IMG/VR virus record: IMGVR_UViG_645948442_000001 | Coordinates: 32,001 to 96,000 of that record | Length of the DNA: 64,000 nt | Strand: one strand, 5' to 3' | Origin: a virus | Taxonomy: Duplodnaviria > Caudoviricetes | Shown: piece by piece, positions 1 to 64,000 of the stretch | How the letters are laid out: the number at the start of each line of letters is the position of its first letter | How positions within the stretch are numbered: the first letter of the stretch is position 1 | Notes under the pieces: generated by a model | Databases searched by the model: none | The model's input: the letters and a program-made list of their open reading frames with translations, nothing else | What the model was told of the DNA's origin: nothing | Position numbers and translations under genes: made by a program

Positions 1-132
1 GACCTCACCAAATTCAACAAGGAGGCGCAGGTGTGGTTCGACAAGGGCACCGTCTCCCCAACCCAGGAAATGATCGACGAGCATTTCCCAAAACCGACGA
101 CCCATGGGCTGGGCGGATTTTTCAAAGGATGA
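1..132 (+). CDS. 3' end of a hypothetical protein (partial), ends THGLGGFFKG*
   Basis: Frame 1 is open from base 1 to TGA at 130-132 with genome-typical codons; not in the ORF track. Confidence 0.7.
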   Translation, partial: DLTKFNKEAQVWFDKGTVSPTQEMIDEHFPKPTTHGLGGFFKG

Positions 133-136
133 AACC

Positions 137-454
137 ATGTTCCAAGGCAAAGAATACAGTGGCTTGACGGAAGCCGAGGCCGACAAGGCAATCGCAGAAC
201 TGACCCCGCTGGAGAAGATGATCGCAGAGAAGTTGGCCAATGCCTTCCATGCTTCTCTGGTCAAGTTCTCTGGTCAAGGCGTGGACCTGAAAACGCTCAC
301 TCCCCTTCACAGCTTCGATGTGGGCCTGACGGTCAATCTGGAAGCAACCCAAGACCTGGTGTCTCTGGTTGGTGAGAAAGCGGCCTTCAACGCAGTGGCC
401 GAACATCTCGGCAAGCAGATTCTGACGAAGGTCATGGAGCAGCAGCCGCGCTGA
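137..454 (+). CDS. hypothetical protein
   Basis: ORF 104..454; likely start ATG 137 after AAGGA. Confidence 0.7.
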   Translation: MFQGKEYSGLTEAEADKAIAELTPLEKMIAEKLANAFHASLVKFSGQGVDLKTLTPLHSFDVGLTVNLEATQDLVSLVGEKAAFNAVAEHLGKQILTKVMEQQPR

Positions 455-471
455 TCAGAGTTGGTCAAAAG

Positions 472-506
472 AAATCCCCCTGAGCGTGAGCCCAGGGGGA
501 TTTTTG
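472..506. terminator. bidirectional intrinsic terminator
   Basis: AAATCCCCCTG/CAGGGGGATTT inverted repeat with A/T tracts between convergent genes. Confidence 0.8.
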
Positions 507-535
507 TTGCTGAAGGAGGGTCGCCCCTCCTTTCA

Positions 536-1855
536 TCAGGCGGTGATGCCCTTGATCAGCAGCTTGCGGCCATAGCCGTTTTCGCCTTGACCCAGACCCA
601 GACCCGTGGGCTTGGTGCCGTCGGCCTTTTGGGCGTAGAACGGGTTGGCGACCACGCCGTAACGGGTCTTGAAGGCCAGGCGGGGGTTCATGGAGTCTTC
701 ACCCAGACCACGGTACATTTCCAGAGGAGTGTACGGTGCGTAGAAGATACCAGCGTCCAGTTCGCTCTCGCCCTTGTAGACGATGTTGATGTAGTCCAGC
801 ACAGCATACGGGTCGATGAAGACCTTCATGCCGTTGGCCAGCACACCAGCGAACGTTTGGCCAGTGGCGTCCACGTCCAGACCAGCGTTGGCTGCCATCG
901 CGGGGGTGAAGTCCAGCATGCCGGCCATCGCCAGGGCCGAGGCCACGTTGGCGGAGCACAGCAGGCGGTTGCCCTTGCCACGACGAGTGTCGATGGCAAT
1001 CGCGTTGGCTTCCAGTTCGATGCGGAACATCAGGCCCTTCAGGCGCTCCACCAGCCAGCGGCCATCGGTGTCAGTCATCAGGTCGAAGATGCCGGCGCCG
1101 CCGAAGCCGAGCTTGGACGAAACGTTCAGGGTGCGGATGAACTCACGGTTCATTTCAGCCTGGATTTCGTTCACCAGCATGTCAGACAGGATCGCATCCA
1201 CGTCTTCGCCATGCACGGCGGCCATGTCCTGACGCAGCTCATGGCTGTAGTCAGCGTACAGGCCACGGCCCTTGGCAGACACGGACTGCTTCTCAACAGT
1301 CACAGCCATCTTGCCCCAGACCTTGCCACCCGTGGTGCCGAGAGTTTCCATCTCAGCGGTCGTCATGCCCTTGCCGTATGCAGGGTCAGCGCCGGAAGTG
1401 CCGCCAGTGAACTGATCCACCAGAGCCTTCGTGAAGCCGGAAGGGTCACCAGCGTCCACGGTGCCGTCACCGGAGTGGCCGGACTTGATGTCTTGGTAGA
1501 ACGCTTCATCACCAGTCTGGTTGTTGTAGCGAGCACGCATTGCGAAGATCAGGCCGTCAGGAGTGCCCAGAGGTTGGGTGCCCATGAAGTCCAGAGCGAT
1601 CAGGTTCGGCGTGGAACGCTTCACCATCGAGATCAGCACGGGAGACCAAGTGGCCACTGCACCAGTGGAGTTGCCAGGAGCGGCAGCTTCACCCAGGAAA
1701 CGGCGGTTTTCGTTGCACCACTGGGATTGGTTCTCCAGCAGGCGGGTCATGATGTCACGGCGAGACAGAGCCTTGCTCTTGTACTCATCCTTGTTATCCA
1801 GGACCGGCGCCCAGTCCTGGCGCATCTTTTCGGTAACCAGTTGACGTTGCGTCAT
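536..1855 (-). CDS. gp23: major capsid protein (T4 gp23-like)
   Basis: Motifs GTQPLGTPDGLIFAMRARY, ELRQD, EIQAEMNREFI, FYAPYTPL, FKTRYG. Confidence 0.97.
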   Translation of the reverse strand: MTQRQLVTEKMRQDWAPVLDNKDEYKSKALSRRDIMTRLLENQSQWCNENRRFLGEAAAPGNSTGAVATWSPVLISMVKRSTPNLIALDFMGTQPLGTPDGLIFAMRARYNNQTGDEAFYQDIKSGHSGDGTVDAGDPSGFTKALVDQFTGGTSGADPAYGKGMTTAEMETLGTTGGKVWGKMAVTVEKQSVSAKGRGLYADYSHELRQDMAAVHGEDVDAILSDMLVNEIQAEMNREFIRTLNVSSKLGFGGAGIFDLMTDTDGRWLVERLKGLMFRIELEANAIAIDTRRGKGNRLLCSANVASALAMAGMLDFTPAMAANAGLDVDATGQTFAGVLANGMKVFIDPYAVLDYINIVYKGESELDAGIFYAPYTPLEMYRGLGEDSMNPRLAFKTRYGVVANPFYAQKADGTKPTGLGLGQGENGYGRKLLIKGITA

Positions 1856-2002
1856 CTTAAACTCACTTTCAAAGTTGAGGGGAGAAACCCCTGTTGCTTC
1901 CTACTTAGGGAGCCTTAATCGATGGGTCAACCCAAGGGCCGACCTCATTCGTATCAGGACTTTCTCCCAACCTACACAACTACTTAGTCGCGTTGGTATT
2001 GA

Positions 2003-2803
2003 TTAGGCCGAGGGGGTTTCCAGACGGCCAGAGGACAGATAACGGGCTGCTTGGGCGGCCAGGCTTTCCGTGCCTTCGGTCAGTTGCTTCTGCTCGGGAG
2101 CACCAGCTGCGTTGTCTACGCCAGCACCGGCACCTTCGGTCAGGGTCTGCTTGTTCGGGGCGCCAGGGGCGACCGACTCGGTCAGAGCCTTGAACGTTTC
2201 CTTCAAGTCGCTCAGGCGCGTGGTGAACTGGTCCACGGTGCATGCGCCCATGGATTCCACCAGGCGGGTGAAGCGGTCAGCGGACACGTCCGTCATGCCT
2301 TGAGTGGCCTCTGCCAGCAGGGCGCCCTTGGCGCGCTTGTCTTCGGCTTCGTTGATGGCGGCCAGCTCTGTGCGCAGAGTCTTGATCTCAGATTCCTTCA
2401 GGTCCACGGCCTGGCGCATCTTCTCGACCGACTCAGCCAGTTGGGCGTCACCAGTCAGATTGAGGATAGCGAAGGACTCATGCAGCTGAGCGATGGCAGC
2501 GATGGCCATCTCGTTGCGTGCGCTTTCCACCAGAGCCTCGCCATTCTCAGCGAAGAACTGGTTGGTGGCTTCCTGCAGGGCAGCTGCCAGGGTGGCCACG
2601 GCGCCTGCGACGGCTTCGTCCACGCGAGCTTCGAAGCGTTGTTCAGCCGATTCCTGGATTTGGGCCACAGCCTCATCCAGCTTCACCTGCACAGCGGCTT
2701 TCACTTGCGATTCATGAATCTGGGAGACACGAGCAGTCACATCGCTGCTGATGCCTGCGCTCTCCAGAAGTTGCTTCAGTTCATCCATATCAAACTCCTT
2801 CAA
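2003..2803 (-). CDS. gp22: prohead core scaffold protein (gp22-like)
   Basis: Coiled-coil acidic protein between protease and capsid; many [LIV]xE[SAG] protease sites; start may be 2788. Confidence 0.85.
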   Translation of the reverse strand: MKEFDMDELKQLLESAGISSDVTARVSQIHESQVKAAVQVKLDEAVAQIQESAEQRFEARVDEAVAGAVATLAAALQEATNQFFAENGEALVESARNEMAIAAIAQLHESFAILNLTGDAQLAESVEKMRQAVDLKESEIKTLRTELAAINEAEDKRAKGALLAEATQGMTDVSADRFTRLVESMGACTVDQFTTRLSDLKETFKALTESVAPGAPNKQTLTEGAGAGVDNAAGAPEQKQLTEGTESLAAQAARYLSSGRLETPSA

Positions 2804-3492
2804 ACAAACATCGACACGTGCGAAGTGCCCGCGCCCTTTTGCCTCTCAATGTACTTATCCAGCGCATTGAGAAGCGCGGTTTCGTCAATCCGCTTGGCCT
2901 CTGGCGTGGCCGGGGCGGCGGTCTCGACGATCTCCTTGATGGTCGTTTTGGACCAGATGCCTGTCGGCGCCTGGACCCAGGACTCATTCAAGGCTCCCAC
3001 GTAGCAGACTTGGCCGGATGGCCGGTCTACTGCGTCGATTGCGTTGAGCTCATACTCGGTGACGTCGTCGATCCCGTCATACCCAGTGGACACATCACCA
3101 AGGCCCCGCGTGGACACGCCCAGGTTGAAACCTGCGTCCAGGAGACACTTGATGATACGGCCATCCTCCATCTCTTCAAGCACGAGGGCCTTGCCTGCGA
3201 CGTTGTCACCTTGCCAAGTCAAGGACTTGGTCAGCAGGGCCGCCCGCTTGATGTCAGGGAACGGGTATTCAGGGTGATTGAGTTCACCAATTGCTCGACG
3301 ATCCTGGACATAATCCTGGACATACCGATCAACCACACCTTCCATCAGCGACTTGCGATAGCGCCGACGGTTGCGGTTTGGCTTCTCGGTCATGATGAAG
3401 TTGCCCTCAAGGAACAACTTCCGCCCTTGCTTGGTCTGTTCGTTGAGAACCTCAACTCGCTCGACCGATTCGACCAGCAGTTTATTGCTCAC
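2800..3492 (-). CDS. gp21: prohead protease (gp21-like)
   Basis: NRNRRRY, GELNHP, LGVSTRGLG, DAVDRPS motifs. Confidence 0.95.
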   Translation of the reverse strand: MSNKLLVESVERVEVLNEQTKQGRKLFLEGNFIMTEKPNRNRRRYRKSLMEGVVDRYVQDYVQDRRAIGELNHPEYPFPDIKRAALLTKSLTWQGDNVAGKALVLEEMEDGRIIKCLLDAGFNLGVSTRGLGDVSTGYDGIDDVTEYELNAIDAVDRPSGQVCYVGALNESWVQAPTGIWSKTTIKEIVETAAPATPEAKRIDETALLNALDKYIERQKGAGTSHVSMFV

Positions 3493-3761
3493 AACCCATA
3501 CCTCGCTCGGAATTTGAATGCCTTCTTGACCTTCCTGGCCGTCTTCGTCTGAAGAGAAGCACCCTGTGCAGCCTTGTTCTTGACCATCTTGCGAGACGCA
3601 ACCCGCATGGTCTGCTTCTCAGATGCACCGATGGGAACGCAGGCCGTACCAGTGTCGTTCAGCTTGTAGCCAGGAGGGCACTTCAGACGCTTGTTCTTCG
3701 CACCCCTGGAATCCACTTGGACCCAGAAGCGTTCAGCAATCATCTTCAGCAGATCGCTCAT
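3489..3761 (-). CDS. gp68: prohead core protein (gp68-like)
   Basis: Small basic protein between portal and protease; CPPGYK motif. Confidence 0.7.
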   Translation of the reverse strand: MSDLLKMIAERFWVQVDSRGAKNKRLKCPPGYKLNDTGTACVPIGASEKQTMRVASRKMVKNKAAQGASLQTKTARKVKKAFKFRARYGL

Positions 3762-3794
3762 GTTGATTACCCTCCATGGAGATACTTAGTCAAG

Positions 3795-5522
3795 TCATTC
3801 TTCGCTTGATTCGGGCTTAGGAGCTGGCTTATCCTTCTTCGGTGGGGGAGCGTCACCCCCATCGTCGCCGGAGCCGCCGAACGGGTCTCCCCCAGGCTCT
3901 ATTCCCATTGCCGCACCGAACTCAGACATGTCCTTTTTGATCAGGGTGTCCTCCTTGGCGCGCTCATCGTCCGTCAGCTTGAGAATCTTCTCCTGGATGA
4001 AGCTCCGAGACACCAGGGTGTTCAGCCCGGCTGCGGAAGCAGCGGCTTCCATCCTATCACGCATCTGGCTTGCTTCCTTCTGGTCTTCCACATAGGAATC
4101 GCCAGCGAATTCGAAAGAGATGTATGGGCCGATGTCCTTCTCGTACTCCTCCTCGGTGCAGATGCCCTTGAGCACCAGCTGAGTCTTGAGGAGCTGACTG
4201 AAGATCATGGCGTACCGACGACGCAGGCGCTGGATGAACTTGTTGAACTTCCATTCGTCCCGCGTGATCTCACCACCGTTGCCCCCGAACAGAGCACTGG
4301 CGCCGTCTGTCTCCAGACGACCCACAGGCACGTTCAGAGCACGGAACATGACTTTCTGGAAGTACAGAATGTCTTCGATCTGGCCCAGGTTCTGGCCAGC
4401 CTGGAGGGTGGTGATCTCAGAACCACGCTGACCCTCGCGACGAGCCATGAACATGTCCTGGATGACAGACTCTTGAGTCGTGGCGCCAGACACCTTGCCT
4501 GTGACCGAGTCATAGTAGAACTGGGTGCGCGCATTGCGAGCGTACTCAGCCACCATCTCGCGAGATGCTTTGGGTGGCAGGGAGCCAACGTCCACATAGT
4601 GAACACGGCGCTCAGGCGCTCGCGTCATGCGATAGATGACCATCGCGTCGCGCATCATCTTCAAGTTGTTCAGCGGCTTGCGGGCTTTCTCCAGATGGCT
4701 GAAGATCAGACCGCCGTCAGGCGACAGCAGACCACTGTGGCAGAAAGCAATCATCTTGGTGTCAATCCTGAGCACCTCCTTGATCGCAGTCACACGCAGA
4801 CCGTTGCTGATGGGGGATGGGGTCGTCAGGCTGCCACCATACGTGGCGTCAATGGCCCAGCTGGGGTTGTACAGGAAATATTCAGCCTCATTGGTGATGA
4901 CCTCCCGACGCTCCTTGTTGTCCACCTTGCGTTCGATGTGCTGTACCTTCTTGAGTGCCCGAGGGTCCAGCTGGATCAGCATCTGGATGCCCTCTCCGGG
5001 TTTCTCATTGTTCACGATGATCTGGAAATACTGACGACCATCAGTGTACCACTGGCGCACCTTCTCGTACCCCGTCTGGCGGAAGTCCATCAGATGAAGC
5101 AGATAGTCAAACTCAGTGGCAATCTTCTTGAGAGTGGACTTGCTCACAGCATCAGAGCCGTCCGGCTTCTGTCGCATCTTCACGTTGACAGGGGACACAT
5201 CTTCGTCAGTGGTGACCATAGCGTTGATGACGTCATCCACCGCGATGTCCACATCTGGGTCTTGGGTCATCGAGCGATACTCGTTCACCAACATCGCCCC
5301 AGTCTGGAACGATGCCTCAATGGCTGTGCCCGGGTTGGAGAACAGAGACTGGTCGATCATGTGACCGCCCGAGTCGTCCGGCATCTGCAACATCTGGGAA
5401 AGCAGTGCCTTCTTGTCTTCTTCCTTCTTGTCCTTGAGCCGGTCATTGTTGGCCCAACCGTCCCGGTTGAACACTTGGGCAAACCGGCCTGCCGCCCCGA
5501 AGTTGAAATTGAATGCTGGCAC
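3795..5522 (-). CDS. gp20: portal protein (gp20-like)
   Basis: WYTDGR, YRMTRAPERRVHYVDVG, RREGQRGSEITTL, EITRDEWKF. Confidence 0.97.
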   Translation of the reverse strand: MPAFNFNFGAAGRFAQVFNRDGWANNDRLKDKKEEDKKALLSQMLQMPDDSGGHMIDQSLFSNPGTAIEASFQTGAMLVNEYRSMTQDPDVDIAVDDVINAMVTTDEDVSPVNVKMRQKPDGSDAVSKSTLKKIATEFDYLLHLMDFRQTGYEKVRQWYTDGRQYFQIIVNNEKPGEGIQMLIQLDPRALKKVQHIERKVDNKERREVITNEAEYFLYNPSWAIDATYGGSLTTPSPISNGLRVTAIKEVLRIDTKMIAFCHSGLLSPDGGLIFSHLEKARKPLNNLKMMRDAMVIYRMTRAPERRVHYVDVGSLPPKASREMVAEYARNARTQFYYDSVTGKVSGATTQESVIQDMFMARREGQRGSEITTLQAGQNLGQIEDILYFQKVMFRALNVPVGRLETDGASALFGGNGGEITRDEWKFNKFIQRLRRRYAMIFSQLLKTQLVLKGICTEEEYEKDIGPYISFEFAGDSYVEDQKEASQMRDRMEAAASAAGLNTLVSRSFIQEKILKLTDDERAKEDTLIKKDMSEFGAAMGIEPGGDPFGGSGDDGGDAPPPKKDKPAPKPESSEE

Positions 5523-5550
5523 TGTCAGCCTCCCCTATGGTATAACACCT

Positions 5551-5592
5551 GTATTTAGCAAAAGAAAAGCCCCTCCAGTTGAGGAGGGGCTT
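5551..5592 (-). promoter_or_regulatory. terminator hairpin plus late promoter cassette (near-identical to 19673-19712)
   Basis: AGCCCCTC stem, T-tract, then TAAATA on minus strand just upstream of portal. Confidence 0.75.
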
Positions 5593-5600
5593 GAGTCAGA

Positions 5601-6305
5601 TCAGTCGATCTTGAACTTTCCGGTCATGGACCGCACCTTGGTCTCCAGGGGCTTCAGCTTGGCGACCAGAGCCTTGTGGTCGGTCTTCAGCTTTTGCATT
5701 TCCGCGTTGCTGGCGGATACAGCAGCCCGGTCACCAGACAGTTCCGTGTCGCCATGCTTGCGGGAGTTGGCCTGCATCTTGTCATTGATGACGTCCATTT
5801 GCTGGTTGATCTTTTTGATCTCAGCCTTGAGCTTCTTCACCTCAGGGGTGTCAGCCGCTTCATGGAGTCCAACGCGAAAGGCATTGAGAATCGACTCAGC
5901 CAGAGTTTCCTTCAGGGCCTCGTTGACCTTGCCCTTCTTGTCAGCAAACTCGCAGTTGTCGTTTTCCTTCTTGGCGTCAGGCTGACCATTGCTAGCAGGC
6001 GCTCCGTCAATCTTCGGGCCACCCTTCGTGCCGTTCGGGGTACCATTGGGGCTACCCTTGCCGTTAGCATCCTTGGGATCAGGAGCGCGCTTGTCGGGCA
6101 GACCTTCACCCTTGTTGGGGTTGGGGCTGCCGGCGCCCAGCGGGTTGGCTTCAGACTTCTTGGTCTTGTCACCAATGCCAGCCGTGTCAGCCACTCCATT
6201 CGGGGTGCCGTTGGGGTTGCCCTTGCCGACCAGATCCTTGTTGGCGCTTTCGGTCAGCTTCTTGGCGAACAGGGCACCGAAACCCTCAGTCTTGAACATA
6301 TTCAT
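5601..6305 (-). CDS. hypothetical protein, possible internal head protein
   Basis: GKGxPNGTPNG repeat twice, several LxE sites, C-terminal coiled coil; GGAG RBS. Confidence 0.65.
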   Translation of the reverse strand: MNMFKTEGFGALFAKKLTESANKDLVGKGNPNGTPNGVADTAGIGDKTKKSEANPLGAGSPNPNKGEGLPDKRAPDPKDANGKGSPNGTPNGTKGGPKIDGAPASNGQPDAKKENDNCEFADKKGKVNEALKETLAESILNAFRVGLHEAADTPEVKKLKAEIKKINQQMDVINDKMQANSRKHGDTELSGDRAAVSASNAEMQKLKTDHKALVAKLKPLETKVRSMTGKFKID

Positions 6306-6346
6306 ATGAATCTCCTATGAGGGGCTGTCAGCCCCATTGCCTTTGC

Positions 6347-6874
6347 TTATCGCGTCGTGTTCGACTCAAGGTACATGTAACGGAAGGTCACAGTGAACTC
6401 CGAGAACGAGTCCATGGAGCCAGAGTCCATTTCCATGCCAGAAACCAGAGTGGGGAAGGCATCCTTCAGCACATAGGTCTTGGTGGGGTTGTCGTTGCTG
6501 TCCAGCAGGTCCAGTTGGATGTCTCGGACGATGTCGATCAGCGCAGACAGACCAGTGTTGGAGTTGGAGCCGTTGATGGCTTCAGACCAACGCTCGAAAG
6601 CATTGCGGGTCTCCATGTCGTTCACACCAATGAACGTCACGCTGAATTCCTCGTATGTGCGGTCACCCGGCACAGGGAGGATACGACCGCCCCAACCCAC
6701 TTCCATCACACCCAGGGTGGAGGGAGGAGTCGTGGTAGTGCGAGCCAGCAGAGTCGTCTGGCGGATGGTCTCGTTGGTGGCGGCGTAGGTGGGGAAGTTC
6801 ACCATCACCGACCACTTGTTCTGGCGGACCAGGCCAGAGCGGATAGCACCGCGGAATTCGGTCAAATTGGCCAT
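6347..6874 (-). CDS. gp19: tail tube protein (gp19-like)
   Basis: PGDRTYEEFSVTF, RNAFERW, FPT, EFTVTFRY. Confidence 0.95.
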   Translation of the reverse strand: MANLTEFRGAIRSGLVRQNKWSVMVNFPTYAATNETIRQTTLLARTTTTPPSTLGVMEVGWGGRILPVPGDRTYEEFSVTFIGVNDMETRNAFERWSEAINGSNSNTGLSALIDIVRDIQLDLLDSNDNPTKTYVLKDAFPTLVSGMEMDSGSMDSFSEFTVTFRYMYLESNTTR

Positions 6875-6934
6875 TCTATGCTCCTATGATCAATTGGGCT
6901 CAGAAACGGAGGCCCCTGCGGGCCTCCAGTTTCA

Positions 6935-9418
6935 TCAGGTCAGCTCAACCTCATCGAAGTTGATGCCAGGGCGCACTGCGTCGAAGTGGAGGTCAATCCA
7001 GTTGATGCTGTACAGCGGACGGATGCGGATGTGACCGACCATTCGGTTCTCAGCACGCACGTCAGGGCCGTTGTTGCGGTCGTCGCAGATCAGCTGGAAG
7101 TCCTCAAACGCCCGACCAGCCACCATGTTGCGGAGGAACGGGCGAGCCGCGTTCAACCACTGGTTGCGGGTGTAAGGGTCGTTGATTTCGAACAGGTACT
7201 GGCGGCTGAAGTTGGCCAGAGACTTCTGAGCAACGATGAACGCCATGCGCGTATTCACTCGGCTGAACGAGCTGGGACGCTGAGTGGACATCTTGTCACC
7301 GTACAGCACCATGCCTTCGCCGGGGAACGTCACAGCCGAGTTGACCCCGACCTTGTACAGCGTGTCACGGGAACCCTTGTTCGCCGACCAGGCCATGCGC
7401 TTGTAATTCTTGTACAGACCGCGCTGGTGGCCGGAGAAGTTGGTCCACGGATAGCCGTTGAGGGCAGCGCGTGCCTGCAGCCCAGCGGTGCCACCGCAGA
7501 TAGGGATCCAACGATCCTTGTCGTTGTACTTGTCGTAGATCAGGCCCCAGTTGTCGTTGTTGAACAGGTACGTGCTGTCACGGTTCACCTGGTTCACACG
7601 CCAATCGTGCACGGCCTCGGTCTCGCGACCCTTGTTGTTCACCACGTTGCGGAATTGGGGGCTCAGGTGACCCACAACGTCGCGACGGGTTTCAACCACA
7701 TCCACCAGCGCCTTTTGCTCACTGATGTTGCCAGCGATCCAGACATAGTTCACGTCCAGCGCTTCCGCGTTGTCCAGGAGCTTGATGCCCGTTTCCTTGG
7801 AAACAGTGTAGTCGTCCACGCCACCAGACAGTTCGATCGTGCCAGCCGCGAAGGGCTGAGCGCGGTCTGCCCAGTAGACGTAGCGGCTGGACTGGCGCAG
7901 GCTGTCGAAGATGTTCTTCAGCGTGCCATCAGCAAATTTGTCACCTGGCTTGGTCGTCTGGATTTCGTAACGCTCCAGCAGAGTGCCCAGTTGACCCTGG
8001 ACGCTCACGCCATACGTGAATTCCAGACCGGCTTGGGTCTCGGGGGTCACCAGCACAGGCTTCAGCCCAGCTTCCTTGTGGGCGAAGTGGATCGTGGTCC
8101 GCTCAACTCGGATGTCCTCGAACTCTTCGCTGAAGTCAGCATTGGCTGCCAGGGCAGTTGCAATCGCACTCGCCACCTGGGCCGTGGTCATCTGAGCAGT
8201 CACCAGGACGTTGGCACCGAAAACGGTGATCACGTCGTTACCGGGCGAACCGTTGGACACAACGGTCTCGACCATCGTGATGCCTTGGCGCTCAGCGGGC
8301 ACGGGGATAGCAGCCTGCGGACCCTTGGCCACCAGGTGGTAGGTCACGATGTCGTTCGTGCTGTCATACGCCACGTTGGTGATCACTTGGCTGGTGGCCG
8401 AAGCAGTCACGAACTTCTGGGACACGGCAGCGGAGGTGTCAGCCTCGGCAATCGTGAAAGTGAAGTCAGCGAAGATCACAGAGGAGCTCACTTGACCGTC
8501 ACCAGCGCGAGTCTGCTTGTTCAGTGCGTTTGCGCTGCCAGAACCACTGATCAAGACACTCTCGCCAACCAGGTCTTCGTAGTCGTACTTGATCGCGAAT
8601 GCGCCCATGTAGTTGTAGCCCACGCTGCTCGGCATGAACAGAGCAGGTTGCTTCATCATGGCTGCCACGATGCGGGGATACACGTCAGTGTCACTCTCAC
8701 CGGGCATGAACGGGACCATCAGGTCGCCGATAGGGACTTCGCCACCCTTGGCGTGATCGGTGATGGACAGCTTGAAGTCAGTGATCGCGTAGGTCTTGGT
8801 GGCAGGGCCGCCAGCAAACTTCAGAGAACGCACTTCTCTGGTCGGGGAGGCGTCAACCTCGCCATACACCGACAGGCTCTCGCGTTGCTTGCTGCGCCCT
8901 TGACCGGAGAAGCGGCCGGAGCCGTCAACGACAGCCACAGCATATTCACCAGCACCGGGCACATACTCGAAAGCCTGGGCGAATTCCCAGGTGGGGAAGC
9001 GAGCGGCGTCGGCGATATCCAGAGTCAGGCCGTTGCCCAGAGAGCCGGGATAGCGAGCAATCACGGTCTGACCGGGATGGATAGAGCCATCGAAGTCGTC
9101 TTCGTTGTTGATCAGAACAGCTTCGCCCACTGCGGTTGCGTTCTTGGCGTTCTTGCCCACCACACGAGTGAACCACATCTTGGCCGAGTAGGTCAAGAAG
9201 TCGATGGACGTCAGCATGTCCAGATACGTGGACTCGTCTGGCTTGTGGAACTTGGTCACCAGCTCAGCCTCGCCGCCAGTGATCAAAACGGGAGTGCCGG
9301 CAGGCCCCCAAGGTGTGTAACCGGCGGAACCGCCGATGTAGTCAGCTTGCTGGACAACCGCGAGGGACTGGAAGTCCGACTCGAAGATGTTCACAGACGG
9401 AGAGATGTAAAAAGCCAC
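6935..9418 (-). CDS. gp18: tail sheath protein (gp18-like) with internal insertion
   Basis: SPSV N-terminus, WGP, ARYPGSLGN, YDKYND, FEINDPYTR, CDDRNN. Confidence 0.95.
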   Translation of the reverse strand: MAFYISPSVNIFESDFQSLAVVQQADYIGGSAGYTPWGPAGTPVLITGGEAELVTKFHKPDESTYLDMLTSIDFLTYSAKMWFTRVVGKNAKNATAVGEAVLINNEDDFDGSIHPGQTVIARYPGSLGNGLTLDIADAARFPTWEFAQAFEYVPGAGEYAVAVVDGSGRFSGQGRSKQRESLSVYGEVDASPTREVRSLKFAGGPATKTYAITDFKLSITDHAKGGEVPIGDLMVPFMPGESDTDVYPRIVAAMMKQPALFMPSSVGYNYMGAFAIKYDYEDLVGESVLISGSGSANALNKQTRAGDGQVSSSVIFADFTFTIAEADTSAAVSQKFVTASATSQVITNVAYDSTNDIVTYHLVAKGPQAAIPVPAERQGITMVETVVSNGSPGNDVITVFGANVLVTAQMTTAQVASAIATALAANADFSEEFEDIRVERTTIHFAHKEAGLKPVLVTPETQAGLEFTYGVSVQGQLGTLLERYEIQTTKPGDKFADGTLKNIFDSLRQSSRYVYWADRAQPFAAGTIELSGGVDDYTVSKETGIKLLDNAEALDVNYVWIAGNISEQKALVDVVETRRDVVGHLSPQFRNVVNNKGRETEAVHDWRVNQVNRDSTYLFNNDNWGLIYDKYNDKDRWIPICGGTAGLQARAALNGYPWTNFSGHQRGLYKNYKRMAWSANKGSRDTLYKVGVNSAVTFPGEGMVLYGDKMSTQRPSSFSRVNTRMAFIVAQKSLANFSRQYLFEINDPYTRNQWLNAARPFLRNMVAGRAFEDFQLICDDRNNGPDVRAENRMVGHIRIRPLYSINWIDLHFDAVRPGINFDEVELT

Positions 9419-9464
9419 GAAATGCTCCTTTCGATTCAGTACCTGTATTTAGTCAAGTGGAAAC

Positions 9465-11222
9465 TCAAGACCATCCAAATGGGTTGCGAGCAAAGGGGTT
9501 GCCTGAATGCATGGATCGCAATCCCAGTTCGGCATCCTCATCGTCGATCTCCTGGTCAAGGTGGAAACCGTGTATTGGGAGCATCGTCTTGGCATCATCC
9601 ATGCTTGCGGCTGCAGAGTGCATCGCACGCTGGATGTCTGTTGATGTGTACTCCTTGAACCACTCCTGCTTGACCAGCCAGGAGAACAGGAACATGGTGG
9701 CCACAGTGTCGTCGTGACAGCCTTCATCAGCTTCGAAACTCGAACCCTTCGCGATGAAGGTGCCCAGTTCAGCAATGATGTCGGAGTCCTCGATGATCAG
9801 GGTGTCTGCCTCGATCATTGCCTTCAAGTTGGCGCAACCGATGCCCTTCACAGGCTTGGTTGTCTTCAGGCCGGGTGCCCCGGCGCCCACTTGCAGGCTC
9901 AGGCCCTTCTTGGGGTCTGATTTGGAGCAGATCACACCCTCATACTCAAGCTCATAGAACGTGATGTAGGAGACTTGGCCGCCCACATCATTGTTGTTCT
10001 CGATCAGCACGGGGCAATCGTTGTACAGACCGCACAGGCTGACGATCTGATACGGGAACACGATGGGGGCGATCTCGTTGTTGCGGTACTTGGCCACAAC
10101 ACGGTACGGGATTTCAGTCACGTCAATGATGGTGCACACTGAATAGTCTGCCCCAACGCCACCGCCAGAGTCAGCGATTCCAATATATTTATGGTCATCA
10201 ACTGGCTCAACGAAAATCTTCAGGTGCTCATCCTCGCGCAGCGGGTTGATGAATCCCATGCGCTCCAGGGTCATGGGTGGGATCAAGCACCCAGATGAGC
10301 CCAGGAACGACAGCTCATGCTCCTGCTTGAACTTGGTCGGGCCGATCTTGCGGATGGACAGCTCCTTCCAGGCCTCATCTCGGCGTGGGTGCCGGTACCA
10401 TGGGACGGCCAGGCGGGCGAAGCCGTTGTACACATCAGAGTTGGGGTCCTCGGACTCCTTCCAGATTTTGTAGAACACACCACGGGCACCGTTGGGTGTG
10501 CTAGTCAGAATGGCCTTGGATGTATCGCCAGAGGACAGCACAGGGAATGTGGATGTCCAGAACTCTTCATCGCGCGCCGTGAAGGCTGATTCGTCCCAGT
10601 AGATGCCGTTCAGCGCTTTACCGCGAACAGTGTCTGGGTCACTGGTACCCGAGAACACCTTGGACATGTTCTCCAGTTCAACTTCAGCCAGGTTGAATCG
10701 CACAGCACCGATCTGCATGAAGTACGGCAGTTCCTGGAACATCACACGGTAGCGGTCCATCACTTCCAACGCGGCAGAAGACTTGTTGGCCAGCACAGCC
10801 CAGTTCTTCTCTTTGTTGAACAGAGTTTCCCACAGCAGGAAGGCCGCGACAGTGGTCGTATTGTGGGATGCAACGCCGTTGGTGTAGTAGATTTTGTCTT
10901 CACCAACCAGCTCTAGATCAAACATGTGCTCGGCATGACCTCTGAAACCAACGGAGACAACAGGAGACGGCCCGACACGAGTCGCCACCAATACGCCCAC
11001 AGTCAGCTCCTTCATGTACTTCTCGCTGCCGTCGGCCATCACGACGATGTGGTCGTCGGCACCTTCCAGCATCAGGCCGTTCGCCATCGCAATGTGATAG
11101 ATGCGATATGGCTCTGTCTTGTGGATGGCCTTGACGGGCTTCCAACCACCAGGCCCCTCGACTTCCCAGCCATCAGCCTCCAAGTCGAACGACCCCACAA
11201 ACTTGCGACTGGGTTTGTCCAT
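9465..11222 (-). CDS. gp17: large terminase C-terminal part preceded by split-intein C-fragment
   Basis: aa 1-121 intein-like ending VASHN; then TTT, Walker B WDESAF, TSTPNG, nuclease DSGGGVGADYS and HDD. Confidence 0.93.
   Translation of the reverse strand: MDKPSRKFVGSFDLEADGWEVEGPGGWKPVKAIHKTEPYRIYHIAMANGLMLEGADDHIVVMADGSEKYMKELTVGVLVATRVGPSPVVSVGFRGHAEHMFDLELVGEDKIYYTNGVASHNTTTVAAFLLWETLFNKEKNWAVLANKSSAALEVMDRYRVMFQELPYFMQIGAVRFNLAEVELENMSKVFSGTSDPDTVRGKALNGIYWDESAFTARDEEFWTSTFPVLSSGDTSKAILTSTPNGARGVFYKIWKESEDPNSDVYNGFARLAVPWYRHPRRDEAWKELSIRKIGPTKFKQEHELSFLGSSGCLIPPMTLERMGFINPLREDEHLKIFVEPVDDHKYIGIADSGGGVGADYSVCTIIDVTEIPYRVVAKYRNNEIAPIVFPYQIVSLCGLYNDCPVLIENNNDVGGQVSYITFYELEYEGVICSKSDPKKGLSLQVGAGAPGLKTTKPVKGIGCANLKAMIEADTLIIEDSDIIAELGTFIAKGSSFEADEGCHDDTVATMFLFSWLVKQEWFKEYTSTDIQRAMHSAAASMDDAKTMLPIHGFHLDQEIDDEDAELGLRSMHSGNPFARNPFGWS
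10860..11222 (-). mobile_element. split intein C-fragment (121 aa)
   Basis: Block B ADDH, block F MFDL, block G YYTNGVASHN followed by Thr. Confidence 0.88.
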
Positions 11223-11270
11223 GTGTACTCCAAATGAAAAGGGCGGACCTTGCGGCCCGCCCCTTACTTA

Positions 11271-11738
11271 TCAACCCCGGCCATCAAGCTGCTGAACAGC
11301 CCACTCCCGGAATTCACTCCAGGTGTAGAAATCAGCAATCCTCATGGTGATGGGGTCTCCTCCCGCCTTGCGCAGCTTGATCTCAGTATCGCCCTGCACA
11401 CACTTGCCCATCTGCCGGGCTGTGCATGCTACTGAGAATCGGTTGTTCACATACATGTTGATCAGGTCGGCCTGATAGTCAAACAGCTCGAATGGCTGTA
11501 AACCATGGTCCACCGTCATGATGCGGCAGTATGTCTCGACGAAGTAGATGGGATCGAACAGACACTTGGCCAACTCCAGTGTCTGTTCATCGGTCAAGGC
11601 GATTTCAACCCCTGCCCGTTTCACCATCGGCTTGTCGGGCAGGACGTGGGCCTGGTACAGCTGCACGTCCTGCACTGGCCACTTTTTCTTGCCTCCATCC
11701 TTCATGCGAATGGGGCGACCCAGATCAGCCTTGGCCAT
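11271..11738 (-). CDS. gp17: large terminase N-terminal part followed by split-intein N-fragment
   Basis: KCLFDPIYFVETY, adenine-binding YQ, Walker A ARQMGK then CVQGDT. Confidence 0.93.
   Translation of the reverse strand: MAKADLGRPIRMKDGGKKKWPVQDVQLYQAHVLPDKPMVKRAGVEIALTDEQTLELAKCLFDPIYFVETYCRIMTVDHGLQPFELFDYQADLINMYVNNRFSVACTARQMGKCVQGDTEIKLRKAGGDPITMRIADFYTWSEFREWAVQQLDGRG
11274..11402 (-). mobile_element. split intein N-fragment (43 aa)
   Basis: Block A CVQGDTEI directly after the Walker A lysine; stop after 43 residues. Confidence 0.88.
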
Positions 11739-12339
11739 CTGCCTTCACCTCTACATGCTGTGCCACAGGCAGCGGCTTGGGCTGGAACTTGGTGCCCGTG
11801 GAGCTCAAAGCCTGGAGCGTCCCGGCATTGTCCCTGAGCAGTTCCAGGATGGATGCCGTGGTGTGAGAACCCATGGTCCCGGACCCTGGTACAGCCCCAG
11901 CGTTAACGTTGACATTCACCCCACCCGAGACAGGGTTCTGAATCTCACTCAGCTTTTTCTGAATGTTCAGGACGTCCATTGCGATCGCCCTGGTGGTGTT
12001 GGCCAGAGCATTGAGAGAGTCGAAAGCGCGAGGGTGTTCAGTCTGCAGAGCAACCTGACTAGCCGTGCTCACAGCCTGCATCATGATGCCCAACAGGGCA
12101 GACATGTTGTCTCGAGACTTGTGATAGTCGTCGGCCACATCATCAGTGTCATTCGACTTGATATTGGACTTCAGCTGTTCGATGATCAGAGTCTGGCGTT
12201 CAGGAGGCAGTTCCTTGAACTCATCCAGGCTCATGCCCATCTCTCCAGCGGTCTGCCCCAACAGACCGTCAATCAAGGCTCGGTCATCAGAGGGTGGTCC
12301 GCCGATGCCCAATGCATCTTTGAGTGCGTCACGAGACAT
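11725..12339 (-). CDS. gp16: small terminase subunit (gp16-like)
   Basis: DDYHKSRDN, EHPRAF motifs; directly upstream of large terminase. Confidence 0.85.
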   Translation of the reverse strand: MSRDALKDALGIGGPPSDDRALIDGLLGQTAGEMGMSLDEFKELPPERQTLIIEQLKSNIKSNDTDDVADDYHKSRDNMSALLGIMMQAVSTASQVALQTEHPRAFDSLNALANTTRAIAMDVLNIQKKLSEIQNPVSGGVNVNVNAGAVPGSGTMGSHTTASILELLRDNAGTLQALSSTGTKFQPKPLPVAQHVEVKADGQG

Positions 12340-13103
12340 TATTTCTTCACTTTCTTCTGGGAGTTGGACAGGCGTTTGTCTTGGGTGACGGCCGATCCAG
12401 AGTTGATGTGTTCAGTCTTCTGCTTGTCTGTGGCCGTCTCAACGAACTCCATGTCCGCGAAGGCAATGGCGGTCTCGGTCACAACACCCATGCTGACTGC
12501 TGGTTTATACAGGAAACCTTTGACTGTGAAACTCAGGATGATGTCCACATATCGGTTTTCCTCATACGATTGCTCGTAGTTATCCTGGAACACAGGGTTG
12601 CCTTCCAGGGTGAAGTTGATGTCCCTTTCGATGCCCGCCTCTCGTTGGTCGGTCACCGGGATGGAGATGGTTGGCTCAAACTGCACGACAATCGTCTCAC
12701 AGATCAAGCTGGCCTCCTCGATGGTGTGGGCCCGGATGTGCAACTCATATGTGAAGTTGTAGGGCCGGGGAGTCATGGTGACGTTGCGGCTGTAGGGGGC
12801 CTGGTCACTGATCTTCCCCGGATAGCTGCGCATCTGGGTCACACGGGCGTCGTCCAACATGAGGCCAGTCAACTCGAAGCTCATGGCAGGCAGATTCATG
12901 CCATGCTTGATCTCAGAGTCGTCCAGCTGCTGGTTGCGGATGTTGGCCCCGCCATACTTGATGGGGATGTCCACAATCGATACGACACCACGCTTGTCTT
13001 TGCGGGCGATCTTCACCCCAGACAGAAGGGCGCCGAGCAGGCCGGTGTACTTCTTGATCTGGCTCTCGCCCACTATCGTCTTCTCGCCAAACAGAATAGA
13101 CAT
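12339..13103 (-). CDS. gp15: tail sheath completion protein (gp15-like)
   Basis: IPIKYG, LPAMSFE, PYNFTYEL, FTVKGFLY; synteny. Confidence 0.9.
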   Translation of the reverse strand: MSILFGEKTIVGESQIKKYTGLLGALLSGVKIARKDKRGVVSIVDIPIKYGGANIRNQQLDDSEIKHGMNLPAMSFELTGLMLDDARVTQMRSYPGKISDQAPYSRNVTMTPRPYNFTYELHIRAHTIEEASLICETIVVQFEPTISIPVTDQREAGIERDINFTLEGNPVFQDNYEQSYEENRYVDIILSFTVKGFLYKPAVSMGVVTETAIAFADMEFVETATDKQKTEHINSGSAVTQDKRLSNSQKKVKK

Positions 13104-13780
13104 CAGCAGCCCTCGAATGGGTTATTCTGGTCAAACTTGGGAGCGATGGCGTCGTGTCCGGCATCCTCAAGGTCAGAGCCCTGGTTTTGCTGGTCGCTGG
13201 GCTTCAGACCCAAAGCCTTGCTCATACCGTCGACAGCCTTATCGGACAGCATTTCACCGAAATCCTCACGACCCAGCTCATCGCCCACGAAGTCCTCATT
13301 GGATGGGTCGTAGGTCACGCATTCCAACCGCCAGACGTAGTTCTTACCATGCCGGTAATACTTGGGGTCCTCCTTGACCTTGCGGATACGCCACAGGGTC
13401 TTGGACATGGGCATGTAGATGACGTCATCCTCCAATGGTGCTGGGTTGGGGTCATTATTGGCTCGGGCCTCAACCTCAAACCGGGTCTTGGCCACTTGCA
13501 GGGTGCACTGGTCGGTGCTGATGAGACCAAACTTGCTGAACAGGTCACCGTCACCGTTGAAGTTGACCACATCGTACTGGTACATCTCAATCTCCCAGCC
13601 CTTCTGGTACTGGTTAGAGACAGACTCACGGTACAGGGGGTCCAGGGCCAGCTGTTCTTTGCGCATGAACAACACATCCTGCCCAGAAGCCTGGATGGAC
13701 TCAATGATCAAGGACTCAAGCAGGTCTTGCCCCTGGACTTGCCCCGCCGATGGGGAGTTGAGATAAGCATTCACTGCCAT
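13103..13780 (-). CDS. gp14: neck protein (gp14-like)
   Basis: LIIESI, DLFSKFGL, DVIYMP, C-terminal NPF. Confidence 0.9.
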   Translation of the reverse strand: MAVNAYLNSPSAGQVQGQDLLESLIIESIQASGQDVLFMRKEQLALDPLYRESVSNQYQKGWEIEMYQYDVVNFNGDGDLFSKFGLISTDQCTLQVAKTRFEVEARANNDPNPAPLEDDVIYMPMSKTLWRIRKVKEDPKYYRHGKNYVWRLECVTYDPSNEDFVGDELGREDFGEMLSDKAVDGMSKALGLKPSDQQNQGSDLEDAGHDAIAPKFDQNNPFEGC

Positions 13781-13790
13781 GGTCGGTTCC

Positions 13791-14552
13791 TCAGAAGATG
13801 TAGATCATGTCCACTGCCTCGTCTTTGAGGCGTTGGAGACAAGTTGCTTCCTCCTCCTTCCCCTCACGGTACAAGGAGTCGCCGTCGACCGTGATGTCTC
13901 CTGGGAGAGTCATACCCTGAAACTTGCGCAGGTTCATGCCCCAGGTCTGTTTCACCAGAGCCGTCGACAGCTCTTTCAGCGTTTCGTTGTCGAAGAACAG
14001 AGAACTGTCCACTCGATTGGGCTCTGTGAGTTCGGGGTCCACTCGCTCTATGGTGCGCAAAGCATATGGTCGATCCGTTTGCACCTTGAACTTGAAGATC
14101 AGGCGGCGCTGGGCATGCACATAGTGGAAGTGGGGGTTGCCGCGCAGCACCTGCTTCGTGTTCAGGATACGTTGTTGAGCCCCCACGTAGTCCACCAGGC
14201 TGATGGGCAGGAAGCGGTTGGAGCTCATAGTCACAGATGCCATCATCTGCCACTCGGCTGAGGCGAAGTTGCCGTTGCCGAAAATCTCAGTGCCGTGGAT
14301 GACTTCGATAACACTCTCCACCTGGTCAGGCAGGATGATGTAGCCGTTCTTGACGTCTTCTTCAGTCGGGCGGAAGGTGTATGCCGACTCGAAGGTAGCA
14401 TCGTAGTGCCAACGCCACACTTGCTTCATAGCGGTGTCGATGCAGTTTTGAATCTGGGCATCGGTCACGTTGACCTGGTTGATGGGGTGTCCCAAGTTCA
14501 TCAGGATGATGTTCTTGAGGTCTTCGCGGGAACGGGAACGGTTCAGCATCAC
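13791..14552 (-). CDS. gp13: neck protein (gp13-like)
   Basis: LGHPINQVNVT, TALVKQTWGMNLRKF, LPG.ITVDG. Confidence 0.9.
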   Translation of the reverse strand: MMLNRSRSREDLKNIILMNLGHPINQVNVTDAQIQNCIDTAMKQVWRWHYDATFESAYTFRPTEEDVKNGYIILPDQVESVIEVIHGTEIFGNGNFASAEWQMMASVTMSSNRFLPISLVDYVGAQQRILNTKQVLRGNPHFHYVHAQRRLIFKFKVQTDRPYALRTIERVDPELTEPNRVDSSLFFDNETLKELSTALVKQTWGMNLRKFQGMTLPGDITVDGDSLYREGKEEEATCLQRLKDEAVDMIYIF

Positions 14553-14764
14553 TTGCTCCTGAGGATTTTCAAAATTTCACCGATGTCTCTTTTCAGCCCC
14601 GCAACTTCTTGCTCTAGGGCTTCCATCCTGGATTCCTTCTCAGCAAACTTGCGACGCTGCTCAACGAAAGCCAGGTAGGATTCTCTGTCTGTGTTCACAA
14701 TGGCTGAACCGCGACGGCGCAGCTCCGGGTGCCCTTCTACCTTCACATCCATATCACACTCCAA
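14549..14764 (-). CDS. small coiled-coil hypothetical protein
   Basis: VEGHPEL..AIVNTD motif; GGAG RBS suggests start near 14752. Confidence 0.7.
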   Translation of the reverse strand: MECDMDVKVEGHPELRRRGSAIVNTDRESYLAFVEQRRKFAEKESRMEALEQEVAGLKRDIGEILKILRSK

Positions 14765-14804
14765 AAGGACAAAGGGCGGACCCTACGGCCCGCCCTCGTA
14801 TTTA

Positions 14805-17800
14805 TCAAGCCAGCGCCACGCTCCGGAAGTCTTCAATTTCCGGGGTGTCTGTGCTATCCGAACCGAAGAACACGATTCGTTGCTTCACGCCCACGAATGG
14901 GACTGTGGTGGTGTAGTTGTACTCAATCTCTTGGAACGACTTGCTGTCGTTGACGACAGGCTTGGTCGGGTTGATGGTCGTCCATGGGATATCGTTCAGG
15001 TTTTGGTCACCAGTCGTCATGGGCTTGATCTGCACCACAATGCGGTTGGAACCCGGCAGTCGAACGTTGGCCCAGCAGCGGAATGCTGTGTTGGGGTTGT
15101 CATACTTGAGGGAGTTCGACACATACGAGAAGTAAGGGATGGAGTCGTGGATCCGACGGTGGCGGAAGCTAATGGCACCACCGTTCAGGTCGAACAGAGG
15201 AGTCATGTAGCCATCCGTGGTGTTCATCGTGCACCTGATCTCGAAGTCGCCCTCGTTGATCAGCACCCCCTCTTCAGGGAGAGACACGAATTGATCCGTG
15301 TAGTCGAACTTGACCCAACCGCTCTTCGCCCGGCTGGCCTGTCGCGTGTATTGGTATTCCCACACCAGTGATGTGCCCTGCCTGTTGATCGCGCCCGCCT
15401 CGACCCGGAACTCGCTGATAGGCATGTTGGTCTGAACGATGATCGTCTCTCCGCCGAACACGCCATCGGAGGTCGCATTCTTGGGCATTGTGACAGTCAC
15501 TTGGTCCAGATCAACCACGGTGATCACCGTGTGCTCCTTGTTCAACTCGTTGGCCAGGTATCCATTGCCGGCAGCCGCGCCAGACACAACGAACTTGTCA
15601 CCAGGCCGCAGACCGTGGGAACGGATGTTCATCGTGACAGTAGCGTTGCCATTGGTGGACAGGAACGCATTGATCGCAGCACGCACAGCATCCGGCTTAC
15701 CAGACTTCACCAGAGTGATCGCAGGGGTGTTGGTGGTGAAGTTGGCAGCGTAGACCTGGAGCTTCAAGTCCTCAAACTGGTGAGGAGTCCAAGTCATGGC
15801 GTTGGCGGAAGTCAGGAACACGCCCATGTCAGGCTGCTTGGTGACTTGCTCCCTCGTGCCGATCTTGAAGTTGCCCATCACAGCCTTGTACACCTCGTAC
15901 TCTTGGGTGTCAGCCACAAGCACGATGGAATACTCGGTGTTAGCCTCCAGGAATGGAGGATCATCGAATTCAAACGCCGTGGGTACGGAGCCGTCGGCCG
16001 ATGTGGTGATCTGGGATGGGTAGATCGTCTTGGCGCCGAAAACCAGAACCTGATTGGTCGGGAGACCCACCAGGTTGGTGCGGATTTCCATCGTCACGGG
16101 AATGGTCTGCGCCTTGTGAGCGAAATACACATTCACCTTGGACAGATACATGCCGCCAGGAGGGGTTACAAAGAAGGTCTGGGCGATAGGGTCATACGGC
16201 TCCTGGATGTACGTCAGGTTCTGGCGAATCTTCATGTCATGGTAGTTGTCGACTCGCTTCACCTGTCGGATGCCGCCGGATTCGAACACGATCTTCCCGG
16301 ATGTCACGCTGGTGGGCAGGTTCTCGCCAGTCGGGATGTCGCTGAATTTCAGCTCAGTCTCGCCAGTACGGAAACGTTGAGCTGCCGAGTTGGGGACATT
16401 GAAGGTCACCTTGGCCTTGCCCTCGCTGGACACCATGATGGGGTCGCCAGGGTTCGCGGGGCCGAAGCCGTTCCAGGGGCGCATGTATTGACTGACAGGC
16501 ACGCCACCGAAGAACCCGTACAGACGGCCTTGCGGTCGGAAATTCTCCAGCTCGCACACGATCTCAATAGGACGCATGTACTCAATAGGAGCAGATTCCA
16601 GCAGCAAGGTCTCAGAACGCACGTTGTCAGATGTGATCTGGTCAGTGAGGAAAGTGCGTGTCTGCGTCTGGCTCCAGAAAGTGTGGGAAATCAGCTTGTT
16701 GACGAGAGTGGGCGCCTTGTTGTAGGTCTGGTAACGCACCGAAACGCCAGCGACGTCGGTGTAAACCACATCGTAGGTGTTGGTGGGCGGCTGCCAGATG
16801 GTATCGACCCAGAAGTCATTGTTGGGGGTGGCCTTGATGCGTCCAGTCCAGGTGAACACAGCATACGGGTTGATGTTGGTGGTGTCCGTAGCGTAGGGCT
16901 GTTCACTGATCAGACGGTGGTCATACGCGATGGTCGCCAGGTCGCCTACATGCCGAACGTTGCTGCCACTCACATAGATCAAGCTGGTCACCGTCTCCCG
17001 GATAGGAGCTTGGATGCGATTTGTGTCAACGTCCAGAACGCCACCCCACTGGGAGTCCAGGAAGTCGCAACGGGAGCTGTCATCGAAACCGTCAGCGAAG
17101 AACCCATTCTTGTAGCGGTCATTGCCTGTCACAGGATCCTTGACCTGGGTGGTCTTGGTCTTCTGTTCCAGCATAGTCAGCGAGGTGTAGTACTCCAGGT
17201 TGCCGATACGGCGCTCGAGACCACCAATGTCACGCATGGTGTACCGACGGTTGTCGATCTTGCTGACCATGATATCTTTGATGTTCTCGGTGTACGCAGG
17301 CACGAACAGATTGAACAGCAGCATCGTGTTGGCAGGAGCCCTCGGCAGAATCTGCTCCAGGCTGGAAGTGCCGCGCAACCAAAGGTAGCGTCCGTCGGCA
17401 TCCAGATAGACGCCATCCACACGAGACATGTAGTATGTCAAGTCATACCGCACACTGGCCGAAGGGTCAACCATGTCACCGTTGAAGGTGCTGGAAGTGA
17501 AGTTGCCGCTGGCGTCCTTCACCTGGCGGAAATCGAGGCAGTCGGCAAGAGACACTTCCTTGCGGGCAGCGGTCTCCTTCGTCTTGGGGATGTCTTCCCG
17601 CGCCATACCACCGTAGGAGTCCACAGTGAAGTAGTCGCCCATGGAGTGCTCAAAATACTGGTACGTGACCGAGTACGTTTGGCGCAGGTTGGCTCCAGAC
17701 TTGGTGTAGATTTCCCCCACCTCGTACCAGTTGGGGCGCTGGCCAGTGAAGTGGCTGAATGCCGCGACCTCGTCCAGCTGGTTGGTGGTGTTCACCACGG

Positions 17801-19652
17801 AGACCAGTCGAATCACGTCAGCATGAGGCAGTTTCTTGCGATTCTCCACATCGAACACGATGGTTGCAGTGGCGGTCTTCAAGGTCTTCACCTTGGGGGC
17901 CGGGTTCATTTTCAGAACCGACGTCTGTACACGGACGGTCTTGCCGGCCTGACTAGCGCCGAGATTGACATTCAGTGTCCGGCCGACAGGAGAACCACCG
18001 ACGCTCAGAGACGTCATCGGGTCAAACTGCGTGCCGGGGGTAGAAGCGCCAGTCAGAGCCACTGCATAGTTGTAGGGGTCTACAGGGTTGAAAGACTCGC
18101 TCGCCACCAGCGAAATGGAACCCACGCCCTGAGCATCCAGAACAATGTCTACTGCCCGCACAACAGAATAGGAAGTGTCCTGTCCACCGGCTCCTGCCAT
18201 CGTCTTGACAGCGGGGTACGCAAGCGGGAACACGGAGGAGTCCAGGGTGCTGTCGAAGATGGAGTCGCCAGACATATCAGCTTCGAAGTAATTGGAAATG
18301 TCGCTGTACTTCACCTTCTTCGCATCGTAGAACGTCTTGCCAGCCAGGAACTTGACGTCAAAGATGAACATCCGGAGGGTGGAGTTGTCTCGCTTGGTCG
18401 CGCGGCAACGGAAAGTGCCAACCTTGGTCGTACCGTCTGCGGCCAAGAAGTCGAACACTTGCTTGATGTCGATCTTGGGCAGGCTCTTCACGTTCTTCAC
18501 GACGATGAAAGAGCCATAGTTGGGGTACATCACATCGTTGTTGGCAATAGCGGTATCCCGGGCCTTCTCACCAATGATGTCTTCGAAACCATTGATTTCG
18601 CTGCGTCGGCCCAGAACGTAGGACACGCCCTGCCCCAGACGGGCGACATACTTGGAGTTGTCGCCTGCCGGTGCGGGGAACACACCATCCGGGTGCTTGG
18701 CGTCCCGCAGATGGTCCAGCATGGTGATCGGGTAGTCATAGACTGTGTAATCACCGTTGGTCTCGTACGTGCGCTGCTCAATAGCACGCATGATGATGGA
18801 ATAGGCAGTGCCTTCGACCTTTCGCTGTACCTTACCATCAGAGAACCGAACGAGCTCCACGAAGGTGGGGTCCGCCACGTCCTCGGTGTTGGAACTCAGC
18901 GTCAGATCGAACTTCAGACGGGCCGCGCCAGGCGCCTTGTAGTTGGGGAAACCGGATGCGTTGGAGAACAGGCTCGGGTCTTGCTCTTCGGTAACCAGGG
19001 TTTCGGTGACAGTGAAACCAGCGCGACGGAAAGCAGTGACGTCTTCCGTTTCAGCCAGGATGGTTTGACCTTCGCAGCGGACCAGGTGTCCGCGAACGAA
19101 GTACACACCAGGAGCGACGGACACCAGGATGCCCTTGTCTGGCCGAATCACAGTCAGCGTAGCCAGCAAAGTGTCCTGGCCGTCAACCCGACGCACGAGG
19201 AACACACTTTCATCAACGATGAAACGTGGGCGGCCTGTGCCCGTCTCTGCGCTCTGGTATTCCACAGCCAGAGCGTTGGCCAGCAGGCCTTGTTGCTTGC
19301 GGATAGCCAGTACCTTGGCTTCAATGCCAGCACCGGTGCCACCAGACTTGACATACAGGTCGGCGAGATCAGACTGGAACTGGGTCAGGTCCAGATCACC
19401 GTAGATGTTGCAGGTGATGAAGTCCTGCTCGGTGGTCGCGTTCACCCCGCCAGGGATCACGATAGCGCCTTCCTCGAACAGATGACGCCCAGTGCGATTG
19501 ATCTGGTCTTGGAGAATGGTTTGGAGTTGGGTCAGTTCGCGGGCCTGCACAGTGCGGCCCGGTCGGAACAGAATCCTGTGGAAATTCTTGGCCGCTTCAT
19601 AGTCATCGAAGAACGGCGGCACGTTCAAGTCGGTCTGCTGCAGATCGCTCAT
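14805..19652 (-). CDS. large virion structural protein (VrlC/DUF4815-like)
   Basis: PFFDDY, RILFRPG..VQARELTQLQ, RRYTMRDIGGLERRI.NLEYY, NINPYAV, DPIAQTF. Confidence 0.85.
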   Translation of the reverse strand: MSDLQQTDLNVPPFFDDYEAAKNFHRILFRPGRTVQARELTQLQTILQDQINRTGRHLFEEGAIVIPGGVNATTEQDFITCNIYGDLDLTQFQSDLADLYVKSGGTGAGIEAKVLAIRKQQGLLANALAVEYQSAETGTGRPRFIVDESVFLVRRVDGQDTLLATLTVIRPDKGILVSVAPGVYFVRGHLVRCEGQTILAETEDVTAFRRAGFTVTETLVTEEQDPSLFSNASGFPNYKAPGAARLKFDLTLSSNTEDVADPTFVELVRFSDGKVQRKVEGTAYSIIMRAIEQRTYETNGDYTVYDYPITMLDHLRDAKHPDGVFPAPAGDNSKYVARLGQGVSYVLGRRSEINGFEDIIGEKARDTAIANNDVMYPNYGSFIVVKNVKSLPKIDIKQVFDFLAADGTTKVGTFRCRATKRDNSTLRMFIFDVKFLAGKTFYDAKKVKYSDISNYFEADMSGDSIFDSTLDSSVFPLAYPAVKTMAGAGGQDTSYSVVRAVDIVLDAQGVGSISLVASESFNPVDPYNYAVALTGASTPGTQFDPMTSLSVGGSPVGRTLNVNLGASQAGKTVRVQTSVLKMNPAPKVKTLKTATATIVFDVENRKKLPHADVIRLVSVVNTTNQLDEVAAFSHFTGQRPNWYEVGEIYTKSGANLRQTYSVTYQYFEHSMGDYFTVDSYGGMAREDIPKTKETAARKEVSLADCLDFRQVKDASGNFTSSTFNGDMVDPSASVRYDLTYYMSRVDGVYLDADGRYLWLRGTSSLEQILPRAPANTMLLFNLFVPAYTENIKDIMVSKIDNRRYTMRDIGGLERRIGNLEYYTSLTMLEQKTKTTQVKDPVTGNDRYKNGFFADGFDDSSRCDFLDSQWGGVLDVDTNRIQAPIRETVTSLIYVSGSNVRHVGDLATIAYDHRLISEQPYATDTTNINPYAVFTWTGRIKATPNNDFWVDTIWQPPTNTYDVVYTDVAGVSVRYQTYNKAPTLVNKLISHTFWSQTQTRTFLTDQITSDNVRSETLLLESAPIEYMRPIEIVCELENFRPQGRLYGFFGGVPVSQYMRPWNGFGPANPGDPIMVSSEGKAKVTFNVPNSAAQRFRTGETELKFSDIPTGENLPTSVTSGKIVFESGGIRQVKRVDNYHDMKIRQNLTYIQEPYDPIAQTFFVTPPGGMYLSKVNVYFAHKAQTIPVTMEIRTNLVGLPTNQVLVFGAKTIYPSQITTSADGSVPTAFEFDDPPFLEANTEYSIVLVADTQEYEVYKAVMGNFKIGTREQVTKQPDMGVFLTSANAMTWTPHQFEDLKLQVYAANFTTNTPAITLVKSGKPDAVRAAINAFLSTNGNATVTMNIRSHGLRPGDKFVVSGAAAGNGYLANELNKEHTVITVVDLDQVTVTMPKNATSDGVFGGETIIVQTNMPISEFRVEAGAINRQGTSLVWEYQYTRQASRAKSGWVKFDYTDQFVSLPEEGVLINEGDFEIRCTMNTTDGYMTPLFDLNGGAISFRHRRIHDSIPYFSYVSNSLKYDNPNTAFRCWANVRLPGSNRIVVQIKPMTTGDQNLNDIPWTTINPTKPVVNDSKSFQEIEYNYTTTVPFVGVKQRIVFFGSDSTDTPEIEDFRSVALA

Positions 19653-19672
19653 CTAACTCTCCTTGTTACCAT

Positions 19673-19715
19673 GTATTTAGCAAAAGAAAAGCCCCTCCAT
19701 TGAGGAGGGGCTCTT
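19673..19715 (-). promoter_or_regulatory. terminator hairpin plus late promoter cassette
   Basis: Matches 5551-5591 except for one loop base. Confidence 0.75.
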
Positions 19716-20420
19716 TCATTTCAGGGTCTCGTGTATATCAGCAGTCAGCAGATTGTAATATGTTGGGTTGCTCCCTGGGGTGGTGTTACGCAAACAAATT
19801 TGCAACTGATCGCCGGGGTACATGAAGGCACTTTGCTCAAGCAAAGGGCCATCGGCGTTAGAAAGGTTGTAGCCTCCACAATTGCCCAAACCGACGATTG
19901 ATCCATCAGATCGCAAAATTTGGAATCTGCAATAATCGGTGGTTGCAATTTCTCTGGTTCGAGGGTTGACTATAGCATATTCTACATCGCTCGGGCATGT
20001 GTATATGGTCTCAAACACTAATGTGGCAGTGGTGGTGCTCGTGCCTTTGCCAGCTCTAGTGAATCTGTATTTAGATCCATCTATTTTTTGGTATTCAACG
20101 CCAGCTATAGTGATGAACCCGGAACCATTATTGGAAGAGGTGAGAGGCAACAAACCAACAGTGGTCCCCGAAGGAACCCGAAAAGTCTGGGTGGAGTAAC
20201 TGTAGATGGTGGTAGCTGCAGTGCTTAGCAGAACCGGATCATTCCTGTTGATCAAAACAGGAGTACCAGCGGCGTACACCAAACTCTGCGCAGGTCCCAA
20301 TCTCAAAGACAGTTGGACGTCCGCGTATGCCGCCTCTAGGGGTACGGTGTACACATTGATCATGCTGGTGTCCCCAGCATTATAGGCAACCTGTGCCAAA
20401 AGCCCTTGTCTGTAGATCAT
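19716..20420 (-). CDS. putative tail-tip/adhesin protein (YTxP family)
   Basis: VYTVP and IYTCP repeats; AT-richer codons than flanks. Confidence 0.6.
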   Translation of the reverse strand: MIYRQGLLAQVAYNAGDTSMINVYTVPLEAAYADVQLSLRLGPAQSLVYAAGTPVLINRNDPVLLSTAATTIYSYSTQTFRVPSGTTVGLLPLTSSNNGSGFITIAGVEYQKIDGSKYRFTRAGKGTSTTTATLVFETIYTCPSDVEYAIVNPRTREIATTDYCRFQILRSDGSIVGLGNCGGYNLSNADGPLLEQSAFMYPGDQLQICLRNTTPGSNPTYYNLLTADIHETLK

Positions 20421-21013
20421 GGCAACTGAATCCCTTGTATTCTCATAACGCCGCTACCCCCGGTAGAACCGTTGTATCTGGCATACACGCTGCCCCCGGG
20501 TGGCACAAATATCTTGTTATCGAATGCAGTGCCGCTTTGAGTTCTGTCTGCGGATTTGAAAAATTGCTTTCCGGTGCTATCGATTACGTACATCCCCAAA
20601 GTGACGTTGACCACAGGGTATATCACGTGAGACCACGTGTTCGGATTGGTGTAGATTAGGGACCAAGTCGTGGGATCAGCAGAGGAATTCAGGGCGATGT
20701 ATGGGTTATCTGTGGATTCCAATACAAACTCTTGCCCGGCCAACATGATGTTGAAAAAGTTGGAACTGGAGCCGCCTTTGCTCCATGTGACTACATCACC
20801 AGCCTTCAAATACAGGTTGCGACGAAAATTGGACAACGCCGGCACCCAAGACCCGTTCACGGCAAAACGCAATTGAGCGTCTTCATGCATTATTTTGACG
20901 ATGGCTATGTCAATGCCTGCTGGAACAGTATATAAATCTCTGTAATTGGCGTCTGGCACTAAGGAAATGGCGGCGTGCCAAGAACCAAGAATACCGCTCT
21001 TCTTCATTTTCAT
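20417..21013 (-). CDS. putative tail-tip/adhesin protein (YTxP family)
   Basis: LYTVPA and IYTNP repeats; ATGA-coupled; AT-richer. Confidence 0.6.
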   Translation of the reverse strand: MKMKKSGILGSWHAAISLVPDANYRDLYTVPAGIDIAIVKIMHEDAQLRFAVNGSWVPALSNFRRNLYLKAGDVVTWSKGGSSSNFFNIMLAGQEFVLESTDNPYIALNSSADPTTWSLIYTNPNTWSHVIYPVVNVTLGMYVIDSTGKQFFKSADRTQSGTAFDNKIFVPPGGSVYARYNGSTGGSGVMRIQGIQLP

Positions 21014-21801
21014 GTGTATCTCCCCTTCATACCAATGATTATGTTAGCAGCCGCACTCATTGGTATTTTTGAGTTCATCATAGGAAATTGCACTGTGTCG
21101 TTATAGTTGGCCTTCTCCAAATTGAAAAGCGTAGGTTCCCCTTTGAGGCCATAGTACGTTCCCAAAGCAGTGTATTGATCTGTCGCCACCTTACGTTTTA
21201 CCACATAACACCTACGCGGGTATGTTGGCGAGACAATCGGGTATCTCAATTCCATATAATCGAAATCCCCCATGTCAGACATCCAATCCCAATTAATGGT
21301 GTAATCGGTTTCCGATCTGATTGTCTTCCAGAATGGGACAAAATTGTCGTCACTGGCATCCGTCCGGTTGTATTCAAACCCATTAACCCTGGTGTTGAAA
21401 ACAGCAGTGGTATTTGAGGTCAGGGATTCCACGCTGATGTACACTTGGTCCCCCGGGAACACGGGCAGCAACATGGTGGGTTTGCAGCCCCTATCGTATC
21501 CGGAGGGGGTGGCGTAAGAGGTGTTCCACAGCAAAGACCTGTATTTGTTATCCAATACGCTGAGTATCGGTATGAACATCCGAGAAGAAGCCGGTTGACC
21601 CGACTTCTGCAACTCATATCGGTAAAAGACGCCGAGAGAGTAATTGGTGACCTCCAGAGAAATCTCTGCACGCAAACAGTCCGCAGGGCAGGTATACACC
21701 AACTGACGCGGACTGTAGACATTGTTGGAAATGGCGGAGGATCCGGTGGTGAACGTGGAAGTGTTGACGCCCAACACCCCCGCCTTGCGAACGATAGCCA
21801 T
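21010..21801 (-). CDS. putative tail-tip/adhesin protein (YTxP family)
   Basis: LVYTCPA; N-terminus similar to the two downstream genes. Confidence 0.6.
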   Translation of the reverse strand: MAIVRKAGVLGVNTSTFTTGSSAISNNVYSPRQLVYTCPADCLRAEISLEVTNYSLGVFYRYELQKSGQPASSRMFIPILSVLDNKYRSLLWNTSYATPSGYDRGCKPTMLLPVFPGDQVYISVESLTSNTTAVFNTRVNGFEYNRTDASDDNFVPFWKTIRSETDYTINWDWMSDMGDFDYMELRYPIVSPTYPRRCYVVKRKVATDQYTALGTYYGLKGEPTLFNLEKANYNDTVQFPMMNSKIPMSAAANIIIGMKGRYT

Positions 21802-22220
21802 CAGAAATACCTCGCCCAGATGTAGGCCGCTTGGGATGTTCGCACATCCACTTGAGCCTTGGTGTAATAGTTGGTCATGTAGGAGTTGAAAGTTGCGGAG
21901 TCCATCTTAGAAGACACCATGGCATCCATCTGGGACCGCGTGTAAGTGTGGTCAAACCGCATTTCACTCAAGTTGGCCAGTGTGATTTTGTCCCCAATGG
22001 TCAGTGTAGTGGTGGGCTTGATCAACAGATAGCCGGTGGCCGCGTCTCGGGTGAATTGCTCCGGCGACAGGTTGATGCCATTCTTGAACACCAGGGACTG
22101 GAAGGAAGCCACCACCTGGACAATCTTGTTGCCCTGACCGTCTGTGATCTCAGAGCCGTTGACTGTGTACACCTTGTCTTGGTACACCAGCCACGACGGG
22201 TTTACGCCAGCGTATGCCAT
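21801..22220 (-). CDS. short fibre/adaptor protein
   Basis: YTRSQMD / YYTKAQVD fibre repeats; hydrophobic C-terminus. Confidence 0.6.
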   Translation of the reverse strand: MAYAGVNPSWLVYQDKVYTVNGSEITDGQGNKIVQVVASFQSLVFKNGINLSPEQFTRDAATGYLLIKPTTTLTIGDKITLANLSEMRFDHTYTRSQMDAMVSSKMDSATFNSYMTNYYTKAQVDVRTSQAAYIWARYF

Positions 22221-22231
22221 GATTCAATCCC

Positions 22232-22728
22232 TCATTGTTTGCTGGCGTACTCGAACAGCTCGTCCAAGTCCCAACCATTCACTTGAGAGAAGGCAACCAC
22301 CAGTGGGTTGCTCTTCTCAACCGTGGCTCGAGTCTTCAACTCTAGCCGACCCCGCTCCCGCATTTCCTCCGGAAGAAGGTCGGCCAAGGCCAGGAATTCC
22401 TCTTCAGTCTTGATGCCCTTGAGGTCATACAAAGCCAGCCGACACTGACTCATGGTGACTATGGACGCTTTGGGCTTCTCCACTTGGAAGTCATTGAAGG
22501 TGCGCCAAGGCGTCTCCGGGTTGGTGGAATATTGGTCAAACTCTTCAGGCAGGTATTCCGCAAGGACGTTCACTGCCAACCTGGTAGGGCCACCACAATC
22601 TCTTTGTCGCCATCCTTCTGGGACACATATTGAATACCGATGACGTCCAGAGTGGAGCCCTTGGGTATGAGAGGGAGCATCCCATCCCAAATGTCCTTGA
22701 TGGGGAAAGTCAAATAGAAAACTTTCAT
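22232..22728 (-). pseudogene. tail-fibre-associated protein with 1-nt frameshift near 22574
   Basis: 52-aa ORF 22728-22570 ends LPGWQ*; other frame continues VNVLAEYLPE..VTMSQCRLAL..DELF. Confidence 0.65.
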
Positions 22729-24029
22729 TTTGTGAGGGCCTCCAATTGGGCTGTGGTGAATTCGCCCTGATACACACGAACAGACTTGATGACCTGAGAA
22801 CCTACCGTCACCACACCAAAAGGATCCATCGCCCCGGCAGGGCTGAAGTAGTTGATCTGGGCGCCCCATCTGGTGCTACCCCCTGAAGTACCGGCCTTGG
22901 GTCCGACAGAAGAACCGTTGATCGCAACCGCCGGATTGACGCCCATATTGACGCCCAAAGTGAACCCAGCACCTTGAGGTATCACACCATTGAGTTCATT
23001 GGTGGTGACCGTGCCGGACTGGTTCAAGGATATGGCGTTGCCGGAGCGAGCAACCTGGTTGTATGGGGAACCATTCTCGTTCATTGCCGAGAACAGAGGC
23101 CCGTCGTACCCAAATCGGCTGGCGTATTCGATCACCGCAGACAATCCGTTGCCATGGTAGTGGGAGTAGAACAACTGCAGTTGGTCAGCCGCTCTCGTGA
23201 CCGCTCCGCTGGTGGAAGTTGTGAGAATCGGGCTGGTGGGATGGCGCAACGCTTCTGCCTGCACATGAGCCAGGCAGAAGGAACGGTTGGCCAGAGAACC
23301 AGTCAAGGTCCCATCATCCATCATCGGATACACCGCCGGATTCATGGTGCCACCGATGACGGAGTTGAAAGTCATTGACACCCGCCAAACGTTCTTGCCT
23401 TCGGACACAACGTACAGAGGTTGCACAACAACGGAATCAGGAGCGCCACCCCAATTGGCCCAGTTGCCGTTGCGCATATCGAATCTGACGTTGGCGGAAT
23501 TACCACCAGGCAGAACATTACGCAACTGCAGCAATACCCAATTGATGGGACCACCGGAAGAGGCCACGGTGTCCCGCTCAACAATGAAACTCACCGTACA
23601 GGCGGAGCCGGCAGCCATCGTAAACCCCCAGGTCATTACGCATATGGGCCCTCCTTCGTTCTGGTTACCGGGGGAGGGAATCACAGCGCCATGACGGTAA
23701 ATGCCGTCGAATACAGAGTTCGCCGGTGCGATTCGATTACACCCGTAGAATGTCCAACCATTGGAGTCACTGGAATAGGGCACCAGATTAGTAGATGCGC
23801 ACTCCAGCATAATACCAACATTCTCGCCGGTCCAAGGGTTGGAAGAGAACCGGGCACCGTTCACTGGCCAAACGCCACCCCCATAGGAGGTGTTGTCAAG
23901 CCTGCCCTTCATCAGCCCATAAGCCGAAGTGGACCGGAAGAACATGCTAGTGTTGGGCAGCTGGCGGGCGGTGAAATCCCAAGTCGCCATTGGGGAGACA
24001 TTGGGGATATAGCTAAGTCGTTGGTCCAT
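22725..24029 (-). CDS. fibre/spike protein, beta-rich
   Basis: WDF..FFRSTSA..GIMLE.ASTNL and TRAADQL motifs typical of phage spike/fibre proteins. Confidence 0.65.
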   Translation of the reverse strand: MDQRLSYIPNVSPMATWDFTARQLPNTSMFFRSTSAYGLMKGRLDNTSYGGGVWPVNGARFSSNPWTGENVGIMLECASTNLVPYSSDSNGWTFYGCNRIAPANSVFDGIYRHGAVIPSPGNQNEGGPICVMTWGFTMAAGSACTVSFIVERDTVASSGGPINWVLLQLRNVLPGGNSANVRFDMRNGNWANWGGAPDSVVVQPLYVVSEGKNVWRVSMTFNSVIGGTMNPAVYPMMDDGTLTGSLANRSFCLAHVQAEALRHPTSPILTTSTSGAVTRAADQLQLFYSHYHGNGLSAVIEYASRFGYDGPLFSAMNENGSPYNQVARSGNAISLNQSGTVTTNELNGVIPQGAGFTLGVNMGVNPAVAINGSSVGPKAGTSGGSTRWGAQINYFSPAGAMDPFGVVTVGSQVIKSVRVYQGEFTTAQLEALTK

Positions 24030-24037
24030 CTTTCACC

Positions 24038-24304
24038 TCAAGAGATTGTCCAGTTGATGCCCCGTGTCAGACCGTCGTACCCACGAAAACGGATACCAAG
24101 CACCGTGTCGGACACCCGTTCAAAGTAGACGTGGAATCTATCCACGTTAGCGCCCTCTCCGGCGGAGACCACAGACAAACGGTTGGGTACATCCAAGAAA
24201 GCGAGACGGCCAAGGGTGCCGTTCAATGGCACCTGATTGGGATTGGTGCCCACATCTGGGGCACGCACCGGGGTAGCCCCGATAAAGCCTGCAAGAGCCA
24301 TCAC
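24038..24304 (-). CDS. small fibre-associated protein
   Basis: GTNPNQVPLNGTLGRLAFLD motif; coupled within the fibre cassette. Confidence 0.55.
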   Translation of the reverse strand: MMALAGFIGATPVRAPDVGTNPNQVPLNGTLGRLAFLDVPNRLSVVSAGEGANVDRFHVYFERVSDTVLGIRFRGYDGLTRGINWTIS

Positions 24305-24630
24305 GGCACCTCACTTACGGAAACATGAACATCCAGGGAAGCAGCCGTGTCCGACTTGATCATCAGACTGTCCCCCGCGTTGATACAAAACTTCTGTTCA
24401 CCGCCGGAGGCGATGTAAGCGGCGCCGGGCGGGATCATGAAGTTTCTGGCGATGTAGGTCTCGACCGCTGCCGCGCTGCGGTAGATCATGTCGAACTTGA
24501 CCACCGAGTTGGTCATATTACAAACGTTGAACCCGACTGCGACGGAAGTGCGCCCGGCCGGAGCGGTGTAGACGGCCACTGCCGTCGTGCCAACAGAACG
24601 AGCCGTGGCGGCTCTCAGCAAATCACTCAT
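24301..24630 (-). CDS. single-domain YTxP family protein
   Basis: VYTAPAG..VCN motif. Confidence 0.6.
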   Translation of the reverse strand: MSDLLRAATARSVGTTAVAVYTAPAGRTSVAVGFNVCNMTNSVVKFDMIYRSAAAVETYIARNFMIPPGAAYIASGGEQKFCINAGDSLMIKSDTAASLDVHVSVSEVP

Positions 24631-24634
24631 TTGG

Positions 24635-25513
24635 TCATCCCATCACAATTGCCCAGATAAGCGCCTGGGAACTCGCAGCATCGTAAATCTCTTGGGTGTT
24701 TTTGCGGGTGTACACCATGTTCCAAGCCGTCCAGGAGGTGCCACCATTGACAGATAGCCGGAACCATGGATTGTCATCCGCGCCAACCCACATCTGTTGG
24801 ACCAAATCTGAACCGGTGCCCCTCATCACGAGACACACCCCGTTAGCAGAGGATTCTGCCGGGAAGGTGCCCGGCGAGGCGGGGTTGGCCACGGTACAGG
24901 ATATGGAGCCCGGCACGTTCTCGGCGTTCAGATTGTATGTGCCCCCCGCGACCGCCGAACGAGAGGGTCGATTGTAGGACACGTCGCGCAGGTCGAATTT
25001 CTGGAGCAGAGGATGCTGGATGTTCTGGGTGAATTCCGAAGCATTCAACGAACCAATGGGAAAATCAATATTGGTCCCTGTGGCCCCCACATTGACGTCA
25101 AAGGCCAAAACGCTGTTGAATTTGAACACCCCGACCACAGCCACCCTCTGGTCCGAACTATTCTGGTGCAACTCAAAAGTCACCAGATTCATGTTGACGT
25201 TGTCTGTGCTGCTGAAACCCAGGATTTCAATGCTAGTGCGCATGAAATTGCCTGTGTTGCGTTTGGCTTGCACTGAGAGTGTGATGGAAACCTCACTGGC
25301 GCCAGACGTCATGTTGATGTGTAACATGCCGTTGAACCTGTCCGCCGTGGCGAATACCACACGCTGCTCCCCAATACTCGGAGGAGTATAGACAGTTGGC
25401 GCAGCAGTGCCCTTGATTGTGAACCCGTTGTTGAAGTCAAGTGACTCCAGCTTGCCGACGTGCTTAACGTCCAGGTCCTGCGGCAAGAACATCCGTTGTG
25501 GAAAATCCGCCAT
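24635..25513 (-). CDS. tail fibre protein with knob-like C-terminal domain
   Basis: QQMW..WFR..WTAW knob pattern; ends LIWAIVMG. Confidence 0.65.
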   Translation of the reverse strand: MADFPQRMFLPQDLDVKHVGKLESLDFNNGFTIKGTAAPTVYTPPSIGEQRVVFATADRFNGMLHINMTSGASEVSITLSVQAKRNTGNFMRTSIEILGFSSTDNVNMNLVTFELHQNSSDQRVAVVGVFKFNSVLAFDVNVGATGTNIDFPIGSLNASEFTQNIQHPLLQKFDLRDVSYNRPSRSAVAGGTYNLNAENVPGSISCTVANPASPGTFPAESSANGVCLVMRGTGSDLVQQMWVGADDNPWFRLSVNGGTSWTAWNMVYTRKNTQEIYDAASSQALIWAIVMG

Positions 25514-25537
25514 TTCATACCTCCTGAATACTTATGC

Positions 25538-26278
25538 TCACTCTTTGATGAGCGTCAACTTGAAGCCGCCTGGGTGGAAATTGGGGTAGTAGATCCGATC
25601 AAGGATCTCCTGGTAATGAATGGGGTCCCTAGTCACCTTGATTACCATGCTGTACTCCTGGTACACTTCATCGTCCCGGATCAGAGTGGTGTCCCCGTCT
25701 ATCACCATGTCGTCATCAATCCGAGCCAACACCAACTTCGGGTTGAAGAACTGGATGTCCTCGCCGAAGAATATGTTGAACAGCAGCCTCAACACGAAGT
25801 TGGTGCCCTTGGAGGCATACAGATGCTTCAGCAAACGGAGGTATCGCACCTCATCGATTTGCTCCAGCGTAGACAGATTGTTCGAAGGGGTGTGATTCAT
25901 CCGCTTCGACCACATCTCAATACCAGCGTTGATGTCCGTGACTGTGTCCCAGATCAACCCATCAGATTCCGTGAAGGTCTCAGCATCAGCAGTCTCGAAC
26001 CCGTCAAAGGCCCGGTACAGAGTCATGTTGTCATGAAAATTCTGATGCCAGATGCCAGGCTGGACCCAATTCTCATGTTTGTTGACCAGGTCAGAGTTAG
26101 TCAGCGGATCATACCGACCTTCTGACTCCTTCTCACGGTAGAACCTGACCTCGCCACGTGTCAAACCATTGCGATACTGCCAGTCATAGTACTGGTCAAG
26201 GAGGGCAATAACCCTGGGGGAATCCGTCAGCATCCGACGTGGGAGCTGGGCGCTGACGAAGTCGGTATCAGTTCTCAT
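25538..26278 (-). CDS. baseplate wedge protein (gp7-like N-terminal region)
   Basis: LLDQYYDW, LYASKGT..LF, YQEYS, HPGGFK; follows gp6. Confidence 0.65.
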   Translation of the reverse strand: MRTDTDFVSAQLPRRMLTDSPRVIALLDQYYDWQYRNGLTRGEVRFYREKESEGRYDPLTNSDLVNKHENWVQPGIWHQNFHDNMTLYRAFDGFETADAETFTESDGLIWDTVTDINAGIEMWSKRMNHTPSNNLSTLEQIDEVRYLRLLKHLYASKGTNFVLRLLFNIFFGEDIQFFNPKLVLARIDDDMVIDGDTTLIRDDEVYQEYSMVIKVTRDPIHYQEILDRIYYPNFHPGGFKLTLIKE

Positions 26279-28070
26279 AGATCAACTCGCGGGAGCGAAC
26301 CTCAAGGTCAACGTTGGTGATACTCAGGATGGACCGCTTGGATCCAAACAGAGAGGGGTCTTGACTGTCAGGAGTGATAGCCACATGCACCCCTTCTGCT
26401 GTGTCAGTTGACAGGGCCAGGAACTTCACCAACTGAATGGTGCCCTTCGCGTAGTCAACCGTGCCGGCAGGGGCGGGAGAGATGCGTTCGCCGCCCGCCT
26501 CCTTGTCTCGGTTGCGCCAACGCAGGTACAACAATCCATCCTTGTCAAAGATGTCCTGGGCCCAACCGGCAATGTCGACTGGAGAAGGCGTGCTGAACTG
26601 GGTGATGCGCACAGACCCTGGCTTGATCGGGGAAGTGAAGCTGAATGTGTAGTTGTTGGCTGCACCAATCGCCGGGGCCATCATCTTCACATAGTCAACG
26701 TACAAGGTGAGCCCACGGATGGACTGATCGACGCCATTGACAAATCCGACCAGGTTGGAGTACACGAAGTCAGAACCGAAGAACTCCAGATGCTCCTTGC
26801 TCCACTGCTGGATGGCCCGGGTCACCTTGATCTTCATGGACTGCTCACTCAGCACAGTGCTGTTGTGGCTGTACAGAACTTGACCACGGATGTTGATGTG
26901 GGTGAATATAGGGTCCACAATCATGGGAGTCACAGAGGAAACGCACCGGCTGGTGAGCATGCCCTTCAGCTCAGCCTTCTGGACATCATCAAGCAGGTCA
27001 CCACTCTTGGGTTTGACCGCAACAAACTGGTAGCCATACATGGGCGGGTCGTTCTCCTCACCGCCCCAGCTGATGGCCGATTCAGCTTCTGGGAAGTTGG
27101 CCAGGGTCAGAGCCACGAAGTCATTGGTGGTGACAGCGTTGCCTTGTGCAGAGAAAGCCAGCGGCGCGATGCGTCGCACTGTGTCAATGGCGTCCTCATC
27201 AGAACCGCCATAGCTGTACATCTGGATGGGGAACACAGACACGCCATAGTGACCACCCACAGAGCTCACCGACTCAACGGCCTTGGCTCCGTTGCCATCT
27301 GCGCCTTCAGTGGTGAGGGCTTCAATCACCACGACTGATCCGAAGGCCGGGCGACGGCTGATCTTGTCGTCCCCGAACTCAATGCTGTAACGACCGTTCT
27401 TGTCTGAGTCCAGGAAGAACACACATTGATCTTTGCCCAGATCATAGATGTTCTCAAACTTCTTGTAATTGGTCAAGTCGGTGGACTTGTTGTTGGGGAG
27501 CACACCAACCTTGACGAAATCTGTGTCAACCGAATCGAACGGGATGGTGTATGCTTCCGTGGTGTGATCAGCCTGCACCACATAAGAATGGTTCACCCAT
27601 CGTCCCTGCACCAACTCAACGTTCTTGAAGGTGTACGCCCCGTCAATCAGCTCCGCCTCATGCTCTGTGGATGCGCTGAAGAAGAGGCTCACGCCATCCT
27701 TGTTGGTGAAGAATTTCGCCTTGCGATCCAGAACCAGTGTGGGGGTGGTGGTTGCCCCGGTGACTGGGCGCACCACGATATCGGCATGGTACCTGGCCGC
27801 GCGCTTTCCTCGTGGCACATACCCCAGCACAGATGAGATTGCGTTCACGTTCCTTGGGATTGTGGCCGACTGGAGGTCCATCTCATTGAACAGGAAGTTG
27901 TTGCCCGCCTGCTGCATCTGAGAGTTGTACGCAAGGACGCGTAGAATAGCCTTGGCCACGGAGCCGTCCCAGTTCACGTCTCGGAACCCGGCCTGTGTAC
28001 TCATGTACGTCTTCAACGACTCCATGATGTCGTTGAACTCGAAACTCTGGGTCATCCGATTGATAGTCAT
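26268..28070 (-). CDS. gp6: baseplate wedge subunit (gp6-like)
   Basis: LAYN, LGYVP, IEFGD, QGNAVTTNDF, WGGEENDPPMYG, GTVDY. Confidence 0.93.
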   Translation of the reverse strand: MTINRMTQSFEFNDIMESLKTYMSTQAGFRDVNWDGSVAKAILRVLAYNSQMQQAGNNFLFNEMDLQSATIPRNVNAISSVLGYVPRGKRAARYHADIVVRPVTGATTTPTLVLDRKAKFFTNKDGVSLFFSASTEHEAELIDGAYTFKNVELVQGRWVNHSYVVQADHTTEAYTIPFDSVDTDFVKVGVLPNNKSTDLTNYKKFENIYDLGKDQCVFFLDSDKNGRYSIEFGDDKISRRPAFGSVVVIEALTTEGADGNGAKAVESVSSVGGHYGVSVFPIQMYSYGGSDEDAIDTVRRIAPLAFSAQGNAVTTNDFVALTLANFPEAESAISWGGEENDPPMYGYQFVAVKPKSGDLLDDVQKAELKGMLTSRCVSSVTPMIVDPIFTHINIRGQVLYSHNSTVLSEQSMKIKVTRAIQQWSKEHLEFFGSDFVYSNLVGFVNGVDQSIRGLTLYVDYVKMMAPAIGAANNYTFSFTSPIKPGSVRITQFSTPSPVDIAGWAQDIFDKDGLLYLRWRNRDKEAGGERISPAPAGTVDYAKGTIQLVKFLALSTDTAEGVHVAITPDSQDPSLFGSKRSILSITNVDLEVRSRELIYEN

Positions 28071-28113
28071 CACGATCTCCAATAATAGTGCTCAATGTAT
28101 TTACTCATCAAAA

Positions 28114-28125
28114 TTCAGCTATAAT
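28114..28125 (+). promoter_or_regulatory. sigma70-type -10 promoter (TTCAGCTATAAT)
   Basis: Same context as other early promoters (46483, 48967); back-to-back with the gp6 late promoter. Confidence 0.65.
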
Positions 28126-28134
28126 AAGTATGAT

Positions 28135-28646
28135 GTGCGTGAAACCCTTACCCTTTGGGACACGTGACCGCTATACTGATCATCCAGGCATGGGTGAGCC
28201 TTTACCCCATTCACCGAATGGCCGTGTGAGCAACGGCAACTGTCCGATCGAGAAATCGCGGGCGCCTCGAACCTGTGAAGAGAGCAGGCGTGTGGCATAG
28301 AGACAAGACCAATTCCGGTTTTCCTGCTGGGTCTTGTCTCCATCATTCTATTGATGTTTGGACTCATGTCCATGATGTGCCTTCTGACGACGCGCGAGGT
28401 GAAACAAAGAACAAGGAAGGCGATGGACGCCTGCTGTCTGACCGGACAGTGGCGGGAGGGAGTGTTCCCTCAAAGTCTGAGTACATGCTGGTCGGTTCCC
28501 GATCAGTCCACCGTGCAGGGGTGGCCCACTACCTTGTTCAGATGTCTGACGACTGAGAGTCTCGTTTCTCTCTTTCGTTTATGGCATCTGAGCACTCAGG
28601 TAGTGGGATGGAAAAGGGATGAATTGCGTCTGTGCCATTCACGCGC
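28135..28646 (+). ncRNA. putative large structured non-coding RNA, family unknown
   Basis: More than ten nested helices, 5'/3' closing stem, G-U pairs favouring the + strand, no credible ORF. Confidence 0.6.
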
Positions 28647-28741
28647 CGTAGGCGCATGATTTGCACAATGGTATATCGCGCGAGAAGCGCAGCCAGACAG
28701 CCTGTTAAATACAGACAGATAAACCAATTTGAGAACCCAAC

Positions 28742-29047
28742 ATGTTTGCTCCTATCGCTGAATATCAAACTCCCTATTTCTCCATGACTGCTGTCGGTCT
28801 GGTGGGCCAAGACCAGAAGTTCTACCCAGGGGCCATCTTCCGTGGTTCGGACAAGGCGCTGGCTGAGATATTCGAAGGCCACACCATAACACTGAGTCAG
28901 AATGGAGTGGTCACTCTGGATGGTGAGGAGCTGGGAGCTTCGATCAGGCTGTTCAACTGCCCCAAGCGTGAGGTGATCGGTCGCTGGGTCAAGAGCATGA
29001 TCGGTACTGGAGCACTGGTTCTCGTCATCGACTATGCTGCTCAATGA
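28742..29047 (+). CDS. hypothetical protein
   Basis: ORF with typical codons after TAAATA at 28706. Confidence 0.7.
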   Translation: MFAPIAEYQTPYFSMTAVGLVGQDQKFYPGAIFRGSDKALAEIFEGHTITLSQNGVVTLDGEELGASIRLFNCPKREVIGRWVKSMIGTGALVLVIDYAAQ

Positions 29048-29300
29048 TCTGGAAGCCATCAGCTGGTTCAAGGACCCAAAATTCGATCCCCTGGAGCACC
29101 GTTTCGGGGGTATAATTGGTGATCACGTGCTGTTTGCCAAGTCGGGCAAAGACAAGACTATCATGAGAGGCACCCTAGTTGGATGGCGTCACGGAGGCAC
29201 AGGCCCCAACATGATGATCGAGGCTGACGACCCTGAAGTTGGCACAGTGTTCACCCGTCCGGCTCTCGTCTGGACCATCAACAAGGAAACAATCAAGTGA
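29034..29300 (+). CDS. hypothetical protein
   Basis: Overlapping operon ORF. Confidence 0.6.
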   Translation: MLLNDLEAISWFKDPKFDPLEHRFGGIIGDHVLFAKSGKDKTIMRGTLVGWRHGGTGPNMMIEADDPEVGTVFTRPALVWTINKETIK

Positions 29301-29653
29301 CTACTCTCATCGCCAAGCCGGGCCTCATCGCCGTGCCTGAAAGTGTGATCCAAGACATCGGGCGCCGTGAAGAATGCCTGCTGCTCCCGAAGATCACCAA
29401 CGGCTCTGGCCAAATGCGCCGCCTGGCCATAGGCGAGGTGACTTCGGCAGTTCGTGCTGCCAATGGTGACATCATCTTTGAAGTGGACATCCGAGAAGGA
29501 CAACTGGCTGTCTTGCCCGGCACTGAGGTGACCTATGACCTGATGCTGCAGCCTGCCGACCTCAACTGGTTCAAGCGCCTGGTCAACTGGATCAAGCCTG
29601 GCCACTTCCCCGAGCATGAAGTCGTTTCGATCAACTTCATCAACCTGAAGTGA
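29297..29653 (+). CDS. hypothetical protein
   Basis: AAGGA RBS, GTG start; hairpin 29659-29681 follows. Confidence 0.7.
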   Translation: MTTLIAKPGLIAVPESVIQDIGRREECLLLPKITNGSGQMRRLAIGEVTSAVRAANGDIIFEVDIREGQLAVLPGTEVTYDLMLQPADLNWFKRLVNWIKPGHFPEHEVVSINFINLK

Positions 29654-29701
29654 ATCCCTGCCCCGAGCCAGTCTCGGGGCATTTGTCTTATCTGGAGTCT
29701 C

Positions 29702-31312
29702 ATGGACGCTCAAACCGAACATATCCTGGCCATCGCGCGTAAACACTTCCCATACCCCACACCCAATCCAGGACAACTGGAAACCATTGTAGAAACCGTC
29801 AAGGCATTCAAGTCCGGCAAGAAGCATGTGGTGGTTCAAGCGCCCACAGGCATCGGCAAGTCTGCTATCGCCAAGACAGTTCACTCAGTGATGGCTGAAC
29901 TGAGTCCCGACAGGTTCAGAACCACCATAACGACGGCCTCTAAGGCCCTGCAGGACCAATACACGGAGGAATACAAGCAGATCTATGACCTGCGTGGTCG
30001 GACCAACTACGACTGCCCTCATAGCCTCGGCCCGTACAACAGCGGATCATGCCGGGGCGCCCGCCGCAGGAAGGAATGCAATGCCAAGGCTGAGTGCCCC
30101 TACCTGCAGACCCGCAACCACTGGTGCAACATCGCCGATCTACGTGTGACCAACAACAGCTTCAGCATCGAAGCCTGCGCCATGCTGGTGATGAGGCCCG
30201 AGAACCGAGCGAACCTGATCATCATCGATGAGTGCCATGAAATTGATGACAGCCTTTTGGAGCACACGAAGATCATGCTCAGGCCGTCTGACTTCTGGGG
30301 CATTGACGATCTGAGTGAGCAGATCAAGAAGGTCATCTCCCTGTTCACCATGATCCCTCTCGGGGTGCCTGTCGTGACTACAGACAACATGAAGCAGGCT
30401 TTCGCTGAATTCGCTGAACGGGCCAGCGCCGTCTACGACAGGCTGGTCGAGGACTTCGAGAAGCGCAACGGCGACTTGGACGCACTGGGCGACAAGATTG
30501 ACACCATGGAAACCATCATGGACAAGCTGGGTATGTTCATCGGCCCTGAAGTGTCCACATGGATCGTCGAGGAGGTCAACCCTGATCTGTCCTACCTGTC
30601 CCTGAAGCCCATCAAGGCCAGCCAGGTGGCGTACTACGGCCTGTTCCGCAAGGCTGACTACTTCCTGCACATGTCTGCTACGATCTGCGGCTTCGGAGAG
30701 TACGCTGAGTCACTGGGCATCAAAGATGATGAGGTGGAGTACCTCGATGCACCGAACCCCATCCCCGTGGCCTCTCGCATGGTGTATGTGCCAGCCAAAC
30801 AGAAGGTGTCTGGCACAATCGACTACGACCAGTTGACCGAGAACATCGACAACCTCATCAGCCTGCACCCTGAAGAGAATGGTCTGATCCACACGGTATC
30901 CTACATGCTGGCCAACGAGGTGTTCAAGCGCAGCAAACACCGGGATCGCATGTTCATGTCCAAGGACAGGGCTGAGATGGTGTCTGAGCTCCGCACCCGC
31001 AAGAATGTGGTCGTGTTGAGCCCTTCCATCGAGAAGGGGTTCGACGCCAAGGGTGACATGGCCAGGTTCCAAATCGTGGCCAAGGTTCCATTCCCATATC
31101 TCGGGGACAGTCTGGTTAAGTACAACAGCACGAACACGGCTGGGTGGTATGAGCGCAAGACGGCATTGAGGGTGGTACAGGCTTGCGGCCGCGTGACTCG
31201 GGGAGTCAGCGACTTCGGGGTGACGTACATCATCGATACCAACTTCAGGCGCCTGTACGAGCAGAATCCACACCTGTTCCCTGAATGGTACAAGCAATCT
31301 GTGAGGATGTGA
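29702..31312 (+). CDS. DinG/Rad3-family SF2 helicase with probable Fe-S cluster
   Basis: APTGIGKS, four-Cys region, DECH, MSAT, KVPFP, QACGRVTR. Confidence 0.9.
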   Translation: MDAQTEHILAIARKHFPYPTPNPGQLETIVETVKAFKSGKKHVVVQAPTGIGKSAIAKTVHSVMAELSPDRFRTTITTASKALQDQYTEEYKQIYDLRGRTNYDCPHSLGPYNSGSCRGARRRKECNAKAECPYLQTRNHWCNIADLRVTNNSFSIEACAMLVMRPENRANLIIIDECHEIDDSLLEHTKIMLRPSDFWGIDDLSEQIKKVISLFTMIPLGVPVVTTDNMKQAFAEFAERASAVYDRLVEDFEKRNGDLDALGDKIDTMETIMDKLGMFIGPEVSTWIVEEVNPDLSYLSLKPIKASQVAYYGLFRKADYFLHMSATICGFGEYAESLGIKDDEVEYLDAPNPIPVASRMVYVPAKQKVSGTIDYDQLTENIDNLISLHPEENGLIHTVSYMLANEVFKRSKHRDRMFMSKDRAEMVSELRTRKNVVVLSPSIEKGFDAKGDMARFQIVAKVPFPYLGDSLVKYNSTNTAGWYERKTALRVVQACGRVTRGVSDFGVTYIIDTNFRRLYEQNPHLFPEWYKQSVRM

Positions 31313-31674
31313 TGGGAGATTTGATCCACTACCTGGTGTTCACCCAGGTGAAATACAAGCTGGCCCACTGGTACGCCAGCGACTACCAGGTCCACCTGGC
31401 CACCGACAAGTTCAACGACTCGGCCGGTGGTCTGTTCGATGAGATTGTTGAGACTGTCCGGTCGGTGGACAAGACGCCGCTGGATGCGTTCCAGGCTGAC
31501 GTGCCCACATTCGATCACAAGTCTCTGGAGGCCCTCAAGGCTGATGTGGGTCGCGACATCGAGGTGTGTAAGAACCATGAAGCTCGGTCGATGCCCATCA
31601 TCGCCAGCCAACTGGACCAACTGGGCGCCTACCTGTCTGTGCTGTTCAACAACCTGTCCATGATCAAGGAGTGA
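31312..31674 (+). CDS. ferritin/Dps-like four-helix protein
   Basis: HW..Y..H.ATD.F..D..VE pattern. Confidence 0.6.
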   Translation: MGDLIHYLVFTQVKYKLAHWYASDYQVHLATDKFNDSAGGLFDEIVETVRSVDKTPLDAFQADVPTFDHKSLEALKADVGRDIEVCKNHEARSMPIIASQLDQLGAYLSVLFNNLSMIKE

Positions 31675-31675
31675 A

Positions 31676-32683
31676 ATGGCCTTCGACTTCAACCCTCAGC
31701 ACCGGGACATCAAGACAGTCCCCACTGACGAACTGAAATCCTGGATGATTGACCAGACCATCCGCTGGGCGTACCATCGCGAATGGGCTCGTCGCAACAA
31801 GGTCATGAACCAGCCCAAGCCCTGGTCTGTGGATACCATCATCCAGAGCTACCGATTCTGCAACGTCAATCGCCAGGACGACAAGGAGACCATGCTGCTG
31901 AATCATGGTTTCTTCGACCCCAATCGCGACCGTCATGACCTGTGGTTCAACATCGCAGTGGCGCGCTGGATCAACTGGGCTCCAACAGTGCTGGCCATCG
32001 GATACACGAACCTGGACAACGGCTACGATGCTGATGACATGTTCAAGCGGATGATGGCTGTGCCTGAAGGCAAGTTCTACACCGGCGCCTACATGATCCG
32101 GGGCTGCACTTCGGCGAAGGAAGTGGGCGGCGATCAGGAGGAGTACGAACGCTGCAAGAACAAGCGATACTTCCTGGCGCATCACGTGTTCAAGGGCATC
32201 TATGAAGTGGGCGCCCCCGAACCTGGCGAGAGCCTGGAATCGTACCACAAGCGGTTGATGACTGCTTCCTCCAACGGGGCTTTCATGGCAGGCCAGCAAA
32301 TCGCTGACCTGAAGTATTACACCATGTCCAAGGCGCCTGACTGGCACACCTGGGGTCCTGAAGGCCCTGGTCCACACAAGTACCTGAACATGTACAACGG
32401 GCGTGGCCTGGATGAAGACCGGCTGGGCCAGAAGTTCATCGAAGAACTGGCTGAGTGGGAGTCAACCTTCAAGTCCCGGCTTTCGTCTGTGATGCTTGAC
32501 CTGAACGGCGCCGACCTCCACATCATGAAGGATGTGGCCAAGGCCCTGGCTGACCCCCACAATCTCAAGTCAAATCTAGTTTGCGAGGTCAGCAAATACT
32601 TGAAGGCAATGTCGGGCGGTCGCCTTCGTAACAATTACGACGGCAAGGCCACCACTACTACACTTGCTCAGTTTGCTCCTTGA
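31676..32683 (+). CDS. 5-hydroxymethyluracil DNA kinase (aGPT-Pplase1 family)
   Basis: PWSVD.II..YRFCNVNRQDD, YTGAY, F.A.Q..ADL.Y, GPG, CE..KY motifs. Confidence 0.8.
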   Translation: MAFDFNPQHRDIKTVPTDELKSWMIDQTIRWAYHREWARRNKVMNQPKPWSVDTIIQSYRFCNVNRQDDKETMLLNHGFFDPNRDRHDLWFNIAVARWINWAPTVLAIGYTNLDNGYDADDMFKRMMAVPEGKFYTGAYMIRGCTSAKEVGGDQEEYERCKNKRYFLAHHVFKGIYEVGAPEPGESLESYHKRLMTASSNGAFMAGQQIADLKYYTMSKAPDWHTWGPEGPGPHKYLNMYNGRGLDEDRLGQKFIEELAEWESTFKSRLSSVMLDLNGADLHIMKDVAKALADPHNLKSNLVCEVSKYLKAMSGGRLRNNYDGKATTTTLAQFAP

Positions 32684-33410
32684 CCCAAGCCAACCAGAGT
32701 TCGTCGAGCCAAGGGTTCCAACCTTGCTCCACGAATTTCTTGTGTAAGGACTGCCACTTGTTCCAGTGGGTAGAGGAATAGCCTTGGCTCTTACAGAAAT
32801 CTGTGGTGCCTTTGGGTGACCCAGCTGCCACCCAATTGTCGTAGAAGTCTCCGGCCTGGATCCACTTGTCTTTGTAGCGAGTCCATTGGGCGAGGTGCAA
32901 TTTGTCTTTGTACTCCTTTGTATTTTGGACCTCGCGTAGCGCCTCGACCCGTTTGGCTTTGAACTCTGGTCTAGTGGCATTCAATTCCTTCATCTTGATG
33001 GATGAACGTTCCGAGTGCCTTTGGATATCAACGCCGCCTCCCCAATACCAATCGGATAATTTCTTGCCTTGCGCGACTAACATTTCCTTGGGTTTGCTCA
33101 TTTGCTTCGCTCTCATTTCTTCCGCCACGGTCCTCCTACTGAGCTCGTAATCCTTGGACCTGCGACGCCCAGTCCTGTTGGTCATCATCATGAATGCGTA
33201 CCTGAGAGAATTGGAATCGTAGGCTCTCATCAGCATCCAGTGGGCGATGTAGTGCTCTCTCAGTGACAGGGTGACGAGGTTACTGGGATCGTTGGTGCCA
33301 CCACAACTCAATGGGATGATGTGGTGCCTCTCCACAGGACCCTGGCTGGGTCGTCTGGTCTTTATAAACTGTTCGTAACGTTGGACGTATAATATGGATT
33401 TCACTTGCAT
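32658..33410 (-). CDS. free-standing HNH homing endonuclease
   Basis: ERHHIIPLSCGGTNDPSNLVTLSLREHYIAH; atypical codons; own TAAGTA promoter and AGGAGG RBS. Confidence 0.88.
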   Translation of the reverse strand: MQVKSILYVQRYEQFIKTRRPSQGPVERHHIIPLSCGGTNDPSNLVTLSLREHYIAHWMLMRAYDSNSLRYAFMMMTNRTGRRRSKDYELSRRTVAEEMRAKQMSKPKEMLVAQGKKLSDWYWGGGVDIQRHSERSSIKMKELNATRPEFKAKRVEALREVQNTKEYKDKLHLAQWTRYKDKWIQAGDFYDNWVAAGSPKGTTDFCKSQGYSSTHWNKWQSLHKKFVEQGWNPWLDELWLAWVKEQTEQV

Positions 33411-33450
33411 AAACTCTCCTCCTTGCCTTACTTATGTGAGTCTGGTAAGT

Positions 33451-33510
33451 AACAACAACTACGATGGTCGGGCGACGACCCATTCCATCGCACAATTCAA
33501 CAAGGTGTAA
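33451..33510 (+). pseudogene. orphan duplicate of the 3' end of the 5-hmdU kinase gene
   Basis: Translates NNNYDGRATTHSIAQFNKV* versus RNNYDGKATTTTLAQFAP* at 32627-32683. Confidence 0.8.
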
Positions 33511-33512
33511 AC

Positions 33513-33947
33513 ATGTACTCCATCATCATTCTGGCTTTCCTGCTGTGGGGCGCCGACCGCGTCTCCCTCTCTTCCTGGCTCAATCGCAACAGAGACCTGC
33601 CCCTCACGAAACCAGTCATCGTGTTCACCACGATGACGCCTGAGCGCATTTTGAACGTGCTGATGTCCAGGGAGCGGGTGAGTCGCAGGGTGTACACTGA
33701 ATCCTACGAGGTGTACAAGGAGATGAAGGCCAAGAGCCACTACCCGGTGAACCTGAACCACGTGCTGCCCGGGTTTGTCCCCAGTCAGTCGTCCGTATTC
33801 ATCACCTCCGGCAGCCCTCTGAACACTCTCAAGCAAATCTGGCGCCTCAATGGCAACATGGGCAAGTATGGCGAAGGCATGATTGTCGTCAACTTGCGTT
33901 TCACCAGCGATGACTCGGGTCCGAAGATACCCGTGGGAGCGACTTGA
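33513..33947 (+). CDS. hypothetical protein with hydrophobic N-terminus
   Basis: ORF with AAGGTG RBS. Confidence 0.7.
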   Translation: MYSIIILAFLLWGADRVSLSSWLNRNRDLPLTKPVIVFTTMTPERILNVLMSRERVSRRVYTESYEVYKEMKAKSHYPVNLNHVLPGFVPSQSSVFITSGSPLNTLKQIWRLNGNMGKYGEGMIVVNLRFTSDDSGPKIPVGAT

Positions 33948-34432
33948 TGTTTCTGGAACTGTTCAAGGGGGCTGCGGCCCTCAAGCTCATCCAACTGATG
34001 CGGGGCAACCGGCTGATGGCCCCTGCTGGGAACCTGGGGTTGTCCCGCCAGCAGATGCCTCAGATCGACAGCAAATATCTGGACCAGCTGGTCCAGTGGC
34101 TGGCGACCCAGGAGGTCGGCGTAGATGAGAAGCAATGGGGGCTGGATAAGCTCAAGTTGGTGCAGGCCGAGTACAACCGTGAGAAAGTGCTGAGCCTGAT
34201 CGACACTTGGGGCAAGAAGCCATCTCCCCCCATCCTGGTCTCCAATGACGGCTATGTGCTGGATGGCTCCCACAGGTTCCTGGCCAAGTTCAATCGCAAG
34301 AAGGAGACTGGTGACGGTCAACGCATCAAGACCCTGACGGTTGATCTTCCGGCCCGGGCAGCCGTGGATGCTCTCCGGCGATTCCCTGGAGTCCAGTTTC
34401 GCAACTACAGCGACAAGAGCCTGGCCAAGTGA
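33944..34432 (+). CDS. ParB/sulfiredoxin-like domain protein
   Basis: RQQMPQI and PILVSNDGYVLDGSHR. Confidence 0.75.
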   Translation: MMFLELFKGAAALKLIQLMRGNRLMAPAGNLGLSRQQMPQIDSKYLDQLVQWLATQEVGVDEKQWGLDKLKLVQAEYNREKVLSLIDTWGKKPSPPILVSNDGYVLDGSHRFLAKFNRKKETGDGQRIKTLTVDLPARAAVDALRRFPGVQFRNYSDKSLAK

Positions 34433-34597
34433 AAAGACCCCTCCGCAAGGAGGGGTTTTCTGATTTCTGTGTATCGCGGCTATAATTGTATCCGCGCAAC
34501 ATCGCTTTCGGCAAAAATGTCCGAAATTGTTTTGTATTAACAACGGCTTACGGGCCAGGAAACCCAAACGCCACACCACTCATCAGGAACCCATGAA

Positions 34598-35581
34598 ATG
34601 ACACACCCAGACCCATCCAGCTCAGCCGACAAGGCGGGCAACTACATCGTTGGCGGACTCGCTTCAGCGGGGGCATTCAACGCTGTGTTCGGCAGGGACA
34701 AGGAGAGGAGTTGGAAGGCCCTTGGACTGGTCGCTCTGGTGGCTGGCGTCTTCTACTCCTTGTGGGTGTACATTTTGAGCCTCAAGGCGGCATCCAAGTA
34801 CAAGGGCAGCGACTTCGTCAAGGTGGCGTTGATCCCTGTGTCTTTGTACTGGGTCTGGTTCTACTTCACAGGGATACAGATCAAGTTGGCCGACACATGG
34901 AACACCAGCCCCGCTGGCCACTGGATGGCGTTCATCCTCATATGCAACCTGTTGATCTACTGGATGGCCGGGCGGGCCTGCTGGTCGATTCTGGGCAACA
35001 TCCACAGGAAGTATGGCAACGGTCAGGTGGCATTCTGGAAGCATGCTTTGTGCAGTGTCAGCATCCTGTTCCTGTCGTTCGGGTTCTGGGGCAACAAGGC
35101 CATCTACATGCCGCACTCCACATTCTGGGGCACGACCACACAGCGTGACGAATACGACGCATACCACTTGACAGGCAAGGCGCAGGAGGCTGCTCAACAG
35201 AGGGTTGACAAGCGCAAGGCGCAGCGCGCCGATGCCCTGGAAGCCAAGTTGATGAAGGACCCTGTGTACGTGGCCAAGAAGCAAGCCAAAGCGGATTTGG
35301 AGGCCAAGCGCAAGGCACATCGCGAGGAACAGGCCGCGCTGGCTAAACAGTTGGCGGACAAATACGAGGCCGAGCGCCAGGCCGAGGCGACGGCCCGGAT
35401 GAAGGCCATCGAAGATCAGCAGGCGCGCGAACAGGCCATGATAGCCAGGATGCGCACCGATGACGAGCAACGAGCCGAGAGACAGGCTCGTGAGCGAGAG
35501 GCGCAGATGGAGTACAACTCCATGCGTAGGGAGCAGTTGGAGCGAGAGGACCGGCTGCGCAGTTTGATGAACCAACGATAG
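34598..35581 (+). CDS. multi-pass membrane protein with C-terminal coiled coil
   Basis: About four hydrophobic segments then an E/R/A/Q-rich helix; promoter GGCTATAAT at 34478. Confidence 0.75.
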   Translation: MTHPDPSSSADKAGNYIVGGLASAGAFNAVFGRDKERSWKALGLVALVAGVFYSLWVYILSLKAASKYKGSDFVKVALIPVSLYWVWFYFTGIQIKLADTWNTSPAGHWMAFILICNLLIYWMAGRACWSILGNIHRKYGNGQVAFWKHALCSVSILFLSFGFWGNKAIYMPHSTFWGTTTQRDEYDAYHLTGKAQEAAQQRVDKRKAQRADALEAKLMKDPVYVAKKQAKADLEAKRKAHREEQAALAKQLADKYEAERQAEATARMKAIEDQQAREQAMIARMRTDDEQRAERQAREREAQMEYNSMRREQLEREDRLRSLMNQR

Positions 35582-35588
35582 GGCAAGC

Positions 35589-36089
35589 ATGAATTTGAAA
35601 TTGGAAGCACTCCTGGGCATCCTCCAGGGGGCAGAGGCGTCAGCGGAATACTCCAAGGCCAACCGCGACAAGCCAGGCAAGGGCAAGGTGGGGGCCGTGG
35701 GGTTCAACCTGTCGGAGTCGGGTATGCCTGTGGTGACGGTGGCGACCTACAACCAGCGCACGGAAGAGGGGCCGCTGGAAGACGAGAACAACGTCACCCT
35801 ACCAGATGTGGTGCATGCTGAGATGGGCGTGATCCTGGGATCGCCCACTCCCAGCGCATACATCATGTGCACTGAAAGCCCTTGCCATGGATGTGCAGTG
35901 CACATGGAGGCTGCCGACCTTTCCGGCATCTTCTGGATCAACGACTACCGTTGCCAGTCTGGCGTCGAGTTTCTCAAGGGGCGCGGCTTCAGCGTCCGGG
36001 AGTTCGAGGTGCAGGGCCGCAAGTTCAAGGGGGCAATCAGGGTGAACCACGAGCAAGCCATGGCATACGCTCGCGACCTGTCGCAGTAA
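35589..36089 (+). CDS. dCMP deaminase
   Basis: KVGAV, VVHAE, SPCHGC zinc motifs. Confidence 0.85.
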   Translation: MNLKLEALLGILQGAEASAEYSKANRDKPGKGKVGAVGFNLSESGMPVVTVATYNQRTEEGPLEDENNVTLPDVVHAEMGVILGSPTPSAYIMCTESPCHGCAVHMEAADLSGIFWINDYRCQSGVEFLKGRGFSVREFEVQGRKFKGAIRVNHEQAMAYARDLSQ

Positions 36090-36170
36090 ATATCTGCGTA
36101 GGCACCGGGGTCATCCAAACAGGAGGGGCTCGCCCTCCTGTCCCCGATTCGAGTGCCGTCAGGGGCATCA

Positions 36171-36974
36171 ATGGCAAAGCAGAATCGTCGTCAAGCGCAG
36201 CAGCATACCCGCCGTGGTCAACGTGTCACGGAAAGCATCCAGCTGAGCTACCAACGCGATGAGTACGAAGCGCGTCAAGAGCATGAGGACCATGTCCGAA
36301 CTGCAACGAGCAAGCGCGAAGTCTTCACCCCCAAGACTCCCCGCCAGACCAGGCTGTTTCAATCCATTCTGAACAACGAAATCTCCGTGGGCGAAGGCCC
36401 TGCGGGTGTCGGCAAGACCTTCACAGTGGCTGCTGCCATGGCCAAGCTGTTGAAGGATGGCCAAATTCATGAAATCGTGATCACCCGAGCCAATGTGACT
36501 GTGGGCGAGAGTATCGGCATGCTGCCTGGCACCATCGAGGAAAAGATGGCTCCGCTGCTGGCCCCTATTCTGGACGCCCTCAAGCGTGTCTTGGGTGCGG
36601 GTGAATACGAGTACATGCTCCGTCGCGGTCGCATCAAGATGCTGCCTTTCGAGTATGTGCGTGGTCGCAGTTTCAAGGACACTGGTGTTATCGTGGATGA
36701 GGCTCAGAATCTGAGCCGCAACGAAGTGGTCGCTATCTGCACCCGCTACGAGTCTGGCCGTCTGGTGATCCTGGGCGACCCCTTCCAGAATGACATCAAC
36801 AGCTCCGTGGTCCAGTTCGGTCTGGATCCAGAACCCACCGGCCTGGAATGGCTGTCTGCTTTCAACGATCGCAACGATCTGGGCATCGGAGTGACCAAGT
36901 TCGAACTGGAAGACGTCGTGCGTTCTGGCTTTGTCAAGCGTTTCCTGACGGCTCTCTACACGAAGGGCCATTAA
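36171..36974 (+). CDS. phoH: PhoH-family ATPase
   Basis: GPAGVGKT, GMLPGTIEEK, RGRSF, DEAQN, GDPFQ, DVVRSG. Confidence 0.95.
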   Translation: MAKQNRRQAQQHTRRGQRVTESIQLSYQRDEYEARQEHEDHVRTATSKREVFTPKTPRQTRLFQSILNNEISVGEGPAGVGKTFTVAAAMAKLLKDGQIHEIVITRANVTVGESIGMLPGTIEEKMAPLLAPILDALKRVLGAGEYEYMLRRGRIKMLPFEYVRGRSFKDTGVIVDEAQNLSRNEVVAICTRYESGRLVILGDPFQNDINSSVVQFGLDPEPTGLEWLSAFNDRNDLGIGVTKFELEDVVRSGFVKRFLTALYTKGH

Positions 36975-36995
36975 GTACAGGGAAAGGAGTTCAAT

Positions 36996-37337
36996 ATGAA
37001 CCAACTGCAAAGCAACATCAAGTCCCTCCAGGACAAGCACGGTGACAAGGTCACGGTCGGGGCGACCGGCCTGAAGCTGAAACACCCCAACGGCTACACC
37101 GAAACCCTGATTTCCTGGCCTCTGGGCACAGAGATTGAAGGTCTGGTTGTCCAGCCCGTGGAACCAGCTCCTCCTGCGCCTGAGGTCAAGCCAGCTGAAC
37201 CGGCCGAGCCTGTCGGTAAACTGCCGCCTGCTGAGGTGACGCCCGACCCTGAACCTGTGAAGGAACCTGAGCAGCCTGTGGTCGAGAAAAAGAAGCCCGG
37301 CCCCAAACCCAAGGTTGCTGAGACCAAGGCCGAGTGA
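36996..37337 (+). CDS. Pro/Glu-rich hypothetical protein
   Basis: Late promoter TAAGTA at 36972, AAGGAG RBS. Confidence 0.75.
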   Translation: MNQLQSNIKSLQDKHGDKVTVGATGLKLKHPNGYTETLISWPLGTEIEGLVVQPVEPAPPAPEVKPAEPAEPVGKLPPAEVTPDPEPVKEPEQPVVEKKKPGPKPKVAETKAE

Positions 37338-37681
37338 TGTTGGGTTTCGGGCCAACCAACCACTATGCATTGGCCCGGAGTTTGTTGGTGAGGCCGGTGG
37401 AGAGCAAATTTCTGCTGGCCTTGCTTGAATTACCAAACCAAGCAACCAAGGAGTTGAACAAGGGCACCCCTGAGGGTGTGCAAGCGGCCACGAATATGTG
37501 TGCTACTTTCTTCAACTCCATCCACCGCACTGAGAAGTCGTTGGAACTGTTCATCAGCCTGTCCGGAGCGCCTCGCGGGGCCTCGGCGCTGTTGAAATTC
37601 TGTGGCGCTGAGCCGGCCAGCTACGATGCTGATCGACTTGAGCATATTGAGAAAATCATGAGAGGAGAAATGTATGCGTGA
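37334..37681 (+). CDS. hypothetical protein
   Basis: GTGA-coupled ORF. Confidence 0.6.
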   Translation: MMLGFGPTNHYALARSLLVRPVESKFLLALLELPNQATKELNKGTPEGVQAATNMCATFFNSIHRTEKSLELFISLSGAPRGASALLKFCGAEPASYDADRLEHIEKIMRGEMYA

Positions 37682-37744
37682 TATCCGACCTGTGCACGAC
37701 GTGCGACCCATGAGCGGCGGAGGCGGCAGTGGCTGTGCCGGAGC

Positions 37745-38098
37745 ATGAGATTCGTGAGGATGGGTGGTGCTGCTGGCGGCTCTGGCCCTGGGGGTGCCCC
37801 AACCAATTCAGTCGGTGACGGCAAGGGGTTTGCGACCTACGCAGTCCCCCTGTTCGTAGCCCGGCGCAACAAGCCGGTCAACGAGGTGTCCACTGAAGTG
37901 TTCCAACGCTTCCGGGTGGGCTCCTACAACGAGGATGAGTGGAGCGACCTGATTGACGACCCGACAGTCAAGGAGGCGTCTCTGGCTGACTTCCACAGCA
38001 AAGGGGAGGCCATCATCTACGACCCTGCTACTCTGGCTGGGGTGATCCTTCGCAAGAAGCGACTGCAGAAGCAAGCGATCAGCGCAAACTCAATCTGA
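37745..38098 (+). CDS. hypothetical protein (start uncertain)
   Basis: APTNSVG motif; possible frameshift near 37762. Confidence 0.6.
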   Translation: MRFVRMGGAAGGSGPGGAPTNSVGDGKGFATYAVPLFVARRNKPVNEVSTEVFQRFRVGSYNEDEWSDLIDDPTVKEASLADFHSKGEAIIYDPATLAGVILRKKRLQKQAISANSI

Positions 38099-38151
38099 AA
38101 GTGGCCACTGGGGTAAATACTCCAGTGGCCCTTTTGTATTTGGAGTGAACA

Positions 38152-39138
38152 ATGATCAAGGTGGATTACCTCTACTTCGGCATCATCGAGAGTGTTGATG
38201 ATCCTCTGCAGACCGGGCGTTGCCAGGTGCGCATATTCGGCATCCACACCGAACTGACCCAGGAGATCACCACAGAGGATCTGCCCTGGTGCCAACCCTG
38301 GATGCCAGTCACAGAGCCATTCATCTCGGGCATTGGATGGAGCCCCACAGGCATGGTGCCCGGGGCAATGGTGGTTCTGATTCCCCAAGACGAGTTCAAG
38401 CAAGAATGGAAAATCCTATTCTCTACTGGGGCTTATCGTACTGACCTTGGGATCAAGGCCAACGAGGGGTTCAAGGACCCATCTGGACTGTACCCGCTCA
38501 AGGACAGAGGGCACGATGTCAACTTCATGGCCCGTGGCGTCAGCACCAAGATTGACGGCGTGACTGATGCTGGGTTTGACCCCAACACCGAGAAGCGCAA
38601 GAACGAGTCAACTGCTGAAGTACAGGAAGTGATCGACGAGGGCAAGCCGGAGGAGCCAGCCCAACCAGTCGGTTCAGCCACTTGGATGGCCTTCGCCGAG
38701 AAGGAACTGGGTATCAATGAAGATGACAACCCCAAGAGAGTGAACGAGTATCACACGCAGGGCGGAGGTTCCAGCCGTTGGGGCGGTGAGACGCCTTGGT
38801 GTGCTAGCTTCGTCGGCTGGTGTCTGGTGCAAGCCAAACTGAAGGGGTCTGGATCGGCGATGGCCAGATCGTATCTCAAGTGGGGTAAGGAATTACCCAT
38901 CGATAACACCATCCCATACGGAGCCATCATCGTGATCCAGGGCGACCGGGGTCCTAGCTCGGGCCACGTGTGTTTCGCCACAGGGGTGAGTGGCGGTCGA
39001 GTACAGGTGATTGGCGGTAATCAATCGGCCAAGAACAAGCAGAATGGTGGTGAGGTGACTCGTTCCTCATTCCCAATGAAGCAAGTCATCGGCGCACGCT
39101 GGCCAGCCGATGTGCCACCGAAGAAGGAGTTCAACTGA
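38152..39138 (+). CDS. gp5-like N-terminal OB domain fused to NlpC/P60-type (TIGR02594-like) peptidase
   Basis: DDPLQTGRCQVRIFGIH..DLPW; ETPWCASFV..GHV..GGNQ. Confidence 0.85.
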   Translation: MIKVDYLYFGIIESVDDPLQTGRCQVRIFGIHTELTQEITTEDLPWCQPWMPVTEPFISGIGWSPTGMVPGAMVVLIPQDEFKQEWKILFSTGAYRTDLGIKANEGFKDPSGLYPLKDRGHDVNFMARGVSTKIDGVTDAGFDPNTEKRKNESTAEVQEVIDEGKPEEPAQPVGSATWMAFAEKELGINEDDNPKRVNEYHTQGGGSSRWGGETPWCASFVGWCLVQAKLKGSGSAMARSYLKWGKELPIDNTIPYGAIIVIQGDRGPSSGHVCFATGVSGGRVQVIGGNQSAKNKQNGGEVTRSSFPMKQVIGARWPADVPPKKEFN

Positions 39139-40904
39139 TGGCTGACTACAACACCCTGCCGGACAGCAAGTCCCAGGAGCCCAACAAGATCAAGAATGAT
39201 CCAGTGGACCTGACGCAAGCCCAGTTCAGCCAGATTTTTGGTGGCAATGGGACTGCTGAGTGGTTCAGCGTGATGAAGAAGCACACCAAAGAGAAAGGCA
39301 TTGACACCGTCTTCCGCCTGTCTGCCTTCTTCGCGCAAATCTCCGTGGAAACAGGCAAGCTGGGGCGCCTGGAGGAGAATCTGAACTACAGTGCGGGTCG
39401 TCTGGTTCAGGTGTTCCCCAAGTATTTCCAGTCCAAGGAACGGGCCAACGAGTATGCTGGTCAACCCAAGAAGATCGCCAGTCGGGTGTACGCCAACCGG
39501 ATGAACAACGGCGACGAGGCCTCCGGCGACGGTTGGACCTACCGGGGTCGTGGGTGCATTCAGCTGACGGGCAAGTACAACTACGAGGCCTGCACCCGTG
39601 GCGGCGTCAGCTGCATGGGCGCCAATGCTGACTATCTTCTGACGAAGGAAGGGGCCACCCGTTCTGCCGTTTGGTTCTGGTCGAGCAAGAACCTCAACGC
39701 TACGGCCGACCGTGGTGACTTCGCTACAGTGAGCCGGGTCATCAACGGCGGCACCAATGGCTGGACTGAACGCAATAATGAGTATGCCCGGATTCTGAAG
39801 ATTCTGGCCAACCTGTCACCTCTTGCTGAGGTGCAGACAGACCCAGGAGGCGAAGGCAACAACATTGTTGACCCAGTCATCCCTATTGATGACCGCACTC
39901 CCAACAAGACCCCGGTCAACGATGTGAAGGTCATAGTTGAGCCCATTCTCAACGGCAAGTCTGTGTATCCTTGGAACAAGTGTTTCGAGTCCAGGTCTGG
40001 GCATATCGTAGAGCTGGACGACACGCCCGACCGGGAGCGCATGCACTGGTACCATCGCACAGGCACATACACTGAATTCCAACCCAATGGTGACCGGGTT
40101 GAGAAGACAGTGCTGACTCGGTTTGTGTTCAGTGACTCCACCCAGGAGGCTGTGAAGGGTTCCTACAGCGCCTCGTATGGATCGTGGTACACCAACACTG
40201 AAGGCTCCCAGACCCACAACGCTGCTTTGGTGACATTCACAACACAGGGAGGCTTCAACGTCACTGCGCCTGTGGCCAAGTTCAGCGACATCATCGATGG
40301 GCAGATGTTGGTGGTGGACCACATCAAAGTCCGCCGGGGGTCGAAGTTTGGGAACGTGTGCGATCTCAAGGCTCGCCAGGCTGAATACTCTGAGCGAGCC
40401 GGCATCCTCACTGGGGCCAACCCAGGCCCAATACCAGGCAGCTACACAGGCCCCAATTGGGTCAACCGTGGCTACGGTGAACACACGATCAACGGCCTAC
40501 CGGCCCACGAACCCACAGACATCGCAGAAGGCAGCTGGGGAGTCCAGCTGGTGGACGCGAATCGCGGGCTGTTGTCTCACTCTCATGTCGGTTTCGAAGA
40601 CCAAACTGCGGGCGATGCAATATACAGGGTGGATGGCGATATCACCCAGACCAACGGCGGTCATCGCACTGAAGCCACCGAGGGCAAGCGGCACATAGCC
40701 TCGGGAGAGGCATTGAAGCTGGGGTCAAACACAGTAGTGATCCTGGAGGCCCCGGCTGGTGTGCTGGTCGATGTAGTTCGTCACAAGCCCATAGATGAGT
40801 TGCCTGACGTCGAACTGTTCGAAGATGGTGACATCATCACAGTGAATCTCAACAGGAAGTTGAGGCACTTTGTCAACAATGCTGGAACATGGGAGGAATC
40901 ATGA
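39138..40904 (+). CDS. GH19 muramidase fused to gp5-like C-terminal spike region
   Basis: AQISVETG..EENLNY, YRGRG.IQLTGKYNY, INGGTNG; YPWN..ESRSGHIVELDDTP. Confidence 0.85.
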   Translation: MADYNTLPDSKSQEPNKIKNDPVDLTQAQFSQIFGGNGTAEWFSVMKKHTKEKGIDTVFRLSAFFAQISVETGKLGRLEENLNYSAGRLVQVFPKYFQSKERANEYAGQPKKIASRVYANRMNNGDEASGDGWTYRGRGCIQLTGKYNYEACTRGGVSCMGANADYLLTKEGATRSAVWFWSSKNLNATADRGDFATVSRVINGGTNGWTERNNEYARILKILANLSPLAEVQTDPGGEGNNIVDPVIPIDDRTPNKTPVNDVKVIVEPILNGKSVYPWNKCFESRSGHIVELDDTPDRERMHWYHRTGTYTEFQPNGDRVEKTVLTRFVFSDSTQEAVKGSYSASYGSWYTNTEGSQTHNAALVTFTTQGGFNVTAPVAKFSDIIDGQMLVVDHIKVRRGSKFGNVCDLKARQAEYSERAGILTGANPGPIPGSYTGPNWVNRGYGEHTINGLPAHEPTDIAEGSWGVQLVDANRGLLSHSHVGFEDQTAGDAIYRVDGDITQTNGGHRTEATEGKRHIASGEALKLGSNTVVILEAPAGVLVDVVRHKPIDELPDVELFEDGDIITVNLNRKLRHFVNNAGTWEES

Positions 40905-41374
40905 GCACATACCTGCCACCAACACCTGTCCTGAACGACCCTTACGAGGGGCAGAAGCCTGACTTCTACAAGCGGACGCCGCGAGGTGAGGACGTCATCT
41001 ACATCGATCTGGACATGAATTTGGAGACCCACCCGATGACGGGTGACTTCGCTTTGGTCCGCAATGGTAAGGCTGTGATGCAGTCCATCCGCAACCTGGT
41101 GATGACCTCGGCAGGGGAGATACTGATGAACAGTGAGATCGGGGGCGGCGTCCCCGACAACATGTTCAACGCCATTGACTCGCTCACGGTGTTCAACCTG
41201 TCGTCGCAGATCAAGCGCACCATCGCCAACCATGAGCCTCGGGCTGAGGTGACTGACCTGTCCGTTTGGCGCGCCCCAGACAACGACCATGCCATCATCA
41301 TCAGTGTGAAATTCTTCATGCGAGGCTCCACCATTGAATACGATGAACAGATCACACTTGAAAGGACACGGTGA
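40901..41374 (+). CDS. gp25: baseplate wedge subunit (gp25-like)
   Basis: AVMQSIRNLV.T..GE, HEPRA, LERTR. Confidence 0.88.
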   Translation: MSTYLPPTPVLNDPYEGQKPDFYKRTPRGEDVIYIDLDMNLETHPMTGDFALVRNGKAVMQSIRNLVMTSAGEILMNSEIGGGVPDNMFNAIDSLTVFNLSSQIKRTIANHEPRAEVTDLSVWRAPDNDHAIIISVKFFMRGSTIEYDEQITLERTR

Positions 41375-41751
41375 TGTTTCAGACTGACACCAATCGCTTG
41401 AACAAGGCGAAAGCAGTGCCGGAGCTCAGGTTCAGCATTATCAGGGGAGAGACCGGGGAGATCAGGGTGAAGTCCCTAGCGCCTGATGGTTCTTACAGGT
41501 TCCTGACCCAGTATACAGGAACTGGGAACAACAGCGAACTCCTGGTTGAATTCTATGGCTCTGCGGGCGACGTGAACCATACGACGACTCAGCTCGGGAT
41601 TGACCCCAATGACCCTCGGGTGGGCATCATCCACATTGACAGTTCCGTTACTCAAAAATACAGGTTCTTCAAGATGAAGTTCAAGTGTCTGGGTGTGAAG
41701 GACAACGAGACTGTGGTGCTGTTCCGAGGCATCATCGACATTGGCATCTAA
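41371..41751 (+). CDS. hypothetical, probable baseplate-associated beta-sandwich protein
   Basis: Coupled to gp25; IIRGET..FRG pattern. Confidence 0.55.
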   Translation: MMFQTDTNRLNKAKAVPELRFSIIRGETGEIRVKSLAPDGSYRFLTQYTGTGNNSELLVEFYGSAGDVNHTTTQLGIDPNDPRVGIIHIDSSVTQKYRFFKMKFKCLGVKDNETVVLFRGIIDIGI

Positions 41752-41753
41752 TC

Positions 41754-41808
41754 AAATCCCCTCCCCTGCGGAGGGGATTTTGCTTTCTCGGGGATTCAAG
41801 GCTATACT
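41754..41808 (+). promoter_or_regulatory. hairpin plus early promoter cassette
   Basis: CCCCTCC/GGAGGGG stem, TTTTGCTTTC, GGCTATACT. Confidence 0.75.
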
Positions 41809-41838
41809 TCGCTGCGTCATTCAACAAAGGAGGGTAAC

Positions 41839-42039
41839 ATGAGTGTCCCGGTCCCCAAACCAACCCAGCAAATGGCTGATGGTATCCGCAACGGCATGCA
41901 GCATTATGTCGAGGACATGGCCAAGGCAGGCTACATCATCACCATTGAAACGCAGCCCCAAACCCCTCTGGCCATGGGCAATCACAAACCCGTGGTGAGC
42001 GTCCGTCTGTCCAACTCGGCTTACAGGGCGAAAGGCTGA
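41839..42039 (+). CDS. hypothetical protein
   Basis: AAGGAGG RBS. Confidence 0.7.
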   Translation: MSVPVPKPTQQMADGIRNGMQHYVEDMAKAGYIITIETQPQTPLAMGNHKPVVSVRLSNSAYRAKG

Positions 42040-42041
42040 CA

Positions 42042-43103
42042 ATGGAATTCCTCATGTACACGGTCGTCTTGACCGTGGCCTGGGTGATCGGTGTCTGTAT
42101 CTACGAGAAGCACATCAACTGGCTGGAGTCATTCCTCCAGTTGGGCGCTGCGACTGTGGTGGGCCTGGTCTTCAGCCTCACCCTGTTGAAGCTCGGCGAT
42201 TTCGATGCGGCCACCTACACAACACCAGTCACAGCCAAGGAGAAACGCAAGGTGGGTTGCGAGCATTCGTACACCACATGCACTGGCTCTGGAGATAAGC
42301 AGGTCTGCGTCACCAACTACGAGCACGCCTGGGACATCGATTGGGTTCTGGTGAACGAACTGGGAGACATCCGGGTGAACCGTGTGGATCGGCGTGGGCT
42401 GAAGGAGCCTCCTCGTTTCACCAAGGCGCAAGTCGGTGACCCTGTGTCTGACACCAAGATGTACACCAACTACATCAGCGCGGCCCCTGGTTCCTTGTTC
42501 AATCTGGTTGATGTCGGACTGCTCATCAACAAGTATGCGGGGTTGATCCCGGCATATCCGCAGAATGTGTACGACTACCACTACATGGACAAGGTGTTGG
42601 CTGTGAACTTCACCCTGCCTGAACAAGAGTTGTGGAATCGCGGCCTGGACAACATGCTGAAGACCATGAGCATGCGCAAGAACGTGAACATCATCAACGT
42701 GTTCATCAAGGGGCAACCGCAGGAGTACGCTGACGCCCTGGCTGCGAAGTGGTATGGCGGCAAACACAACGATGTGCTGGTGGTGACTGGTGTGTCCGAG
42801 TGGCCAGAGATTGAATGGGTGCGGGTGATCAGCTGGTCTGACTCCGAACTGTTCAAGGTCCAACTGCGTGACAAGCTGGAAGGCTTGCATCATGTGGACA
42901 GGGACCAATACCTGGCCAAGCAGGCCATGGCCGTTGAACACGGCTATGTTCACAAGAACAACAAGGACTTCGAATATCTCAAGGGTATGATCGATGTCCC
43001 GTTGTGGAAGTATGTGATGGTGCTATCCATCAACTTCCTCGTCAACCTCGCGATCACGGTGTTCCGGGTTCGCAGGAATCGCCCTCGCGGGTATCGCTAT
43101 TGA
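42042..43103 (+). CDS. membrane protein with large soluble domain
   Basis: Two N-terminal and one C-terminal hydrophobic segments. Confidence 0.75.
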   Translation: MEFLMYTVVLTVAWVIGVCIYEKHINWLESFLQLGAATVVGLVFSLTLLKLGDFDAATYTTPVTAKEKRKVGCEHSYTTCTGSGDKQVCVTNYEHAWDIDWVLVNELGDIRVNRVDRRGLKEPPRFTKAQVGDPVSDTKMYTNYISAAPGSLFNLVDVGLLINKYAGLIPAYPQNVYDYHYMDKVLAVNFTLPEQELWNRGLDNMLKTMSMRKNVNIINVFIKGQPQEYADALAAKWYGGKHNDVLVVTGVSEWPEIEWVRVISWSDSELFKVQLRDKLEGLHHVDRDQYLAKQAMAVEHGYVHKNNKDFEYLKGMIDVPLWKYVMVLSINFLVNLAITVFRVRRNRPRGYRY

Positions 43104-43128
43104 TCAAGCTCTCTTCACAAGGAAACAT

Positions 43129-43698
43129 ATGAGCAAAACCACCAAAATCGTCCTCGCCGTCGTGGGCCTCCTCTTCTTCGGCCTCGCCTCTCTGGTCGGT
43201 CTGGGTGTGATGTCCTACATCAAGCACAACGACATGGGCGCCCGCACTGAAGCGCAGCTGAAGTCCACCAACAACGCCAGCCGCGTTCAACTCGCCTCCA
43301 TGGGCAACAAGGTGGTGGAGATCGCCCAAGTGCCGGAGATGTCCAAGGATCACATCCTCGAAACGGCCAAGGCCGCCATCGAAGGTCGCTATGGCCCGGG
43401 TGGGTCCAAGGCTGTGTTCCAGGCTATCCGTGAAGTGAACCCGACGGTGGACCCGGCGCTGTACGTCAAGGTCCAGCAGGTGATCGACTCCGAGCGCAAC
43501 AAGTTCGTGGTCAGCCAGCAGGCCGTCCTGGACCGCAAGGCGGCATACGAGACCATGCTGAACTCCACCTGGTCGGGCATCTGGCTCAAGTTCGCTGGCT
43601 ACCCGAAGATGGATCTGAATGTCATCAAGGCTGTCTCCAGCGACCGTGCTGACCAAGCGTTCGACACGGGCAAGGAAGGCCCCATCAAGCTGCGCTGA
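43129..43698 (+). CDS. membrane-anchored helical protein (LemA-like)
   Basis: N-terminal TM, helical body, AGYP near C-terminus. Confidence 0.6.
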   Translation: MSKTTKIVLAVVGLLFFGLASLVGLGVMSYIKHNDMGARTEAQLKSTNNASRVQLASMGNKVVEIAQVPEMSKDHILETAKAAIEGRYGPGGSKAVFQAIREVNPTVDPALYVKVQQVIDSERNKFVVSQQAVLDRKAAYETMLNSTWSGIWLKFAGYPKMDLNVIKAVSSDRADQAFDTGKEGPIKLR

Positions 43699-43749
43699 TC
43701 AACCGAGGCCCCTTGGGGCCTCCCTCTCATTCGACAAGGACACACTACC

Positions 43750-44217
43750 ATGAAGCAAGTCAACGGCAACCTCATCACCATGGCCAAGGCCGGGCAATTC
43801 GACGTCATCATCCACGGCGCCAACTGTTTTCACACCATGGGTGCTGGCATCGCCGAGAAGATCGCCAAGGAATATCCCGAGGCCCTGGTGGCGGACCAGA
43901 TGACCCCATACGGCGACTTTGACAAGCTGGGCACCATCAGCACAGTGCGCACCGTGAGCAAGGAAGGCACTCCTGTCGTGGTGGTCAATGCCTACACCCA
44001 GTTCATGACCGGCCCCCAGGCCCGTCTACATGCCGTCCGGTCTGCGTTCTCGGCTGTGCGGGAATGGTGTCTGGAACAACCCGACGGCCACCTGCTCAGG
44101 ATCGGATACCCTGCTGTCGGATGTGGCATCGGTGGTCTCGACATGGAAGATGTCCTGACTGTCATCAACCATGAAATGCGTGGCATGGACCACACCCTGG
44201 TGATCTACCAACCCTGA
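43750..44217 (+). CDS. macrodomain (ADP-ribose-binding/hydrolase) protein
   Basis: HGANCFHTMGAGIA, NAYTQ, PAVGCGIGG. Confidence 0.9.
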   Translation: MKQVNGNLITMAKAGQFDVIIHGANCFHTMGAGIAEKIAKEYPEALVADQMTPYGDFDKLGTISTVRTVSKEGTPVVVVNAYTQFMTGPQARLHAVRSAFSAVREWCLEQPDGHLLRIGYPAVGCGIGGLDMEDVLTVINHEMRGMDHTLVIYQP

Positions 44218-44227
44218 AGGAAATCAA

Positions 44228-44953
44228 GTGAAGAAGAATCGACTCCTCCTGGCCGCGATGGCCGTGCTTGCCGCTTTCGGGCTCGTCGGCTGTGACGAGA
44301 ACGAGAAGGTAGAGGATGCTGAGCGCGAAGCCCAGTCTCGCGCTCTGGCCCAGAACAACAGCGAGAAGGAAACACTGGCTGCTGTGAAGGCCTCGCTCCA
44401 GAAGCAAGACCCCAACATCAAGGAGGTGTACCTGGGCAACGATGATGAGGGCCACAAGGCCCTGTTCATCCACAAGCAGAAGGAAGGCGGTGACATCGAG
44501 GAGCTGGTGCTCCCGTACGCCGTCTACCAGCAGATGCTCAAGGAGGCAACGGCCAAGGCTGCGACTGAAGCCAACAAGCAACCCCAGCAAGCAACCAATG
44601 GCGGCCCCAGCGGCATGGAAATGATGATGTACGGCATGGCAGGCGCTGCGATGGGCACCATGCTGGCCAGCGCCCTGTCCAACCGCATGAGCGGTGCTTC
44701 GAACCAGTTCGATGAACGCAAGCGGCGCACCTACTCTGGCGGCGGGGCGAATGCGGCGGCCATGGCCGCGATGAACAACTCCACCAACGGGTATCGCCAG
44801 AGCACCTTGAGCAGCTATCGCAGCAGCGCAGCAGCCAGTCGCGGCATCAGCTCCTCCAGCGTGTCCAAGGCCTCGGGCAGCGTCGGCCGTTCCAGTGGCG
44901 GCTCATTCTCCTCGTCAGGCGCCCGCTCCGGTGGCTACAGCTCGGGAGGATGA
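44228..44953 (+). CDS. lipoprotein with Gly/Ser/Arg-rich tail (YgiB-like architecture)
   Basis: Lipobox LVGC; ends ARSGGYSSGG; upstream of GSP-synthase-like gene. Confidence 0.65.
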   Translation: MKKNRLLLAAMAVLAAFGLVGCDENEKVEDAEREAQSRALAQNNSEKETLAAVKASLQKQDPNIKEVYLGNDDEGHKALFIHKQKEGGDIEELVLPYAVYQQMLKEATAKAATEANKQPQQATNGGPSGMEMMMYGMAGAAMGTMLASALSNRMSGASNQFDERKRRTYSGGGANAAAMAAMNNSTNGYRQSTLSSYRSSAAASRGISSSSVSKASGSVGRSSGGSFSSSGARSGGYSSGG

Positions 44954-44954
44954 C

Positions 44955-45149
44955 ATGACCTTCACCCTGGGCATGTGGGTGTTGCCCACAATCATCACTT
45001 TCTCTGCGTTCTTCTGGGCGCTCTGTATCGTGAAACCAGGGTCTGGCTGGTTCTCTGGCCTGCCCAACGTTCTCGCATTGATCCCAGCCAGCGTGATCTC
45101 TCTGGCCAGCTGGGTCGCGTTCTCCATCTATCTCGTCGTCACGAAATGA
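44955..45149 (+). CDS. small two-TM membrane protein
   Basis: GGAGGA RBS; two hydrophobic segments. Confidence 0.7.
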   Translation: MTFTLGMWVLPTIITFSAFFWALCIVKPGSGWFSGLPNVLALIPASVISLASWVAFSIYLVVTK

Positions 45150-46450
45150 AAATCAAGTCCACCATCGCCAACGTCTCTCTCAATATGGGTGAGATTGTTG
45201 ATCAAGAACTGCCCAACGTGTCGCTGTTCTACTCCAACGGCCAGGGCGACCTCAAGCAAGATGCCAAAGAGTTGTTCGAGTACATGATCAAGAACAATGG
45301 CCGCCTGCCCATCTACAGCATCGATCAGGCCTCTGTGGACTCCATCATGGGCACCGCAGGTGCGGCCTACGCCGCGATGGGCCACGCCCTGGACATCATG
45401 TTCTCCATGAACGACGATGACATCAAGCAGTGGTACCCATGCGAGGCCTCGCGCCATCCGGCCTTCGATGGCTTCCTGCTCATGGCCAAGCACACCTGGA
45501 CGGAACGCCACCCCACGGTGTACGGGCGCTTCGATCTGGCCATCAACCCAAATCTGGGCACCGTCAAGGGCATCTACGAGTTCAACGGCGATACCCCGGT
45601 CATGCTGTTCGAGAGCGTCAACCTCCAGAACATGATCAGCGAGAAGATGGACCGGCCTGATGACCAGGCCAACCGCTGGTGGCTGGACACTGCCGGCCGC
45701 AGGCAGGAATTCACAGGCAAGAAGGTTGCCATTGTCTGTGACCCTGGATTCATCGAGGACACAGTCAGCTGCGACACGCTGGCCCAGGCCTTGACCGAGG
45801 CGGGCGCAGTGACCTACTTCACTGACATCCAGAGCTTCAATCACGATGTGCTGTCGCTGCGCAAGCCATTCTTCGTGGAAGGCGTGGATGCCCCGGTGGA
45901 CATGGCGTTCATGCTTCTGCCCTGGGAGGAGATGATCATCGGCGAGAAGTCCCAGGAGATTCTGGTGCACTGGGAGCAGTGGGTCGATCAGGTCAAGTTC
46001 CTTGAACCGGCCTGGCGCTGGTTCATGAGCCACAAGGGCTTCATGGCCTGGATGACCTGGCTGATCCAGAACGACGAGGAATTCCGTGACAAGTGGGGCG
46101 ATCTGCCCTTCCTGGAGACCTACCTGGTCGATGACCAGAACAGCTACGAGCAGGTTGCTCGTCTGGAGCAATCGGGCAACTACGTGCTGAAGCCCGTCAC
46201 TGGTCGCCTGAGCAACAACATACAGGTGTTCGAGCAAGGCCAGCAGCAGACCGACACCGGGGGCCACTACTCGGACGAACCCATGGTGATCCAAGCCTTG
46301 TGTCGCCCCGGCCGCATTGATGGAGCAAACTTCATCGCTGGCGTATGGTTGGCCGACACCGAACCGGCCTCCCTGTGCTTCCGCGAGTTCGACAGCCCGG
46401 TGCTCAGCATCGCCAACGAACGGTTCAAGGCCCACGTCATCGACGGTTGA
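45146..46450 (+). CDS. glutathionylspermidine-synthase-family ATP-grasp ligase (YgiC-like)
   Basis: YGRFDL, YEFNGDTP.MLFES, PWE, EPAW..SHKG, YVLKP..GR. Confidence 0.88.
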   Translation: MKIKSTIANVSLNMGEIVDQELPNVSLFYSNGQGDLKQDAKELFEYMIKNNGRLPIYSIDQASVDSIMGTAGAAYAAMGHALDIMFSMNDDDIKQWYPCEASRHPAFDGFLLMAKHTWTERHPTVYGRFDLAINPNLGTVKGIYEFNGDTPVMLFESVNLQNMISEKMDRPDDQANRWWLDTAGRRQEFTGKKVAIVCDPGFIEDTVSCDTLAQALTEAGAVTYFTDIQSFNHDVLSLRKPFFVEGVDAPVDMAFMLLPWEEMIIGEKSQEILVHWEQWVDQVKFLEPAWRWFMSHKGFMAWMTWLIQNDEEFRDKWGDLPFLETYLVDDQNSYEQVARLEQSGNYVLKPVTGRLSNNIQVFEQGQQQTDTGGHYSDEPMVIQALCRPGRIDGANFIAGVWLADTEPASLCFREFDSPVLSIANERFKAHVIDG

Positions 46451-46500
46451 TCAAAAGCCCCTTCGCGCCGAAGGGGCAATTCTTCAGCTATAATTGTCTC

Positions 46501-46983
46501 ATGCCCTACACCAATGCTGATATCCCCGTCGAGAAGGTCAAACAACGTTTGATCATGACCGGCGAACTGCTCCATGAGGTCGCTGATCACTTTGAGCAGT
46601 ACAACAAGACTGAAGACAAGGTGCACACCGCTGCCTTGGCTGATGTCTTGGTGAGCAAGTACGGCTGGCGTCGCGTGCATCATGACATGATAGTGTTGCA
46701 TGGGGCCTGCTGGTGGTCAAGTCGAGGCGGGTTGGCCATATCGCATGAGCCGATCCTTCACCTCTACAGCCAATACAGTGGTGACCCAAGCTACCCTGTG
46801 CCTTCGCCCGAACAAAGCGTATCCGCCAAGGATGCGTTCTGTAAGGGTCAACCGGATATGTGGATTGGCCAGTATGGCCGAGACCGCATTGGATTGCTCA
46901 GGTTGGTGGCTAATCAAGCCACCGCCTGCGCTGAGCTCCCTCCTCTTCAACCAATCTTCAAGAAAGAAGTGAAACATGAATGA
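46501..46983 (+). CDS. hypothetical protein, SG..[FY]PV/YG..R family
   Basis: SGDPSYPVP..WIGQYGRDR; ATG 6 nt after TATAAT. Confidence 0.7.
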   Translation: MPYTNADIPVEKVKQRLIMTGELLHEVADHFEQYNKTEDKVHTAALADVLVSKYGWRRVHHDMIVLHGACWWSSRGGLAISHEPILHLYSQYSGDPSYPVPSPEQSVSAKDAFCKGQPDMWIGQYGRDRIGLLRLVANQATACAELPPLQPIFKKEVKHE

Positions 46984-47533
46984 ATTCGGCAACTACCTGC
47001 AAGCCAAGGCTGAATCGCGAGGCGAATACATCGCAGCGCTGAACGCTTTGAAGGTGGGCATCAACGCCGCACTGCCCATCTACCGTGAATTCCACGAGGG
47101 CAAGATCGACGAGGATGGTCTGAAGGACAAGCTCAAGGCCGCTGGCCTGTGGAAGTCCGACATCTTCAAGCCCCACGCATGCGGCTATTGCCGCCTGATC
47201 CGCGGCATCATCAATAATCAGAAGGGTGTGTCCTACCAGGCTGTCTGCCCCAAGGTCACCACCATCCACAGCGGCGACGAGCACTTCCCCGTGAAGGTGT
47301 ACGGCGACGATGGTTCCCCTTCTGACGCCTACCGCGAGGCATCCGTCGAGGGCACCCTTTGGAAGGATGCGTATGGCCGTTCGCGCCTGCGCAGCCTGCA
47401 GATGTTCCTCGAGCACATCAACGAGGACATCCTCAACCCAGAGCGCCGCGCCCCAGAGCCTGAAGTCGAGCCTGACACCCCCAAGGAAGACCCCGGCCCG
47501 GCAGCGGAAGCAGACGATGGCGATGACGCATGA
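46976..47533 (+). CDS. hypothetical protein, SG..[FY]PV/YG..R family
   Basis: SGDEHFPV..WKDAYGRSR. Confidence 0.75.
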   Translation: MNEFGNYLQAKAESRGEYIAALNALKVGINAALPIYREFHEGKIDEDGLKDKLKAAGLWKSDIFKPHACGYCRLIRGIINNQKGVSYQAVCPKVTTIHSGDEHFPVKVYGDDGSPSDAYREASVEGTLWKDAYGRSRLRSLQMFLEHINEDILNPERRAPEPEVEPDTPKEDPGPAAEADDGDDA

Positions 47534-47738
47534 TGGATTCACGCCTCGGCGCGTGAGCACAGAGACCATCCCACAGCGGCCACAGCACAAGATCACCATC
47601 GACCTGAAGACCCGCGAAGGTGTGATCGCGGCGATGGTGGCAGGGGAAATCGCCGCGATCTCCCCTGATGATGCCAAAGCCATTGCTTCCATCATCCAGG
47701 GCAGAGCCATCCAAGGCATGCGCGGCGCCATGGCCTGA
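47517..47738 (+). CDS. hypothetical protein
   Basis: Short ORF ending at hairpin cassette. Confidence 0.55.
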   Translation: MAMTHDGFTPRRVSTETIPQRPQHKITIDLKTREGVIAAMVAGEIAAISPDDAKAIASIIQGRAIQGMRGAMA

Positions 47739-47832
47739 ACAAAGCCCCTTCCAAGTGAAGGGGCTTTTGCTTTCCCCATCCTGGGATTATAATCAATCGC
47801 ATCAACCATTAATACTCTTGAAAGGAGTTTCC

Positions 47833-48198
47833 ATGAAACGCTTCGCTCGCATGATCGCCATCCTCGCTTTGGCAACTGCTGGTGTCTCCGCCTTTGCCCA
47901 GTCTTACAGCTGGGGCAACTTCAGCATCGGGGACCGACACAGTCGCATCAGCGGTGGCTTCAGTCAATACGATCGGGGGTATGGTGGCTACGGTTACAAC
48001 CGGCCCATGCCCCCTTCTGTTCCCCGCTATGAACACTTCATCCCTCAACATGTCTACCGTCACAATCATGGCCATTACCGTGATCAACGTCTGTGCATGG
48101 ACGACTACCGTGCTCGCTGCTACGCTGACCGTCGCTACGGCAGCACCTACAGCTGCGATGTCCCGCCTGTCGCCGTGCGCCAAGCATGTATGAGGTGA
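47833..48198 (+). CDS. secreted Tyr/Arg/Gly-rich protein
   Basis: AAGGAG RBS; Sec signal MKRFARMIAILALATAGVSAFA. Confidence 0.75.
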   Translation: MKRFARMIAILALATAGVSAFAQSYSWGNFSIGDRHSRISGGFSQYDRGYGGYGYNRPMPPSVPRYEHFIPQHVYRHNHGHYRDQRLCMDDYRARCYADRRYGSTYSCDVPPVAVRQACMR

Positions 48199-48923
48199 AA
48201 ATGTTCAATCTGAGAGAAGCAACTCTGGACGCTGGCGTCCCGCAATCCCGCATCGACGAGGCGATGGCTAATTTCGATCTGGCCAAGAAAATCCACAAGG
48301 GCATGGACTGGATTGGCCTTTGGGCCCCATTCGTCATGCTCTGGGTCTGCTGGGGTGGATACCCGGCCAAGGTGGATGGAAAGTGGCGATGGAAGCGGGT
48401 CACCAACTGGGAAGACAACAAGTTGCCGGAGCGATGGTGGAAGTACGACAACAACGTCAGCATGAATGGTGACGGCTGGGGCATGATCCTCTCTGATGGC
48501 ACTCACACAAGCCGGTTCAGCCGGGAGGAGGTCGACAGTGGACAAACCATCCCCATCCCTTACACTGACCCTGCGTACAAGGGCGACTCGTACTATTGCA
48601 AGGGCCACCACCCTCGCAGCCGTTTGGCTCGCTACGTCTGGATGGGTCTCCGCAATCGAGGTTCTCTGTACGCACTTGAAATGGGTCATAGCCTGGATCC
48701 GTTCAAGCCACTTGAGCAGTGGGGTGTCCTGAACCAAGGCAAGGAGATCGATGGAGTCAAGGTGATCTGCTGCGACGGTGTCTGGCAGCTGACCGAGACC
48801 AAGAAGCGTGGTTGGATTGAGATCAACCGCAACGTGGGTTTCAAGGTGAACAACGCCCGCACAGGCAACGTCACCAAGGCTGCGGTCACCTGGTCGCCAT
48901 TCTATTTCCGCATTCGCCCTTGA
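48186..48923 (+). CDS. Trp-rich hypothetical protein
   Basis: NGDGW and RYVWMGLRN motifs; start may be 48201. Confidence 0.7.
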   Translation: MYEVKMFNLREATLDAGVPQSRIDEAMANFDLAKKIHKGMDWIGLWAPFVMLWVCWGGYPAKVDGKWRWKRVTNWEDNKLPERWWKYDNNVSMNGDGWGMILSDGTHTSRFSREEVDSGQTIPIPYTDPAYKGDSYYCKGHHPRSRLARYVWMGLRNRGSLYALEMGHSLDPFKPLEQWGVLNQGKEIDGVKVICCDGVWQLTETKKRGWIEINRNVGFKVNNARTGNVTKAAVTWSPFYFRIRP

Positions 48924-48984
48924 GCAAAGCCCCTCCCCTGCGGAGGGGCTTTTTGCTTTCTGGGCCATCAGCTATAATGGTAGC

Positions 48985-49212
48985 ATGACTGAAATGAACG
49001 AACAGAACCAAATCCCGGCATCCAAGGAGCAAAGTGATGCTCTGGACGAAGCCTTGGGCCTTCAGGCTGTGTCCTTCCGCATCCCCAAGGCAACCCATCA
49101 GGCCATCAAGGAAGAAGCAGAGAAGCGCGGCGTCACCGAATCTGCGATGATGCGATTCATCCTGTCTGAATGGGAAGGTCTCCGTCAATGGAGTCACGGC
49201 CAAGGGTTCTGA
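48985..49212 (+). CDS. ribbon-helix-helix (Arc/CopG-like) DNA-binding protein
   Basis: VSFRIP..IKEEAEKRGVTESAMMR. Confidence 0.7.
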   Translation: MTEMNEQNQIPASKEQSDALDEALGLQAVSFRIPKATHQAIKEEAEKRGVTESAMMRFILSEWEGLRQWSHGQGF

Positions 49213-49487
49213 ACAAGCGCAAGATGCGGACTGGAGAACAGGGCATCTATGTCGGTCGACCCAGCAGATGGGGCAACTACCCTGGCGAGGGTTACGACAG
49301 ACAGGAAGCCGTCGAGCGATTCAGACGCTTCTGCAGCGAGAACGCAGCATTCAGAGAAGCCATCAAGGCTGAGCTCAAAGGCAAGAATCTGATATGCTGG
49401 TGCGCCCCTGCGTATTGCCATGCCGAGGTGTTGCTTGAGATCGCAAACGATCTGCCGCCTAGGGGGCTGGGAGCATTCTTCACATGA
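49188..49487 (+). CDS. DUF4326-family protein
   Basis: IYVGRPSRWGN, ELKGKNLICWCAP..CHAEVL. Confidence 0.88.
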   Translation: MESRPRVLNKRKMRTGEQGIYVGRPSRWGNYPGEGYDRQEAVERFRRFCSENAAFREAIKAELKGKNLICWCAPAYCHAEVLLEIANDLPPRGLGAFFT

Positions 49488-49993
49488 TAGACAACTTCAA
49501 GACGCCAGAGACAGAGTGGCTTAGCAACATGTACCCGTGTAGGGTTCTGTATGAGGGCGTGGTCTACCCATCAGCCGAGCACGCCTATGCCGCCCAGAAA
49601 GCAGTTGACTGGCTGGATCGTGAAGAGATTGCTCAGGCCAAGACCGGCTACTTGGCCAAGCAGATGGGTGCGGCAGTCCAGAAGAGGGCTGACTGGGATC
49701 AGGTGAAGATGCGGGTCATGTTGGAAGTGCTGCGGGCCAAATTCTTCAACAACGATTTTCTGGGGGACAAACTGCTGGCCACCGGATCGCAGGAACTGGT
49801 TGAAGGCAATTGGTGGCACGACACTTTCTGGGGTGTCTGTGAAGGAGTGGGCGAGAATCATCTGGGCAAGCTGCTCATGCAGGTGAGGAGGGAGCTAGAA
49901 GCAAGGCGCTTGTACCAAGGCCTGAACCCTGTGATGCAAGCTGTCTTCCTGGCATCTACGTCTGACGCTGAATTCAAGGAAGCCTTGCTGTAA
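49484..49993 (+). CDS. NADAR (YbiA-like) family hydrolase
   Basis: LSNMY, SAEHAY.AQK, LRAKF, LVEGNWWHDTFWG, NHLGKLLM. Confidence 0.92.
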   Translation: MIDNFKTPETEWLSNMYPCRVLYEGVVYPSAEHAYAAQKAVDWLDREEIAQAKTGYLAKQMGAAVQKRADWDQVKMRVMLEVLRAKFFNNDFLGDKLLATGSQELVEGNWWHDTFWGVCEGVGENHLGKLLMQVRRELEARRLYQGLNPVMQAVFLASTSDAEFKEALL

Positions 49994-50031
49994 TAACCAC
50001 TCAACCCGATACGATAAATCCGGGTTGATAT

Positions 50032-50060
50032 TTTCAGGTTATACTTCCCTCACCTTCAAC
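50032..50060 (+). repeat. 29-bp exact promoter/leader repeat (copy at 58667-58695)
   Basis: TTTCAGGTTATACTTCCCTCACCTTCAAC twice. Confidence 0.85.
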
Positions 50061-50078
50061 AAACACAGTGAGTCTCAA

Positions 50079-50426
50079 ATGCCCAAGCTGATCACCTTTA
50101 AGCAAGTTCTGTCCAACCGCAGCCTGAGCGCGGCCATCCAAGCCGGATTTGTGAATGGCGGCCTACAAGTAGAAGTCCGAGTGCTGCGCGCCGACAGCGA
50201 TGACGACGGCGTCTGGGACGCATGGTACAAAATCGAGAACGGTCTCATGGTCGTCGAAGGGTCCAGCGGACCTTCCGGTTCCGGCGATGACCTGCGAGTG
50301 GTGCTCAGCCCGGAAGGCTCTGTGATCAAGGAACTGTCCTCTGCTGGCGGCTGGGAGCCTGTGGGTCTGATCATCCAGGGTGATCAGACAGCCGTCGCTA
50401 TGATCGAAGCCATCCTCGCCGCCTAA
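50079..50426 (+). CDS. hypothetical protein
   Basis: ORF after early promoter. Confidence 0.7.
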   Translation: MPKLITFKQVLSNRSLSAAIQAGFVNGGLQVEVRVLRADSDDDGVWDAWYKIENGLMVVEGSSGPSGSGDDLRVVLSPEGSVIKELSSAGGWEPVGLIIQGDQTAVAMIEAILAA

Positions 50427-50465
50427 CAACCCAGGGGCTCCGGCCCCGCTCATCACGTACACATC

Positions 50466-51188
50466 ATGAATCACTCCAAGATCATCTTCGCCGCGATCGA
50501 ACCCTCCTTCATGCCCACTCTGCTGGAAATGCTGATCACTCTCCGCGATCAGGGGCCTTTGCTGCGTTTCCGCGACGGCATCTGCGGCCAGCTGGACTTG
50601 CTCTCGGGCACCTTGGATTGCTCTGCCTGGGAGCACTTCAGCGGCGACAACCTGTTCCCTGTCCCATCCCAGAACAAGAAGCAGACCCACGAGGATGCCT
50701 TCAAGAACAATGATCTGTGGACCAAGCGCACGGCCTACGGGCGCCTGCGCTGGAAGCTACTGGACTGGCTCATCGAGCAGGCCCAGATGTGGACGGAAGA
50801 CAAGCCCAAGGGTGCCGTCTATGTCGACAAGCACGTCACCGTGTTCGAGGACGCGGACTTCCTGCCCGTGGACAACGCCTATCGCAAGATCAACGTCAAG
50901 GAAGCCCTCCTGCGCGAGGAGACCAGGTTGTTGGGGTTGCTTGAAGACACCACTCTGCTCTACCCGGTACACACCAGTTTCCCCTGGCTGCTCGACCTTC
51001 ACAACATCAACTGGTCGAAGGCACCCCATTCCGGCGGCAAGCGCAACCGCCCATTCCTTCATCGCAAGCTGAATCGCAAGATCAACTTGCGTGATAACCG
51101 CCAGGTCGACACCCTGAACTGGCTCATCGGCGAACTGGGCAAGCAGATCGCCATTCTCAATCTCCGCAGCATAGAAAGCAGCAATTGA
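50466..51188 (+). CDS. hypothetical protein, SG..[FY]PV/YG..R family
   Basis: GICG..WEHFSGDNLFPVP..AYGRLR. Confidence 0.75.
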   Translation: MNHSKIIFAAIEPSFMPTLLEMLITLRDQGPLLRFRDGICGQLDLLSGTLDCSAWEHFSGDNLFPVPSQNKKQTHEDAFKNNDLWTKRTAYGRLRWKLLDWLIEQAQMWTEDKPKGAVYVDKHVTVFEDADFLPVDNAYRKINVKEALLREETRLLGLLEDTTLLYPVHTSFPWLLDLHNINWSKAPHSGGKRNRPFLHRKLNRKINLRDNRQVDTLNWLIGELGKQIAILNLRSIESSN

Positions 51189-51604
51189 CTCAAATCAATC
51201 GATACCACCAGGCCCTCCGTGACATCGCCGACGGCAAGAACATGCAAATCCGCACCAACAGCAAGTGGCATGACACTAGCGCCAATGGTGCGTTGAACGC
51301 CATCCAGAACGACATCGGCGTCACGAACATCCGCGTTCGCCCGACCTTGGCCAAGGTGGGCAACAGCTCCTTGGCCAAAACCTGGCCCGCTGGTGAACCG
51401 AACCCTGTGATCGGCCAGTTCTACCACGTGCCCAGCATCTACAACGGCTCTGTCGTGCAAGTCGGATACAACGAGTCCGTTTTGCACACCAATCTGGCGG
51501 CCGCAGGCATGTTCCACGATTCCCAGGCTTCTGCTGAAGAGCACCTGGATGCTCTGATGGAAATCAGCCTGGCGGCCAACCAGAATCTGGTGGGGGTGGA
51601 CTGA
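51185..51604 (+). CDS. hypothetical protein
   Basis: Coupled ORF, TTG start. Confidence 0.65.
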   Translation: MTQINRYHQALRDIADGKNMQIRTNSKWHDTSANGALNAIQNDIGVTNIRVRPTLAKVGNSSLAKTWPAGEPNPVIGQFYHVPSIYNGSVVQVGYNESVLHTNLAAAGMFHDSQASAEEHLDALMEISLAANQNLVGVD

Positions 51605-51900
51605 TGATCCTGTTGAAGAAGGTCATCTGGAACCCGATGGCACTGGAGTGGTTCAAGTGGGGTGAAGAGCAAACCCTGGACGGCCTGGTGCGTCGTACCT
51701 CCTACCAGGAAGTGTTCGCCCTGCTGGACACCTGCGGATGCTCTCGCCATGAGCCCTACTGGACCAGCATGGTCATGGGCGTGATCGAGACAGACAACGG
51801 CAACCTGGTCGTCTGGCCCAACAGCGTGATTCTGTTCACCGACCTGGGAGTATTCATCGAGCAACCGAAAGGCAACAATGGCGTTTCTGAAGGCAACTGA
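51604..51900 (+). CDS. hypothetical protein
   Basis: TGATG-coupled ORF. Confidence 0.65.
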   Translation: MILLKKVIWNPMALEWFKWGEEQTLDGLVRRTSYQEVFALLDTCGCSRHEPYWTSMVMGVIETDNGNLVVWPNSVILFTDLGVFIEQPKGNNGVSEGN

Positions 51901-52270
51901 ACGGCCTGTCTCGTTCCAATACGGCAAGCCACCCCATCGTGGTTGGTGGTACGCCCGCTACCACACCATGGATGACGTGTCGGTTGTCGGTTGGCGTTGG
52001 TGGGATGGCGAGAATTGGGGCTGGTGGCGTGGCGAAGACAGTGAATTCGGCCTCCCGTCTGGATGTGTTGCGCCCAAGGATCACGTCCTGATTGAACAAC
52101 GCATCACCCACGGGCGTCGAGACTGCATCAGCTGGTCCTGGCACTGGCCTGGTAACGCAACCCAGGCCCGGGTCAACCCCGACACCATGGAGTGTACCGG
52201 CTCCGGCCCCGAACCCGACATCGATGTGCTGATTGCCATCGATGAATTCCGACTCAAGCAGTACTGGTGA
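51878..52270 (+). CDS. Trp-rich hypothetical protein
   Basis: KPP..GWW, RWWDG.NW. Confidence 0.65.
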   Translation: MAFLKATERPVSFQYGKPPHRGWWYARYHTMDDVSVVGWRWWDGENWGWWRGEDSEFGLPSGCVAPKDHVLIEQRITHGRRDCISWSWHWPGNATQARVNPDTMECTGSGPEPDIDVLIAIDEFRLKQYW

Positions 52271-52274
52271 ACAA

Positions 52275-52583
52275 ATGGAAGAATCGCAACTGGGCCCATT
52301 CATGGGCGAAATCGCAGAAGAACGCAAGGCCGCGAAGCAGTCTATCCTCCAGGCCGAGCGCGGCCGCATGATGATCGACAACCGGGCGGTCAATGTCATG
52401 GCCCTGGCCATGAAGCGCAAGCTCCGTGAGAAGCGCATCGAAGGCCGCACTGGTTGGGAGACTGCCACGGCGGAGTACCTGTCTATCCTGCTGCGTCAGT
52501 CTCTGGCCAAGGGCGATCTGGTGAGTGTGGCCAACTACGCTGCTTTCATGAACAAGCTCGGGCAGCAGTACGTCCCGGAATAG
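52275..52583 (+). CDS. hypothetical helical protein
   Basis: AMKRKL..GR.GW..KGDLVSVANY. Confidence 0.7.
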   Translation: MEESQLGPFMGEIAEERKAAKQSILQAERGRMMIDNRAVNVMALAMKRKLREKRIEGRTGWETATAEYLSILLRQSLAKGDLVSVANYAAFMNKLGQQYVPE

Positions 52584-52668
52584 CCCCTCGTCTTGGTTGG
52601 GTATTTTCTCAGTTGAACTTTTCAGGTTATAATTGAGGCATCCCAACCAAGACACCAAGGAGTCCCAA

Positions 52669-53028
52669 ATGACCGAAATGACCGCAATGCAACTGGTTCA
52701 ACGCAGCCTGAAGCGCAAGGTTGAAGCCAACGACAAGATCATCGCCAAGCTGTCCGCCGATCTGCTCAAGGATGCCGACTACCACATGCGTTGGGCCGAC
52801 AGCGCGATGGAAGCGGCAGCCTTCAACCGAGTGGCCAAGGAACTGCTCTCTCGAATGGAGGAACCTGACAACAAGGTCACCATCGAGAATGCTCTTGAGT
52901 ATTACTCTCGCGCCCGTGACGTCGCCGTCCTCGGGCTGACCAGCCAGTCCACTTCCCAGTGCACCAACGCGATGAACATGTTCCGCCTGGCTGCTATGGG
53001 GCAGATCATCGAATTGCTCCAAGGATGA
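52669..53028 (+). CDS. hypothetical protein
   Basis: Promoter TTCAGGTTATAAT, AAGGAG RBS. Confidence 0.75.
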   Translation: MTEMTAMQLVQRSLKRKVEANDKIIAKLSADLLKDADYHMRWADSAMEAAAFNRVAKELLSRMEEPDNKVTIENALEYYSRARDVAVLGLTSQSTSQCTNAMNMFRLAAMGQIIELLQG

Positions 53029-53441
53029 AGTACATCGCCCTTGCGGCCGTGGCCCTGTTGATCGGGGCCCACGAGCTATCCCATGCGCATGGTAGCTCCC
53101 ATGCCACCAGCAACCGCCTCCGCGAGGAGGCTTTGGACCGCAAGGTTCAACAACGCCAGGAGGCTACGCCCATCCTGACGGCCGACCAAGCCATTGGTTT
53201 CACCAACTTTGACGTCAAGCAGTGGTCGCGCCGCCCCAACGGGTCCATGACCGTATGTGTGCCTCGACAGTGGTACCAAGGTCGCCCCACATATGGGGTG
53301 TGCCGAGGGCCCAAGGAAGATGCCCCAACGGGAGACTACAAGTGGGTGTCAGTGATCCACGGTGTTCCTGCCGGTCGTACCTTCTATGGCCAGCGCATCG
53401 GAGGTCGCTACGACAACCGGCTTGACGTCTGGTGGAAATAA
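53025..53441 (+). CDS. small exported protein (paralog family)
   Basis: Signal peptide MKYIALAAVALL; W..VC..C..P.G..LDVWWK. Confidence 0.7.
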   Translation: MKYIALAAVALLIGAHELSHAHGSSHATSNRLREEALDRKVQQRQEATPILTADQAIGFTNFDVKQWSRRPNGSMTVCVPRQWYQGRPTYGVCRGPKEDAPTGDYKWVSVIHGVPAGRTFYGQRIGGRYDNRLDVWWK

Positions 53442-53502
53442 CATATTCCCCGTAAGGTCAATATTTGAGGTTATAATTCCTCTCACTGATCAACTGGAGA
53501 AT

Positions 53503-53781
53503 ATGATGAAAGCCCCCGCCCACTACAACACCATCGACAATGCCATCGCAGCTTGGAATGCTGGCGACCAACGCAAGGCCATCAGCATGGTGGGTCGCAT
53601 GAAGTTGACAGAACGCAGCGGTCTGACGGCTGGGGAGATCAAGACCCTGACCGTGGCCAGCAACTTCATGAACGGCATGGGCCGCATGTGGGCGCAGATG
53701 GGCTGGGATGAAGATGAAACCATCGCTAAGGCCAAGGGCATATTTATCCACCATTTCATGGCCAAGCAGGCCAAGGGTTGA
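53503..53781 (+). CDS. hypothetical protein
   Basis: Promoter GAGGTTATAAT, GGAG RBS. Confidence 0.7.
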   Translation: MMKAPAHYNTIDNAIAAWNAGDQRKAISMVGRMKLTERSGLTAGEIKTLTVASNFMNGMGRMWAQMGWDEDETIAKAKGIFIHHFMAKQAKG

Positions 53782-53892
53782 CCAGTGGTGTGGCTGCTGG
53801 TTACGGCCAAGAAATCACCCTGTAAATACCAGGGTTACAACAACACTGCCTGAATCGTCCGTGATGATTCAGGCAGTAACTTTGAGGACATC

Positions 53893-54825
53893 ATGAAACA
53901 TTCGTATCGCGCCGATGAACCCCTGTGGCTCAACTACACTGAAGCCATCAGCAAGACCTGGGACATCGATCCCACATACAACGCTATCCACGGCGCGATG
54001 AAGGACATGGGTGAGGCCAAGACCCACCGTGTGCTGGCTGGCATGGCTCTGTATTACCACTTGGGCTTCAGCTGCCAGCTGGCAGAACAGTCCACAGACG
54101 AGAATTTCTGGGATGTGCTGGGCAACAACTACGAAGGCACCAAGCGCGGCACCGAGCGTCGCTACTTCCGTGGTGAGCAAGGGCGGGCCAGCCTGAAGTA
54201 CATCAAGGACAACTACAAGACCCCCACAGACTTCCTGCTGGGTCTGCATCGGGACAAATACAGCGATCTGCTCAAGGCATTCGGGCCTGTCCCGGCCTTC
54301 GGCCCCTACTTCGTCTGGAAGATGGGGGACATCTACGACCGCATCCTGGGCATGCCCATCCAGGCCGACAACTGCATCGAACACCTCCCATCCGAGCCTT
54401 TCAAGGGCATGGAGTTGGTGCGCAAGGAGATGATCGCCAGGGGAGACGCATCCTTCGCTGACTACACCCCACAGCAGATGTTCGAATACATGGAGTCACA
54501 AACAAACAAGCTGGGTCTGATCGCCCCGCCTGCCGGGGACCGCCTGCTGGACATCCGCGAGATCGAGACAGCCATGTGCGGCCTCAAGCACTTCTACACG
54601 GGCACGGACTACGTGGGCAAGGACCTGGTCAAGCACTCCGAGTCCCTGCTGGGCTATGGTGAGACCGCTGACCTGCTGCGTTCTCACATGCCTCCTGTGA
54701 TCGCTCGGGACTACTTCATGGCCCCCGCCAGCGTCATCAAGCTGCATGGGCCCAATCGCAAGATCGACGAGGAGGGTTCCAACCCCATCGTCAAGACGAC
54801 TGGTCTGGGTTCCTTCTTCAGATGA
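53893..54825 (+). CDS. amino acid/amine:DNA transferase (aGPT-Pplase2/ADDT family)
   Basis: DIDPTY, RGTERRYFRG, FGPYFVWKMGD, EIETAMCGLK. Confidence 0.82.
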   Translation: MKHSYRADEPLWLNYTEAISKTWDIDPTYNAIHGAMKDMGEAKTHRVLAGMALYYHLGFSCQLAEQSTDENFWDVLGNNYEGTKRGTERRYFRGEQGRASLKYIKDNYKTPTDFLLGLHRDKYSDLLKAFGPVPAFGPYFVWKMGDIYDRILGMPIQADNCIEHLPSEPFKGMELVRKEMIARGDASFADYTPQQMFEYMESQTNKLGLIAPPAGDRLLDIREIETAMCGLKHFYTGTDYVGKDLVKHSESLLGYGETADLLRSHMPPVIARDYFMAPASVIKLHGPNRKIDEEGSNPIVKTTGLGSFFR

Positions 54826-54913
54826 TCAAAGCCCCTCCAAACCGGAGGGGCTTTTGTTTGTGCAAACTCTCAGGCTATAATTGAGTCCATCAACAACATC
54901 ACTGGAGAATCTC

Positions 54914-55243
54914 ATGAAATCCATCTATGCTCTGATCGCCATCGCATTTGCAGGTGTGCTGTACCAGGCCGAATCGCAGGCCCAGGCGCAGGGCTCAGTG
55001 CGTCCGTCCATGTACATGGACGACACCCGCGCTGGCCTGGTGGACCCTGCACGCCAGGCCAAGGTGTATCGTTTTGACCAGTGGTACAACCTCAATGGTG
55101 AGATGGTGGTGTGCGCCGACAACAAGAAATCATTGTGCGTCGAGGTGGCTGACTCCATCCCGAAGGGGTACACATACCTTGGTTTCCAAATCAAGGATCA
55201 GGGCATGCTGGTCGTCTACATGACCAAGAAGGTGAATCGGTGA
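54914..55243 (+). CDS. small exported protein (paralog family)
   Basis: Signal peptide; QW..NG.MVVC..C..IPKG. Confidence 0.7.
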   Translation: MKSIYALIAIAFAGVLYQAESQAQAQGSVRPSMYMDDTRAGLVDPARQAKVYRFDQWYNLNGEMVVCADNKKSLCVEVADSIPKGYTYLGFQIKDQGMLVVYMTKKVNR

Positions 55244-55518
55244 AAACTTTCTTCAGCTCTTTGCTCAGCGCCATGCTGGGTATCATCATCTACACTTCTA
55301 TCCAGAGACATCCCACGCCACAACCAACCCAACACATCGTCATGACCGTCCCAGAGGCGGACTGGCGACTGAATGTGCAGACCCAGGAGCATGAGATTTG
55401 CAACAAGTCTCTCTATGGCTGCATATGGACGCCCGTCCAACAATTCCCTTCCCCTGGCACTCAAGTGTTGTCGGTGAAGGTCATCAATCAAAATCAACTT
55501 CAGGTGACATGGAAATGA
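55240..55518 (+). CDS. small exported/membrane-anchored protein (paralog family)
   Basis: N-terminal hydrophobic segment; W..IC..CIW..PG..LQVTWK. Confidence 0.65.
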   Translation: MKTFFSSLLSAMLGIIIYTSIQRHPTPQPTQHIVMTVPEADWRLNVQTQEHEICNKSLYGCIWTPVQQFPSPGTQVLSVKVINQNQLQVTWK

Positions 55519-56282
55519 GCACTCAGCAACTTCAAGACATCATGGGCCTGTTCCGCTCCAAGATCAAGGGCGAGATCACCATGATCAACCTGTACGGCTC
55601 CCAGGTGCGCGGCTACGGCCTGCCCACCAGTGACGTGGATGCGTTCATCGTGTACCACAACACCAGCCCCTCCATCCTGCGTGACAAGGGGGTCCACCAC
55701 TTCGTCGAGGGCAACATCGATGTCACGGCTGTGGAGTTCAGCGAGTACCTGAGACGCATGGCTGCTTGCGACCCCCACATCGTCCTGGGTTCCATGGGCA
55801 GACCCTTGCTGATCGAGGACTCGATGGTCAACCTGCGCAAGGACGTGAACAAGGCAGTGACCTCGACTGGCGCCGTCGATCTGGGCAACAAGCTGCTGTC
55901 TCGTATCAAGGCCATGTACGAGTTCGGCAACGAAAAGCGGCCTTCCCTGAAGGATGACATCTTCTGCACCTACGCCCTGGGATTCGTCGAAAAGATGATC
56001 AAGGCCCCCGAAGGACTGGAGGATCTCCCGACCATCACCAGCGGCCACCCGGTCGTGCAGTCCTACGTCAACGAGCTGACCTGGGGCAACCGTCTGCTGA
56101 TGACAGAGGATCAGATGGACATGTTGGCTGGTCACTCCGTCAATGTCAAGGCTGATCTGAACAAGCGTAGTCACCCGACAGTCATCCAGGGCAAGGGCCA
56201 CAAGCAGCATGAAGGCGACGAGACCGACCTGACCATCGAGATCGGTCTGGCTGCTGAACGCCACTGGGAGGAGTGGGTGTGA
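55515..56282 (+). CDS. Pol-beta-superfamily nucleotidyltransferase
   Basis: LYGSQVRG..SDVD and a downstream Asp (IDVT). Confidence 0.8.
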   Translation: MSTQQLQDIMGLFRSKIKGEITMINLYGSQVRGYGLPTSDVDAFIVYHNTSPSILRDKGVHHFVEGNIDVTAVEFSEYLRRMAACDPHIVLGSMGRPLLIEDSMVNLRKDVNKAVTSTGAVDLGNKLLSRIKAMYEFGNEKRPSLKDDIFCTYALGFVEKMIKAPEGLEDLPTITSGHPVVQSYVNELTWGNRLLMTEDQMDMLAGHSVNVKADLNKRSHPTVIQGKGHKQHEGDETDLTIEIGLAAERHWEEWV

Positions 56283-56521
56283 AGAACCTGTATCTGTTGC
56301 TGGCTGCGGTCTCCTTTGTAGCCTTCTGTTACCCATTGATGGTCGGCATCTCCTGGACGTTCGAAGAGGGCGAGGGGGAGGAAACGCCATGGCACCGCAG
56401 ATGGTACGTCATGTGGCCTTGCGCAGCCCTTTGCGTGGCCTTGACTATCAAGTGTCTCGGGGCCTCCTCGGACATCGAGCACTACTATCCGCAGCCAACA
56501 CAAGAGGCTGACCCATCATGA
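56279..56521 (+). CDS. small two-TM membrane protein
   Basis: Two hydrophobic segments. Confidence 0.6.
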   Translation: MKNLYLLLAAVSFVAFCYPLMVGISWTFEEGEGEETPWHRRWYVMWPCAALCVALTIKCLGASSDIEHYYPQPTQEADPS

Positions 56522-56571
56522 ACAAAGCCCCTCCTTGCGAGGGGCTTTTGCTTTGGGGCTATAATCTCGGC

Positions 56572-56913
56572 ATGAAGACCAAGACACTCACCAAGAAACA
56601 GCAGGCCGCAAAGGCCGAATGGGAAGCCATCCTCGCCAAGCACTCTAAGCCCCTTGAACGCGGGGCCAAGGCTAAGGGCATCAAAGTGGTCAAACCCAAG
56701 ACCGAGCCCTATATCCCCACTGTGATGTTGGACCCTCGTAGAGACTTGAGCAGACTCCCCAGCAGGGTGACTCCGGGAGGGGATGCCACCAAGCCCGAGC
56801 CGGTCAAGTACACAGGCACCCTCATCAAGGGAATAGCCACCATGCACAAGTCCAACGCTGTGCCTGTGCTGAACGATGAAGAAGCCAAAAGCATCTCAAG
56901 CATGCGCCGCTGA
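56572..56913 (+). CDS. basic hypothetical protein of T4-like phages
   Basis: YTG..KGIATMHKSNAVPV motif. Confidence 0.75.
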   Translation: MKTKTLTKKQQAAKAEWEAILAKHSKPLERGAKAKGIKVVKPKTEPYIPTVMLDPRRDLSRLPSRVTPGGDATKPEPVKYTGTLIKGIATMHKSNAVPVLNDEEAKSISSMRR

Positions 56914-56936
56914 CTGGATTCAGGGTATAATTCGTC

Positions 56937-57263
56937 ATGATCAAAATCGCACCCCAAACAGACATGAACAAGATCAGCGCCATGTGCCTGGTCGCCCACA
57001 AGCTGACGAGGCTGTCCAAGTTATGGTCTCACGAACACGGCCATGGTCCAGTGTCCGCTTCCATGACAGTCTCCGTGGAGCTCATCCGTTCCGCTGGCCC
57101 TGATCAGCTGGTGAAGTGGTACGATGACTTCATGGCTTCGGTCCAACGGGAGGAAGAGGAACTCAAGGAGTTGGTGGCCAACCCAGAACCCCTTCCTCCT
57201 CTGGTGGACATGATTGATCAAGACAACCACGACATACTCGTAACAAGGGAGAAAGATGTCTGA
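56937..57263 (+). CDS. hypothetical protein
   Basis: ATG 5 nt after TATAAT. Confidence 0.65.
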   Translation: MIKIAPQTDMNKISAMCLVAHKLTRLSKLWSHEHGHGPVSASMTVSVELIRSAGPDQLVKWYDDFMASVQREEEELKELVANPEPLPPLVDMIDQDNHDILVTREKDV

Positions 57264-57639
57264 AACGATGTCCGAGCAAGAGAGGGAATACCTCAACTTC
57301 CTCCAAAGCTGGCTGCACTGGCGCCGCATCAAACCTGCTGGTGGTTCCGAGAGGCCCGCCACCCCATTCAGCAGGTCTTCGACCCTACAGGAGAACGCAT
57401 TCTGGTGGGCAAACAACCGCAGGCTCAAAGACCCCTACATGGTCCACAAGTTCATCGAACGCAGGTTCGAGCAGTGCGGCCTGAAGCTGATCTACACATT
57501 CGACAAGGACTTGTATCGTCACTGGGAGGATGTGAGACTCAAGCGGCTGTGGCTGAATCAGGCCCAACTCGAATGGGTTGAAAGCGAAGTGACCAGGCTG
57601 GGTGGCGTGGTCCCCAAAGGCAGGGTGTTCAAGGATTGA
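57256..57639 (+). CDS. hypothetical protein
   Basis: GGAG RBS, overlapping ORF. Confidence 0.65.
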   Translation: MSETMSEQEREYLNFLQSWLHWRRIKPAGGSERPATPFSRSSTLQENAFWWANNRRLKDPYMVHKFIERRFEQCGLKLIYTFDKDLYRHWEDVRLKRLWLNQAQLEWVESEVTRLGGVVPKGRVFKD

Positions 57640-57640
57640 A

Positions 57641-57886
57641 ATGGCACGCAAGAAGAACTACATGAAGGCTTGGGCCTCCTACGCCCACAAGAACTACATC
57701 TGTCACCGCGATGTGGCTCACCCAACCCTGACCCTCCGTCAGCGTCTGCTGATGGATGACTACGACATCAAGGAGATGGCCAAGTGGGTTGAGAAGGAAC
57801 TGGGCAAGCCGGTCCCCGACCAAACCTGCTTGGACTGGAAGACCGTCCAGGATGTGGTGGAGTACATGGAGGACAACAGACCATGA
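57641..57886 (+). CDS. acyl carrier protein-like protein lacking the phosphopantetheine Ser
   Basis: LLMDDYDIKEMAKWVEKELGKPVPDQTCLDWKTVQDVVEYM aligns without gaps to ACP helices II-IV. Confidence 0.7.
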   Translation: MARKKNYMKAWASYAHKNYICHRDVAHPTLTLRQRLLMDDYDIKEMAKWVEKELGKPVPDQTCLDWKTVQDVVEYMEDNRP

Positions 57887-58152
57887 ACTACATCCAGAAC
57901 GACCTCATGGAGTTCGTCCCAGCCGAGAAGGTTGGCGAGGTGGCCGGTCTCGGCCCGGATGACCAGAATGTCCAGACGGTCTGGAGCAACGATCTGACAG
58001 CAGTAGAGGCCGCGAACCTGGCTCTCGCTTTGGCCGATCTCATCGGGGTGACCGTCTCCCGGGAACCCATGGGTAAGACATTGGTGCTCACCAAGAAGGG
58101 CGGGTTCAGGCTCCCTTCTGGGGCTCCCAGATACCCGCAGTTCCAAAACTGA
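57883..58152 (+). CDS. hypothetical protein
   Basis: ATGA-coupled, GGAGG RBS. Confidence 0.65.
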   Translation: MNYIQNDLMEFVPAEKVGEVAGLGPDDQNVQTVWSNDLTAVEAANLALALADLIGVTVSREPMGKTLVLTKKGGFRLPSGAPRYPQFQN

Positions 58153-58200
58153 ACAAAGCCCCTTCCCCGTGAAGGGGCTTTTGCTTTTCTCGGTTTGGGG
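58150..58200 (+). repeat. 51-bp exact direct repeat, hairpin plus promoter cassette (copy at 59863-59913)
   Basis: TGAACAAAGCCCCTTCCCCGTGAAGGGGCTTTTGCTTTTCTCGGTTTGGGG twice. Confidence 0.9.
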
Positions 58201-58236
58201 CTATACTACTTTGATCAACAACATGTGGGAACACAA

Positions 58237-58371
58237 ATGAAGTACCTCAAGGGATTCACACTCATCGAACTGATGATCGTCTTGGCAATCGTGGGCATCC
58301 TTGCCTCTATCGTCGTACCTGTATTCCAAGACCGCAACAACGACTCGGCCAACGTCGAGGTGGTCAAGTGA
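58237..58371 (+). CDS. 44-aa type IV prepilin-like peptide
   Basis: MKYLKG|FTLIELMIVLAIVGILASIVVPVFQDRNNDSANVEVVK*; class III signal; below ORF-track cutoff. Confidence 0.85.
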   Translation: MKYLKGFTLIELMIVLAIVGILASIVVPVFQDRNNDSANVEVVK

Positions 58372-58658
58372 AGGTCTGGCTCCTGCACGATGGACATGTG
58401 ATTGGTCAAACCCACATCGAAAGGGACAGCCGGGTCGCTGCTATCGAGGCGGCCAACAACTACTTGCCTCGTCAGTACCATCTGGCCAAGATGTCTGAAT
58501 CACCGGTCATGCGCATACCTGGCCAGGGCTTCTACGTCTGCGTGGACTCCATCAAGCCCCTCTACGACGATCCCATGGAGCAGCTGAGAAGCGACATCGG
58601 CATCTCCGCTGACATGATCGCAGCCCAATCCCGCGCTCAAGATATGGTTATTGCCTGA
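58368..58658 (+). CDS. hypothetical protein
   Basis: GTGA-coupled to the pilin-like gene, GAGG RBS. Confidence 0.65.
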   Translation: MKVWLLHDGHVIGQTHIERDSRVAAIEAANNYLPRQYHLAKMSESPVMRIPGQGFYVCVDSIKPLYDDPMEQLRSDIGISADMIAAQSRAQDMVIA

Positions 58659-58713
58659 CCCATCAATTTCAGGTTATACTTCCCTCACCTTCAACCCATA
58701 CGTGAGAAATATC

Positions 58714-59115
58714 ATGGCCGTCAAAGTCAAGCTCCAATTCTGCAACAACGGAAATCTCCACATGCAGCAGTGGGCCACCAAGCCCACACCAGCCCAAATC
58801 TTCGAGTGGGTTGAGACCCTGAACATCTTCCGCTGGAAGCAGATGGTGGCCCTGACCATAGGTCGTCTGATCGACAACAACACCGCTGAATTCAAGCACG
58901 AGTATTTCGTGATCAACGTGGAGGTGGACACCCCTGTCCCACCCCACCCTCTGTACAAGGACACACCGTCTGAGGTGCTGGAGCGGGCCAAGTTCGAGAC
59001 CTGGTTCAAGGCGCAGTACCACGAACGCCTGTGCCGCAACATGGCTGACCGCAGCTACAACGACCCGCATGCTCACACCATGTGGACTGCCTGGTTCGCC
59101 CGGGCCAACGACTGA
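58714..59115 (+). CDS. hypothetical protein
   Basis: After repeated promoter; ERAKFETW..W.AW.ARA C-terminus. Confidence 0.7.
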   Translation: MAVKVKLQFCNNGNLHMQQWATKPTPAQIFEWVETLNIFRWKQMVALTIGRLIDNNTAEFKHEYFVINVEVDTPVPPHPLYKDTPSEVLERAKFETWFKAQYHERLCRNMADRSYNDPHAHTMWTAWFARAND

Positions 59116-59126
59116 AAGGGAATAAG

Positions 59127-59633
59127 ATGGTTGATATCGCATACGTGGTGGCTGGCTACCAGTCCAAGACGCCCCTGTCCACCAAGGGCATTCCCACCCA
59201 GCAAGAGGTGGCCCAATGGATGCTGTCTCTGGATCTCGGAGAAGGATTCGCCAAGGAATACGCGGCGTTGATGGTCAAGATCGACGACGCTGTGGAGAAC
59301 AGGCTGGAGAAGTTCACCGTCTACGCGGAAGGTGGCCGCCACTATTCGGTCTATTTCGATTGGAGCAAAATCATCATCGGTGCCCGGCAGATCATCGAGG
59401 AGTACGCTGAAGCCAAGTCTTCGAACGACTACATGAACGACCAGGGCAGTGGCACCGCTGTGGACAAGGCCAACAGGGCATTTGACGACGCCCAGGCCTC
59501 TCTGGACAAGCTGATCGAATCGTTCCCCACCAAGGCCGAGATCGATCAGCTGCTGGGCATGGCTGGTGAGCGAATCATCGACACCCATCTGCAGAAGAAA
59601 TTCCTGGCCTTCAAGGAACACCTGGATGACTGA
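59127..59633 (+). CDS. hypothetical protein
   Basis: AAGGG RBS; typical codons. Confidence 0.7.
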   Translation: MVDIAYVVAGYQSKTPLSTKGIPTQQEVAQWMLSLDLGEGFAKEYAALMVKIDDAVENRLEKFTVYAEGGRHYSVYFDWSKIIIGARQIIEEYAEAKSSNDYMNDQGSGTAVDKANRAFDDAQASLDKLIESFPTKAEIDQLLGMAGERIIDTHLQKKFLAFKEHLDD

Positions 59634-59865
59634 CGAAGAGGACGACCATCTGATCAGATTGAATCGTCCACCCCTTGTGCAATTCCCTGCCCAGGGCATG
59701 AAGGTCACTCTGGCCTCTGGCGGCCCATGCATGATCATCATGGGAGTCACTGAAGATGGCGTCTGTGATGTCTGGTGGGATGACGCCGAGGGGAAGGTGC
59801 AGAAGTACAAGTGGGGTAGCTACATGCTCACCCCATGGCCCATACCGGCTGGTTTCAACAGATGA
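59626..59865 (+). CDS. YodC/DUF2158-like small protein
   Basis: V.LASGGP.M..C..W pattern. Confidence 0.6.
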   Translation: MTDEEDDHLIRLNRPPLVQFPAQGMKVTLASGGPCMIIMGVTEDGVCDVWWDDAEGKVQKYKWGSYMLTPWPIPAGFNR

Positions 59866-59951
59866 ACAAAGCCCCTTCCCCGTGAAGGGGCTTTTGCTTT
59901 TCTCGGTTTGGGGTTATAATGGAGGCCTCAACAAACACACTGGAGCAACAA

Positions 59952-60320
59952 ATGGAATTCAACCCAGCAGAAACCATCATCGCAGCTTCCTGCTTCATCA
60001 AATCTCTGGGCAATGACAAAGCCTTGTATCTGGACCTGAGCACCGACCATGCTCACATCATCCAGGGCAGCGACAAGGTCTTGATGACCTTCACCGCCAA
60101 CTGTGACATCTACGACGCCGACGGCCTGCACATCGGTCGCACGGGCACCAGGGGAGGCTTTTGGGTCGTCACCCAATGCCTCTACGATGGCATTCAAGCG
60201 GAGCCTGTGCCCGACGTCTGGACCCGTGGCGCCCTGGAACCCACTTTCCGGCTGGAAATACGCTTCTTCGAGGCCTACGAGGCCTGGCAAGCGACCCGCA
60301 CAGGGGCTACTGGTGGTTGA
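59952..60320 (+). CDS. hypothetical protein
   Basis: GGAG RBS after promoter cassette. Confidence 0.7.
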   Translation: MEFNPAETIIAASCFIKSLGNDKALYLDLSTDHAHIIQGSDKVLMTFTANCDIYDADGLHIGRTGTRGGFWVVTQCLYDGIQAEPVPDVWTRGALEPTFRLEIRFFEAYEAWQATRTGATGG

Positions 60321-60504
60321 GTCGGTCATCCTCACAATCCTGGCGACGGGCGGTTGGTTCTTCTACTGCACCGTGTGCTCCCTCGAGCGAGGCTTGAACG
60401 TCATAACTGTGTTCAAGACCATCTTCTACCTGTACATGGCCTGCATGTTGCTGGCCATCGGCGGGTTGACTGCATATCAGCACTATCTGGACATGTACGC
60501 ATGA
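60313..60504 (+). CDS. small two-TM membrane protein
   Basis: Hydrophobic 3' part of ORF 60103..60504. Confidence 0.55.
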   Translation: MVESVILTILATGGWFFYCTVCSLERGLNVITVFKTIFYLYMACMLLAIGGLTAYQHYLDMYA

Positions 60505-60755
60505 TCATCACTTTCCATCTCATCACCTCCGCCGTCGCCACTTTGGTATTTTGCTCGTTGGTAGGCATTTTGGTTGGGGGCGTATACATTGCCCTGCACA
60601 AAGCCCAAAACTTGAAGCAGGCGATGCCAGGCATCGCCCTGATCGTGTTGTCCGTGTTTCTGGCCATCGCCAGCATGGACCTCTACATCGAGTTCAAGGA
60701 CTGGCTGCGACTGCAGCTGGATCTCCCCTGCTACCAACTGCTGAGGTGCCTGTGA
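60501..60755 (+). CDS. small two-TM membrane protein
   Basis: ATGA-coupled; two hydrophobic segments. Confidence 0.6.
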   Translation: MIITFHLITSAVATLVFCSLVGILVGGVYIALHKAQNLKQAMPGIALIVLSVFLAIASMDLYIEFKDWLRLQLDLPCYQLLRCL

Positions 60756-61012
60756 GCCATCATCCCAGCGACCACGCAGCCAGCGGCGAGAAACACAAGG
60801 CCTCTGGCGCGATCAACGCCTACATGGTCAAGGGCCTCACCCGAAAGGGGATCGAGGTGTTTGACCAACTCGAGAGGAAGACCACGTTCCATCGTCAAGA
60901 GGCGGAACAGTACATCGTCGACCGCACCGGCGACGGGGCCAAGGAGCAATTCAAGCTGATCCACCCGGGCAGCACCAACATCAGAGCAAGATTCATCAAG
61001 GCAATAGCATGA
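60752..61012 (+). CDS. hypothetical protein
   Basis: GAGG RBS, GTG start. Confidence 0.6.
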   Translation: MSHHPSDHAASGEKHKASGAINAYMVKGLTRKGIEVFDQLERKTTFHRQEAEQYIVDRTGDGAKEQFKLIHPGSTNIRARFIKAIA

Positions 61013-61578
61013 ACCGTTCCGTACAAGACATCCTCTGGAGCATGCAGAATTCCAGCATGCGCAACTACGCAGGCATACCCGGTCTGAGCAGCCATCTACT
61101 CGGAGCAGGCGAGGGCAACAACGGCACCGTGCGCATGTTCTCCAATGCTCGTAATCACCCTGAGTTCCTGATCCCGCACAGCCACCGCTACGACTTCGCA
61201 TGTCTGGTGCTGAAGGGTAGCGTGACCAACATTCTGTACGTTCCTCTATCGGTGGGGACGGCTGAATCCGACGCCTGGTCCATCATGAAGCAGAAGTACA
61301 AGGGCTCGGCCGGTGAATACGACATGGAAGACACGGGCAAGTGGGCGTACTACAACACCGTGGAACAGCGCCACGGCGAAGGTGAGTGGTACACCATGAC
61401 CAAGGATCAAATCCACAGCATCAAGTTCAGCAAGGGTGCCCAGGTGCTGTTCTTCCAAGGCCCCAACATGTCCGACGAGACGATTGTCCTGCAGCCCCGC
61501 ATCGGCTCCGTGACCGTCCCAACATTCCACGTCGCGCCATGGATGTTCAAGCGTGACGGCGAACCCACACAAGATTGA
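61009..61578 (+). CDS. cupin-like putative metalloprotein
   Basis: PHSHRYDF..VLKG and QIHSI His motifs. Confidence 0.65.
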   Translation: MNRSVQDILWSMQNSSMRNYAGIPGLSSHLLGAGEGNNGTVRMFSNARNHPEFLIPHSHRYDFACLVLKGSVTNILYVPLSVGTAESDAWSIMKQKYKGSAGEYDMEDTGKWAYYNTVEQRHGEGEWYTMTKDQIHSIKFSKGAQVLFFQGPNMSDETIVLQPRIGSVTVPTFHVAPWMFKRDGEPTQD

Positions 61579-61590
61579 TAGGAGCAAGCA

Positions 61591-62163
61591 ATGATCGACA
61601 TCAGCAAGAATCCCTTCCGCTACCACAACAAGACGCAGGTGCGTCGCGCCATGTCCAATTTCCAGAAGGTCATGGACCAACTGAGCAACGGCCATGCGCC
61701 CCAGGTCTATGTAGGCGGCCACAAAGCCACCCACGGCGGCATCTGCTCGGCCTGCAGCCTCGGCGGGCCCAACATACCTTTGCCCAAGTGGGAGGGTTGG
61801 GTGGAATACTCTGGCTCCAGGGTGTTCCCCGTCCCAGCGCATCAATTGACGGCGGAGGAGGTCATGAAGGCGGCCAGCCATCTGCGCCGGGGCATCTACG
61901 ACGATGAGCAAAGCAAGGCCGCGTTCATCAAGGATTGGAACGGCTACAACCACAGGGCCAAAGCGGGGGCGGCTTATGGGCTCTATCACAGAAACTCCTG
62001 GGACAAGGACAACTCATACGGCGCGGCCCGTCTGCGCCTGTTCTCGTGGCTGTACTACATGCTGGTCAAGATGCATGCTCACTACCACACCAAGGACAAG
62101 GGCATCGACTTCAAGCACAAGTGGCTGAAGGATGACTCCATTGGCGAGGAGTTCAAGACTTGA
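61591..62163 (+). CDS. hypothetical protein, SG..[FY]PV/YG..R family
   Basis: GGIC..WVEYSGSRVFPVP..SYGAARLRL. Confidence 0.75.
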   Translation: MIDISKNPFRYHNKTQVRRAMSNFQKVMDQLSNGHAPQVYVGGHKATHGGICSACSLGGPNIPLPKWEGWVEYSGSRVFPVPAHQLTAEEVMKAASHLRRGIYDDEQSKAAFIKDWNGYNHRAKAGAAYGLYHRNSWDKDNSYGAARLRLFSWLYYMLVKMHAHYHTKDKGIDFKHKWLKDDSIGEEFKT

Positions 62164-62315
62164 ACACCGTAGCCATGGTCATCGCTCTGGAGGAAGAGGG
62201 CGATGACGAATGCAATGCTCAATGTGCTGAAGTGTTCAGCACAATCATCCTGGTGGCCTGTTTCTCTGTCGCTGTCGGGTTTATCTGCGGTCTGTATCGT
62301 AGCTGGAGGGGTTGA
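62160..62315 (+). CDS. small membrane protein (51 aa)
   Basis: GAGGAG RBS, TTG start, one TM; hand-translated. Confidence 0.5.
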   Translation: MNTVAMVIALEEEGDDECNAQCAEVFSTIILVACFSVAVGFICGLYRSWRG

Positions 62316-62683
62316 TGAAAGAGGATGTGATCAACATCAAGTTGGAGGCCAGGATCAGGAAGGTTCTGATTCTGTACGAGGAGCTGATGGACATGGCCAG
62401 GGAAGGTTCCATCGCCCCGGGCGCCATCAAGGTCAAGAGCATGCGGGCTGGTTCCTTCCTCATGGAGATGGTGGGCTCCAGCCGTGAGCAGGACAAGATG
62501 TGGAGCGACTTGATCGAAATCTGGTGTCTCCAGAACAGCAGGCGCAAGGAGTGGGATGGCGACCACCCCTTCAACGCCAGCAGACAAGAGGCCATCGCCG
62601 AGCATCAGGGTGGCACACTCCACCTCAACAAGCTCTACGAATCGTTCATCGACTGGGCCATCAGGTATCTCCATGCCCCATGA
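62315..62683 (+). CDS. hypothetical protein
   Basis: GGAGG RBS. Confidence 0.65.
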   Translation: MKEDVINIKLEARIRKVLILYEELMDMAREGSIAPGAIKVKSMRAGSFLMEMVGSSREQDKMWSDLIEIWCLQNSRRKEWDGDHPFNASRQEAIAEHQGGTLHLNKLYESFIDWAIRYLHAP

Positions 62684-63050
62684 TCCATTGTGCCTCGCGC
62701 CGATGGGCGGAGCTTGCGATTGCTGGCTGATCCCTGCTAGCAACGTCACCAAGGCCAAGGCCGAGGATGGCAGTGATGTGTACGTGGTCAAACGGGACGG
62801 CCGCAAGCCGCATCCTGGTGATGGCCCCATGTTCATCAAGCCCAGGGTCGTCAGCGGCCCAAAGACCTATCGCACTGAATGCGGTCACTGCGGTTCAGTG
62901 GTCGACTACAACCTGACCATGATGCAAGTCACCCGGTTGGGTACGTCAAGGGATGGCCCCGTCCATCGCCCCATCATGCCTTGTCCCGTTTGCGGTACAA
63001 GGATCACCCACTATCACAACCTGGCCAAGGAGGCCCCAAAGGAAGCATGA
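62673..63050 (+). CDS. zinc-ribbon protein
   Basis: CGHC..CPVC plus N-terminal H..C..CDC. Confidence 0.65.
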   Translation: MPHDPLCLAPMGGACDCWLIPASNVTKAKAEDGSDVYVVKRDGRKPHPGDGPMFIKPRVVSGPKTYRTECGHCGSVVDYNLTMMQVTRLGTSRDGPVHRPIMPCPVCGTRITHYHNLAKEAPKEA

Positions 63051-63541
63051 CAGAAGCAACGAAGACATTTGAGCCCAGCAACTTCCTCCAGAGCGAGGAG
63101 GAGATTCAAGCCTGGCTCGATGAAATGAGCATGGAGGCAGCCAAAGCCCGAGCGCGCCTGGCCGCCAAAGCAGAAGCCCCTGATGTGGTGCACACCCTGC
63201 GGCTCGATGAGATCGAGCTCGTTGAGGTGGTTGAACTCTGTACCGGCCACGCCCCAAGCATCAATGACATCCGTGAGGTGGGTTACGACCACCGACTCGG
63301 CACCGTCACCATCTTCATCAAGCACGGCCCTGACGGCGTGGGCCCCATCAAGATCCAGTACGGCATTCCTCGCGAGATCGTTGATCTCGACGCCGGCAAG
63401 CGCCTCAAGGCCGCGCGCATCTGGGCTGCTGAACAAGACCTGGCGGCTGCCTTGCTCGAGAGGGATGAGATCGAGAAGGAAATCACCTACGCCAAGCAAT
63501 GCCTGGCTGCGGCGAAGGAAATGCCTGATGGCTATCAGTGA
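63047..63541 (+). CDS. hypothetical protein with antitoxin-like N-terminus
   Basis: TKTFEPSNFLQSEEEIQAWL; AAGGA RBS. Confidence 0.65.
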   Translation: MTEATKTFEPSNFLQSEEEIQAWLDEMSMEAAKARARLAAKAEAPDVVHTLRLDEIELVEVVELCTGHAPSINDIREVGYDHRLGTVTIFIKHGPDGVGPIKIQYGIPREIVDLDAGKRLKAARIWAAEQDLAAALLERDEIEKEITYAKQCLAAAKEMPDGYQ

Positions 63542-63692
63542 GACAAAGCTGATCATCTTCGAGCAGGCGCTCGGTTTCTATCTGTGGTCCTTCGCATCGA
63601 ACACCCAACATACCGATGAGTTCCGCATCAAGCATCAACGTGAATCGGCCGCAGCGTATGCCTCGGCCAGAAAGAAAATGGGCATTGAATGA
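63528..63692 (+). CDS. small hypothetical protein
   Basis: Overlapping ORF end between neighbours. Confidence 0.5.
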   Translation: MAISETKLIIFEQALGFYLWSFASNTQHTDEFRIKHQRESAAAYASARKKMGIE

Positions 63693-64000
63693 GCAAGTTC
63701 ATCAAGTACAACGACACCAAGCAGTTCCGTGACATCAACTCCCATGTCCGCAACTGGTCCAACCACCATGGCGCCAAGCCGCCTGTGCTGATCTTCAGCG
63801 CCACCGTCAAGCTGCATGGCACCAACGCCTCGGTCATCTTCAGCGGTGAGCAGTGTGAGTACCACTACTGCCAATCTCGCAACCGTGTGCTGACTCCCGC
63901 CTCGGACAACGCAGGCTTCGCCGCATTCGTCGAGGGCACAGCCCTGGAGGAACTGCGGGCCATCGCTCTGGAAGTGCGCAAGGATCACCCCGGCAGCACA
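63689..64000 (+). CDS. RNA ligase, Rnl2-like (partial, runs off window)
   Basis: Hand translation: motif I VKLHGTNA, QSRNR, DNAGFA. Confidence 0.8.
   Translation, partial: MSKFIKYNDTKQFRDINSHVRNWSNHHGAKPPVLIFSATVKLHGTNASVIFSGEQCEYHYCQSRNRVLTPASDNAGFAAFVEGTALEELRAIALEVRKDHPGST

Follow-up and report, generated by a model that had tools for sequence, protein, structure and literature searches.

Introduction

The put sites of HK022 and the nut sites of lambda are RNA sites of processive antitermination, ~20-70 nt long and made up of one or two stem-loops. They are paralogous, cis-acting RNAs, each encoded shortly after the first promoter of one of the divergent early operons, whose transcripts have to pass terminators, and their copies are more alike within one phage than between phages. 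Another RNA that works through its fold is the RNA II preprimer of ColE1, a structured RNA of ~500 nt with its own promoter, whose folding controls hybrid formation. PeSLs are short units of a stem-loop and a promoter. In PMC2839356 and PMC4122927, these promoter-terminator cassettes of T4-type phages appear as repeated intergenic early-promoter modules. Transcription is also tied to replication in T4: according to PMC3016281, oriE, oriF and oriG are found close to places where transcription diverges, and at oriF, which is ori(uvsY), a promoter is followed by a downstream unwinding element and the transcript forms the priming R-loop, which is unwound by UvsW, a protein made late. The same review gives ori(uvsY)/oriF and ori(34)/oriG as ~100 bp of promoter plus A+T-rich unwinding element, and it presents the T4 origins as having no common motifs and no need for RNA helices (PMC3016281). 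Finally, GOLLD, ROOL and OLE are described in PMC12286853 as large ornate RNAs.

Annotation of large T4-like and Ackermannviridae-related phages deals almost wholly with proteins. Here, we describe a phage of this kind in which ~1.4 kb of the genome is devoted to three related folded non-coding elements at divergence points; a distant relative, Ralstonia phage RSP15, does likewise with unrelated-looking sequence. The element on which we focus, e60, lies beside the baseplate gene gp6. Its two paralogs in the 157-kb genome are e25, which precedes uvsY, and e136, next to the topoisomerase II gene, and the copies are found near genome positions ~25.6 (e25), 60.4 (e60) and 136.7 kb (e136).

Results

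The gap at gp6 encodes no protein. The element and the two genes that enclose it are as follows:

26268-28070, - strand: gene of baseplate wedge protein gp6 (phrog_219, E 1.8e-157; Pfam gp6 domains)
28132-28650, + strand: structured non-coding element e60 (from its fold, its codon usage and its homology to e25)
28742-29047, + strand: first gene downstream of e60, 101 aa (codon score +0.32)

The gp6 ORF was listed to 28082, with a TTG start; the ATG at 28070, preceded by GGAG, is the likelier start. PHROG and Pfam searches with the 101-aa protein gave no match. The initial annotation had described the interval as the only long gap, of ~650 bp. On our crude gene calls (211 genes) it measures 659 bp and no other uncalled stretch of the window (the whole 64-kb stretch of DNA analysed) is longer, but it ranks second in the genome, where the longest (729 bp) is a homing-endonuclease gene. 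The ORFs of the gap, including that at 28130-28300, have codon scores of -0.14 to +0.03 per codon, compared with +0.32 to +0.41 for neighbouring small genes and a mean of -0.25 for 243 spurious ORFs. The short ORF at 28130-28300 thus scores like the spurious ORFs. At the protein level, comparison of the gap with 211 phage proteins yielded nothing beyond noise.

The predicted structure of e60 exceeds chance. Folded as the + strand, e60 reaches -225.1 kcal/mol, compared with -185.5 +/- 6.8 kcal/mol for 100 dinucleotide shuffles (z -5.87), none of which folds as well; the - strand is less exceptional against its shuffles (z -4.51), in agreement with the earlier view that the + strand is the better RNA strand. 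Relative to a regression on G+C, e60 lies 3.37 SD below the line, whereas the lowest of 146 genomic windows (540 nt, + strand, one per 1080 nt over the whole genome) reaches only -2.55 SD. The long-range stems 28239-46/28443-50 and 28283-91/28427-35, the stem 28300-10/28330-40 and the long arm, all of which had been read from the letters, were found again as inverted repeats (28236-49/28440-53, 28279-91/28427-39 and 28297-310/28330-43, and for the arm 28525-34/28598-607 and 28535-44/28585-94), and the minimum-energy fold contains the local hairpins and the stem 28379-85/28415-21. The two outer stems that were thought to close the element, 28135-43/28638-46 and 28151-56/28613-18, are complementary in sequence but are not used by the minimum-energy fold. 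The repeat TCTGACGAC is present twice, at 28383 and 28545, as had been noticed. Four natural variants within e60 agree with the + strand fold (two are C>U changes opposite G, a third affects a loop, and the fourth is a deletion within an unpaired stretch), two of the four coming from a contig of depth 2 and possibly being errors. The sequencing contigs over the locus cover 27916-28209 (X1), 28070-28303 (X2) and 28550-28832 (X3). Since X2 is labelled cDNA but flagged as probable DNA, it permits no inference on expression. A few pieces of 35-39 nt from X2 and X4 match upstream of 28000 and then diverge from the window.

The following signals surround the element:

28116-28125, + strand: promoter P1, CAGCTATAAT, facing into e60 (phage promoter motif; TATAAT at 28120-28125)
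28096-28104, - strand: late-type promoter-like motif GTAAATACA, ~25 nt upstream of the gp6 start
28705-28714, + strand: late-type promoter-like motif TTAAATACAG, ~30 nt before the ATG at 28742; inverted partner of 28096-28103
29659-29681, + strand: intrinsic-terminator-like hairpin of nine pairs, seven of them G-C, abutting the ribosome-binding site of the helicase gene

The TATAAT just after which the element had been placed is thus part of a recurrent promoter motif of the phage, GCTATAAT, of which the genome has 28 copies (16 on the + strand and 12 on the - strand) against ~4.8 expected; the copy at 28118-28125 faces e60. By the crude gene calls, 23 of the 28 copies are intergenic, and nearly all point at the next gene. 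Each of e25, e60 and e136 carries such a promoter at its 5' edge, and transcription of e60 probably starts near 28132. As for the late-type motif, CTAAATAC or TAAATAC is present in 5 of 13 regions upstream of - strand genes of the structural block, and we infer that motifs of this type are late promoters. The shared TGTATTTA block upstream of e60 is the motif at 28096-28104, and the shared TATTTAG, tried as a signal of homology between phages, is explained by the late-type promoter of the divergent gene.

In none of e60, e25 and e136 did we find a terminator or any other signal that would define a 3' end, which leaves the discrete ~500-nt RNA envisaged in the initial annotation without support; in physical terms, e60 is a leader to the operon behind it, and e25 leads directly into the ribosome-binding site of uvsY. 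On the + strand, no further GCTATAAT promoter was found between 28118 and 34479. A second promoter lies between element and gene at e136 and at two or three of the RSP15 copies, and its counterpart at e60 is the late-type motif between element and gene; the genes are thus not strictly leader-dependent. At the three junctions, no terminator stands ahead of the P1-type promoter. Many cassettes of a terminator plus GCTATAAT occur elsewhere in the same genome.

e60 is no singleton. It is one of three paralogs in its genome, which share junction positions and a promoter motif at their 5' edges and conserve helices by compensatory changes. The copies are ~400-520 nt long, e60 being the largest, and they occupy the three major - to + divergent gene junctions of the genome. 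One flank of each junction carries, as a block, genes for replication, recombination and nucleotide metabolism; the other carries a divergent gene, which has a late-type promoter motif at e60 and e25; at e25, it is a UvsW-like helicase gene that stands back to back with the element. The genes downstream of the three copies are mutually unrelated. Aligned with its paralogs, e60 shows these parts:

28174-28343, + strand: e60-specific expansion with hairpins, the 5' strands of both long-range stems and the 28297-28343 hairpin (opposite gaps in e25 and e136)
28358-28371, + strand: conserved block TTGGACTCATGTCC (alignments with e25 and e136)
28379-28421, + strand: hairpin whose loop holds the conserved A-rich GGTGAAACAA..CAAGGA (28398-28417) (folds and alignment)
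28525-28607, + strand: long arm, 28525-46/28583-607 (fold and inverted repeats)
28593-28647, + strand: conserved 3' block, purine-rich (GGA.GGAAAAG) and then GAATTGCGTC (three-copy alignments)

The similarity is strongest between e25 and e136 (nhmmer E 1.9e-15), and e25 also matches the 3' part of e60 (nhmmer E 0.0036). With the promoter left out, e60 and e25 align with a z of 7.6 locally and 4.0 globally. Compared directly, e60 and e136 are not significantly similar (z 0.7-1.8), and e60 as a query retrieved neither e25 nor e136. The three copies are therefore joined by similarity beyond the promoter, by their orientation to a GCTATAAT-type promoter and by their divergent junctions, with the pair e60/e136 not significant by itself. 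The best-conserved stretch among the three is 28593-28647, into which the 3' strand of the e60 long arm falls. At the block matching 28358-28371 of e60, e25 and e136 have an identical 14-mer, TAGGACTCACGACC, and the A-rich loop sequence of the 28379-28421 hairpin recurs in e25 on a 7-bp stem of unrelated sequence (compared by eye). Both the lengths and the middle parts vary widely among the copies: the e60 stems 28239-46/28443-50, 28283-91/28427-35 and 28300-10/28330-40 belong to the e60-specific stretch, which cannot be aligned with the paralogs. A pseudogene of the gene at genome positions 131473-131898 was considered as well (nhmmer E 0.0074) and rejected, as it had no protein-level support.

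Compensatory changes, which had been named as a check on the RNA, are seen in the paralogs. The e25/e136 consensus has 70 predicted pairs, of which 23 are kept through two-sided changes, compared with 1-3 in controls slid by 1-3 columns; because the consensus structures are built from the same two or three sequences as the pair counts, such counts are biased toward them. The antisense consensus is weaker (-55.9 versus -62.0 kcal/mol; 15 of 58 pairs). Helix 16 of e25/e136, with nine pairs, uses the equivalent of the 3' strand of the e60 long arm. By themselves, the folds of e25 and e136 are far less exceptional than that of e60 (z -2.24 and -0.79), and a consensus fold computed for the 3' domains of all three copies reaches only -14.3 kcal/mol, a poor result, with MAFFT failing to align the variable interior.

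RSP15, the nearest known relative, has its own three-copy structured family: one copy precedes uvsY, another adjoins gp6 and the third precedes the sliding clamp gene, so that the gp6 and uvsY positions are common to the two families. Its paralogs match each other with E-values of 4e-18 and 1.3e-11, and 19 of 70 pairs are compensatory versus 1-5 in slid controls. The likeness of the RSP15 family to e25, e60 and e136 is one of position and organisation only. A search of the genome with an RSP15 profile missed all three copies (best E 0.31, elsewhere), pairwise alignments of RSP15 with the three copies did not exceed z 2.0 against shuffles, and a covariance model of the RSP15 3' domain (R1) found RSP15 only. 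Similarity is far higher between copies of one genome than between the copies that the two phages have at a given position.

Beyond RSP15, a profile of the e25/e60/e136 family found nothing at the loci of other phages, blastn against phage records gave no match, and gp6-based scans of IMG/VR and metagenome contigs returned only relatives at 28% identity. Pattern scans with the conserved 3' block hit 0 viral contigs and 0 genome contigs; they need exact short words and may miss relatives of 60-80% identity. Cygsa01 has a 695-bp gap upstream of its gp3-uvsY operon, with no paralogs of the gap; in Limestonevirus XF4, the gp6, clamp and gp5 gaps share only repeats of at most 60 nt; Acinetobacter phage SH-Ab 15599 lacks a gap at gp6. 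Searches of the literature on Ackermannviridae transcriptomes and non-coding RNA and on the intergenic regions of RSP15 brought up no relevant description.

The family is not catalogued in Rfam. The covariance models of Rfam 15, which cover group I and II introns, RNase P, tmRNA, GOLLD, ROOL, OLE, HEARO and riboswitches among others, gave 0 matches at the gathering threshold in the whole window, in keeping with the initial annotation, which recognised no tRNA, tmRNA, RNase P or group I/II intron core; over 27950-28850 at E up to 10, there were four chance-level matches (E 3.3-6.7, 10-19 bits). Nor was there a match at the paralog loci or the RSP15 copies, and a search for tRNA and tmRNA found none.

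Discussion

Based on these results, we tentatively favor the reading, to which we give somewhat less than an even chance, that e60 is a member of a three-copy family of promoter-driven structured leader RNAs that head early or middle operons and act in cis. P1 would transcribe e60 early or in mid-infection as a 5' leader to the operon that follows, and e60 would work in cis as a folded RNA. By analogy with nut and put, the likeliest mechanism, although not in itself a probable one, may be antitermination: the leader, alone or with a phage-specific factor, would modify the elongating polymerase or the transcript, and P1 transcripts would then pass internal terminators, such as that at 29659-29681, expressing genes without a promoter of their own. 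Control of the stability or translation of P1 transcripts would be the next most likely mechanism in cis. Weighing against the leader reading are the second promoters and the late-type motif that intervene before the gene, the lack of kinship among the downstream genes, the large size compared with put and nut, the modest folds of e25 and e136, the non-significant e60/e136 comparison, the failure of e60 as a query to retrieve its paralogs and the poor consensus of the 3' domain.

That two phages have their copies in fixed places at the heads of operons suggests a cis role and weighs against another reading, which we regard as unlikely, namely a stand-alone, trans-acting ncRNA of ~500 nt, released by processing and serving as a scaffold, decoy or ribozyme, with three copies raising its dose. 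Large differences in copy length and in the middle parts would be odd for one trans function, and the copies lack a terminator or a common 3'-end signal. In favor of such an RNA are the promoter that the element has of its own, its conserved helices and its conserved A-rich loops, a usual feature of RNAs with complex folds. Several copies are also followed by a promoter or late motif, and Rfam has no match. No catalytic-core motif was recognised, however, and nothing was found that points to the scaffold, decoy or ribozyme role proposed in the initial annotation.

Doubtful to a further degree, and drawn from analogy, is the idea that each copy is an RNA-primed origin, so that e25, e60, e136 and the RSP15 family would be the replication origins of their phages. 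A persistent RNA-DNA hybrid of the P1 transcript would prime the leading strand as at T4 ori(uvsY), with folding control like that of ColE1 RNA II: the fold would decide whether the purine-rich 3' block stays hybridised and primes. The copies coincide with the three major transcriptional divergence points, as near T4 oriE, oriF and oriG, one copy sits at the uvsY promoter in both phages, and the gene adjoining e25 encodes a UvsW-like helicase and has a late-type motif. A second promoter behind the element would suit an independent unit, and greater likeness within a genome than between same-position copies would be expected if the sites co-evolve with a phage factor. The sequence features of an origin fit less well. 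The copies lack an A+T-rich unwinding element (their richest 40-mers hold 25, 23 and 23 A+T of 40 in e60, e25 and e136, respectively), show no marked bias of G over C in the RNA strand (skew 0.01-0.08) and coincide with no turning point of the cumulative GC skew. Since T4 origins need no RNA helices, the compensatory changes would be unexplained unless the mechanism were ColE1-like.

Ranking lower, and improbable in our view, is a DNA-level or selfish repeat, in which the copies would be duplicated or mobile remnants, or DNA sites for protein binding or recombination, with an incidental RNA fold. In our searches, the family is confined to one genome, the RSP15 family looks unrelated to it, the e136 fold is no better than its shuffles, and the sense strand is rich in CTGACG, a possible protein-binding site (5 copies versus ~0.6 expected). 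Against this stand the two-sided pair changes within helices flanked by conserved sequence: in e25/e136, three of the six pairs of helix 6 are changed on both sides, as are four of six in helix 5 and three of four in helix 12 of RSP15. The G-U pairs favor the promoter-sense strand, and no terminal repeats, transposase or endonuclease accompany the copies.

Missed small protein genes (ORF 28130-28300, ORF 28366-28659 or a mini-ORF in the 3' block) are very improbable: three of the four e25/e136 differences in the 3' block do fall at third codon positions of a (V)VNCV frame, MNCV in e60 (by eye), but two of the three "synonymous" changes are equally explained as compensatory to the 5' block (pairs 53/392 and 58/386), the mini-ORF would run for 10 or 22 codons or stay open, with similarity gone after 5-7 residues, the two larger ORFs score -0.14 to -0.16, like spurious ones (the best ORF of the gap reaches +0.03), e136 has no sense ORF of at least 70 aa, and the e25/e136 alignment gaps are not all multiples of three (by eye).

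If the cis-acting leaders control readthrough of early operons, the RNA would be much larger than any known antiterminator. If the copies were origins, RNA structure would be tied to origin firing in T4-like replication, and origin choice, a long-open question, would become testable. In either case, the family is a further candidate to join the few large structured RNAs known from phages.

Each of the described systems resembles the family in part. GOLLD, ROOL and OLE are, like e60, large multi-helix phage-associated non-coding elements, but their covariance models do not match the e60 region even with E allowed to reach 10, and we know of no description of these RNAs as multi-copy operon leaders. 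The PeSL cassettes are likewise repeated intergenic regulatory modules with a promoter, whereas in e25, e60 and e136 a long body follows the promoter and no terminator precedes that promoter. With T4 ori(uvsY) and ori(34), the copies share a promoter at the upstream edge, location at divergence points and one copy at the uvsY promoter, and with ori(uvsY) also the UvsW-like helicase encoded next to e25; unlike T4 origins, they have no A+T-rich tract but have conserved helices and paralogy. The ColE1 RNA II preprimer differs in its antisense RNA I-type partner and its origin, neither of which is identified here, and the present elements are phage-borne and in three copies; like RNA II, e60 is ~500 nt long with its own promoter and a purine-rich 3' block, and its folding could decide the fate of the 3' end. 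The put and nut sites, at their generally known sizes, are 5-7 times smaller than this family of 400-520 nt and at least 10 helices, and no boxA/boxB or two-stem-loop motif, as these are generally defined, was seen by eye in e60. Like put and nut, however, e60 lies just downstream of P1 and has a terminator-like hairpin, at 29659-29681, within its operon.

A structured, non-coding family of three copies

The gap beside the baseplate wedge gene gp6 holds one copy (e60) of a non-coding, promoter-fronted family of three, with conserved helices, heading three gene blocks. e60 is a genuine element that Rfam does not contain. Its surroundings in the window are:

26268-28082, - strand: baseplate wedge gp6 gene (phrog_219, E 1.8e-157)
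28132-28650, + strand: e60
from 28742, + strand: run of small genes downstream of e60
29659-29681, + strand: terminator-like hairpin (9 pairs, 7 G-C), abutting the ribosome-binding site of the helicase gene
29702-31312, + strand: DNA helicase gene, after the small genes
31676-32683, + strand: 5-hmdU DNA kinase domain protein (helical domain PF18723, E 5.8e-26)

The gp6 start is likely the ATG at 28070. Its closest match is in Ralstonia phage RSP15 (38% identity), and by protein similarity our phage (record G000, 157,486 bp, with the window at bases 32001-96000) is a distant relative of the Ackermannviridae; the PF18723 domain protein suggests hypermodified thymidine in its DNA.

All stems listed in the initial annotation are present in e60, although the two proposed closing stems, complementary in sequence, are unused in the minimum-energy fold. 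Folding goes beyond shuffled controls, a check named there: over 28114-28655 the + strand reaches -225.1 kcal/mol, where 100 dinucleotide shuffles give -185.5 +/- 6.8 (z -5.87), and the - strand reaches -197.4 kcal/mol (z -4.51). Relative to 146 genomic windows of 540 nt, taken every 1080 nt on the + strand only and regressed on G+C, e60 lies 3.37 SD under the line; the lowest of those windows is at -2.55 SD. No Rfam family matches e60: there were no matches at gathering thresholds in the whole window, and just four, all chance-level, in 27950-28850 with E up to 10. Searches for tRNA and tmRNA genes also found none.

The TATAAT at 28120-28125 belongs to CAGCTATAAT, in a promoter motif (P1, 28116-28125, + strand) from which transcription would start near 28132. 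GCTATAAT has 28 genomic copies (16 +, 12 -) against about 4.8 expected; 23 are intergenic by crude gene calls, nearly all are oriented to the next gene, and many lie directly 3' of a G+C-rich hairpin with a T run. The copy at 28118, directed into e60, is the sole + strand copy before 34479. Because it has flanking sequence in common with the copy at genome position 25605, we searched with the gap at the latter. The two paralogs are:

genome about 25579-26026, + strand: e25, the gap at 25605, flanked by a UvsW-like helicase gene (-) and the gene of a UvsY-like recombination mediator (+)
genome 136873-136476, - strand: e136 (nhmmer with e25 as query, E 1.9e-15), with a 182-aa gene then a phosphoesterase gene (-) on one side and the gene for the topoisomerase II large subunit (+) on the other

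The e25 query also matches the 3' part of e60 (28450-28642, E 0.0036). With the promoter removed, e60 and e25 align at a local score of 57.5 against a best of 43.0 in 100 shuffles (z 7.6), with a global z of 4.0; e60 and e136 compared directly are not significant (z 0.7 and 1.8), and e60 as query recovers neither paralog. The blocks common to e60 and e25 are, in e60 coordinates:

promoter region
28360-28371: GGACTCA(T/C)G.CC
28383-28417: TCTGACG, then GGTGAAACAA..CAAGGA
28444-28463: GGACAG.GG.GGGAGGGA
28479-28484: GAGTAC
28593-28647: 3' block

About 170 nt of e60 (28174-28343) have no counterpart in e25 or e136; since the two most striking long-range stems have their 5' strands there, they are not comparable across paralogs. 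CTGACG, a motif that could serve protein binding or a tertiary contact, has five sense-strand occurrences in the three copies (e60 28384 and 28546; e25 genome 25619 and 25740; e136 genome 136828, - strand), where its frequency in the genome predicts about 0.6.

By the strands of 211 crude gene calls, G000 has three major - to + block switches, at about 25.6, 60.4 and 136.7 kb, with one copy at each; the remaining such switches are single genes, probably miscalled. Each copy is oriented away from its divergent neighbour, into a replication, recombination or nucleotide-metabolism block. Outside the window, at L016:3377-4276 (genome about 138780-139679), the topoisomerase II large subunit gene is followed by one for an HNH homing endonuclease (phrog_655, E 6.1e-49), missed by the gene caller because of low G+C (0.49) and atypical codon usage; this stretch folds at z -4.13 (only 20 shuffles).

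Conserved helices and natural variants

Compensatory changes, which the initial annotation proposed to test for in homologs, are seen between e25 and e136: RNAalifold predicts 70 pairs, all formed in both, 23 of them kept via two-sided changes, as counted on the same two sequences that gave the consensus and with an alignment poor in parts. Sliding the 3' partners by 1-3 columns gives 1-3 two-sided pairs and 36-46% of cells paired, and none of 500 column shuffles equals the observed pairing. The clearest two-sided changes with conserved flanks are in helix 6 (3/6 pairs) and helices 5, 15 and 18, and helices 2 and 3, which pair the 5' block with the 3' block at long range, have one double change each. 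The reverse-strand consensus is weaker (-55.9 vs -62.0 kcal/mol), with 15 compensatory pairs among 58, and the G-U-rich helix 16 is absent from it. Neither e25 (z -2.24) nor e136 (z -0.79) is a thermodynamic outlier, and the attempt at a 3'-domain consensus across all three copies was unsuccessful.

Parts of the region are covered by contigs of three public runs, which differ from the window at four sites in e60:

28190, A>G: hairpin loop of the + strand fold
28206, C>U: opposite G, G-U pair kept in the + strand fold
28573, one base lost: unpaired run (depth-2 contig, may be an error)
28627, C>U: opposite G, G-U pair kept in the + strand fold (depth-2 contig, may be an error)

These variants lend weak support to a + strand RNA. 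A 242-nt contig (depth 9.3) over the 5' part (28070-28303), with three differences, belongs to a wastewater library that carries the label metagenomic RNA-Seq cDNA but is flagged as probably DNA. e60 is most likely a structured + strand RNA, as first proposed; the idea of a unique, free-standing element gives way to one of three operon-head paralogs.

A family in RSP15

RSP15 shares the arrangement: an unannotated gap of 532 bp separates gp6 from a small gene, after which comes a helicase gene. RSP15 holds two further sequences paralogous to this gap (E 4e-18, 70% identity; E 1.3e-11, 68%). The three copies, all unannotated, are in record coordinates:

48448-48979 (L014): R48, the 532-bp gap beside gp6
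7563-8400 (L030): 838-bp gap upstream of a UvsY-like gene, at a divergent junction
106408-106877 (L029): R106, 470-bp gap upstream of the sliding clamp gene, at a divergent junction

TTGACA-N17-TA..AT heads all three, a second such sigma-70-like promoter lies at the 3' end of R48 and R106, and A-rich GGAAGAAAAG-type motifs recur within each copy. Their consensus has 70 pairs, 19 with two-sided changes against 1-5 in slid controls, and no Rfam family matches them. The RSP15 profile found none of the three G000 copies, pairwise alignments between the two sets reached z <= 2.0, and a covariance model built on the 3' domain of the RSP15 copies matched RSP15 alone; the copies are therefore far more alike within one genome than at the same position between genomes. 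Cygsa01, a Limestonevirus and an Acinetobacter phage yielded no comparable family.

Possible roles of the element

We tentatively favor a cis-acting leader RNA, a model in which the copies would be transcribed as leaders of the downstream gene blocks and the leader would work in cis as RNA. Two features speak for a readthrough role: over about 6 kb there is no GCTATAAT promoter other than P1, and the terminator-like hairpin directly precedes the helicase ribosome-binding site, with no recognised promoter between hairpin and gene. Strict dependence on the leader is made less likely by the further promoter that lies behind the element in e136 and in RSP15. A stand-alone RNA (scaffold, decoy or ribozyme) would have the same conserved helices, and no terminator was found behind any copy; we regard it as rather unlikely.

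An origin of replication at each copy is unlikely, although the three positions fit the T4 picture well. As the T4 origins are outlined in PMC3016281, oriE, oriF and oriG lie near regions of transcriptional divergence, ori(uvsY) comprises a promoter and an A+T-rich unwinding element with a transcript that primes replication, and UvsW, made late, removes the R-loop. The G000 copies, however, have neither an A+T-rich tract nor a strong G bias, and skew gives no signal there. R-loop origins would also leave the conserved RNA helices unexplained, unless the mechanism resembled that of ColE1 RNA II. Quite unlikely is a DNA-level or selfish repeat.

A coding gap is very improbable: by a codon log-odds table trained on 91 long ORFs of G000, the per-codon score is +0.39 for gp6 and +0.32 to +0.41 for the three small genes beyond the gap, and the gap ORFs, including 28366-28659 and the short ORF 28130-28300 that had been named as a competing explanation, score -0.17 to +0.03, values that 243 spurious ORFs (mean -0.25) also span. 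A mini-frame in the conserved 3' block, probably not a gene, reads (V)VNCV in e25 and e136 (L017:1435-1477; L016:1097-1029, - strand) and MNCV in e60 (28622-28654); of the e25/e136 differences there, three are at third codon positions, two of them also being compensatory partners of 5'-block changes.

Promoter motifs and likeness to T4-type phages

Among the 13 upstream regions of at least 25 nt in the structural block, five have a - strand match to CTAAATAC, exact or nearly so, about 25 nt 5' of the start, two of them directly after a terminator hairpin. Sites of the CTAAATAC(A) motif are:

5551-5558, 9445-9452, 19673-19680 and 28096-28104, all - strand: about 25 nt upstream of structural genes
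28705-28714, + strand: about 30 nt before ATG 28742, inverted partner of the 28096-28104 copy

The 'TGTATTTA' block common to the e60 and e25 flanks is a promoter-like motif of the opposite strand; the CTAAATAC-type site at 28096-28104 belongs to gp6, and e25's copy to the helicase gene. Judging by gene functions and a likeness to T4's TATAAATA, these motifs are probable late-type promoters. RSP15 has CTAAATA at matching places upstream of gp6 and other divergent genes. Since two outward-facing late-type motifs flank e60, P1 alone would transcribe it. Within e60, a sigma-70-like match towards gp6 (28345-28372, - strand; TGGACA-16-TAGAAT, 10/12) overlaps the conserved GGACTCATGTCC block and is not kept in e25.

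Many cassettes across the genome consist of a G+C-rich hairpin with a T run (GGGGCTTTTGCTTTT-like) followed immediately by CAGCTATAAT (for example 34434-34486, 46455-46494, 48940-48978, 54845-54881 and 56530-56565). They are similar to the PeSLs, promoter-terminator cassettes found in T4-type phages (PMC2839356 and PMC4122927).
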